DNA of 59,378 nucleotides, filler included, from Sphacelaria rigidula (taxonomy: Eukaryota): NCBI GenBank assembly GCA_964200075.2. It is 4 parts of 4 records of this genome, joined end to end, with 100 filler letters (N's around TTAATTAATTAA, not from the genome) between each part and the next. Parts side by side here need not be neighbours in the genome. Positions count along the whole stretch, not along the records: positions 29,743 to 44,511 come from CAXNAA020002058.1; 3 more parts are not named here. One strand, given 5' to 3'. How positions within the stretch are numbered: position 1 is the stretch's first letter; each line of letters opens with the position of its first letter. Made by a program: the position numbers and the translations under genes. The notes beneath the pieces are model-generated. The model was not told where the DNA came from and searched no databases. It saw only the letters and a program-made list of their open reading frames with translations. Shown here piece after piece: positions 1-59,378 of the stretch.

Positions 1-9
1 AAAAAAGAA

Positions 10-41
<32 letters not shown>

Positions 42-74
42 AAAAAAAAAAACCCCCCCCCCCCCCCCCCCCCC
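1..74. repeat. poly-A / poly-C low-complexity contig end
   Basis: A-rich run followed by a C run at the start of contig 1. Confidence 0.9.
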
Positions 75-75
75 T

Positions 76-1379
76 TATCATATGATTTCAGTAAAAAATA
101 ACTCAAACTTGCTCTCAGCTCTTTAGCAGTGCAGAGCCATACGGACTGGTCTTGGGTAGAAATCCAGAATTTAGTCCGGTGCCATTTCTCACACGATTTG
201 GATACGAAACTTGACACACGTGTGCCTCAGGTCGAGGCTAAAGCAAGCCTAAGAAGCTTATGAAAAGGAACGAACGAGCGATAACACGGGTGGCCTCGGG
301 CTTGATCGGAGAGACACGTTTGTGAAATTTCGTGTTCAAGTTCAAAGGGCGTGAGAAATTGAGCAAACGTAAAATCGTTTCCAGCATGTGGGGTCCCTGG
401 GCACTTCGGACGGCGTACGAACCGAAGGAATTGGTTAATCTCACCGAATTCTGTGCACATACTCGCGACCTCGGGCTTACCTTTGGGACCACACGCGTGA
501 AAATGAATTTCTCAACTCTCAACCCGGCGTCCTGCACCGTGCAAAACAAGAAATTGTTCCGAGAAGTTGGGCTCGCCGGGCACCCCCGGCGGCTGATGAC
601 CCCAAGAAATTGGTTCATCCTACCGAACCTCCGAACGACGAAATGCTGGCAACTTCGAGCTTGCCTACAGGAACATACGTGTCGATATTCGTCTCCCAAA
701 TCCTAATAACGACGTATAACATTGTAGGAAACGTTCCAGTGGTTCCGAGAACATGGGGCATACGATGACCCGGAACCCAGGGAACCGGGGAAACCGAGTG
801 GAAGAAAAAATACCGAGACACCGGTGGTCCTGGGGCTTCATTCAGAAGCACGTGTGCAAAAAATGATGCGCTCATCTTTACAAATGACCCAAGATTTACA
901 CCAGACGTGAAATTATTCCGAGAATGCGGGGCATATGACGATCGAGGACCCCCAAGAACCTGGTTAACCGAGCGGAATGAAGGTAGCACCCACACCAGCG
1001 ACCTCAGGCGTGCCTCCAGGAACACGTGTGTGAAATGTCGTCACCCGATTATTGAAGAATACCCTGGGGAATGGAGCGAACGGGAAATTGCTTCGAAATT
1101 GTAGGGCATATCAAGAGCTCGCGGAGAGGGAATCGTATTCCTTCGACAATGAACGACAAGATAAGCGACTCTGCTTCTCTCACCTTGTATCATGGTACCA
1201 TCTCAACTTTTCGCGTGGGCTACTGGATGCGCCGATTGTTCGCGATATACACCAGCTGCCAAAGCATGCGCCGAACGTACGAGGACACGACGGCAAAACA
1301 GCGGCGTAATTGGTTTTCGGAGATTTCATGCACACTATATCCTAGACATTTTGAGACCCTCTGTTTTGGCACGCCCCTA
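76..1379. mobile_element. probable end of a non-autonomous TIR DNA transposon
   Basis: No credible ORF; repeated CCGAG/CTCGG/AAATT motifs; ends in GGCACGCCCCTA, whose reverse complement TAGGGGCGTGCC resembles a hAT terminus. The other end is not visible. Confidence 0.35.
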
Positions 1380-1937
1380 GCGCCCCAGCCTGTACCGTCA
1401 GTAAAAACGCAAATACCGCTGAGTTAACGTGACGTGCAGCCGAACGTTAAAGCACGCTTGAGGTACGTACACCCACGCTGCCTAAAAGCATAGCCAGAGG
1501 GTACCACGTTGCCAGCATACATGACAACAGTAGTAGCGGCAAGGAGGGTGCACCCATGTTTGTCCGATGGAACTGGTGATGAACAGCGAACATGTACTGC
1601 ACCCGGCCTGGTTTCATTAACGACCCGGGAGTTGACAGGCTGGGTCGATTTTGTTTTTCTCTTTATTTATGCCTTCGGGTACAGTAAAATATTATCAGGG
1701 GCGCTGGATGGATACTTCAGCTATTATCTTGCTCTTTTTTCTAGGCCTTGCGAGTTGGTCGTTTCTCTACTTCAAACTGGCAGCTTGTATCAGCACATGT
1801 CCAGCAAAATCTGGCTCAATCCATATAAACGTCGAAATATGCATATTACGATGTTTAGCCCGGAATATGACCACCCATGCGTAGTATTCCTCTGCGATTG
1901 TTGATGGATGTCATCATTCTTTACTGTATGTTCGCAG

Positions 1938-3208
1938 TACATATGGCCGTCAGCGGGACGGGCAAAGCTACACACCAGGATGATGTGGCAGGACGATGGC
2001 GAGTTAAGGGCGATGAGTTCTCTCTTACTGTGGACCGCAAGTCCAAATCCAGGATGCTGGAAGACCTGAGGTACGATACGTATAACTTATAGCTACAGAC
2101 AGTACGAGTGTACATACCCTTTCAATTTATTATCGCGAGACAGACAAGAAACCGTAATACACCTCGACAGTGTTGTTGCCCTGTTCGTGTGTTGGTTTCT
2201 ATGTCGACCTATGGCCTCCGTCATGCGGCGCAAATTACAGTCGTGTATTGTGGAGAATGACGTCGTTCAACGCTGCGGTTTGCGGCAGCTGCCTGTAGTC
2301 TTGATCACGTGCCGTCGATTGCTAGGTGAGGGGGGTAGAGAGGGTCGTCATTTATGCCTGCTGTACGAGAGTAAGGAGTCATTCAAATAAATGATTTACG
2401 ACACAACAAAAGGATGGTTCGAAAAAAGTAGTAGATCATTTCATGGGTTCGGTCCTGGTTCGTAGTACTCCCACACTGGTCGATATTGTTCATGTCGCAT
2501 GTACTCAACACGAGCCCTCCTGGTGTTTTCCGTTCTACCCGCTTCCTCAATATGTATCCGTATACACTCGAAGGTACGTCGGCGTATTAAAGAAGTGGAA
2601 GTCCTCGATCGAAGGGTGCGTGATCGAAGGACAGATGGACCCCGCCGTGGTAGGAAAGTTTAAAATGACCCCGCTCGTGACGTCAATGGCCGAGGATCTC
2701 AAAGCAGCGGTGGAGGCCAGCGGCGTAGTGAGTACTAGCTGCAGTACTCTTCCATTAGAGAGGTTATGTCGGATAGAGTATTCGCAGCCTGATACTGTCT
2801 CAGTTGATCTCCAAGCTGCGAATTTCTGTTGCTACCCTGCCGCTGTACACAGTCTACTTCTTTTCACCCGAGGATCAAACCAGAGCACTCTTCCCATGAC
2901 ACCCGTGCGTTGTCGTTCACACAAACCATACCCTGTACTTTCCGCTGAATATTGTGTTTTCCCCCCTCCGGTCTGTCGGGATTCTTTTTCGGCCTCCACC
3001 TCTTTCGTCTCTACCCGACGCAACAGCAAACTACATACGTCGTCCCCAAGTATTCTAAGGCTGCCATAGCAGGCGACTGGGTGTTCATATGGCAGAACAC
3101 CGGCGCAGTGTTCCGGCTGCGGCTGGCGGATGACGGCATGTTCGAGAGCATTCCCGGTATTGGTAGTGGTCAGCTGGGGGGGAGATGGAACACGTGGGAC
3201 GCGGATAG
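1938..3208 (+). CDS. three internal exons (1938-2070, 2574-2727, 3027-3208) of an uncharacterised protein with an apparent internally repeated beta-rich domain
   Basis: AG/GT-bounded exons with compatible phases give a stop-free peptide: HMAVSGTGKATHQDDVAGRWRVKGDEFSLTVDRKSKSRMLEDLR/YVGVLKKWKSSIEGCVIEGQMDPAVVGKFKMTPLVTSMAEDLKAAVEASGV/QTTYVVPKYSKAAIAGDWVFIWQNTGAVFRLRLADDGMFESIPGIGSGQLGGRWNTWDAD. Start and stop exons not identified. Confidence 0.75.
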
Positions 3209-3532
3209 GTGGGTGTTCGTTACGCGTACAGGTAGCACTAGGGGGTGTTGCGGTAGCAGAATTTTGCTGTGGCCGCGCGGCTGGAGTGTCATCATGCGTG
3301 TTTGATTCAATTGTGAAGGGGCGTCCGAGTTTTCAATAAATAGATAGATGAATAAGTCTGGTTCTTCTAGTGTATGAAGGAGCCTCTGAAGAGTTGTCCT
3401 GACAACCAGAGCTGGACTCCCTTCGATGGGGCGATGGAAAGTGTGCAATATATCTGATGGAGATATTCCTTGTTCTGGGGCCCAAAAACCATGTCGAATG
3501 TCCCAAAAGTGGAACCCCCTCCCCTCCCCGGA

Positions 3533-3808
3533 AAAAATACCAACAGCAAGAATCGGCCTTACTTCGGAGGGGGGGGGGGTGTTGATTTTTTTAATGCGAG
3601 GGTACGTCATCTGACCATGCACTCATTTTTCAAGTAAAAACGAAGCTGATTCAATGGACGACCTACGCTCGCAAAAATACCAACTGCAAGAATCAGCCTT
3701 ATTTTGGGGGGGGAGTGTTCACTTTTTGAATGCGAGGGCACGCCATCTGGCCATGCACTCATTTTTCAAGTAAAAACGAAGCTGATTCAACAGACGACCT
3801 ACGCTCGC
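3533..3808. repeat. imperfect tandem duplication of ~140 bp
   Basis: AAAAATACCAAC...GACGACCTACGCTCGC occurs twice in succession (~3533-3672 and ~3673-3808). Confidence 0.85.
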
Positions 3809-4289
3809 GGTCACATTGCCCGCCAGGGTAAGTCATCTGTTGAATCGGCACCATTTTCACTTGAGAAAATGCCGAAAATAGTACCGATTCCACGAGTGGA
3901 CACCTCCAGCGCTAACGGGTTTAATGGTGAGGCCCATCATCCCGTAAGCTCCTTCTACCGAACATGTATATTCCGTTCTTTGCAGTCGACTCCGTGATGG
4001 TCAGCTGTGACCGGTCGGTACCAGTGTTGAAGGTCTAAAAGGGAACAAGTATCCGCATACGTTCGCCGCGTCTTGACCCTTAGACAGAGACCCGCCCCCC
4101 TAAGGTGGACTGAGATGGACCAGGCCACGTTTGGGGTTCAGGACAGCTCTTTTCTAGCTACACGAAACGCCTTTTTTCCATAATCATGTGGATGTTGGGC
4201 ATCTATATAGAAGAACCTCCTCGAGAGCCCCTGACCGGTTTTGACCGTGCAGTCTGTTGCGTCCTGAGTCAGTAGTGTTTGTGCGGTAT

Positions 4290-4822
4290 GTCTCCGCTGG
4301 ATACAACAGTGAAAAATAGTCAGCGTCCCATCGCTCTCCACTGAACACGGTCTATTGCATGCTGCTGATGTCTCTGCTTGGTGTTCCACAACAACACTGC
4401 AGACAGTGTGAAGCTATGCTGGCAACACATGAGGCGTCAGGCAGGCGGCACAGACCATGAGCAGAGCAAAGAGCACGCTGTTCGTGTCCATGACATATAT
4501 GGTTGAATCATCATGACCGAAATGAAAAACACGGCTAGGCAGCGAAGTAGTCCACCTGTAGTCTACCTGTGGGGGGAAAAAGTGATCATTTTGATAGCCG
4601 TGGTCGATCAGAAAGCTCACTGCGCTCCTCTCGGGCCTCGTTCCTGGCTTGTCAGTTTCCCTGGGAAACTTGCATACACACGTGGTTGACTGGGTGAACT
4701 TTTCGGCTGTTCTACGAACACCCCCCCCCCCCCCCCCCCTGGTAACCCCTGGATGTCCCTGGATTGTCAGCCTGTGAAACTGTTCCGAGGCGATGCTCGC
4801 TGCCTAAGGGTTAACCCGTAGA
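4290..4822. repeat. dispersed repeat fragments
   Basis: 4290-4442 resembles 11870-12032 (direct); 4620-4822 resembles the reverse complement of 13065-13290 (shared GTCCCTGGA.TGTCAGCCTGTGAAACTGTT core). Confidence 0.7.
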
Positions 4823-4839
4823 CGGCGATTACTCCGCAT

Positions 4840-6898
4840 GTGGACTAGAGATGAAGTAAAGGAGTGCGTAGCTGAACTCAAGAACAAAAAGGCAGCAGGG
4901 GCAAACAAAATGATGAAAGAATTTCTGAAGCATGGGGGGGAAGGATGATTATCATGATGGTTATGCTATATAACTGGACATGACAAAACGAGTACACACC
5001 CAAGAGGTGGATAGAAGGAGTAGTAGTCGATTTTTTTTTTCAAGGAGACAAGGCTGACCTAGGGAACATTAGAGGGATGACACTACTGAGCACGGTAGGG
5101 AAAGCATTCTGTAAGATTCTGAACGATAAGAGTAGGAACGATGCTAGAAAAGGAAGAGAAAGTCAGCGAGGGATGAGCAGGTTTCAGACCAAACCACAGT
5201 TGCGTAGATCATGTGTACACACTAAGTAAGATTATTCAAGGTCGGAAAGACGCCGGGTTGACAACGTACTGTTTTGTTCTGAACGTGCAAAAGGATTATG
5301 ACACCGTATGAAAAAATGGACTGTGGTGAAGTTGTGGGAAACTGGGATCAGAGGGAAGATGTGGAGAATGGTGAAGGAGATAACAATGTGCCAAAAGTGC
5401 CAGGATGCTAGACGGGGAAATATCGAAATATTTTGATATTTTACAAGGAGTTGCACAAGGATGCACGTTACCACCCACTTTATTCAAGGTATCCATTAAT
5501 GACTTGATACTAGCAATAGACGCAGCAAAGCAAGGAGTCAAGGTGGGTGAAGATATGACATCAGGATTGATGTTCGCAGATGATTTCGTGGGGGTATCAG
5601 GGACAGCGGAAGGATTGCAAAACCAGATAGAGAAGGCGCTAGAATACACTCGCAAATGGACAGTGACAGCGAATGTCAACAAATGCGCGATACTCCTCTG
5701 TAACGGAGATGGAAAAAAATCCGGTAGAGTTCAAGTGGAAATGGGGAGAAGAGGAATTGCCGATCGTAGACCAGTATCCATACGTTGGCGTAGAGATATC
5801 AAAACACTATTCTTGGGATGCACACATGAATAAAGTAATGGAAAAGGGTAAGACACGGATAGGAAGGATGGACGTGATCCTCGCATCTAGACAGTAGGAT
5901 TAAGAGATGTATCCTGATGAACATGATCCTGCCAAAGCTGGAATATGCAGGAGAAGTGTGGGAGGGGAACGTTAAATTGGTGAAGAAGTTAGAAACAGTA
6001 CAGATGGCAGCAGCTAAAAAGATACTCGGATGCTCGAAAACGACGAATAATACAGCACTCAGAGCAGAGTTGGGAATGTACTCACTTGAAACAAACAGAG
6101 ACATGAGGAAATTGAGATAGCAATATAGCGTGAAGAACATGCAGATAAGGAGACTGCCAGCTATAGTTGATAAGGCTATATGGAGGAAAAGTACGAAAGG
6201 GCATGCTATAAGGTGGGATAGAGAAGTCGAGAAAGTATGGGAAGAGATGAGAGGAAATCAAGACGAAATACAGCCCATAGATGAAGGCACGGGATACAAG
6301 ACGAACATAGGAGACATGACAGACATACGGGAAAACGGAGCGCTCAGACGCAAGGTAGACAACGAAGAACACCTGGAGATATACGGGGGGTTGAGAGAGG
6401 GGATCAGAATAAAAACATATTTGCATGGCCCGATGGGCGCTGCGAAAAATATGAAACTGCGATTTCGGGTGGGGGACTTCGACCTGCCAGAACAAAGAAA
6501 GAGATTTACCAGTAGTCGAAAAGAGGAGGAAGTAGATGGACAAGACTGCCTCTGTGGCAAAGCAATAGAGAGCGGAAGTCATATTGTGGCAGAATGTGAA
6601 CTATGCAAGGAGTAACGGGACGTGCTAGAAGGGGAAATGCGGAACGTGAACGAGGGTGGCATGAAATCGTTTGATGCATGAGACAGTAGGGAGAAAACGA
6701 TGGCTAGACTATACTAGGAGATGGATGGTGGCCACAAACGGCGAAACAGGACGGGGATAAGATACGTAAAAGGTTTTTGAGCAATGTATGGAAGAAACGT
6801 AATGAGCGCCGGAATGTTGGAGGTGTCTCTATGAGAAGTAGGACCGGTGCTGCGTCTCGCAAGACATGCGTGGTGAATGGCCAAACTACTACAGGCTG
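4840..6898 (+). mobile_element. 5'-truncated, degenerate non-LTR retrotransposon (LINE), RT to C-terminus
   Basis: Fragmented ORF2 with GVAQGCTLPPTLF, LMFADD, PKLEYAGEVW and a C-terminal CLCG...ES.SHIVAEC zinc knuckle; many stops and frameshifts; colinear with the copy at 47500-57830. Confidence 0.92.
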
Positions 6899-6924
6899 GT
6901 TCACGTTTATCACCCAAAAAACAA

Positions 6925-8270
6925 TCATCGGCAAAACCTCACGCCGTTTCAAGGAGTTGGACCCTGAAATTTTACACGAATGTTGTGGATAATTACGCAA
7001 CTTTCGAAGGTCGAGGTTTTTTTACTTTCTGACTTTTTCCACCGCTTTTCGGGGGTCCCAGTTATTTTTGGGGGGGGAAACCTCGACCCAATCGGACCCC
7101 CGTAAAACGGCAACAAAAACAAGGATAAAAAAAACCTCGTCCATCCAAAGTTGCGTAATGTCCCAAAGCACAGGTGTGCAAAATTTCAGGGTCTAACTCT
7201 TTAAAACGGCGTGAGGTTTCTGGCCTTTGTGCGATGAAGTTTGCCGTACCGCGGTGAAACCGCAAAGTACTTGATTTTAGTAACAAAACGGCGTTTTTGG
7301 GCCTTCTTTGACGTGAACATGGAAATTCAAGCATCAGTTGATCGAGTTTTGCAACGAAAAATTGTGAAGCCCATCCTTGCGGTATGCTGAGGCAGGTAGT
7401 TCGCGAAAAAATGAAAAAAAGTCTCGTAGTGTGGTTTTCAGTAGTCCCAGAATGGAGACTACTTCGAAAAACGACTACGCTCCCGTCGGACCCCCAAAAA
7501 ACGGTAAAAAACTCAAGAAGTACAACAAACATCGTCCGTAGAAGGTTGCGTGATGATACATAGCATATTTATGCAAAGTTTCAGGATCTAACTCCTAATG
7601 ACAGCGTGAACGTTTGCGCGTTTGTGGAGGACGTGGGCTTGAAACGTGCAACTCCTGACTACTTGGGTTTAGTATGTAAACGTCTTTTGGGGTGAAGTTT
7701 GACGTCAAGGCAAGAAACAACGTATGAGGTTTTCGAGTTTCTCCACCAAACTTTGTACATGTGTTCCTTAGACTCTCCCGGGACGCATCATTTCATTATT
7801 TTTCTGTTGGGGCATTCTGTACCGCCTTCCGGGGGTCTTCATGCTGGGACCCCCGGAAGCCGTTAGATAACGGAGAAACCAAGATATTTAGTCAAGAATA
7901 CAATGCTTCCATTTTGAGCATCAATACCTACGGAACTGCCGAGTTTGAGGGCGATCTGAGCTCTTCTAAAACAGATATAGGGGACACCGCCACGAGGCTC
8001 CCTGGGTCTTTCGTGCGTATCATGAGTGGAAATGAGACGACGCCAAGACCCGACATCACCGAAACATCACGGTTTCGGGCATAATTCGACCCCCGTAGTA
8101 ACCTTTTTAAGGATATGATTTTCTCGTTAGATTCCCGTGTCGATGACGGTTACTACGATTTGAAGCATGTAGAGATTGGGTGGAAATTGGGCTTGGTATT
8201 CGTAGTTTACATCTCGGAACAGTTTGAAGGGCATTGATTGACTGAGACATTTTCGTCCATAGCACCACCG
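6925..8270. repeat. palindrome-rich non-coding transposon-derived repeat
   Basis: 6931-7020 is an imperfect inverted copy of 7135-7225 (both strands translate to TSRRFKELDPEILH), with a third diverged unit near 7530-7620. Confidence 0.65.
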
Positions 8271-8566
8271 CTACGGCCTTAAACAAGAATCCGGCTATGC
8301 CGTCCTCTTCGGCTCTTCATTGCGGTTAGTATGATACGATATATGCGACTATTGGGTGCGTATTGCGGAAGGCATTTGCTGATGACACAATTTTGGGTGA
8401 TCACCGTGAACCAGCTTGTAGTCGCAATAGTCCTATACTCTATGCTGTACGTTTCTTGTCTAATGCAACTATTGACCACATATTGTCCAAGCTATGAAAA
8501 ATTCCAAGGGCAGGTCGAGTAGAGTAACTCAATCGCGGAGTATTTGGAAAGACGTACTATGAATGC

Positions 8567-8883
8567 TGGTCTCGTAACCTTCTGGTGGTTGAGTTGTGGT
8601 GTTCGATTCCCGGAGCGATCTGGGATTTTTTCTTCCACTATGCACAACAGTGGAGAGCGACTATGTCGTGGGGAAGGGACTGCTGAACCCCTCTCGCGAT
8701 AAAATAAATGAATAAAGGCAAGCACCGCAGAAGGAAGGTGGGGTACTAAAACAAATAAAAAGAAAAAGCTCCTGTGTTTACCTTCCTCCTGTGTGACCCC
8801 GGCTGGTGCGCCCACATATCCCGAAAGGGGTAGACTGCCCCCCAGAATAAATGGGACGACAACACAACACAAGACACACACAC
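8567..8883 (+). mobile_element. SINE-like element, copy 1
   Basis: B-box GTTCGATTC; body GACTGCTGAACC...GGCAAGCACCGC.GAAGGAAG..GG; tail AATAAATGGGACGACAA followed by (CA)n; homologous to 26448-26805 and 44788-45035. Confidence 0.8.
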
Positions 8884-9075
8884 TCAAGGTACTCGAATTA
8901 GGATACAGTGTTGGGAGTCGTACCCAAAAAATAACTGGAAAGCGACCCCTGAAACCCTAGCCCCAATTCGTGAACTTCGAGTACGACTTTTGAAATACCC
9001 CGCAATTGAGTATACTCTACTCGACCTGCCTTTGAAAAATTTGGTTCGCCCCCTTGTTACTCGCAAGCGCGCCAT

Positions 9076-9620
9076 TAGGGTGTTTGCGGAGACCAAAATC
9101 GGGTCCGGTCTTGAAGTCCAGAGCAAGACCGGAATGCCACCCAATTTCGGTTCAACAACTAGGTTTTATTTAAAGACCCCATCGACTTGAATGACGTGAA
9201 GACCAAAGTTGGGTCTTGGGCTCGGGCTTTCCTATTGGTCAACGATCCCAAGTCCGTATTACGGTAACGATTACTCTGCTCCGGGGGGCATATTTGCCCC
9301 CGAAGTCCGCAGCCAAGAGACCATTCTGGTCTTCACTCGGTTTGGTCTTTTAGATGTTCATGCTATTGGTCAACAGACCCGAAGGGTTTTCCGTCCTTTC
9401 GGCACATACTACACCAGCTCTATTATCACGCGTAGGGCGTACACCAGACCATACGCCGAAGACGGTTGGTGTGACATTGGTGTTCTCATGAAGTCAGCCC
9501 AGCAGCATTTGCACAAAGAAAGAGTGTTGAGCACAGTTTGGCACTGACAGCGAGTAACACGAACAACATGACACAGACGTGACGTGTATCCGGCTTGTAT
9601 GTAAGTTCAGAGAAGAAGGA
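9076..9620. mobile_element. TIR-element arm; inverted homologue at 12090-12467
   Basis: Begins TAGGGTGTTTGCGGAGACCAAA, and 12446-12467 reads TTTGGTCTTCGCAAACACCGTA. Internal blocks 9490-9600 and 12105-12200 are also inverted homologues. No TSD found. Confidence 0.6.
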
Positions 9621-9653
9621 AGCGAGCATGCGATACAGCAGGACACGTTTTTC

Positions 9654-10514
9654 GGCTCACCTCCCACAGATAAGGCTAAGTCGAGGTGAATTGAAAGATT
9701 TTCGCGCAAACCGCCATCATGGCCGGGCGTTTAAAAATCGGCCCTCGGCAAAAATGAAGGACCCATCTGAAATGAGGGGAAGACCTATCACACTGGACAT
9801 GTGCTGTTTCACCGTGCTACAACACAAACATACTCACGCTCTCTCTCATGTGCTGTAGCTGTTACTGTGCTGTGGTGTGTCTGGACCTTTGCGATGACGG
9901 TTCGATCTCCGCTGGGACTGCCTAAGTTGCCTCACTGTCACTCACTGCCTTGGTCCTTACAGAAAATGAGCGAAATTATGTTTTTCGGCACGCAGTGCTG
10001 TATACAGACTACTGTCGGTGTTGACTGTTTCGTCTCACGTCAAACCAACAGGGCGCTTTCCACACCCATCATTTTTATGTTGTATTTAGTCGTCGCTGTA
10101 CTGTTGTGTATTCAAGCACTCTACGACAAACATGGCGTAATGTGCGCTGGAGAGGGCCTGAACAGTTGTACTGCTGCGTACACAAAGTTCAAACGAATAC
10201 GTGACGACTGTCTGTGCAGCTGGTCTTTGAAAGTTCAGTTGTAGTCGGGTGCTGTGATCAGAAAGGACACGCAAGGCGGACGCGTGCAGGTTGAGGCAAT
10301 CAAACTGAGCCAGCACGGAGCTGCTGTATCCCAAGCGTTTATGGTAGCAGCTGTCTGCCTTGATGTCCCATGTGATTTATTTCCCTTATTTCAGACGGGT
10401 CCTCCTTTTTCGACGAGTACCGATTTTTAAACGCTCGGCGATGATCGCGCTCCGCGCAAAAATCTTGTAACTCACCTCGAGTCACCCCTATCTGTGGGAG
10501 GTGCAGGGTGAGCC
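9654..10514. mobile_element. MITE with long (~150 bp) imperfect TIRs; truncated second copy at ~11145-11640
   Basis: GGCTCACCTCCCACAGATA at 9654 and TATCTGTGGGAGGTG...GAGCC ending at 10514, with inverted similarity extending inward; the same terminus and interior recur from 11145. Confidence 0.75.
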
Positions 10515-12804
10515 AGACTTTCAGACAGTCGTACAGAGGTTTATCAGTACTTTCTGAAAACGTTGGACGGTGTTACCCAAGGTCGGCCTCCCGAGCAGTG
10601 CGTGCTCCGTTGTGCTGGACAGTGTTGGAGAGTTGGTAGGTGCATAGCGATTGACGATTGAAGCTATGCCGAGAGCAGAAAGCGGCGCGGATCTGCTGTA
10701 GTCGCCCCCACAAGCCAGTTGAAGTACGACAATCAATCAATCAATCAAAGCCGGCGAAGGAAAGCATATCACAAGGTCATGGCGCACCCTCGACAGTACT
10801 GTAGACTGCATGAATAGAAGTGTACTGCGTACAGTGCAGGAGCGGAAAGACTGTTTCTCAGGTACGCGGTACACTTTTTTTTCCCGATGTGGGCTGTTGG
10901 CCAGGGTGTCTCGTTTTTGAAAGCCACAACCTCGGGAGTTGCTCAAGTCTCAGAAGTAGTCAGCAAACTTTATATGTAGTCGCATGTCACTGTAAGCACT
11001 TTGAGGATCCAAAAACAATCAATCGCCGCTGTGTTGACAACTGCGGTTTCACGTTGTTCGTGCTAATCGCTGTTGTGTACAGTCAGTACTGTCTGTTTGG
11101 CTGTACTCCAGTCAGCTAATTATCGGCTCACCTCCCACAGATAGGTATAACCCAAAGTGAAGATAAATTATTTTGGCGCGAAGCACCAATAGCACCGATA
11201 TGGCCCATCCGAACTCAGGGGAACACCTATCGCGTGGGACATGTCCTGTATCACTGTGCCGCAGCACAAACACACTCATGTGCTGTCTCTTGTGCCGCAG
11301 CTGTAGCTGCGCTGTGGTGTCTGCATGCCTTCTTGAAGACGGTTTGGTTTCCGCTTGGACTGACCGCCGGAGGAGCTTTATTACTGTCATGGTGTTCGCC
11401 TCTTCGAAAAATAATGCTGTCGACACCCAGTGCTCTCTACACTCTGTTGAAACCTTCATAGCGTGTGAGCTATTTCGTCTCGAGTCAAACGAACAAGGCG
11501 CTTCCCAAACCCATCATTTATATGCTGTAATTGTCGCTGTGCTGTTGCGCATCTCAACACTCTACGACGATCACGGTGCGATGTGCGCTGGAGAGTGCCT
11601 AAACACTTGTAGTGCTGCGTGCTGTGTTTCGGTCTGGAAATAAATGGGGTAGGATCTGGGTACTGTATTTATCGCCCTTTGGAGGAATCATACTTTGTTC
11701 GGGACTGAACACGGATAATCATACACTTTACATCACGACCTACTGTCTGTTACCTCGAGTTCACCTGAACGCTCCGCAAATGTAGAGAAAATACTGAAGG
11801 GGAAACCCTGACGAACTTACACCCACCCGCACTCGAGCGCGGACGAAGGCAGCATGTATCAGATTCTTGTAGGTTACGGTGTATTTTCGCTTGACTCAGC
11901 GGCAAGGAACAGTCAGCGTGCATCGTTTTTCACGGAGCACAGTCTACTGCACGCTACTGGTGTCTCCGCTTATTGTTCCACAACGACACTACAGTAGTGT
12001 GAAGCTATATTGGCAACGCAAGAGGGATCAGGTGCCCATGTGATTCATGACTTGTGCAAACTTGTGATCAAAATGAGTCTCCTACTGTAGTCTGCAACAA
12101 CTTCTGTGCAAACCGGATACACGTCACGTCAATCGCTGTCTGTGTCAAGTTGTGCTCAACATACTATTTCTTTGTGCGTATGTTGCTGTGCTGGCTTCGA
12201 GAAGTCCACTGCCACACCATCACCCGTTCATCCGCCATGTTCTGGGCGTGTGCCTTGGTGTTTGCGCAAGCAGCGAGGTGGCTGGTGTGGTGTGTGTTGT
12301 GGGGAGGACAGTTGCACGTTACACGTCACGCCTGTTGGCCAATAGCGTCTCCTAATAAAAGTCCAAACCGAGCGAAACGCAACCATCGGACTTTGGACTA
12401 ACTTTGGACTTCGGGGGAATTCCAAAGTCCAAGTCCTGACCCGAATTTGGTCTTCGCAAACACCGTATTGTCGGAGTTGCACGGATATTATTGCTGTTCC
12501 TGTATTAATATTCCGAAGATTACCCCGAAGAACATAATGTGTTCGCATTTCGTCGAAAAACAACGACGGATATTCAAAGTGGCGCAACTCAAGTGTGTGA
12601 ATGCCTCTCGTATTATTTACGCTGTGCTCTCACGCTTCGATCGCGCCTTCTTGTCTGCTTATGTACATTGTTGGTGTGTTGGACTTGACCTTCCCCATCT
12701 CCCTGCTCCCACACACTCGTGAAAAACGCGTTCGTTTCTCAATATGTTGCGCGCCGACTGCGGCATGAAAATAGTGTACCGTCGTGGCATTCAATCCTCA
12801 AAAG

Positions 12805-13057
12805 ACGTCGTCGAGTCCAAATGAACGGGGAGGCATCATTGGCGAAGAGGAGGAAGCGATTGTGGCGGGGCCCTTCGACTTTGAGGTGACGGTGAAGTAT
12901 GTGCGACGAGAAATTCGAGCCTTGACGGATCAGGACCGAGAGATGTTTTTCAATGCTGTCTCTGTTCTGCAGCGCGTCCCCAGCTCCGTGGGGCAGCAGG
13001 TCTACGGTGAAAATTACTACAGCAAGGACTACTTCAATAGGCTTCACTTGTACTACG
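12805..13057 (+). CDS. internal exon of a tyrosinase / type-3 copper protein-like gene
   Basis: VKYVRREIRALTDQDREMFFNAVSVLQ...YGENYYSKDYFNRLHLYY matches the tyrosinase N-terminal VRRE..L...R..F..A motif leading to the first CuA His; donor G|GTGAG at 13057/13058; acceptor AAAG at 12801-12804 is less certain. Confidence 0.8.
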
Positions 13058-13565
13058 GTGAGAGGGGTTTGCCCTTTGGATAGCGAGCGTTTCCCCTTAA
13101 CAACAGTTTCACAGGCTGACAGTCCAGGGACATCAGGGTGTTTCCCGGGGGCAGAGGGGTGGTTTCCGACAGGGGGTGGGGGCCTGCTCGCAGCACAGCC
13201 AAAAAGCTCACCGAGGCAACGATATCTATTTGAAAGTTTCCCACGGAAAGTTGGAAGGCAGGAAGGAGCTCCGAAAGGAGCGCATTGACTATGCTGAAGA
13301 ACCACCGCTACCAAAACTGTCACTTCGTCCCCCGACAGGTTGAATTGACTACTTTGCTGTCGAGCTGTATTTAACAACGTTTTCGTGAGATACAGAGTAG
13401 AGCGCTGATTCGAGAGTGGCTTTGATTATTCGCTTTAGCTTGGCCATTTTTTCATTTCGTGTGTGCTTCTATTTGCCTCCTATCACTAGCGTGTACTTAC
13501 AGCTACCCGCAAATAAAACCTAGTTGGGGGTATCAAGGGCCTCAGTGTCAAGCTACTACAGGAAG

Positions 13566-13984
13566 TAGAGCTGGGAAATGGTACCAGTTATAACTGGCCA
13601 TTATAATTATAATGGTGATGATGGTAATGCTTATATGAAAATTTTCGATAGTGGTTTGAAACCATTATTTACCGTTACCGCCTTTATAAGCCGTTACTGG
13701 CTACGTATGCTACATACAGTCCTTGGAAATTGACCCAAATCGAACGTGAGTTTTAGCTCTCGAGAAGCCCAATCGTGTAAAAACGTGCCTACCGCACGGC
13801 GGGGCCCCCTGGAGGCACCTCTGGCGGGGGCCCCTCGTAGGGGGCCCCTCTACCGGGGGGCTTTTGGGTGAACGGCTGCGCCGCTCGATGACCAAACCAT
13901 CATGTACCATTTAACTGGTTAATGAGTGCGCTACGCGTACCCATTCAACTGGTTAATGGTTGGACAAACCATTTCCGAGCTCTA
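13566..13984. mobile_element. hAT-type MITE, copy 1
   Basis: TIRs TAGAGCTGGGAAATGGT / ACCATTTCCGAGCTCTA; 8-bp TSD ACAGGAAG / AGAGGAAG (1 mismatch). Confidence 0.88.
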
Positions 13985-14771
13985 AGAGGAAGCATATCGG
14001 GCCTCGTCGAGGGGCATTTCGGTACTGAAACGATTTATTCACTTATTGACCGCTTTCAACGCTCAATCGTGTACTCTGCTCTCAATCTCACGAAAACATC
14101 GTTATTTCTCGTTTTGGTCAGGGCAATGAACACACACGTCTCATTTGCACGAATAACGTCCTTCCTACTCTGCCCGTGCTCCTACCACGTATGGGACCCC
14201 TCATGTTAGGTCAGCATAGCTTTACACTGTCTTCAGTGTTGTTGTGGAACACGAAGGAGAAACACCTGCAGCGCGCAGTAGACTGTTTTGCTCCGTGAAC
14301 GAGGGCCTGAACGAGCGAAAATGCGCGGCCAGGCTAATAAACCGAATAATGCTAAGAGAAAAATGCACACGTCATCAGCTGTCCCGAGCTGTTGGACGTT
14401 TGAAGTAGGACACACGATTCGTCCCCCATTAACCCTTTCGGGACTGGGCCTCCAGAACGACCAATGAGGCTGGTTAGGGATGACGTGTCCTGCATATGCA
14501 TGAAACAATGGCTTCATGTTCCTGAAAATGTACGTATGCATACGTGTCTGGAGGGTTAGAGAACCGAACGTTTCATCCAGTATATTCTCAGCTGTAGGTA
14601 TAAACTGTAATGTAATTCGGGTGTTGTGCGCATCAGGTAGCGTAGAGATGTATCAAGCAGTATGAGTCGCCGTGGAGAGCTTTCAACAGGATGTGGCAAC
14701 CGCCGCCTGCTACTTGTTGCCCTTGGATATCATCCCCATCACCTTGCCACACAGCCCTTTGTGGTCGGGGT

Positions 14772-14871
14772 NNNNNNNNNNNNNNNNNNNNNNNNNNNNN
14801 NNNNNNNNNNNNNNNTTAATTAATTAANNNNNNNNNNNNNNNNNNNNNNNNNNNNNNNNNNNNNNNNNNNN
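14772..14871. other. artificial contig linker
   Basis: N-run + TTAATTAATTAA (stops in six frames) + N-run. Confidence 0.97.
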
Positions 14872-15688
14872 GACACATCACTTGATCGCATCGACGTAGT
14901 CAGCCCATTGCAACAAAAGATCCCCTCTTTCAGGAAAAACCGATTAGTGCCTGGAACAGTTTCAGTTCCGAAATGCCCCCCCAGGCGTAAAAATGCTTTG
15001 TGCAGTATCTCACTAACTAGACCGCCGAATTCCTCGAATGGGGTACTGTACAGTAGCTGCATGCACAGGACGTGTGCTCAAGCAGAAACAAAAGAAAGTT
15101 GCCTGGAAGGAACGCTGGAGCATCCACTCTGAATCCGATATTACGCTCTGAATCTCACGAATATGGTGTTTTAGATTGATGATATTTGAATGTGCTATGT
15201 ACCACAGAGTGTCGACGAGGGTTACCGCGGGCACCGCATGCACAAAGATGCGGATCTCACCGGGCATACCACATCATTTTCGGACCAAGTGGCAGAATGA
15301 GATCATTTCCGCGCTTCCACAGCATTTAAACATGCCATGTATATTGAACGAGACGCGTGTATGCGCTTCCCCGGAATTTATTGACACTACTGAAGGCTCA
15401 TTGGAGAGGCATACGCACTAGATAAAAATGTGCGGTAGTCTTCACCATTCGAGTAACACAATGACTCAACCGAGGGAGGGGGGGGGGAGAATAGTGTAGT
15501 CCAAGATGCTTTGTCACAAAACCTTGGAGATCTTCGCGGCTTACTTCAGCCTGGTATGTAGACCTTATCGCTCGGCCCTACATCAATTGAGTACTCAAAT
15601 CGCGTGCTTTCACTAACCCTGAGACGATTGAACAATAAAATAATTGCTTTGTGCAAACACATTCTGATTACGATATAGCGCTTAGCGC

Positions 15689-16377
15689 TCAACGCTGCAT
15701 GTCCTTCGGTATCGAGCTCCCCCTTAGTCCCGTCCTCAACCCAGTTGACCCCGAAACACCAACAGACTTGAGCCCGGTGTACCGCTCCCTTCTGATAGAT
15801 GAGTTCTCAAAGGCTAACAACTCAGGAAGGAATGCCAGTCGACCTACTACATCAAATAGTTCTTTGTTGTGCGGTAAGTGCTCGCTAAATTTGATTTCGG
15901 TCATGTTCCTGCCGGGGGCGCGTGCCTCGACACCGACACACAGTGGATGGTGCCAAGGCGACAAGCCAACCAATAAAGTATCGGAGGCAACAATTTCGAA
16001 CGAACAGGCGAGGAACATATAGATGGTCAACAACAAACACGGCTCGGGTCGGAGTGCACATTTGCATCCATGACATGGGGCGAACGCTCGGGCTGGGCAC
16101 AGAGTGCGGTACACGTCGTACGATGCTGTTATGATACATTGACAGCTCATTCATTTCTGACCGCTTAAGAGAGAGAAAAGGTGCCTGCAGTTTTTTTCGG
16201 CCAATTATTTTAAAGGAACGTTCCGAGTAGCGAAAAAAACGTGGTCGACTGATGACGTCACCCACGGTCGAGTAGTTTTATGATGACGCAAGTAAGGAGT
16301 CTATTCCAACACACCTGAAGAGAGGTCCTGCGATCGGTATTTTGTCACTCCTCCCACAGTAACTGCTGCTGCTGCTG

Positions 16378-16426
<49 letters not shown>

Positions 16427-19400
16427 GGAGATTACACAACAAATGAATACCGGTGGCTTTGAACCAATCAACAATAGTGACGAGAGAGCTGCGGCCATCC
16501 TCTATGCTCTCTCGTCACCAATCATCAGTGAGAAACGGAGTGGGGGGATGATGACGGATGCGTTCGCGTCATCAATCAATCACAAGAATCACCCAACACG
16601 CACGGTCAAATTGAATATTTTGAATTATCGCGAAAGGTGATCTCACGACCGCGGATGACGCCATCGGTCAACCACGGCTTTTTCGCCATTCTTCGGAACG
16701 TTCCTTCAAAAAAATGGGTATCGAGAAAACTGCGGGATGCCGTTATGCTATTTTTTTCCATTTTCACTACCCGTAGTGAAAGCAGTAACAACTGTAGAGC
16801 GCGTAGTTAGCGTGGTAGAAATAGTGATAGCGGTAAGGTGATAAAATATCGTTCATGTATGCCAGCATCACCTGAATGACGGAGGAAAATTATGAGCATT
16901 GGAAATGATGACATCACGCCACTCTTGCTCGTCGTCCTGAGGCGCGACGCGTGTGCGACCATTGGGGGGTGTACCCTGGACGTTTTCATCGACAGCACGC
17001 CCTTCACCCGTAACGGTTCTTATGGGGATTTGGGGGCATCAGCGGCAGTAGTAGCGAGAAACTACTGGCATTTTCACCCATCATACACACAACGTATCGT
17101 ACGCAAACACATTATGATATACGTCTAGCCATACAATCTTTAAGTAAGTGGTACGGTCCACGTAGACACGCGCCCGCCTTCCGCCCGTAAGGCCACGTGA
17201 CCACGCCCACACGGCCTAATGAGCATGACGTCGATGCCTCTCCCAGCATTTTAGTGCTGCCATACGGCTGCTCCTCATCACGCGGTGAATAGGCAGCAAG
17301 GTCTTTTGGATATTTCATTTGATCCGTGAATCTATTAGCGTGACCATACCATCGGATCGTGCACTTCGAGACATTCTGTAGATACTACGTGAGTAGATCC
17401 GTAGGTCGGTGTGCGGACTGCTTGTAAGCGCGTAGCGAGACTTTGTAAATAGTGAACTCTCGTTCAAGTATCCTGAGCCCGCCCGCGACGCCTAAATGTA
17501 TGATGCCGCCACTTGCGCCCTCCTCGAACGGTTTTCCTCACGAGAGGGAATCCGGCAAGGCTCTGACGGATCGGACTTCCTCTGATGCTCCCTATAGTTG
17601 GGACCCACAGTCAAGAGAATGGTTATGGAAAACGCGCGAGGGTCACAATGTGCTCACGAGCATGCCGTATACGCGAGTGAATCTGAATACATCACCTGAA
17701 CTCGCTCCCCCTCCCTCCCTTGAACCAGCATCGGGCTATGTTGTGGTGCCCGTTTTCGTACGAGGCGATCGGTGGAGACGCGGGCACTCGAGAATATTGC
17801 TGCCTGAACGTGGTACAAATGTTCCGCATGTGCATTCATGTGGTTGGACGGTACCGCGCATGATACAGGCAAGGGGGACAGGCCTCACCTCGTCAGGGGT
17901 AGACCGCCGGAATATCATGTGCGCGCTATCGAGCATCTCCCTCACCACTTCCTGGCAGACCGATGGTATGGTGCACGACGAAGAAACGGGGGCAAGTGAA
18001 CGGGTTCATCATCGAAAGGGCCATTGATTTGGTTCAGTTGCCTTCTGGCGTTTCTTTTTTTTTTAGGTCGGCCATCTCTTTCTGTGCTTTGCTTTTGTTG
18101 ATTTTCTTTATTCCTCTTCTTTTTTCACGTCATAGTCTACTATGTCGTTTTGTTCGACTTTTTTCTGTTCCCTCTTTTCTTGAGCAAGTGTTCCAGTTTT
18201 GCTTCTCTTGGGTACGTCTATCATGCGACCACGGCTGGACCCATGGGTGGTCAGTTGAAGTGCGACAATCAATCATCCAATCAAATCAATCAAAACCTGG
18301 GCACACACTTGATGATCAGATATCCTCGCTGATGGTGAGCTTCGGCTCGAGACTTCACGATTTTTTTCTGGCAGAAAAGCGATGTCGTCGTGAGGTCAAC
18401 AAACGAAATTAAATGACGGTTTCATGAACCGTATGCATCGATTCGCCATCTTGTGGCTCCTAGCCTCGAGGTTTCAACGCTTCGTTGTATTTTATGATCT
18501 TGCCTCGAGCAGAGAGATCTAACTCCCCTTGTTTCGCTTCGGTACGTCTGCTGGACTGATTTCACCATGGTGATCACGAGAGAGAGCATCAAAGGAGATA
18601 ATACAAGCTATTAACATTGTGAGTTCTGAGCTGCCTACCGCGACTTTTTGTCAGGAGAGAAACAAGAGGTTTTTGCAGCATCCCCACAATTTTGAGTGCC
18701 AGCTCTATACGTTGGAGATTGCACGAGCAAGTCATCTTGCTTTTCACATCATGCGTCGAGTACAGCCAACCACAACCCCTTGACCAAGTCGCGTGTCGAC
18801 GCACTATCTCTGTCGTGGAACTACAGCCATCGGCCAAACACTGATGAAGAGTGTCGTCGGTGTACCAGGCGTACCTTGACCACTATGGTGTAAACAGTCC
18901 GCATACTCAATGCACGTTTTCAACTAATTTTGTCGCAGAACCAAGTAGAGCCATCAGCCAGTTACTCACCGACAAAACGAATCGTGCTTGGTCAGACGTG
19001 CATCAACTATCTTGGTGTAAACTGTGAACAACTATGGGTGAGAGGGGGCTCTTGCATTGAAAAGAGCAACAGCGGAACACTCCACCGTCGTAGAGTAAAA
19101 TCTATACGCATTGCCAGCCAACGTGACGTGTCAAACGCACGGTGAACGGTGACATTGAAATCGTTAAAACAGCCTATTCGCACCTGCTCTCTGCGCTCTT
19201 TTTCTCTGGCCTCCAATCGCTTCGTGAGATCCGCCACCTCGCTCTTCACAGCATCCACCTACTGTGATACACCCGGTGTACGACAGTGGACGAGTGAATG
19301 CACTGATCAAAAGCTGAGGGTAGTTACTGAAGACATCGCCATTCTGATGAGACAGGTATCGTAAGGTTACGGCTTTGTTTTCGTAGCCTAAGAATGCCAT

Positions 19401-22400
19401 CATGCGCACCCGGGCGTACGCGCAACGTTGCCCGCAAGGGTCTTGATCATTGTACTTTCACAAATTCCTCGGCGAGCACGAGGGTGTGGCATTCGATTTC
19501 TTCATGAGGCCATATGATGGGTCGAGACCCGTTTACCTGCTCTTGCAGCTGCCGCTTTCTTGAATCTGCCTCGTCCACAATAAGCTGCAGTCTGTCGAGC
19601 AACGGCATCAAGTTTAAGCACGACAAAAGACAGATCATGAGGGAGCACTGATGCCTGGACGTACGTTCGGCTCCACGACGTCACACACCGATAATGAATA
19701 TACCCAGTTGGCTTCACCGGTGGCCAGAGAGGTGCTTTTTGCCACATGTTGGAGTGTTCTGCTCCTTGGTGGGGTCGTCAACTTGTAAACAAGGTGTACA
19801 GAATAAACATTGTTGTGAACGTTGGAGGACATCACCACAATGTTCTGGCACGCTTCATACGCGTCAACTCCCGCACCGCAGTACGGCACGTTGCGATACG
19901 AGACTGAGGGTATCGTAACCTTCTCGTTGTCTACCGGTATTTCACAAGTATCAAGTCTTCTTGCCCTCACAAACGCCCAACCCTGGTACATCAGAACATA
20001 TAAAGTATTATCCATCATGACATTTCGTGGAATAACCCGTAGCAGAGCGACGCGTACTTTATGAACGTGCCCGACGGCATGTTTGAATTCTCGCCTTTCC
20101 AAGATATTCATCCCCCAATTTCACACATTCATGACATGGAAAATGCGACAGGAGAAAAGACGGCCGTAAGGCGTAAGACTGGCAGAGTCATGCGCTTGTG
20201 GGCGGTGGAAATGGCTGTAAGCAACTTGCATACGACACCGGCAATGTGTTACAGGTCCGTTCTACTCGAAATTATCCCTGGTAATGGTGCTATTTCGCGT
20301 GGACTCACTCGTCATTGTGAGCATCTACCTCCACTCTCCTAGCCATTGACGCATCAATTTTGTCATCCAAGGCCTCCATCTCGGTAGTCGCGCGAGCATA
20401 TCGATCCTGCCGGATCGAACGTTTTGGAAGCACATATTTGTGCATACGGCGTATACTTCGGTCTTCCATTCGCTCTTAACCGATGAAGACGGTGTGACAA
20501 GAGCGAAGAGTCATGATTTCAGAGTCGAATGATGGTGGTGAATTGATCTGGTGATCACGCGGTCGTTCAGGCCTATCTGCTGTAGATAGCTGTTCCTGCA
20601 ACAGAGGGCCAGCGTTTTGGGTGGAGAAAACCTGCAAGGGAGAGAATGCAACCGGAAGCCCACTAAGTACATCATTCGCACGCGCCATTCGACAAGTTCA
20701 AGCAACCGCAACACAGCAGGCAAGGTGTATTGTTTGATTGAAAGTCAATCGTCTGTTTTGTCTGCTGCGCCAGTGGCTAGTGAAATGACACAATGGCAAA
20801 CCATGAAACACAGTGTTCTCACGTTGAGAGACTCGATTTCCGACGTCAGGCTTTCAAGACCTTCCTGCTCCTCGTCGATCTGCATTTCGCAAGCAGCGGA
20901 ATCGAGAGAAGTGGAACCAGCACGCAAATAATCCAAAATATCGTAAAACAGCGGGCCAACAAAAGAGAAGAGTGTATGTTTGAACGTATAGACGTCGACG
21001 CACCCAGCTTTCAGTCACAGCGAAGAGCACAGGCTGGACGATCGATGATGATCGACCCCGGCCGCTCCCGACGACACACGTACATAGTTTCCGAGAGCAT
21101 ACATCATCAGAGGATATGTTATCTCTGCACGACTGCAGTACTAGCACGCACCGCCACACACGTACCAGCTCCTGCAGCTTGCGGATCTTCTCCTCGCGCG
21201 CGATGCAGTCAGGATGGTCACACTCCAGGTATCCAGTTTCCCTGGGTGCTCGGAGTAATTCCAGCAACACCATCGTATTTTCATTCAGGTCGAGCTGAGT
21301 GTACAAAACTGTCACTAGCGGCTGAGATGGGGAACCAAGTCGCTGTGCGAACGTGGGAGCATCGCCACGTACGAATCAACCTCAAGCGAAGCGACGGCGA
21401 GCTTGCCGTCACATATGATGTCAAAAACGGCTTCGCCTGTCTGCCGTGAACATAGCACGTGTTTTCCACACAGGGTGATGAATGCTAAGCTTTTATCCCC
21501 GCACCCATTTCCGAGTAGGTTTATGAGATGTGAAAGACTGTAGACGCCAAGCGACAGCTTGAAAGGATTGACGATACACAGTGCCACAACGACAACACGG
21601 GGTTTAGTTGCCGAACTTTGGCGTGAGGTGTGTGCAAATACGGTCTGATTGCCCTACCTTCCGAAACGATCTCACTTGTTTTTTTCGCCCCTTCGACTCG
21701 GCTACCTCACCGTTGGAAGTGTGTCCCATCGAAGGAAGCGGCCGAACATTAAACAGAAAACGTGAGGATAAGAATGGCAGGAGAGAATAAAGGTGGGATA
21801 TCGCGACTTGTGTGGTGAGCGACTAGATCAATACCTGGGGAAATTTTCGCTCTGGCACAACCCAAAGGGTATCCCAACCCTTGTGTATGTAGACCCATGG
21901 TACTGATGTTTCATCGACAAGCGCTGCATTCACACTGAAGCTGGGTTTGTTTTTACTTTTCAAGTATTACTGCACATTGCTGGGGGGAAATACAAGTTTC
22001 AATGACACAGGGAAGCGAGAGATTGATCGCACTCAAAATTCGAGAACTTGCTCCTAGTGCAGGGCAGTTTAGATCATTCTTGTCCCATATGACCCGGAAA
22101 ACACAGCTGATGGGTGACAGGTGTCGACCCGGAACAAAAATCGGCGGCGTTCGGTGCAGTCACCCCCGCTACACTCCTGAAACATCTCTCCCCTAGGAGA
22201 CTTGTCTCTGCTTTCAACTCCCTCTCCTCTTTCCTTTACTGTAAGCGGTACCTCTCCGGGTGGCCGTGGTTGTATCTTTAGCATAGGAAGCAGCCGCTCG
22301 AGTGCCCCTTCTTGGCCTCCCTCCTCCCTCAACCCGATGGCGAACGACAGGGAATCCAGGTTTCCCTTGAGGTGGGACACGCTAGAGTAGGCATCGCGCG

Positions 22401-22450
22401 GGTTTCCGCTCTCGAAGGCCTCGTTTCGTCTACCGTCTGCGGTCATGTTT
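15689..22450 (-). CDS. multi-exon gene for an uncharacterised coiled-coil protein
   Basis: AG/GT-bounded exons at ~22450-22251, 21436-21381, 21294-21166 (LDLNENT...GYLECDHPDCIAREEKIRKLQEL), 20879-20823 (IDEEQEGLESLTSEIESLN), 20406-20329, 19584-19537, 19258-19184 (VDAVKSEVADLTKRLEAREKERREQ), 17951-17889, 17591-17542, 17331-~17155, 17018-16872 and terminal exon 15908-15689. Phases join from 21436 downward; linking exons near 21710-21830, 20560 and 18000-18900 and the start codon are uncertain. Confidence 0.7.
16175..16750. mobile_element. intronic MITE with ~100-bp imperfect TIRs
   Basis: TGCAGTTTTTTTCG...AAGGAACGTTCCGA...CGTGGTCGACTGATG (16185-16270) mirrored by CATCGGTCAACCACG...TCGGAACGTTCCTT...GAAAACTGC (16645-16740). 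Confidence 0.75.
16363..16427. repeat. (CTG)n(TTG)n microsatellite
   Basis: Directly visible trinucleotide runs inside the MITE. Confidence 0.95.
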
Positions 22451-24367
22451 CCTGGCGAACGAGCTCCATGAGGCGTAGCAGACGTCGCTGTCACTTCGAT
22501 TATGGGGTGACAACGGTTGAAGAAGGGCCGACCGAGGGAATATAGTAAAAGTGTAGAGGCACACTCTATTTTGCTTCCTTTCTTGTCTACTTAGAGGGCA
22601 TGTTTGCTTATATGCACGTCGGACTAGGGGAGATCTTGAGCGTAAGGACCTTAAACATGAACACAGGTAACTTCAACGACTACTTCTCACGTATCCCCAG
22701 GAAAGCAATGAACCAACCTGAGATTTTTGTAGGACTCCTTCCAAGAGCCTTGCGAGTAGACGCCGTTCGAGGACGGAGCGATGGTTGCGCCACCCCATGC
22801 ACACTTGCCATGATTGATATCTCGTGTAGGCAAGCGTTCGCGCAAGGAACGCGGCTCCTTCTCTCCTGAAGCAGAGAAGGTCGGCGCCGCAGGTGTGCAC
22901 ACTTTGCATTCACCATGTACACAACAGATCAGCACCGCGAAAACACTCACTACTGCCATGTAACGAGACTTGTGTATCAGTTGCGTTGTGAAATAGTGAG
23001 TGGTTAGTTGCTTTATCGATCGCAGCAGCTGGCCGGTACGCAGGTGAAATTTGCTGTACGAAAACGCCCAGCTCTGGGAGCACGGCGGCACCGCCGATGG
23101 TTAATGGTGAAGGGTTTTAAAACGTTAGCGCGAGAGCAACAGAACGAGAGGGAAATGGAGAAGAAGAATTATACATGTTCATCAATATAGCGCATGCTTT
23201 TGAGGACTAGTGAGATGATACCATGACACAGTTGACACGAGTCTCAGCGACTCGTCTTGTCGCCATGTACATGCCTCTGTCCCCTCGAAACATGAAATGT
23301 AATGTAGCAGCTGATATCGTGCTTGCAGGGTGAGGCTTGACTGAAGTGTATGGGTGCCTTAGTATTATATCGACAAAGAAATACTGTGCCTACATACTGG
23401 CAGTACCGCACCATTGTGCTGTAGATCTGCTGTACCGTACTGTACTACATACACACTGTACCTGACTACGTTGTGCCGACCCGTCCCGTATCTTACCTTA
23501 CACTTGTCCGTCACACAAAATGCTGTACAAACAATTCTGGAACAACAAATGGTCGGAGTATTTAGTGGAAGAAAACGTCGAAGGACTAGCACCACACTGC
23601 TCGTCTGTACAGGTAACTTTTGCTATATATTTCGAGTGACCGCGAGTCATCGTTGACTGATACAAGTATACTTTGCACACGGTGATACGTCGCCGGACGC
23701 CTCACATCGGTATAACGTCGCCGTTTGAAACGACACACCAGAGTCTCATTCACGAGACTCTTGCCATAGGTGAGGTTTATTGTATCAGACGAATAGCGTT
23801 GATGACCCCGCCTGGTGAAGGTGAAAAATATGCTTTGCTATTTTAGTCACGACTGGCTGACCTCAGTGGCAGAGCGTCTCTCTTGGCACTAAGGGACACG
23901 CTTCAAGAGAAGCGGAAGGGAAATCGACGGGATTCCTCGATCGAGCGGCGAAACACCAGACGCTTCGATTTATTTTTTGACAGTTTCAGTGCGTGTCTCA
24001 TGTGAACCATTTTCTAACTTTACTCGCATCTACTCCATGTCATGTCCTACCGCAGCTTCCCGAACACACCACCTCCGGTCGATAGACCAAAATTCGAGCG
24101 GCTGTATGTATAACCGAAAGCTGATAGATTAAATCGGCAAGGTGTCCTCCCCTGTCGAATCAAAGTTCAACTAATAGGGTGAAAGTACAAAACAAGCAAT
24201 TTTTATGTTTTCCTGTCGTGGGGTATTTCAACTGGGCAGCCCCGCGGCAGCAGCGTTGCGAACGGCGAGGCTCGTTCGACAAGACAACTCTGAACTGCAA
24301 CAGTAGCAGGCGAGTAGACAGGGGGCGAACAGAGAGCTAGCTGGCGGAAGCGGGTGCATAGGTCGAG

Positions 24368-27300
24368 ATGGCACGGAGCACCACATCGCAGCAGCAGCAG
24401 CAGCTAGCACCCATCCCTGATGGACCTGAGTTCGAAAAAACCCTGGTAAGTTGTTGTCGGCACATTGTTCTCCTTCAGCGCCCTCCAACTCTGCCCGATT
24501 TTTGCAGTCCCGTCACAGAAGATGACCAACACCAAGAGGAGGGGAAGGACGGCAGGATTTTGCACAGACAGTATATATATATCCAGCTTGGGAACGGGAG
24601 TTTTTCCATACGCTTAATTCATACATCGTTGGAGTTCATGTCTGCCGTACAAAACATGCCACCTCGGATGAAGATACCATTGACGAGAGGTAGGACAAGG
24701 GGGTAACGATGGGGTACTTGCTGTCGCGCACAGAGGTGTGGGCGGTCTGTACCCTCTGTTTTTGCGCTTGTAGCAGTTCCCCTAGTGTCAAGTTGAATAG
24801 TTGCGAACAGGCACACTACGCCCCCCCCCCTCTCTTCCCCCTCCCCCTGCTCCGCTGTTCCTCCATAAGATGTTCATGACCGCTGAGTTAGTTGCCGTTT
24901 TTTTTTAGAAGCTTCTTAATTGAAACCGTGCAGTGCTTGCATGCTTCCGTATCAACTACCAATGGGGTCAAACTCTGTTGTTTCTCCGGGTACACGTACT
25001 TTTACATGTTCTCGTGTGAGGGCGGGAGGGAGTGGTATTCAGCGTGTACCTCAAGGTCCATAGCGTCTTGATCGCGGTAAGGTAGGCAGGTGTTGTGTCG
25101 TTAGAAACATACCGGTGCCAGTGGGGTCTTGCGTCGAATTGTATTGCTGAAGTAGTACTCCTCAACCACAATCGGCAGTGCCCATCATCCATCTGGAAGA
25201 AGACTCCTGAGTGACGACCGACCCTCTTGCTTCTTGTGTGTTGAAGGTACTAGTAATAGACAGACTCATGCGAGCTGTCCCGCGTCAGGGATGTAGCGCT
25301 AAATTTATATGCTGTGGTCACTGGACCTCCGATGATCCCATGCGTCATCTGCATGCATTATATTTTCTCTCGCGCCCCGGCAGAGCGAGCAGGTGGATCT
25401 TATCCTGGATGAGGTCCGACTTTCGACGACTACGAGCGTAGGGCGACTTTTTGAATGGATCACCCAAAACCCCGGCCCTGAAGCTGCCGCAACCGCGGCG
25501 TACGGCGTGTTGGCAGTGAGTGTGCTGTACTGCGTACACAGCATTGGAAAATGATGTGGCTATTTTTGCATAAGATATCCAGAGATGGGTGTGTAACTGT
25601 TTTACAGACAGGAGTTCGCTCAACCATGTCAATTGACAGAGGGAACTAGGCTCCACTGTCTCGGTAACACTATAAACTCCGCAGGGGGTGCATAGTAACT
25701 ATTAAGTTACTATCGATGTGCAATAAGTAGAGGTCGGAAATGGTACCAATTATAACTGGCCATTATCATAGTAATGGTGATGATGGTAATGGTTCTATGA
25801 AATTTCTGCATAGAGTGGTTTCGAACCATATTCACCGTTACCGTCTTTACTTAGCCGTTACAGGCTACGTATGCTACATACAGCCCTTGTTAATTGGCCC
25901 AAATTTAACGTGCTTTTTAGCTCTCGTGACACCAAATCTCGTGAAAACGTGCGTCCCGCACGGCGCCTCCAGCAGGGTCTTCCGGGGCCCCCTCTGCCGG
26001 GGGGGGCTTTTTCGCTCGCGGCTGCGCCGCTCGATGACCGAACCATTATGTACCGTTCAACTGGTTAATGGTTAAACAAACCACTTCCGAGCCCTAGCAA
26101 TAAAAGAAAGAAGGTCTGTGGTCTTCACAGGCGCTTATGAGACAATTACATAATAAGCACACATGTCTAATATCAACTTGTAACAAGCTGTGGTGACCCT
26201 GTTGAAGATGAGATGGAGGGTAAAACAAGAGGGGTTGCCTCACACTATAACCTCTTCTCAATAGACTATCCGCACCATAAAACTGTACGTCCAAACTCTT
26301 GACACTACAGGCGCTACATTTGGCTTTACATACCTAGCTCTTCCTTATTCTGACAGTACTTGAGCTATTGTTCTTGGCCTATCGTGATTCTACCTTACTA
26401 TTTTACTTGCTCGGTTACTATCATCTTTGCTACTTCGTCCTGTCTTTCGCCCCGGTGGGTCAGTTGGTAACCTCGAAACCTTCTGAGGGTTGGGTCGTGG
26501 GTGGGTTCAAATCTCCGAGCGATCTGGGATTTTTTCTCACACAACGCCCAACAGTGGAGAGCGACCATGTCGTGGGTACACAAAATTCGACTCGATGGTC
26601 GACGTGGCAAAGAGACTGCTGAACCTCTATCGAGATGAGAAATAAAGGCAAGCACCGCCGAAGGAAGGTGGAGAAGTAAAGCAAACAAGAAAGAAGAACC
26701 TCCTGTGTTGGCCTTCCTCCTGGGTGACCCCGCTGGTGCGTCCACATATACCGAAAGATGTAGACCGGCGTCCAAAATAGATGGGACAATGACACGCACA
26801 CACACTTCGTTACTTCTCAACTCAACCGCAACTAAATACTGCGCTCAACTACTTATGATATTCGGAACTGTATTTATTTTGCAACACACAATTACGATGC
26901 ATCCTACATTACATTGGAACACGCAAAACGGTTCGTATTTTGGCCACGTCAACAGACTGAAGTTTCAACTGCAGAGCCACATTTGATTTGATTGATGCAT
27001 GTGGCTAAGGTTTTTGTTCAGGAATTTATAAAGCGAAACAGTGCAAAAGCTTGAAGAAGGTCGGAAGTAGGGGCTACACGGTGGGAATTGTTGGAAATTC
27101 TCACAGCAACTAATGATTTTCTGTTCTACCCATAAAACGGTTTAGGTACCCCCCGCCAGGTCGTATTTTTGTCGACCCTGGAGGTGGTACTTCGTTCGCT
27201 ACGCAATGCCATGTCCGGTACGGCACAACTGTGCAATAGCATAGCAGGTGGTTAAAGTATTGCACACCCTGGAAAATATATGATCAATAGATGCAATAGG

Positions 27301-28869
27301 CTTACACTTTACCCAGTACGTTTTTTGTCTATTGCATCTACTGTTTTTGCGACCAAAAAGAGATGTTTTGCCCCGGCTTACAAGATGAACTCTCAGGCAC
27401 CGAGAGTAGGTCATCTGTTGAATCGGCATCAAATTCAGTTGAAAACATTATTCATGATCAAGATGGACTATCCTCACCGTCCAAGGTTAACGCCCGTTCT
27501 TCGTTTTCTCCGCCCCACCCCCCCCCACACACGAATACGCTTCGCCATCACTCATTACCGCTTCAGAGAACCAAGGTGCCGTATGTTCCTGGGGAGAAGC
27601 GACTCGGGCTTCTGTATGCGGTGCACGAAGTGTTCAAACAGGCAAGCAAGGACGTGGACATGGTGTTCGACTACGAAGCATGGAAAGAGGCCTTGCAGTC
27701 CCTCGTGCCGTGGACGTATCGTAAGCAGAAGGAGGACGATCAGAGCAAGATTCGAAAGTCGGTGCGTACTGTACGCGGTGCATGTCTTGCCGTTGCCGTC
27801 TATTGTCATTATCCAGGGCGTGGTGTCTTCCGTTCATCTGATTCCACGCACGGTTCTTATCTTCTTGTCCAACGCTGGAGTGCCATTCGTGACTTGCTCA
27901 AATTAATCGAGTACCTGGTCTTGAAGGGACTCACTTGGATTTCCGCAGGAAAAACAAACAAAACAGGAATGCATGAAGGTCTTGATGAGTTGGAATTCAC
28001 TCCTACTCGTGTACTTCAATCCCAGACGCCGTCCCTCAACTGAGTATTTAGTTAAACAGGAATACCCTGACGAAATTACTCGTTGCCCCGTGTTCCCCTT
28101 CTTAGGTCCTGAAGATGTGGGTGTCCTCCCGCTGGCTAGACAGAGAATTCGTAGAGAGCCTCATCCCCGCGCCTGGTAGCACCCCGAAGAAACGTGTTGT
28201 CGGGGATGCAAGCGGCGGCGGCAGTGGCGGAAGCAAGCGCCGTCGAGCGTCGTTGTCGGGGCGTTCTCTGTCTTCGGGCTCTCTTGGCGGTGGTGGTTCT
28301 AACCCCGACAGCCACCACGATTCCAACATGAACTCAAATGATAAAAGTACCAGTGACAAGAGCAACCAGGCGAACGCCGCCGCCACAAAGGTCAAGATGA
28401 AGAAAGGTGAAAAGGAAGACGCGGAGCAAGAAGCCGTGTTCGACTCCATGGTCGACTACGGCAACGGGACGCCGACGCAAGGGGCGGCGGCAGTGACGAC
28501 GACAAAGCAAGAATCTAGGTCAGGATCGGCAGCAGCAGCGGCGGTAACAACAGCGGCGGCACCCAAGCTACCCTTTCCCGCACCCGGCGCCGTGGCGGCG
28601 GCGGAGAGTGCTGGGTTGCCGGAGGCCCCGCGAAATGGATTGAATGGTGGTGGTGGTGGTGGAGGAGGGGCGGGGGGCGGGGGAGGCGGCGCTAATACGG
28701 TAACGCCGTCTCCTGAAGGGGATCAGGCGGATATTGCTAGCCCGGACGGTGCAGGAGTTGGCGCTGGGGGGCAGGGGGGAAAGGAGAGCGCCCAAGAGGC
28801 GCAGCGACGGATGTTGTCGCTGACGCTTGATGGGTGTGGGCTTATTCGGCGAATAGGACGATCCATGAA
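24368..28869 (+). CDS. 5' part of a CID/RPR (RNA Pol II CTD-interacting domain) protein gene; exons 24368-24445, 25384-25515, 27567-27761, 28106-28869
   Basis: Phase-0 junctions give MARSTT...EFEKTL/SEQVDLILDEVRLSTTTSVGRLFEWITQN...YGVLA/RTKVPYVPGEKRLGLLYAVHEVFKQ...DQSKIRKS/VLKMWVSSRWLDREFVESL, matching CID motifs (L..LY...., ..L..W......F...L), followed by a Gly/Ala/Ser-rich region. AA|GTGAGT at 28869 suggests the gene continues; otherwise it stops at 28873. Confidence 0.85.
25728..26096. mobile_element. hAT-type MITE, copy 2 (intron 2 of the CID gene)
   Basis: Homologous to 13566-13984; TIRs TAGAGGTCGGAAATGGT / ACCACTTCCGAGCCCTA; TSD GCAATAAG / GCAATAAA. Confidence 0.88.
26448..26805 (+). 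mobile_element. tRNA-derived SINE-like element, copy 2
   Basis: A-box-like GGGTCAGTTGG, B-box GGTTCAAATC, shared body and (CA)n tail. Confidence 0.8.
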
Positions 28870-29642
28870 GTGAGTTGAGCTCGGTACTGCGCGTCGGGAG
28901 GCGGAGAGGGGAGGGCAGGAAGGCGTATGGTGTAATGGTAAACCGGCCAAAATATTTGAACGCGTTTCACGTACCAGCTGCGGTGTGCTCAGAGAGATCT
29001 GGTCATCAATCCTTTGTTTCAGGGTAACTGGGCGACAAACCCACGTGTACTAAAACAGGGTTCTGGTTTTGGATTCTTGTATCACACTTTTTGTTGTTGC
29101 ATGAATCGAGAGAGTGCGTGATTTTCGCCGGAGAAGTCACTGTTTACACAGATTTTTTTCAACAATTTTTGAGAGGGAAGGCATCATGTTTCGTCACTAT
29201 TATGGTAGTTGACGAAAAGTACGCTTTTTTTCACGCGGCTCCTGAGGTGTTTCTTGTTAGGTTACGCAGTGAAGAGCTTTGCAAATCGATAATATGTTCG
29301 AGTCGGCCATATATAGTGTAAAGGATTGACTGTGTACACTGCTCAAGCCCTGTCTGACCTGGTGTTTACTTCAACCCTCTCTCTGCAATGTGTTGCGATT
29401 TGAATGTTAACGCAGTAGAAGTACAAGCACTACGCGCCCTGTGGTTGACGACGGCCACTGTTGAATGGGAACCCCGTCTAGATTGTGCTACAGCTTCACA
29501 CCCGACCATTTATATTCGAATGCATATCATGATCGCAATGCCGGTGGCGTCCCTCTGACGCCATGCCCCCCCCCCCCCCCCCTCAACCCCCCCCGTGCCC
29601 CCACAAACGAAGAAACAACGGACGAACACGATTCACGACTTA

Positions 29643-29742
29643 NNNNNNNNNNNNNNNNNNNNNNNNNNNNNNNNNNNNNNNNNNNNTTAATTAATTAANN
29701 NNNNNNNNNNNNNNNNNNNNNNNNNNNNNNNNNNNNNNNNNN
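29643..29742. other. artificial contig linker
   Basis: N-run + TTAATTAATTAA + N-run. Confidence 0.97.
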
Positions 29743-32716
29743 ACGAAGATTTTAATCCTCCGGGTTCTCATCCTCAATGAAAAGCACCATCCTCAACATA
29801 GATGATCGGCTGTTATCAGATTCTCGGAATAGTTTCTTGCAAATGTGGCACGAACTACCGCCACACATGCGCGACATCAGTTTTGACCTTCATGGGCCCG
29901 GCTGGGAATCGGCAGTCATCCGTGAACTCAGTGATGTCCTGCTACAATACCAAGACCGATTTTCCCGATTCAAGACGAATCTTGGGCAGTGCAAAACGCT
30001 GCCCATTGAGGTTACCCTCCAACTCGGCGTCCCGCCGATCTCTTCTCGGCCATACCGGACAAACTCAATCCTTAACAAGAAGGTGAACGCTATCTTGGAT
30101 GCATACTTGGGAGCGGGATTAATATAACATTCCTCCTCTCCTTGGGCCTCGCCCCTTGTGGTCGTCCCGAAAAGGATGGAAACATACGCATAACCGTGAA
30201 TGACCAACGGTTGCACCTCGTCACTGTAGTCGGTAAACTTCCAGTTCCCCGCATTGATTAAGTCTTCGACTCCTTAGGCGAAGGAAAATATTCAGCACCC
30301 CCGATCTCGCTTCTGGATTCTTTCAGAACGCTATTCACCCTGACACAGTCCCACCGACGGCCTTTTGTACCTCGTCCGGACTCTATGAGTTCCTTTGAAT
30401 GCAACACGGTGCCGCCACTGCCCCGGGATGCTTTGAACGCTTAATACAACGCGTCACCGAGGGCCTCGAGCACATCATCACGTACCTGGATGACGCTATC
30501 GCTTTCGATGCCTCACCTATTGCACATATCCGCACTTTACGAGAATTTTTTTCTCGCCCACGCACACACGATTTGAAACTGTCTCCATCCAAAGCTCGTC
30601 TCGGTGCGAGTGACTTGGATTTCCTGGGGCATTCCATTTCGCCAGCAGGCCTGCATCCGGATACAAAGTCAAGGTGATGACTGACTTGCCGATGCCAACT
30701 TGTATTTTTCAACTTCGCTCATTGTTGGGCGGACTATCCTACTACCGCAATTTTTTGCTGAATCTATCAAAACGGATTCGCCCCCTTACTGAGCTGCTCA
30801 AGAAAGGAGCTGTTTTCTCCTTCACAACCGAAATGGAGAAAATCACCCGCGAATTACTCAACACGCTTACCGAAAAGCGGGTACTCTGCTTTCCTGATTG
30901 GGAGGCAGTACAAAATGGCTCTCGCCTTTTCTAACTCCACACTGACGCCAGCACAAACGGATTTGGAGGAGTATTGAATCAACCTCAAGTTGATGGCTCC
31001 GTCCGACCCATCCTTTATATCAGCCGCGCTACCCTGCCCAACGCGGCCAATTGGAGCCCGCTAGAACTGGAAGGGGGAGTGGCCACTAAGGGCCTTCGAC
31101 AATATCTGTTTCACGTGCTCTTTGAGATCTATACGGACTATGGAGCACTCGAACAACTCGCCAAGGTTGGCGAACACAACCCGCGTGTATAACGATGGAC
31201 ACCTTCTACGATAGCCCCCCCCACCCAAAAGTGCATGGTTTTGGGAGGCAAAATCTTCACGTGAATCGAAATGGAAAAAGCCGAGCACAACGAGTAGCTG
31301 GGAATTTCCACGCTTGGTCTCGATCTCGCCAATGTTGCCAATATGAGGCGCTTTATGCAGCCTGAACCCAGACATTAGGCGCTGTATGGCCATTTTTTCG
31401 TGACACTTTTGGGTTGGTTTTTGGGGGGGGCTATCGTAGAGAGTCTCGATGGTTGGATTTTCCACCAGCATACCAGTATACCATTAAGCACCGTCCAGTC
31501 AAAATCAACGGCAACGCTGATCTTCTTTCTCGCCTACCCCTGCCGCCTACGGCCGCAGATTCCAGCCCGGCTTGCCGTTTAACGGGACCCGATGAACCCG
31601 GAATTTACGTGATTAAACGTTTTTCAACGCTCGTTTACGCCCTCGACCTCCAGTGCCCAGGAAGTGGTCTGCATACGGGAGGACCTCGCCCTCTACCATA
31701 TGACGCCGTCTTCGGTGGGTTAGCGCCCACTACCTCTGATTTTGTCGATTCCGCACTTTCGGTACTCGCGCGAAGCTCTTCGGGGAGACACCTTCGGTCA
31801 CCCACCTAATCCCCGACAACACGCGCTCTCGGTCTGCCGCCCACACCACCCCGAGTGCCCCGCCGCCACCGATATCACCTGCAAATTCCACGAGCCACGC
31901 AACATAGGTTCCACGGACCAGCACGCAACGCTCCGCGAACATCCTGCAACGTGCAACACGCGCCGCGGACAATCTTCGCCGCGCACTGAATCAGCCCCCC
32001 CGCCTATAACGGTGCCACCAACATCTACCGCTCCCGAGCATGGAGCTGACGACTTAGCTCGAGCCCCCTGGGCAGATGTTGACGTCGGCACTCCTGCCCC
32101 GTCGCCTATTCCCCCGCTGCCTACCCCACCATGTTTGGTCGGCCAGCCAGAGGAAGGTCAACTACCCGAGTTTCTCCCCAGCTACTCTCACCACGATTGG
32201 ACTCGCGAACAGAAAGCGGAACCGCTATGTCGCGCAGCCATCCGATACTTACAACTCGACTGTCCACTCCCTTTTCCATCCACCCTTCTGCCCCCGGTTG
32301 GCACACTTCCACCCCCAGACATCTCGTCCTCGTGCGTAAAGGCACCCTTTTTACTACGGATGAAGGTGTACAACTACTCGTGCGTCGCGCCACGCCCTTG
32401 ACAGGCGCAATTTCCGTCTCAACCACGGGACGCCACGCACGACTACTCAATGACGAACCAACGCGCATATATGTCCCATTATTAATGCGCCCCTGGGTCA
32501 TGAAAGGCTGCTACACAGAATTGTCACATGTCACCTTGGCGTCACCCGCACCCTAGCGCTCTTGGAACGCTCCTACTGGTGGGTTGGCATGGAAATTTGC
32601 ACCCGCTTCTGGATTCGGTGATGCTTCAAATGCTAAGCCCGAAAAACTTCACGGCAGACCGTACGCTGGCCCGTCACCTCTATGGGACTCCCCAACGAGC
32701 CAGGGCACCTCGTGTC
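29743..32716 (+). pseudogene. pol: degenerate Ty3/gypsy pol (RT, RNase H, start of integrase), copy B
   Basis: SRPYR, SSSPWASPLVVVPK, YLDD, LRSLLGGLSYYR, TDAS, NGNADLLSRLP and the start of the HHCC region; many stops and frameshifts; colinear with 43400-40790 (-); ends abruptly after PGHLVS. Confidence 0.92.
31198..31447. mobile_element. 250-bp MITE, Sola-like termini, inserted in RNase H
   Basis: TIRs GACACCTTCTACGATAGCCCCCCC / GGGGGGGGCTATCGTAGAGAGTCTC; 4-bp TSD GATG; removing it restores colinearity with pol copy A. Confidence 0.88.
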
Positions 32717-32726
32717 GGATCAACGC

Positions 32727-35700
32727 CTAAGTAGACCCGTCTTGTTCAGTGTAGTCCGCAGAAGAGGGAGAAATATCCGAAATGTCTGATTTGGATTCTT
32801 CTAGGACACTTGATAAATTCATCGAGCTCAAACTCGTCGCATTTTGGAGAGAGTGAGGTCGAGAGTTTCCGCTCGAGGGAGGTGTACGTGTTGCTGCGCG
32901 CGCTCCAGTGGGGGCATGTTCACGGGGCTTCCTCTCTTGCCGTGACAAAGGGCGGGGAACTTCCAAAGTGTTTGGGCAAAACCCAACTGCGTCCAGTTGA
33001 GTGGATGGGGTCAACATCGGGGCATGCTCGGGCGAAGCTTGTGGACTGTCCGCTGGCAAGCTTGGCTGCGGAGCCATAGCCGAAGGTATGGTCGGATGGT
33101 TTGTGTGGGAACCATTCAGGGGTAGCTCCGCATGGTGCAATGAACGCGAAGAATGAACTCGTTCGACCTGGGTGGGTGTTACCTGGTCCGAAGCGGTCAA
33201 ATTCTGACCAGCGACACTTGAACCAGTCGAGTGAATTACACTACTGCCTGTGCGTGCGGTCGCTGAGGGAAGCCTGTGCCTCAGAGACGGGCGGTTGGTG
33301 TTCCCAAACCTCAGACTCACGCTCAGTTCCGGAGGACCAAGTCCAGAGCCGAGGGTAGGGCTAAGTTGTGAGTCAACGCAACTGTTACGCTGTGTACGAA
33401 GAGGTGAAGACGGGGTCGATGTGAGCGGCTGTCATTAGAACTTCTGCAAAGTGCCGGGGAAGTTGAGCGAGAAAGTTTGGTCACTCGTTCCGCGGTTGGT
33501 GTTGAAGTAGTCTTCGTGTGTGCTGTCGGCGGCGCCGAAGACGTAAAAACGCCGGCGTCGGCATGTCATGGATCGGTACGATCAGTCATGAAGGAACCAG
33601 GGCTTCTGGCGTTGGGGTTCGAGTGAGTGTGATTCGGCCCGTGAGCTGGTGCCGATCGGCGGAATTCCGGTGACGGTGAGAAGAATTGTCTCTGCGCTGG
33701 GAGCTAGAGTTATCATAGTTGCTGGGATGACTGTCGCAGTTCAAGCAAGTGTTGTCGCGGTTGTTGAAAGGGCGGCGAGAATGACGGTTGGGTGTACGGT
33801 ATTCACGCATGCGTTTCTGCCATCGGCGCCATGCTGGCTCATTGTCCTGCAGCTCAGAGTTCATGAGGTCGAAAGAGTTGATACAAGGGCGAGTACAATC
33901 GCGCATACTGTGACCTTGGGTGTTGCAATTAATGCAACTATTTGCGTGGCGGCTGAAGGCCTCGTGTCTGGCAGCAGACGAAAGGAGGAGGTTCCACAGA
34001 TGTGGGTCATCTGTGGTAAACGCAGACGTAGATACAGTGTAGACACCATCCCAAGTCTCGGCGGAGTATGGCCATCCGTCAAAACTGGCGCTGTACGGAT
34101 CTCTTTTGTTAGCAACGCTCATGACGGAGCCGGCCACGGAGGCGAGCACCCACGAGGAAGGAAGCGAAGTAGACGACCGGTGGCGGGACCCTGAAGGGGT
34201 CGAAGAAGGCGCAGAAGCAGACTGGGAACGAGCTGAAGCATATCTGTCGCCGCGAATGGCCGGCGTCAAATTATTTTCTTGATGAACGAACGCACTCCAC
34301 ATCGCATCCACAGAGGGGTAAGGCACTTCGCGGTGGGCTTAAGCACCTGGAAACAGCGCGGCATCAGTGTTGGGAACTGCTCGGAAACACTATTCCTCAC
34401 ATATGATTGACACATGGCGTCTGATGGGCCAGTCTGGCGACCTACTCCCATAGTACTGGAAACGAGAAGCTTAAATGCTCGGAGGTAGTCCGCGAAGGGG
34501 ACATCAGTTGCGACACCAAAATAAGTAAGTCGTTGGATAGCACTCCCTTGAGTACTGCGATCGAAGTAGCCGGTCAAGCGGCGCTCCAGATCACGGAGTA
34601 AATCCGGGCCTGACTTCCCCGAGGTGCGGTCCGCATCCATAGCGGCCATGAAATCATCAAGGACTTGTGTCAAAGCAGCGGCAGTGTCGGGCGAGCGGCG
34701 GTGGATGGTGCGGTGCAGAGCTTTGTGGAGTGGAGTCGGCCAGCCGTCAACCCTGTTGGAATTTTCGAAACGTTGAGCACCCGTGGAGTCTGCTAGCTGA
34801 AGGATGTTTCGAAGAGTGCGGCGTATAGAGGTGATGAGAGCAGGAGTGAATTGTCCCGAGTCTTCGTTGTCTGCGGCAGGCATGGATTTCACATGCCAAA
34901 GTTTTTTCACGTCCATTTGGATGTATTCTCTCTGAATTGCGGCGGTGCGGGCGGATTCCGCTCGAGCGGCGGCTGCTGCTGCACTAGCAGCGGCTTGCTC
35001 TCGCTCGGCGGCAGTGGCAGCCAGAGTGCGAGCCGAAGTGGAAGATACCGGTTTATCTGAGTTATCGTCCGAAAGGCCTAAAATCTGGCGTGAAACATCT
35101 GCTAAACGCGGTGTAGCGCGACCTAGGGTGGTAGAAGTCGATGCAGGCGAGTGTGCGGTGGATCGAATGCTGGGCTTGGCGGAAGGAGAGCTCGACGAGC
35201 CGTCACTCCGATGTGTCTGGTTCAAACCGGTGGTGGGACGAGTTACACGGTGTGGTTGATTTTTCCCAGAGGAAGAGCTTGAACCTCCGCGGGGGTTGTG
35301 AGAATCAGCACGGCGATTGCGCTCATGGTCGGCAACATCATGTCTGTGGCGTCGGCGGCGAGGGGTCACCGAAATCCAGTCATCAACTTGGGCTGTGGTG
35401 GATTTGGAGGCGGCGCGCAATGCGTCGAAGAGCTCGACAATGGACAGTTCGTAAGGGGTGATGGTTTGTTCCAGAGTTGGACGGCGCGACAGTAGATACA
35501 GGGGGGGTTGAAGCGGGTGCGGGTGCGCAAGGAGCCCGGAAACCAGTATGGGTACCACTATCGGCGTCAGTATCGGCGGCGGTGGCAGTTGCAGCGGTGG
35601 TGGCAGCGGGAGCCGGGGCCGGGACAGCAGAAACTGTGTGTTTGGGGGGCGCAGTGGGGGGTGTAGATGCGGGGTTGGTCACAAGTGTTTGTACTGTGCG

Positions 35701-36850
35701 CTGTAAATCGGCAAGTTGTCGACGCAAGGAACGGATGGCTGCAGCGTCAGAGCGGGAAGACCTATTGCGTGTGAGAGCACGGCGACTGCGGTGGCGTGAG
35801 TCGTATGGCGATTGGTCGCTGGAATGCGCGATCGACGATTCTTCTGCAGAAGGAAGATCTGAAAAAATGTCCCTAATGGCGTCGGCGTGCACAGTAACAT
35901 CATTACGTGGGGAGCGCCGACGTGAAGAAACCCTTGAGGCAGTAGAAATACGGGAGGAACGAGAGGTGTATCTCGAATTGTCGTCACGCGCGGTCATCCG
36001 TCGAGCGGGGGTGGTTATGTTGTGTCGGAGGAAAGACGGGCGTGGCGATGTGGGTGAAAGCCGAGGTCCGGTGTGGGTGGGCGTGGTCTGGCGGGGCTGG
36101 ACACTGTTGGCTGCTTGCATGTCGGCGAAAGCAAAAGGAGAGCGTAGCAAGGTATTGCATAGAACTTGCAGTGCTGTGGCTATACTAACATCTGGCACAG
36201 GGGCTGGTTCCAGATTTATGCCACAAGCAGCCACTGGGGCCGAAGACGGGTGTTCCGAGTTGGGCAAAGCAGAAGTCAAAACATTTTTCGACAAATCATG
36301 ATCAGCCGGGGCACGAAAAGTAGCCGCGGGTGTTGACAAAGTGCGTGCCGGCAGGGCAGCGCGGGCAGTAGTGCCAGCAGTTGGGGGTCCGGACGTGGGT
36401 GTCACCTGCACGCCGGAAGGATCTTGGACTGAAGCTTGTACGACGAGATCCGGGCCGGCAGTAGAGGCAAGGGGTGGAGTTGGGGCCACGGGTAACACCA
36501 GCGTGATAGGGGGGTGGGTTGGGGACACGGGTAACACCAGCGTGGTTGAAGGGTGGGACACGGGATGTGTCAAGGTGGGCCCAGTGTCGACGACTGCGTC
36601 CGATGGGGTGTGTGCTACGACGGGTGCCACCGGCGTCGTGACGGGTTGGGGTACAGAGCGTGTCTGTGAGGAGTGGTCACGGGTGGGATGATGAGGGAGG
36701 GTCGGAAGGGTACGAGAATCCGAGCGATAATCGGAATCGGAGCTGGGAGGGGGCGATGAGAACTGCACGGGTTGGTCCTCAAAACCGATGGATCGAGCAG
36801 CGCTCGAGGCTGGTTTCCGTAAGGCTGAAGAAGAATCAGCATCGGCTCCG
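32727..36850 (-). pseudogene. gag: degenerate Ty3/gypsy gag plus downstream low-complexity linker
   Basis: Overlapping frameshifted ORFs 36768-35383, 35558-34266 and 34326-33586: Pro/Thr-rich N-terminus, capsid-like F.DYLRAFKLLV segment, and CX2CX4HX4C knuckle CINCNTQGHSMRDC. Confidence 0.8.
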
Positions 36851-37956
36851 GAAAAATTAGAAGATCCCTTGGTTTGGCTCCGCGTACGACGGGGCGGATT
36901 GGCTCCCGTGTTGGGAGAAGAAGCGGTGGTGATACGTTGCGAGATAGGTGAAGCGTATACAGCGTCTACAGAGCGATACGTTCAGAGAAGCCAGAGCAAG
37001 AAGCGAAAGCCATTACGTGATGTTATTTTATTGTGTGTTGGGTTTTTTTTCAAGTTTTTCTCTCAAATTCTTATTTTATTTTCAATCACGAATGTGCGGG
37101 AGGGTATGTAATAGCCACAACACAGGGGCACAAGACCAAAACAAAGCCAATCACTGAATGTCTGATTGAAATGCAACTCAAAACCGGAAAGTGGTATAAA
37201 AATCGGAAAAACAGCTTGTAATAGTGTCGCCTAGGTGGGTGCGGGACAATTACAAATGGTCCAGCGGAACACCCCGCACAAGGCGGTGGAGGCAGTGGAC
37301 AAAGGTGAACTGCCAGGGGCAAAATTGTACGTGATTGACCACGATCGCCGAGTTTCAACGCCGCACGCTACGAAAACAGCGGCAAGTAACAATAGCAAGT
37401 CGGCAGCTACTAAGTGCAGCTGAGCACCGCCCAAAAAAAAGGAGAGGAAATACGTGTGGGCAGATGAGATGGGGAGAGTGGGGCAAATTCGGGGATATCT
37501 GCCGAAAACAATGTATATCTGTTGAACGGAATGGGGCAGATAGGTTTCTGGTACCGAGAAAAAGCAACACAGTACAGGTTCACAGTTGGGTGGCCAATAC
37601 AGTAAAAATTGCGCGGCCAAAGAAAAGGTCGCAGAGGAGACAGTGCGAACGCAGTAGAAGTAGCGCGTCGAGAAGCGCGTGTAAAACGCGATTCAAGCGA
37701 AAGTGTACTGCTGAAAATCGCTGCACGGAACGAACAGCAGAGAACGCTCCGTTGGGGCATCTGTGTTTGCACGTGTACGGTACCGTGGGCTACTGTAAAA
37801 AGCAATCGAGCGAATGAAAAGCAAATGACTCACAAAACAAAATGCGAGACAAAGCTACAGCAAGAGGGGGAAAACAGCAACTAGAGGGCAGTACAGACAT
37901 TAGATAAGCAAACAACTGCTCTACTCTGGAAAGGGAAAACAAGCTAGCAAGCAGAT

Positions 37957-37974
37957 ACTCCAAGTCGAACGCCA
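37957..37974 (-). promoter_or_regulatory. putative primer-binding site
   Basis: TGGCGTTCGACTTGGAG on the minus strand, 2 nt after the LTR end TATAACA; priming tRNA not identified. Confidence 0.5.
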
Positions 37975-37976
37975 AT

Positions 37977-38372
37977 TGTTATAGTGCTAGGCGGGATGCA
38001 CCCTCTGGGTGCAAGCCGGTCGGGTCAGAGGTCAGATACTCTCAAGGCTCTGTCCCCACAAGGGATCGGGTTATAGACGTGTTTAAATCAGCTAACACCA
38101 CAATAGCTTCACGTAGTAAGCTATACCCATTTGATACAAAAAAATCTTGTTCACTCGTATTCGTTATCACTCCTTTCAATGCTCTCTCAGCTGCTCTCCG
38201 GCTAAAGCAATGGCTTAACAATCAGCTCCACCCGGGCGAGTACCGCAAGAGGGCTGAAGGACCCATGCCTGTACCTTCTTATCAGTCTCACATCCGGTCT
38301 AGCCAAGCTCAACCAGACCCGCAACTTATAGAATCCCAGGTTTGATCATAGACGCCTCCTAGCTTCATGACA
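37977..38372 (-). repeat. putative single LTR (~396 bp)
   Basis: Minus strand TGTCAT...ATAACA termini, preceded by purine-rich GAATGGGCGAG (PPT-like, 38383-38373) and followed by the PBS-like site. There is no second LTR in the window to confirm it; alternative upper boundaries are 38401 or 38550. Confidence 0.5.
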
Positions 38373-38698
38373 CTCGCCCATTCAGAGGAACCTCTATTAC
38401 AGTTGCGATGAGAAATCTCGAAAAGCGACGAAAATCGAGTTTTTTCTCTACGTCAGGTCATGAGCGACAAGGAAGGCGAACTCAATGCTATAAAAGCACT
38501 AGGCCGAAGTGGCTAAAAAAGAACGTACACCCCAGACGACGAGGGCAACATCCACTCTATTGCCCGATCCTCCCACACCTCAAACAAGGGAAGCGAAATC
38601 TGCTACCGAAAAGCGCAAGTGCGCTTGAAGACGCAGGAGCACACAGAGCTGCTGCGGGCTAGCGAACTAAACAGACGAACACAAAATGCTTCGACGTG

Positions 38699-39044
38699 CT
38701 AGCCAAAAATATAGAGGCGAAAGAGAAAACACACCAGGGGCACAACGTCCACGTGGGTGGTGCCAAAGTCAACCGCCGAAAATTTAATCACATGTGGCGA
38801 GCGTATGGTGGCTGAGGGAGCAAGGGGATAAGCAACTCCAACACTGCAAGGGGTCCAGTACCAGTCATATAAAAAGCCAAAAGCGAGAATACGAAAAGCT
38901 CCAGTAGTCGGGGATGAACGTGCTCCACGCAAGTTCCATTCGTCGTCCGTGGTTGCGCGCCGAAGGAGCTCCGGTTGTAGGCTGTTGAAGAAGTCGATGG
39001 GCGGCACCGGTGTGTCCTGGATGTCGGAAATAGGGGGGAAATAT
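38699..39044 (-). CDS. putative extra ORF between pol and the PPT, preceded by a splice acceptor
   Basis: Open frame YFPPISDIQDTPVPPIDFFNSLQPELL...FRILAFGFLYDWYWTPCSVG...HVIKFSAVDFGTTHVDVVPL, with no ATG, directly after a long polypyrimidine tract ending TTTAG. Confidence 0.4.
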
Positions 39045-39120
39045 CTAAACGACGCGGGAAGAAAATGAAAGAGAAAGGAGAAAAAATGTCGGGATCGGAA
39101 AGCAGAAGGTCTGTGGGAGC

Positions 39121-42100
39121 TTAAAGCGGTGCGTTAACATCATGTGTGCGATCGATATTATGTTGTATTCCGCGGCGGAGGCCTTTGGATTTGAGTTGCT
39201 GAAGACACCAAGACCTTCGTGGTGCGGATGGACTGGTGGTATAGAGCTCTGGGCGGAGCTTGAGCTGCACGGGTCCGGGGTCATCGATGAAGCGCACGAT
39301 GTAGGTGTCACGCGCGATGAGGTCTGTGGAGTGGGTCTGGCCTAGCCACCAGAGGTTGTCGCTGCCTTTGTACCAGAGGTAGGCGCCTTTGGGGAGGATT
39401 TCCTATTTTGCGCGGATCTTTTCTTTCCAATGCTGGGTGGCTACCAATTCATAGCCATCGGCGACAAAGCGCAAACCTTTGTCACGGTGAAGTTCGCGTG
39501 CTGCTGCGCCGCGGCGTATGTTGCGAAATTTCTTGTTGTTAGCAAGATGTTGCTGCTGAGGTTGTGTCCAGTACAGGAGAATAGCTCGGTGGTGCAACTG
39601 AAGGTCGGATTCGCGTTCCCAAGACGCTATCCGAAGGCCTTGCCCGTGAGTTTTGTAGATGACAGCAATCTTACCGCCTCGACCGCGAGTGATCTGGTGA
39701 TAAGAAATGTGGGACACGGCGAGACGAAGGGGTTGTTCCGCCACATCGTCGGTAGTAATGTGATCAGGCGGTGATTTAGTCGAATAGCTGTTGAGTACGT
39801 ACTGCGTAAGACCGGCAGGCAGATATTTGGGCATGTATCTAGTGTCATGCGGGTTGATGCAAGGTTTACAACGGTGTACAGAGACGCGAGATTTAGCGTC
39901 ATGTCCTCGAAGGTCGCGAGGAAGATCGAGATAAAGAAGTTTGTCACCGACAGGTTTGCCATCAGGTGAAGATGGCGAGGGCCCTACGGTCAGAATCTCG
40001 AATGGTCCTGTCCAGTTGAGGGATAGCTTGGTCTTCAAGACCGTCTCGTTGGCAGCTCTGTCAGCGCCTTGACGAATGGTTGACAAACTGTTGTAAACCC
40101 AGAGCCAATCGCCAACCTTCCAAGCAGGTCGTTTGTGCATCAGATTGTAGAGAGCATTATTAGATCTCTCAAGGCGCGAGGCGTTGATGGCGTGTTGTTC
40201 ACGCACGAGAGTGAAAGCTTTGCGCTGGCGTGCACGCGCCAGGTCATGGTAGGATATCTGATCCTGATCCAAGCCTTGGTGGCCATCGAAGGTGTGTCTC
40301 TCAAACACGGTGATGGGCAAACGCGGGTAGCGGCCGAGATGTAACTCGTTCGGAGAAAGACCGGTAGCAGCGTTGACGGAGTTGTTATAAGACAACATGA
40401 CATGTGAGAGATGAAGATCCCAATCGTTTTGTCGATCGTTGACTACCATAGACAGCATCTGGGCCATGGTGTGGTTAACTCGTTCAGTACCACCGTTACC
40501 ATTAGGGTGGTAAGCGCTTGTGGCAATCTTTCTAATGCCCAGGAGCGTATACAGTTCGTCCGAGAGGTCGAAGAAAAATTGCTGACCATTGTCGGAGAGA
40601 AGCCGTTTCGGGCAACCATTGTGCTTGATATAGTCATGAACTAAGATATTAGCTGTGCCCGCTGCTGTGAAGTCTCCAGCGGTGACTGCGTACATGGCTG
40701 CGTGACGGGTGAAGCGGTCGGTAAAGAGTAAGATGTAGGTATTGCTACGGTCAGTGGGCGGTAAAGGGCCAAAACAGTCGAAAGACACGAGGTGACCAGG
40801 AGCGTTGGGAAGTGCCATCGAAATAACTGGCCAACGTATAGTCTGTCGTGAGGTTTTGCGAGCTTGACACTTGAAGCAGCGCCGAATCCAGAAGCGGGTG
40901 GACACTTCCATACCTATTCACCAGTAGAAACGTTCGAGTAACGGTAATGTGCGCGTGACTCCAAGGTGGCAAGCCAGGTCAGTGTGACAGCCTTTCATTA
41001 CCCACGGTCGCATCAAAATAGGACATATATTCGAGTGGGTTCATCGTCGAGTAGGCGTGCATGGCGTCCAGTGGGCGCGGGTGAAGTTACTACCTGCTGG
41101 GGCGTAGGACGGTGGACAAGCAATTCGATTCCGTCATCAGTTGTGAAGATAGTATCTTTACGTGCGAGTTCGTATACCTCAGCGGCGTTTGGTGGTGGCA
41201 GTGTGCCGATTGGGGCTAATAAATTGGCTGGGATAAGAGCAGGGCAGCCAGCACGGAGGTACCGCATGGTTGCGCGGCGTAATGGTTCTGCTTGTTGTTC
41301 ACGAGCCCAATCACGATGGGAGTAACTGGCGAGAAATTCTCGCAGTTGGCCTTCCGCCGGAGAGCCGACCAGACATGGTGGCTCAGGAAGCGATGGAACA
41401 GGCGACGGGGGGGAGGTGCCAACGTCGATGTGAACATCGGAAGCATCAGAAGGGGTGGGCACTGACGGGACCGCAGCAGGCGGCGATGTCGCAGTAGTGC
41501 GCGCCGGAGATTGCGCTCGGCGCTTGTTGTGAGAACTGCGCGTGGCGGGGGTTGTCAAGGCTCGTGGTGCGGTGTTGCGGGGAGCCGGCGCGACGCTGCT
41601 TGCTGGAGCAGTAGGTGTTGTCAGTGGCGGCGGGGCGCGGGGAGGGTTAGCGCGGGCGGCAGACCGAGAGCGCGTGTTTTCGGAAAGGAGATGGACAACT
41701 GGAGGTTGCGAAACTGCAATATTTGCGCGAGGACCGATAGTACGGCAATCAGCGAAGTCGGCGTCGGTGGGTTGGAGTCCATTCAAGACTGCATCATACG
41801 GTAGGGGGCGGGGACCGCCCATGTGCATACCCGTCTCTGTGCAATGAAGGTCAAGGGCGTAAATGGGCGTTGAGGAACGCCGGATTGGATACACGCCGGG
41901 TTCATCGGGTTCAGTTAGTCGGCAAGCGGGGCTGAAATCCACAGCCGTTGGAGGGAAGGGCAAGCAGGAGAGAAGGTCAGCATTTCCGTTGCTTTTGCCA
42001 TGGCGGTGTTTGACAGTATACTGATAAGCTGTCAGGAACTCCAACCAGTGGTGCACACGCGGGTTATGTTCGCCAACTTTGGCGAGTTGTTCAAGTGCTC

Positions 42101-44408
42101 CGTGATCCGTGTAGATTTGGAAACGCACATGGAATGAATATTGTCGAAGGCGCTTTATGGCCCAAGTGATGACTCCGCCTTCCAGCTCCGGTGGACTCCA
42201 GTTGGCCTCGTTTGGAAGGGTGGCGCGACTGATATAAAGGATGGGTCGAATAGAGCCATCGAGTGGAGACTGATTCAGGACCGCGCCGAGCCCGTCTGTG
42301 CTCGCGTCTGTATGTAGTTGAAAGAGGCGAGAGCCGTCTTGTACAGCATCCCAGTCCGGGAAACAAAGTACCAGTTTTTCGGTGAGCGTTTTCAGCAAGT
42401 CGCGCACGATAGCTTCCATATCTTTAGTGAAGACAAACGCCGCACCTTCCTTCAGCAAGGCCGTAATCGGGCGAATCCTTTTGGACAGGTTAGGCAAACG
42501 TTTGCAATAGTAGGACAGTCCGCCTAATAATAAGCGGAGCTGAGTAATGTTTGTGGGCATTGGCAATTAAGTCATTGCCCTGACTTTGTTGGTTTCGGGG
42601 TGTAGACCCGCCGGTGAAATCGAGTGTCCCAGAAAATCCAGTCCAGTCGCGCCAATGCGAGCTTTGGATGGAGACAGTTTCGAATAATGTTTTCGCAGTC
42701 GAAAAAGAAACTCTTGTAGGGTGTGCACATGCGCAAGGGGGGAGGCATCGAATGCAATAGCGTCGTCCAAATACATAATGACGTGTTCGAGATTCTCGGT
42801 AACGCGTTGCATTACGCGTTGAAAACAACCTGGTGCAGTGGCGGCACCTTGTGGCATACGGAGCCATTCGTAGAGTCCAGAAGATGTACAGAACGCTGTC
42901 AGTGGGACTGTGTCAGGGTGGATGGCATTCTGGAAAAATTCAGAAGCAAGATCGAAGGTACTGAATATTTTGCCTTCGCCTAGAGAGTCGAAGACTTCAT
43001 CTATGCGGGGAATGGGGAGTTTTCCCACTACAGTTACGCGATTTAACCGTTGATAATTCACGGTGATGCGTATGTTTCCATCCTTTTTGGGGACTACCAC
43101 TAGCGGCGAGGCCCACGGAGAAGAGGAGTGTTGGATTAAACCGGCACCTGAGTACGCACCTACAATGGCGTTAATGTTTTTGGTGAGGATGGGGTTCGTC
43201 CGATATGGTCGAGAGAAGATTGTCGAGACGCCAGGTTGAAGGGTGATTTCAAAGGGCAGCGTTTTGCAATGCCCCAGATCTGTTTTGGATCGAGAAAATC
43301 TGTCTTGGTACTCCAATAAAACATCGCTCAATTCTTTGATTATAGCGGGTTCCCAACCGGGTCCATGTAGGTCAAAATTGATGTCACGTCAATGGGGTGG
43401 AAGTTGATCCCACATGTGCAAGAAACTTATCCGAGATTCTGGTGATAGACGTTGCAGCACTTCAGCAGGACGTTCGGACGTTGACGGTGCAGGGTCCACG
43501 GTGTGAATACGTGATGGAGACGAAAAGGTTACGTCGAAGTAAGGCTCATCGACGGAGTTGACAGAGCCGTCTGTCGGAGGCGCTGGGTTGGGCGTAGAGG
43601 GTTCAGTGGCACATGTCTCAAGTGGAATGTGCATGAGGGGAGCAGCAGCATTACCCAAAACATCTCCGGGTTCCAAGTTAGCGTGACCCGTGAGTGGCAA
43701 AAGTTGTTTCCCTGCGGAGACGAAGTGTCCTGTGCCGGCAGGCACACCAACGCGAGGAAGCATTTCAGCGAGGTAATGTCCCGTAAGGGCACGCATCGGC
43801 GAACTAAGGCAACAGTTGAGGATTATCGGAGAGGGTGACACCAGTAGTACCATCGTATCGCAGGTGGTAAGCAGCTCCGGTAGCTTGTTCATTTTTTTGG
43901 TAGGCCAGGGCGCTGTGAAGAGTTCCGAAATGTTCAAGGTTGAGTTCTCCACGAAGCGCACACTGTGGCGATAATGCTGGTAGCGTGCGGTAGGTGCGTT
44001 GATCAAACCGCATGTAACTATCTCGGCCCATGAGTAAGGCGTGAGCCATGGTGCTGTCCGGGACAACATATGCCCAGACTGCAAGGCTGGCAGAACGAGT
44101 TGTGTTGGGAAAGAATTGCACACTGAGACGAACTGATATTCGTGTGGTCAGAGGTGCGGTGGAGTCACCAAAACCGCCCCATACTCGAGGTTTCGTGGCA
44201 GTTTCGCAAGCTGCTGAAGCACCGCCAAACTATTTTATATGTTCCCACATTGATTCACGAATAAATGTTTGTGGGCTCCCGCTGTCTAACAAAGAGACGG
44301 ATTTGGCAGTGGTGGGTGCGTATGGTCCACAATGGAGCGCTACGCGAGTAGTATAAGTGGCAGGATCAACAGACACTTTACCGCCGACAAGATCCGGACC
44401 GTGTTCAG
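39121..44408 (-). pseudogene. pol: Ty3/gypsy (chromovirus-like) pol, copy A: protease, RT, RNase H, integrase, chromodomain, extra C-terminal domain
   Basis: LLDSGS protease motif; RT RMPQG and YLDD; RNase H LHTDAS and YTDH; integrase HHCC (..CFKC), SFD, SDNG, NGGTER and WTGPF; chromo-like VSHISYHQ...IYKTH.QG...SWERESDL; a few stops and frameshifts. Confidence 0.95.
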
Positions 44409-44511
44409 GAGTCATCCTACGATAGGGGGGGGGGGATTTTGGGCCATGGATAGCACGAAATTTAGGGAGAAAGACCCGTTGAAAGCAATCAGGGTTGTCC
44501 GCATCAGCTTG
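44409..44511. mobile_element. left end of a Sola-like MITE (cut by contig end)
   Basis: GAGTCATCCTACGATAGGGGGGG, same terminus as at 54723. Confidence 0.75.
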
Positions 44512-44611
44512 NNNNNNNNNNNNNNNNNNNNNNNNNNNNNNNNNNNNNNNNNNNNTTAATTAATTAANNNNNNNNNNNNNNNNNNNNNNNNNNNNNNNNN
44601 NNNNNNNNNNN
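44512..44611. other. artificial contig linker
   Basis: N-run + TTAATTAATTAA + N-run. Confidence 0.97.
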
Positions 44612-44644
44612 GCTGCTGGGGGGGGTGGAGTGGGGGGGGGGGGC

Positions 44645-44676
<32 letters not shown>

Positions 44677-44787
44677 GAGGTACATGGGGTCTCGGAGGTT
44701 TCTTTTTCGGGTACTCTCGGTATGAACCATATATTTTCAAGCATGGGGCATCGTCGGAACAGAAATAAGTGCACGATCCATGTACAC

Positions 44788-45035
44788 GTCTGTGTGTGTG
44801 TGTGTGCGTGTGTGCATGCTGTCGTCCCATCTATTCTGGGCGCCAGTCTACCCCTTCCGGGATATGTGGGCGCATCAGCCGGGGTCACACAGCAGGAAGG
44901 TCAACACAGGAGCTTTTTCTTCTTTATTTTTTTCTAGTACCCCATCTTCCTTCTGCGGTGCTTGCCTTCATTTTTCATCGCGAGAGGGGTTCAGCAGTCC
45001 CTTTCCCCCGTCGACCGTTAAGTCGATTTTTGTAT
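44788..45035 (-). mobile_element. SINE-like element, copy 3 (5'-truncated)
   Basis: (TG)n, GTCGTCCCATCTATTCTGG and GGTTCAGCAGTCCC are the reverse complement of the 8567-8883 body. Confidence 0.85.
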
Positions 45036-48000
45036 ATATGACCTTTGATCCCAACTGGACCGTCTGTGGGTCACACACGACTTGTTTGTCTTGATTCTCA
45101 TACCCCCAGTACAGAATCATCTCGGAGCTCCAGATCGTACTTGGTGATCTGCTCACTTCCGTGCCCAGTTACCATTTCAAGGGCGAACCGGTTTGTCAAG
45201 AACGATGTCCCTCCACTTCGCACCCGACCTTTCCCGCTGCCGTAGGTAGGAAACTATGTGGTATCCGAGAGTCCGATATCACTCACGAAAGTTTGCACCA
45301 GATTCACATACCGCTGGCTTCCCTAACGATGGCCTAATCAGGTATGTAGCACCGTTTTGGGCGCATAGGTGAGCATCCTTACAGTACACGAAGGAGTATT
45401 ACCCTCCCGTGTGACAAGCTATTTTGCCCCAACTATCTGCTTGTTTTGGGGCAGAGCAATTTCATATACGCTGTAGCTCTTTGTGCGGGTCGTTGGACTG
45501 CGCAGGCACAACGTGTGGGACCAAAGACGCCTCCGTGCCTTCGTTCTGCCTCCCCCTCGAACATCAAACAGTTCTTGACGAATCATCCGTTCCGCCTCAC
45601 GAAAACGCCAACTCCTTCGTTGCTCTGACCTAATATTCCATAGACAGTTCAAAGACGGCAAGCATTTAAATGTATTACTAGCTACGCGAGGTAATCAGTG
45701 TCGGCAACCATAGCCCTGTCGAGGGGTAATGGCAACGTGTAGTTCGAACCATCTTGGTCAAGATATGCAGCACATAGAACGGGGGAAACGATTCGAGTGC
45801 ACGGCGATGTACGGACGTGATACGCACGCTACTGGGGTGATCTTCCGCAGCTCCTGCTGTAGCTGTGACCTGCACGTGCTGTTGTTGGCATACCTTCACC
45901 CCTCGAAGGGCGAAGCTTGTGGGTTTCCTCTGCGCTGCAGCTCAATTGTCTACCAAATTAAACAAAGCACAAGAGGTTCGTACCAGTAAAGACGGACGAC
46001 TGAGGGTCAAACGGTTGACGGGGAACAAAATTCCGTATTTGGTACACGTCTGATAAAATTCTGCGACAAAAATTGTCCCTCTGGTTTTGTAGGTGAGGGT
46101 AACAAGCAACGTTGATAGTCCAACGATTGGTTCATTCTCCCCGTCGTGCATGGTGGCTTAGCTGTGTGTCGTCCGTGTGTATGTTTTGCGTGTGTTTGTG
46201 AGATACTTCGACGCAGGCGGGAACGGATCCATACAAGAAACCACTGCTGAATACCAGGTAAAAAAAGGTGATGACCCCTAGCGGATCCAGTTCGAAACGG
46301 TCTGTCGTTCGCGTCATTCCTTTCCTCCGCCCCTCAGCTCGATTCACGGGATCAACACATGACGTTTGTCCTTTGACGTCGTCTTACGAATGACTGGGAC
46401 GGAAGAGAACTGCAGAATCTAGACACTATTCTGCATAATATATCATCATGGCACAGAGGGTTTGATTGAGATTTGTTCAAGATAGGATGAATATACACAA
46501 ACCTGTCACGCAGCTATATATGGGGTCACCTGCGTTGTATCTACATATTTTTCTTTCGTCTGTCCCCTGCTTTGTTCATGTTTCGTTCTGCTCGTAGAGT
46601 GAAAGCACAACTGGTGAAGATTCTAGGCGACGTCAAACTGCGTGACGACGTACATGAGGACATCCCTTACTGGATGATAAAAAAGTACATGGGCCGGTGT
46701 AGCCAACCCCTCCACGAAGACGAATGAGGAACTGCAGCACGATTCAGCTTAGGGCCATTGCATCGGTGTATCACGCCTCTAGTCCACACCAATGGTTGGA
46801 GAAGCTCGGTGGGGATACAAAAGGAGGCGCTGCCGTGTGTATCACGGATGATATAGGGTGGGGAGACCTCTAGTAGAGGGAATGACTCTATTGTTGCTCA
46901 AAACATATGTACATAGCGACATATGCAGAAAACGATAGACTTAGGAAAACGGTCCGGAATCGGAAACAGAGGAGATACGCAAATGGGCCTATTCCTCCCT
47001 GCGATTGATAACTCGAAATATTGAAGTGTTGCTAACGAACGTGGAGCTAAAACCGAAACATAGACCTGGAGCAAAATCCGGCAGCTACTACGAAAAGAGT
47101 GCGACTCGACACCCATCACTCTGACAATGTTAGAACGCGTAAATGACAGGGGGTGAAGGGGATGATGTAATGATCATGCATGCCATCGTGATGGTGGTGG
47201 TGGGGGGGGGGTGGAGAGTGCATGCTTCATGAGGGGAGGGGAACATAGCCATCGCCGACGGATGTCTACGGGGTCGACGGGGCTGTTGTCTTCCGTCTTG
47301 CACGACTGTCGATGACGTATGCTATAGTAGAAGTAGCATTGGAACATCGAACTATATAAAGTATTTACGAGCGATAAATGATGAAAATCCGTCCCTTTGA
47401 GGTGAGAAACAATGGATATTCTCCTAGTCAGGCTCCCGCACACAGTGATATCAACCGCTTTGACCGGTAACATATGGGCGGCGATACTCTAAAAGGCGGG
47501 AGACACGTCACGAAAGTGGCCACACCCAACCCTGATGATGTACGGGCCCGGCCCCTCCTCACACCATGGATGGAATGTTTTAATGTACCCCCCAAGCACG
47601 TTCAATGGATGTCACCTGCTATTTTGGCCGGTAGCGCACGAATAACGATCCTCCTGGGAATGGGAAAGGTATCGGCTAATCTGCACGCCCTACATTATTG
47701 ATTCACGATAATCGCGAGCCCCTTCAGCCCCGGGGATGGACTCAGTTCATCCCCTGCCCGAAATCAAGATGTCCGAGTACGTGGACTATATCCCACCAAT
47801 ACACTCGAAACGAACAAGCTGGAGATTCTCTCGAAAGAGATTGAGAGAGAGACGGTAAGGAATGGCGGATGGAGAAGTAATGAGTGGACGGGTAAAGTAC
47901 TAGTGGTGCTGGTATTCGGAGTTCGTAGCGGTATGACGAGAATAGAGTTTAAAAGGGAGTGCAGTGGAGTTGGACTGTACAGTTTGGCAAGAGGAGAAGC

Positions 48001-50298
48001 AGAGGAGGAAGGAGAACATTTTCCAAGTCTCGCTAAAACAAAGCGCGAGCAAGGAGTGGGGAATGAGACGGGAAAGGTGTCGGCATGCGTTCGAAGGGTA
48101 GGATGGAGAGCATACGTAGCTAATGGAACAACAAGTCTAGGGCGTAGTGCACGGGTAAACGGAGGGGGAGAGAGGCAGGAAAAGGTAAATGCCCGGAAGG
48201 GGAAGGGGAGGGAACATAGCGGCCCGAAGCAAATAGGCAAAGACTACCTTAGGAACGGGAAAAACATACAAGCAAGGGAAAGTAGAAGTATAGGCGACGG
48301 ACAGAGAATAGTAGACAGCAGGAGAGCAGAGAATGAGTTGGAGATAAAGTTAAGAATAGGATCGTGGAACGTGTGTGGATTCGCCACAGACAAGAACAAA
48401 AGAATGGAGATAGCGCAACAAGTAAAAGCGCCAAGATATAGGATTCTTAGTCAAGGAATACCTGTGTGACAGTATAGAAGTTATCGACGACACGAAATTC
48501 GACGAGAGCATGTGGATAAGGGTAACAGGAGAGCGGGGAACGAAGGACGTCTTCGCAGGGAACACCTACATGCCCCCAGAATCGAAGAGTAGGGTGATCG
48601 ATATATAACGGAGGTTTAGAGAGATAGCAGCAGACGTACATGTATATAAAAGGCAAGGAAAAGTAATGGTAGTGGGATATTTTAATACAAGAGTGGGAAG
48701 AGCTGTTCAACCGGGTTATACCACGAATGGGGTAAAAATGCTCAAGTTCGTCGAGCATATCGAGATGAAGACGCTGAACGAAAGAGCACAAAAACTAACG
48801 GCGCAATGGACACGGAATAGAAAATGCAACGACAAGAGAGAACGCTCCGTTCTTGGCCATTTAGTGGTGGAGCATGGAAATAGTAAAGAAATGGAAGTAT
48901 ATGTATGGCACGAGGACGTGGGAACCACAGATCATTGCCTGGTATAGACAGAAGCCAACAGACGAGAGCTAAAAGAAATTGGCGGGGTGGGAAGAAATTG
49001 AGAATCGATTAAGCAGGTCTGGAAGAAAAAACAGCGAGAGCTCCAAGAAGAGATTACCAAAAATGCATGAAACTTTCCGCGGTGTTGGAACGGCTAGGTA
49101 CAGTTGATACCGAAATGGAAAGAAATCGGGCAGAAGCGAAGATTGTAGGAGGATGGGATAAGTTGATCAATAACACAGCGAGTAAAGTCATTGTGAAGAA
49201 ACTGATCGTATGCGACAGAGCATTAAAATGGTGGGACGAGGAAGTAAAAGAGGTAATAATGGGGAGGAAAGAGGCCCACCCGAGATGCATATCGAGTATA
49301 ACTACGGCAGGATGGGAGGAGTATCCTCGAGCTTGAAAGGATGTAAAGAAGATGGTACAGAAGAAAAATAAGAAAGTATGGGAGGATGAAGTGAATAAAA
49401 CAACTGAAGGTTTTGACGGCGGGATGAAACAAATGTGGATAGGGATAAAAGGGATCACGGGAAACCAGGTAGGAAATATGGACGAGGGGATAGCCACACT
49501 CCGGGAACAGAACGGTAAAATGGTCAGTAGTTCGACGGGGAATGAAGAAGTGTTAGTCGAGCACTAATACCGTAAACTAGGAACACCAAAAATTATCACG
49601 AAGTTTGAAATGCAATTCGAAAAAGAAATCAACGCGTGGGCAGAGGAAAATGTAGAGACGTCTAACCGGGAGGATAGTGGCTCGAAAGAAATGAGAGACT
49701 TCACCAGAGACAAAGTAAAGGAGTACGTAGTTAAACTCAAGAACAGAAAGGCAGCGGGGCAGACGGAGTAGTGAATGGATTGTTGAAGTACGGAGGAGAG
49801 GGAATGATTACCATGATGGTTATGCTGTATAACTGCATCTCGGAAAACGAGTACACACCCAAGAGGTGGAGAGAATGAGTAGTCGTCAACCTTTTAAAAA
49901 AAGGAGACAAGGGTGAACCAGGAGATAATGTAGGAATATCACTACTGAGCACAGTAGAGAGAACATTTTGTAAGATTTCTGAAGGATAGAGCAGGAAGGA
50001 TGCTAGAAAAGAAAGAAAAAAACAGCGAGGGGCAAGCAGGGTTTAGACCAAACCGTAGTTGCGTGTACCATGTATGCACACTAGGTAGGATTCTTGAGGG
50101 TAGGAAAGACACCGGGCGGACAACGTACTGTTTCTTTCTGGACGTGTAAAAAAGGGCTCATGACACAGTATGAAGAAAAAGGCTGTGAGAAAAGTTGTGG
50201 GAAGCTGGGATCAGAGGAAAGATGTGGAGAAGGGTGAAGAAGATGACAGGATGTACCAAAAGTGTCATGATGCTAGACGAGGGAATATCGAAATATTT

Positions 50299-53200
50299 TA
50301 CACCCTGGACAATACACTACGCTTCCGATATATATCAGTCGATCATATTGGAATACCGCGATATATTGCCGGCGTAATATATATATATATATATTGGATC
50401 CCGTGGACTGCGCACGTATTGCGCACCCAATATATATTGGTGTCGTGGGACTGCAAACGTATTGCCCGCCCCATATCTATTGGTACCGTGGGATTGTACA
50501 CATATTTTCCCATCAACATATATTGGGGTGGTGTGGGCGAAGACATGTTGCGCGACCAATATCTATTAGAGTCGCATTGGTGGGAACATATTGACCGTTC
50601 AATATGTATTGGGTCCGCGTGGGTGCCAGTATATTGGTCGGTCAATATATATTAGGCCCGTAAGGGTGCGAATATATTGCCCGGTCAGGACGTCAGTACA
50701 AGTACATATTGTACACTGGGGTAGTTTGTGTTTGACCACCTTTTATGCCAGTCAACAATCTCGAATTTTTCGAACATCAGGGAAAAACAAACCGGGGAAC
50801 GTATTCTCGTGGGCCCCGATTTGGACCAAATCGGGGGAGAAAAATTCGGGGTGTAACGATTTTCTCCCATTTTTTGCGAAAAATCGGGGGAAAGCTGAGA
50901 TCCCCCCGATCTCGATGAGGTAACGTACGTACACTGACGTACAATGGTAGGGTTTCGAGGCGTGTGACATTTTTGCAATAGCAGCAGAAGTCTCGTGACA
51001 GCGCAGGGCGTGCCTGCTCGCGCCAGCTGCTGAAGCAGCCTTGCACGGGGTTTGACTAGCGGATAAGTGTTAACGCCGTACCCGGCGGCGATGGTGATGT
51101 CTTATGCTGCAATACCTCGTCATGTGTATCACCATAACGAACGGTACTGTGCCATCATAGTCTGTTGTCGCTGAACTTGCAGGGTGATGTATGGCATTGC
51201 ACTACTGAACTCTTCTCGCGCACTGCTTGTTCACTGTTCTCGCAATACCGACTGTGCCATCATGGATCACCACACGGCATTACCATGCACTGTAATAATG
51301 GAGTGTTCTGGACCGTAGTACCCTAAGGTACCACGGGACGACACTGTACTCGGAGGATTATTCACCACCTACCTCCTCTTCGGCTTCAAGAGTACGCGAG
51401 ACAGACAGTACCACTCTAATAATGCAGAAAGAGGCTGTACAGAGCTATTTCACAAATCTGCGATACGGTGAAACGGTGGCCCTGATTTTGAGCTCGCGAA
51501 TTTGAGATTCGTTACCATAAAAGATTATTTCAACACACCACCTACCCAGTATACATTGGGTGGTCGCGTTGATGTCGGGTATGTGTTCCACCGAACCATA
51601 TTTTTCAAGTAATATACTCCACCCCGTCCTGAAAGTCATGCCGTCCAACGAATCTCTCATTCATTCTAATTCAACAAGTGAATCACTCAATATTTGTTTT
51701 GGCAAGCAGGGTGATTATAAGAGAGCCATTTCGAATCAGTCCGAGAAGAAAAACGCAGGCGAAAGTGTTGCGTCGTCCCGTCGTCCCTCCGGGATACCTC
51801 GGAGTAATTGTTTGAGGAAAAGCGATCTGATTCATTAGTCACCTGACCATTTGGCTGCAAGGTTACGTTGGTGGATGAATCGGCATCACTTTTGCTTGAA
51901 ACAATGCCGGGATATTTCGGAGAAATATTTTGAGGAAAAGTGATCCGATTCATTAGTCGCCTGACCCTTTGGCTGTGAGGTTTTTACGCTGGCTAATGAA
52001 TCGGCATCACTTTTACTTGAACCAATGCCGTGTCCCAGAGACAGCAAACAAACCACGAACGTCGGGGGTATTTCATACTCAAAGTTTCGGTATTCTTTCC
52101 TGTATTTTACATTTTGAATATACCGGGGGCCTCAAGTTTGATATGCCTCTGTTGTGTACGAGCTAGTCACTTCTCAGGGTATGTACTATTTTGTGGCAGT
52201 AAGCTGCAAAAAGGGTGGATGGCGGGTGCCAGCTGCCCACGGAAAATTTTCGTCTGTGGCTCTCAGCTGTCCACGGGAAAACATGTATTTGTGGCTCTCT
52301 GTCCCTGTGCATACTACCCGCACACCACCCCCCTCTCTCCACCGCATAACGAAGAAGCAAGGCGACCGTTGGCATAAAAATACAGCATTCAAAAAAAGTA
52401 TCAGGTGGACGCATTTTCCCTTTAAAGCTAGTCGGCCGACCGCCAGTGGCGAGTACTGAATGGTGGTGACAAAGTCAGACGATGGGTGCAGTTGTGGGAT
52501 CTCGCAGGGGTCGAGGAACGATGACTGTGCCGTCTTGCCGCGTCGATGGGTTGCGGCAGCAACCCGTGTACCCGACAAGACGGCGATCGCCAACATCGAT
52601 GTTCTGCAAGGAAATCGGCTCTGCAAAGTCCCGCCAACCCCAAAGGCGATGCGATATTTCAAGTGCGGTGTACGCTTAAAAAATAGTCCTGACGCCATGG
52701 ATGCCGGAGCCCGGGCGGATAGGGAAAAGCTTGCATGAAAGGAAGCCGCAGAAGTTCTCGTCCGTGGCTATACGAAGAGTCGTCGAAATTTTTTTATATA
52801 CCTATTGGCCGGAAAAGATGGTGACAGAAAAGGCGACCCAGTATAAATGCGTTCTGATACCTATCTGGCCAGTGGTGCCGTGTCGCCCATACTCGTCACA
52901 GTACGTAACATATCTTGGCTAAAGTGTACGACGGCAGAAAACGTGGGTCGATATGCGCCTTTTGATACCCCTCTGGTTACTGGTGCTGTGTTGCTCATAC
53001 CCTGGACAATACAAAATGTTCCAATATGATATCAATACTTTATATTGAAGACAGTGCGAATACTGGTCTTTTGATGGATATCATGTTCAAATGCCCGCGG
53101 CAATATATATGTGTCGTCTCATGATCGCAAAGTAGTGCATGGCAATATATATATTGGGCACGTTTTTGCTCCGGGGATAGAACATTCAATATATATATTG

Positions 53201-53960
53201 TGCATGTCGGCCGTGTATATGTTGAAGTATCAATACATATATTGAGTCGAAGCGATGCGTAGCATATATTGTTGTCACAATATATATTGAGCAAAAAAAC
53301 ATGCAAGAGTATTATTGTTTTTCCAATATGTATTGCACCCGCTCATCGTATAGCTACTGTGCAGCCAATATATATTTGACACGCTCGCGGAGGACTACAG
53401 TATATTGAGCGTTTCCGGCATCTGGTGATATATATGTCAATAGCGCCTGCGAACATGAAACTGCCCACTATACTAATTCCTGTACACTTTCCAATGTACG
53501 TATTGAATCACCAATATATATCGCTACACCAACATGTATTGTGACGGTCGGCTCCCTCGTGTATTGTTCGCCCAATATATATTGGAGGCATTGACGCACG
53601 ACATATAGTGGCGGCAATATGTATTGGCGCTTCGGGTGTTGAGTATATTGAATCGTCAACATATATTGACCTCGTGTGACAGCCAATATATAACTCGATA
53701 TATATATATATATATATATTGGTACCTTGCCGCACCAACATATTACTCGGCCAATAAATATTGAGGTGGCGCGTGTCGGGATATATTGTTCGGTCGATAT
53801 AATATATTACACATCGCGAGCCTTGACATATTGATGACAAATATATATTGACTCGTCTCTCTTGACATCATATTGCTCGCCCAATATAAATTGACCACCC
53901 GACGCGTCGACATATTGAGCGAGCAATATATATATTACATGTTGTATTGTCCAGGGTGTG
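50299..53960. mobile_element. 3.66-kb non-autonomous TIR transposon (8-bp TSD) with an internal extra left end at 52996
   Basis: TIRs TACACCCTGGACAATACA / TGTATTGTCCAGGGTGTG; perfect TSD AAATATTT at 50291-50298 and 53961-53968; subterminal CAATATAT/ATATATTG arrays. Confidence 0.9.
51811..52031. repeat. ~118-bp imperfect tandem duplication
   Basis: GAGGAAAAG.GATC.GATTCATTAGTC...ATGAATCGGCATCACTTTT.CTTGAA.CAATGCCG occurs twice. Confidence 0.85.
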
Positions 53961-54722
53961 AAATATTTCGATATCTTACAATGAGTTGCACAAGGATGTA
54001 CGTTATCACCCACTCTATTCAAGGTGTTTATTAATGACCTGATAATAATAGCAATAGAAGCAGCAAAGCAAGGAGTCAAGGTTGGTGAAGATATGGTACC
54101 AGGATTGATGTTTGCGGATGATTTTGTGGGGATTTCAGAATCACCAGAAAGATTACAGCAACAGATAGGTAATGCGACATAAAAATAAAGCACTAGGAAA
54201 TGGAGAGTGACAGCGAACGCTAACAAATACGCGCTACTCGTCTGTAACAGAGATTAGAAAAATCCGGTAGATTTCAAATGGAAGTGGAGAGAAGAGGGAC
54301 TACCGATCGTAGACCAGTATACATACCTTGGCGTAAAAATATTAAAAAAAAAACTGTAAGTGGGATGCACACATAAATAAAGTAATACAAATGGGTAAGG
54401 CACAGATAGGCAGGATGGGCGCGATCGTCAGAGACTTGCACCTAGACAATGGGATTAAGAGATGTATCCTGATCAACGTGATTGTACCAAAGCTGGAATG
54501 TGCGGGAGAAGTATGGGAGGGTAACGTTGAGTAGGTGAAGAAGTTGGAAACAGAACAGACGGCAGCAGCTAAGAAAATGCTCGGATGCTCGAAAATGACG
54601 AGTAATACAGCATTGAGAGCAGAGCTGGGAATGTACTCACTTGAGACTAACAGAGGTATGGGCAATTATGATGGCAATATAGCTTAAGGAACATGCAGAG
54701 AAAGAAGTTTCCTGCTATAGTT

Positions 54723-57112
54723 GAGTCATTCTACGATAGGGGGGGGGGGGTATTTTCAGGGTTCTTGACGTTACACGATACACGTTACGTCACAAATGTG
54801 ACGTATGAAACATTATACGTTACGTCACGTCACGCTTCGTGACGTCTCAAAATTCATACGTTACGTCACGTCACATTTTTTACCGGTACGTCACGTTACG
54901 TCACACTTGTGACGTTTTGAAAAGTTATACGTTACGTCACGTCACAGTAACGTATTTTGAAACGTGTATTGTGACGTGTAACGAATGATATACGTCACGT
55001 TTGTGACTCGTAACGTGAAATAACCCGTCAAACTTCGACCGTGTTGAGGGCAAATGAACGCCACGTACGACGTTGCAACGTTTCATGTACCGTAGCTTGG
55101 AACGGGAGGTTCACGGTGGCTGCCTTGTTCGAGCATGAGGCGCGTTCTGATCGCTATTTTGACATGTAAGAATGGTTTTCAGCTGGTGTATCGCTCACGC
55201 GTCTCTGACTCACAAGTTGCAATTTCAAAGAAATAAATGAGTAGTACGTTATTGATGTTCGACAATCAGATAGTGAGATACCAAGATGCGCGCAGGCCAT
55301 GATGAACACATACGAACGCAAGTATGTACAGATCATACGTTGGTGATACCTGGTAGTTGGTTGGCATTTCGTAGAACAACCAACGCATAGCAACCCGATT
55401 CTGTATTGTTGTAGGTGATTGCGCGCTCAGCAGGGCATGTATGCAGAAGATCTGTATTTCTATGTATAAACATATAAATAATACACATGAATCGATGATC
55501 CGATACAAATCCAGCCGCGTTCGCAGGGCAGACATCATGAAGGTAGAAACACATGATGACTCATCGTTACGGTATCCTCGGCCGCGCTCATCGTTACGTA
55601 TACGTCGCACGGCTGCAGTCAAAGCTTATGCTTCGGAGCACAGCCGTGTGGACATACACTCGTAAGCAGTATGTGGGATTTGTATACAGCGAAAGATATT
55701 GAAGAATTATATTCTTCAGCCCAATTGATACATGAATCGGGGAGCAAGAAGATGAATTTTCAACAATTTTTGCTGCATCTCGAATCTCATCCGCTGATTA
55801 CGGTGCAGTATGTGGGACTTGCACAGCTGAGGCTGTTCGCAATAAGTTCTCTTTTTGCCAATTTCTGGATGAATTGGCGGGCAAAGTGAGGATGTATATC
55901 AAGCAGCTTCTCCAGTCCACGTTCCAAATCTAAAAGTGTGTATGGCGTTTGTACAGCAGAAGAACCTGTTCGAAATAAATCCTCTTTTTGCCCGATTGCC
56001 CGATTGGAAATCGCGCAAAATATATATATTTATTCCGAACAGCTTCTCTGACAAAAGTAATTCTACAGATCTTGTAACAAAATAGTTTGGAATCTTCAAA
56101 TTGGGAGCGCCTCTCCGGAGGGTTGCTCACAAGGTTGCTTACAGTGTGTCGAGGAAAATGCTATACAAAATACTGGTAGAGGGACTACGGTCTGCAAATG
56201 CCGTACAGGAGTTCTCACATAGACTGTGAAGAACCCTGTGCAGCGCGTCCTACCGGGTGCTATCTTTCCACGTGTGTCGCTCCCGCCCCGTCTGTGCTAT
56301 CGAAGTTGGAGTTTTGAAATTCGGAAATTCGGAAGTAGGGCTTTCGGATTCCGATATTCGTTTGTTCTATGGTTGGATGTGGTGTGACGGTGCATGCTGC
56401 CGTGGCGCTAAGCTTGCGCTTGCATCGCGTGCGTATTATGATGACGTGTATACACACTCTTCTTGAACCCATGTATCATATCATGCGAGTATCACATATG
56501 CTAATCTCACACTAATTGCGGTACAAGTTGAGCGTGTGACGGTTGTGACGTTCATTCAGACGTATATCACAAACGTATAATGTGATAACGTGTAATGTTT
56601 ATGGTGACGTTTGACGTATAAAATACGTTGCACCTTACAGGAAACGTTTCAAAATACGTTAATGTGACGTATAACAGAAAATGTCACGTCACGTCACATT
56701 TGTGACGTCTTGAAAAATAGTACGTTACGTTACGTCACGTCACATTTTTTCACCGGTACGTTACGTCACATCACATTCGTGACGTATTCGAAAAACACAC
56801 GGTACGTTACGTCACACCCTTGATACGTAACGTTTGTGACTTGTGACGTACGTGCGACGTATACCGCGAAGAGCCCTGGGTACTTTGGGCCATTTCTTCC
56901 ACGAAATTCCGAGTCAACTTGTCGTTGAAAGCAGCGACGGTTGCTCGAACAAGCTTGTTAGAGTCTAAAGATAAGTAACGCTCATTCCTGCCGATTGACA
57001 TCCTTTTGAACCAAATAAATGCGCACCGGGAGTGTGTCAGGTTGTTTGACACACTTATAAGCCTCTTTCTTCGTGCCATCAAATACCCCGCTCCCTATCG
57101 TTAGGATGACTC
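54723..57112. mobile_element. ~260-bp Sola-like MITE split by a nested hAT element
   Basis: TIRs GAGTCATTCTACGATAGGG...TATTT / AAATACCCCGCTCCCTATCGTTAGGATGACTC; 4-bp TSD AGTT at 54719-54722 and 57113-57116. Confidence 0.88.
54757..56878. mobile_element. 2.1-kb non-autonomous hAT element with ACGTCA/TGACGT subterminal arrays
   Basis: TIRs CAGGGTTCTT / AAGAGCCCTG; 8-bp TSD GGTATTTT / GGTACTTT; dense GTTACGTCAC repeats in both arms. Confidence 0.88.
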
Positions 57113-58698
57113 AGTTGATGAGGCTGTATGGAAGAAAATTACCAAAGGGCGGGCTGAAATAGGGTGGGATACAGAAGTCGAGAAGGTATGGAAGGAGATA
57201 GGAGGGAACCGAAATGGAATACTGTCTACAGGTGAACGCGCGGGGTACAAGACAAAAGTAAAAGACATGATAGAAATACGGGAAAAAGGAGCGCTCAGAC
57301 GCAAAGCAGACGAGGAAGAAGATCTGGAGGTATACGGGGGGTTGAGAGAGGGGACAGGGATGAGAACATATTTGCATAGCCCAATGGACGCGGCGAAACA
57401 TCCGATACTGCGATTTCGGGTGGGGAACCTGGACCTACCAGAGAAAAAAAAAGAGATTTATCGGTAGTCGAGAGGAGGAGGAAGTAGATATACAGAATTG
57501 CCCTTGTGGCAAAGCAATAGAGAGCAAAAGTCATATAGCGGCAGAATGTGAACTATACAAGGAGGGACGGGACATGCTGGAGGAGGAAATGCGGGCGCGA
57601 ACGAATGTGGCAGGGAATCGTTTGATGCACTAAACACTAGGGAAAGCACGATGACTGTACTAGGAGATAGATGGTGGTCACAGACAGCGAAACAGGACGG
57701 GGATGAGATGTGTGAGAGGTTTTGCGTACCGTATCGAAAAAACGTAATGAGCACCGGCATGTTGGAAGTGTCTCTATGAAGAATAGGGACCGGTGCTCCG
57801 TCTCGAAAGAGATGCGCAGTCCAATGATCACACGACTAATGGAAGCAACGAATGAGTACGCCCCCTCCCGTCCACCCCATCAAAACAAATTCCACAGTAC
57901 TTGCTCCCTTGCTCGGTTTTGCCGACGATCAAACTGTCGCATTTTCCGCACTCCCCGATGCGCCTTCTGGCCATCTCATGAGTCTACATCTGGAGAGAGA
58001 GCACTACGATGGGCGAATATTCGATATTTGGCGATCATCACACTTTTGTACACGCAACTAACCGTAATCCATAAAGGTCACACCACCAACACCAACACCA
58101 CCATCAACAACACGAACGAAATGCAGTAGCATAACACAGCCTTCAGCTGTCGAGGCCAGATGCTGCGAGCGGGTCTCCCCCCGTTCCCTGTCGCCAAGTC
58201 AGATATACCGCTTGGTACATGCTTCTGCTGTCGGAATACACGGGCATCGAAAACTGCCGATATGATCTTGCTGAGTATCTACATTGCAATAACCACTGTA
58301 AGTATCTCATGCGAACACTTGGCGTTTAGGCCACTCGTCTCCGTGCATTCGACACATATCATGGCCAACCAGGCAGGTTATGTCGAGAGTCCACCCCATC
58401 TTCTTCTCTCCTCAGAAGTCATACTTGGGGTGGCATCCGCCAGTTGGCACAGCCCCTAACTCATCTCCATCCCTGCGCTTGCCCCCGTTGTTCTGATGAT
58501 TTCCCATGAAACTCTGCGAGCCGCAAAATTCCATCGACCACCTGCAATAGCTCTGCCGCTGTACTCGCGGCGTTTGACGTACGTAGGCCTTACTGCAATG
58601 CAGATACGAACACCTGGTGTCTTCATAGATGAGATACAAGTAACCCCCTCTTCAAAGTCTTTGCACAATCGCACACTCTGTGGTAAACGTTGTACGTT

Positions 58699-59378
58699 GT
58701 TTCGAAAAATACTCAACATAGCGATAGTAATAGTAAGTGTTATCGTAGAAGGCTTTCCCGTAGCTCCCCTCATGTTCGATCCCTGGTACCCTCCGACCTC
58801 CCTCTCTCTAAATCTCCGGATCTACCGTACATCAAGTACAAAAAGGGGTGGGGGACAATACCCTCCCTCCATCCCCTCGCCTCCGGCCCCGCACATACAC
58901 ATCCAACCACGATTTCCCGTCGGAGAAAAAAAGACAACGCGCTTTGCCGGAGGACCCCACATATCGGCGAGTGGATAGCCCCAGCCGACGGTGACTACAA
59001 GGGAAACGGGGAGACAGGGCGATATAGAGAAGCTCATTGAGGCCGCCCGCGGAAGTGAAGAGGAGAGCAGAAAGAGGAAGGGGGGCGGATCGAGGAAGAA
59101 ATGAGAGACTAAGGCGGGTCACAGGAGCAGAGGCCGCAGCCAGAGGAGAGACCCGACGGGCCCCGACGGCCCTTTCCGGCCGAGGGCCTGTATGGGCCTC
59201 TGAACAGAGCTCTTGGGCCAGGCGATGAAACGGACAATCGGGTGTAGAAAGGTTTCGAAAAATACTCAACATAGCGATAGTAATAGTAAGTGTTATCGTA
59301 GAAGGCTTTCCCGTAGCTCCCCTCATGTTCGATCCCTGGTACCCTCCGACCTCCCTCTCTCTAAATCTCCGGATCTAC
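58699..59378. repeat. direct repeat, 553-bp period, identical as far as the window end
   Basis: 58699-58825 equals 59252-59378 (GTTTCGAAAAATACTCAAC...CCGGATCTAC). Confidence 0.92.

Follow-up and report, generated by a model that had tools for sequence, protein, structure and literature searches.

A chromodomain and a Tudor-like barrel in one frame at the integrase C-terminus of a brown-algal Ty3/Gypsy retrotransposon family

The Pol of a Gypsy retrotransposon family in Sphacelaria rigidula ends in a chromodomain, a basic helix and a Tudor-like barrel, which lie in one reading frame and are conserved across the clade to which the family belongs. The standard example of a retrotransposon steering its own insertion is a chromodomain fused to the integrase. 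For a chromodomain followed by a Tudor-like integrase tail, we found no earlier description in literature drawn mostly from outside subscription journals and Repbase; looking for an earlier integrase with a chromodomain plus a Tudor or PWWP domain led only to PMC12477816 and general papers, and the accessible parts of 10.1101/2021.11.30.470311 and PMC5348765 report chromodomain or PHD fusions only.

The window, i.e., the whole stretch of DNA analysed, is 59,378 nucleotides long and consists of joined contigs, of which the one carrying the locus occupies positions 29743-44511; the others are unrelated to it. The element belongs to a high-copy family of Gypsy (Metaviridae) retrotransposons and has decayed. 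Its pol runs on the minus strand, with reverse transcriptase (RT) at 42618-43094 (PF00078, E 3.2e-22), RNase H at 42024-42428 (PF17917, E 1.7e-25) and the integrase core (rve) at 40504-40806 (PF00665, E 2.2e-6, under the cut-off in the decayed window copy), and this domain order, together with an LTR and a purine tract, is that of a Ty3/Gypsy LTR retrotransposon. The 574-bp LTR (37977-38550, minus strand; TG...CA) is directly preceded by the purine tract, and the same ends are found in about 20 further copies whose flanks are unrelated; judged from the copies, the element measures ~12.4 kb. Two tandem copies have this LTR in common, the gag of the next copy of the same family coming after it as a broken region at 32717-36981 (minus strand), which other copies carry upstream of their pol and which has a weak zinc knuckle match (E 0.076). 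A primer-site-like stretch is present behind the common LTR, and the same tandem, one-LTR layout was seen at another locus (L004). The gag region is adjoined in opposite orientation by a broken pol of another subfamily (29817-32716, plus strand; ~75% identical).

The integrase frame at 40917-39403 (minus strand) contains the chromo-like segment and is closed by a TAG at 39405-39403, beyond which the same frame continues for 93 further codons to a TAA at 39123-39121. This layout, pointed out in the initial annotation, is confirmed by other copies: the 93-residue peptide has 150 scored matches among 799 candidates in the same genome, at 75-100% identity. A sense codon occupies the TAG position in all 47 distinct other copies, which makes the TAG a decay mutation private to the window copy, as had been thought probable. 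The terminal stop of pol is kept in 31 of the 33 copies that cover it (14 of the 47 have no coverage there), and the frame is thus conserved beyond the TAG. Contigs over the TAG site in four sequencing runs are mostly unlike the window (the whole depth in three of them, and 3886 of 4235 in the other). Three runs, RNA by guess only, have contigs spanning the tail; expression is not thereby shown. Programmed readthrough, which would yield integrases both with and without the barrel, had also been entertained and is consistent with the open frame downstream of the TAG; however, it is rejected because every other copy has a sense codon there and none a stop (0/47), and the window copy of pol has further breaks besides the TAG, so that we regard readthrough as extremely improbable.

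The barrel is under purifying selection. Across 585 between-subfamily pairs, which are non-independent and come from copies selected by barrel likeness, pairwise dN/dS was 0.05 for the core, 0.11 for the chromodomain, 0.24 for the linker and 0.16 for the barrel. A profile search returned 591 relatives at E 0.001 or better. Among 159 relative proteins, most of them short fragments, both domains were found in one stretch in 27 (counting that of the window and some with frameshifts), the barrel only in 53 and the chromodomain only in 65. Integrase, chromodomain and barrel stand in one frame in five of six long proteins (P0162-P0166, unbroken), and the sixth, from Ectocarpus, terminates within the barrel; unbroken frames of this kind are also present in L073, L074 and L110 (sister clade, same genome; 2075 codons). 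The named relatives come from Ectocarpus sp. CCAP 1310/34 and Nemacystus. Four long proteins without an integrase (P0087, P0088, P0154 and P0068) end in the same barrel, P0068 also with a chromodomain, and a related N-terminal part is common to P0087 and P0088; these proteins may have arisen by deletion, represent another type of element or be domesticated genes.

With regard to the order of domains, the segment at 39847-40143 (minus strand, as are all those that follow) carries a WTGPF motif that is kept in relatives, has no Pfam match, and is taken here to be the GPF-motif/SH3-like integrase C-terminal domain. The chromodomain, type-II-like and with a conserved RGRGG loop, is at 39556-39732; it is joined to the barrel by an Arg-rich helix (tail residues 82-99), a short strand and a helix at 39406-39555. 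The barrel itself (tail residues 127-195) lies at 39193-39399, and a basic C-terminal tail of low pLDDT with the terminal TAA of pol at 39121-39192.

Pfam gave no match for the 93-residue peptide alone, and nothing was returned from the PDB by a single-sequence search of the peptide or by a shallow 17-sequence profile. A 130-sequence alignment run against the PDB at E up to 10 gave 13 matches, five chromodomains and eight PHF1/PHF19 Tudors, each on the expected part: Swi6, MPP8 and Oxpecker on the first domain (E 0.2-1.3), and PHF19/PHF1 Tudors on the second (E 0.037-1.6; best profile E 0.033-0.037). The AlphaFold2 model of the tail has pLDDT 85 and pTM 0.78, and the latter value hints at packing between chromodomain and barrel; a complex prediction of the two, with the alignment unused, scored 0.00 and is no evidence on packing either way. 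Residues 16-72 of the model have the three strands and C-terminal helix of solved chromodomains and superpose on Chp1 (Z 7.9, rmsd 1.4, 53 of 55 residues aligned), the top 21 fold rows being chromo-type, and Pfam Chromo matches 17 of the 130 members weakly. A viral fold library gave nothing at E 0.001 or better.

The second domain (strands 133-137, 143-151, 158-163, 169-173 and 190-195) is modelled as an SH3-like small barrel that superposes on Tudor domains, a Tudor/Royal family fold. Its fold scores are modest, with Z 5.7-6.6 across Spindlin, RDM15, PHF19, one PWWP, Spt5 and F-plasmid TraI and no Z of 8 or more: Spindlin1 gave Z 6.6, RDM15 Z 5.8 and PHF19 Z 5.7 (rmsd 2.0, 55 of 57 aligned), and non-reader barrels tie at the top (TraI Z 6.3, Spt5 Z 5.7). 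Foldseek of the barrel model placed PHF1/PHF19 first (E 0.013; none at 0.001), and language-model features led to Tudor, Agenet and Tudor-knot clusters, mostly below 0.9 (family matches 0.82-0.90). Helix and barrel together align (Z 5.2-5.7) with extended Tudor domains, whose partners are methyl-arginine proteins. Of the likenesses proposed initially, that to Tudor is upheld by profile, Foldseek and AlphaFold2, whereas PWWP appears the weaker match, with a Pfam match in one of 130 members (E 0.12), one PWWP structure at Z 5.8, a WW without the prolines and one short, low-confidence helix after the barrel. The fold is best described as a Tudor-like small barrel, and descent from Tudor is likely, if statistically unsecured. 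Although the PHF1/PHF19 Tudor and the Tudor-like domain of Spindlin are its best profile and fold matches (PHF19 at ~2 Å over 55 residues), the barrel differs from PHF1/PHF19 in having ~20% identity, two of the four cage aromatics absent, an extra strand and helices, and fusion to an integrase.

Two possible sources of the barrel found no support. For a duplicate of the integrase's own SH3 domain there was no profile match and no integrase in the fold rows shown, with the reservation that negatives from hhalign are weak, since a positive control, a canonical chromodomain against the window chromodomain, was also missed. P0089 (4885 aa, 18 stretches), considered as a cellular donor, is a bacterial Ig/PKD-repeat protein whose ~3-6 bits per repeat amount to chance. 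No host donor was found in the S. rigidula genome, where a TUDOR search was empty and a PWWP search gave two matches.

The likeness to aromatic-cage readers suggested initially for the barrel is not supported. The cage of the PHF19 Tudor is formed by W50, Y56, F74 and Y80 (PMC7105160). Mapped from a sequence alignment at E 0.04 rather than from coordinates, these positions are aromatic in 0/81, 69/81, 63/81 and 0/77 rows of the barrel alignment, i.e., two of the four aromatics of a PHF1/PHF19-type cage are present. Eight printed sequences of the sister clade, judged by eye, have an aromatic at the second position in none and at the third in three. In the main clade an aromatic stands two residues ahead of the lost first position (in 65/81) and a pair of acids follows the third (66/81 and 60/80); these could form another pocket. 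The chromodomain positions that we take to be the cage aromatics, mapped through the Swi6 profile alignment, are aromatic in 2/64, 75/91 and 5/90 rows, one of the three of a type I (methyl-lysine-reading) cage, and the window copy is without the middle one also. Type II chromodomains are reported to be without the first and third cage aromatics (PMC3059260). Because both methyl-lysine cages are incomplete, the reading of H3K79me2/H4K20me3 envisaged in the initial annotation is unsupported.

The tail is basic (31 K+R versus 16 D+E), and its Arg-rich helix and RGRGG loop are conserved, as judged from R/A/G columns of the alignment. Few parts of the tail are more conserved than the RGRGG loop in the chromodomain hairpin (39673-39687, minus strand), where the position of the first R is basic in 70 of 76 rows; the loop could serve in nucleic acid binding or be a site of arginine methylation.

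As to what the tail may do, we lean slightly towards a role as chromatin tether of the integration complex. The tail would grip nucleosomal DNA or the nucleosome surface through its basic residues and the barrel, and a methyl mark would not be required. Against this, basic tails are common and the fold matches tie with non-reader barrels. Classical methyl-lysine reading is not proposed, because both cages have lost key aromatics. The Tudors of PHF20L1 bind DNA and lose their mark selectivity on nucleosomes (PMC13285377). Brown algae are described as having no H3K27 methylation and mostly no H3K9 methylation (PMC13076208, PMC12477816), and a tether of this kind would, speculatively, fit a host in which both are largely absent. 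A possible but clearly less probable scenario is a true two-reader module, in which the barrel would read methyl-lysine or methyl-arginine through a rearranged pocket and steer insertion by mark, either H3K36me3, as in PHF1/19, or H4K20me3/H3K79me2. PHF1/PHF19, which read H3K36me3, do give the best profile and Foldseek matches, the main clade keeps two cage aromatics with a nearby third aromatic and acids, and a cage of three aromatics plus Asp exists in PHF20L1 Tudor2 (PMC13285377); however, an aromatic never occurs at two of the four PHF19 cage positions (0/81, 0/77), the sister clade is aromatic at the second in 0/8 and at the third in 3/8, and the chromodomain is without two of its three cage aromatics.

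It is also conceivable, and in our estimation unlikely, that the tail serves as a binding module for protein or RNA, or as a structural one (for host-factor docking, integrase multimerization or particle assembly), and does not bind chromatin directly. Such a module would be in keeping with the alignment of helix and barrel to extended Tudors that bind methyl-arginine proteins and to non-reader barrels, with the conserved RGRGG loop, and with the occurrence of the barrel at the end of the long integrase-free proteins P0087, P0088 and P0068. The tail occupies, however, the place of the targeting domain in other Gypsy integrases (PMC3059260), and the barrel adjoins a chromodomain fold. A broader conjecture, doubtful as a whole, is that Tudor-like domains were captured twice independently by brown-algal Gypsy elements, each time behind a degenerate chromodomain, and that the chromo-helix-Tudor tail is one rigid module whose rearranged pocket reads DNA along with brown-algal chromatin, for instance H3K79me2 on the face of the nucleosome.

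The relationship of the family to known elements bears on its novelty. Four Gypsy lineages are described in Ectocarpus, three with chromodomains and one with a Tudor domain, the latter represented by Gypsy-10_Ec32 (11.5 kb, LTR 636 bp), which was termed the first Tudor-bearing TE in 2025 and whose Tudor was aligned to cd20401 (PMC12477816). A Tudor-bearing Gypsy element, probably from a different lineage than the window family, was thus already in print, which the initial annotation did not take into account. PF21743 matches none of 130 window-family members at E up to 1 but 118 places in the same genome, where another Gypsy clade passes its cut-off. We take cd20401 to be a PTM-like Tudor, matching PF21743 (PTM/DIR17 Tudor). 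In 15 of the 118 loci plus relatives, the PF21743 clade is 22-26% identical to the window family in integrase and ~28-31% in RT and forms its own branch (support 100/100) in an RT tree with a midpoint root, no outside references and no published lineage IV sequences; this clade is also present in Ectocarpus (P0188). Identity of the window family with Gypsy-10_Ec32 is, in our view, quite improbable: the two have comparable lengths (~12.4 kb here versus 11.5 kb) and LTRs (574 versus 636 bp) and NADAR is noted for neither, but the Gypsy-10 Tudor was aligned to cd20401, PF21743 has 0/130 matches here, with the examined loci among its own-genome matches placed in a separate clade, and NADAR-bearing elements nest in the window-family clade. 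Compared by description, Gypsy-10_Ec32 and its Tribonema homolog are ochrophyte Gypsy elements that resemble the window family in a Tudor-type domain at the integrase C-terminus and differ in probably belonging to another clade, in their Tudor, which would be of the PTM/DIR17 type, and in the lack of a reported chromodomain. The barrel of the window family probably represents a second independent capture of a Tudor-like domain.

The window family is most likely allied to Ectocarpus Gypsy lineage IV, of which NADAR is a feature (PMC12477816). The tie is provided by the close relatives L073 (190-7347) and L074 (1001-2614), which carry NADAR at the Pol N-terminus (E 1.9e-45 and 1.8e-52, respectively) and nest within the window-family clade with support 96/97. 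NADAR was absent from the Pol N-terminus in the window family and the sister clade, and so would have been gained or lost within the clade. Lineage IV elements (e.g., Gypsy-12_Ec32) resemble the window family in a Gypsy Pol with a C-terminal putative chromodomain; unlike the window family they have NADAR, and a Tudor-like barrel is not mentioned in the accessible parts of their description (PMC12477816). In lineage IV-like elements the barrel is probably a second domain that had been overlooked. The S. rigidula genome itself has only two NADAR matches (L126, L127), both on one contig.

The comparison with chromoviruses made in the initial annotation is loose, in that the Ectocarpus chromodomain Gypsy lineages are reported to be unrelated to chromoviruses or Chronos (PMC12477816). 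Type II chromoviruses and oomycete Chronos are like the window family in their integrase-fused chromodomain, type II also being without the first and third cage aromatics (PMC3059260), and unlike it in having a single targeting domain. A third lineage in this set (L051-L070) carries a canonical chromodomain with all three aromatics, shortly after which it ends, with tail profile matches in 0/20 loci; it resembles ECR-1, compared by description only (PMC11541908). The PF21743 clade, represented by L079-L093 and P0180-P0188 from this genome and relatives, has its PTM/DIR17 Tudor at the C-terminus, and in it a conserved segment ~50 residues before the Tudor resembles a degenerate chromodomain by eye; searches for a chromo-like segment ahead of the PTM-type Tudor gave no confirmation, hhalign being weak as a negative.

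The tandem of chromodomain and Tudor-like tail, probably a second capture, suggests that reader folds were recruited more than once in a lineage that lacks H3K27 methylation and most of that at H3K9. Selection still acts on the domains although their cages are eroded, so that a 200-residue fragment would permit a direct test of binding when the classical marks are missing. If the rearranged-pocket module were true, the two domains of the tail would together target the integrase, and the tail would be a candidate for the reader of a repressive mark in algae that have no Polycomb.

Finally, we note two observations on the window at large. No tRNA genes were found in it. At 54819-56815, short ACGTCAC-rich direct and inverted repeats lie ~1.6 kb apart, and are perhaps the ends of a DNA transposon.
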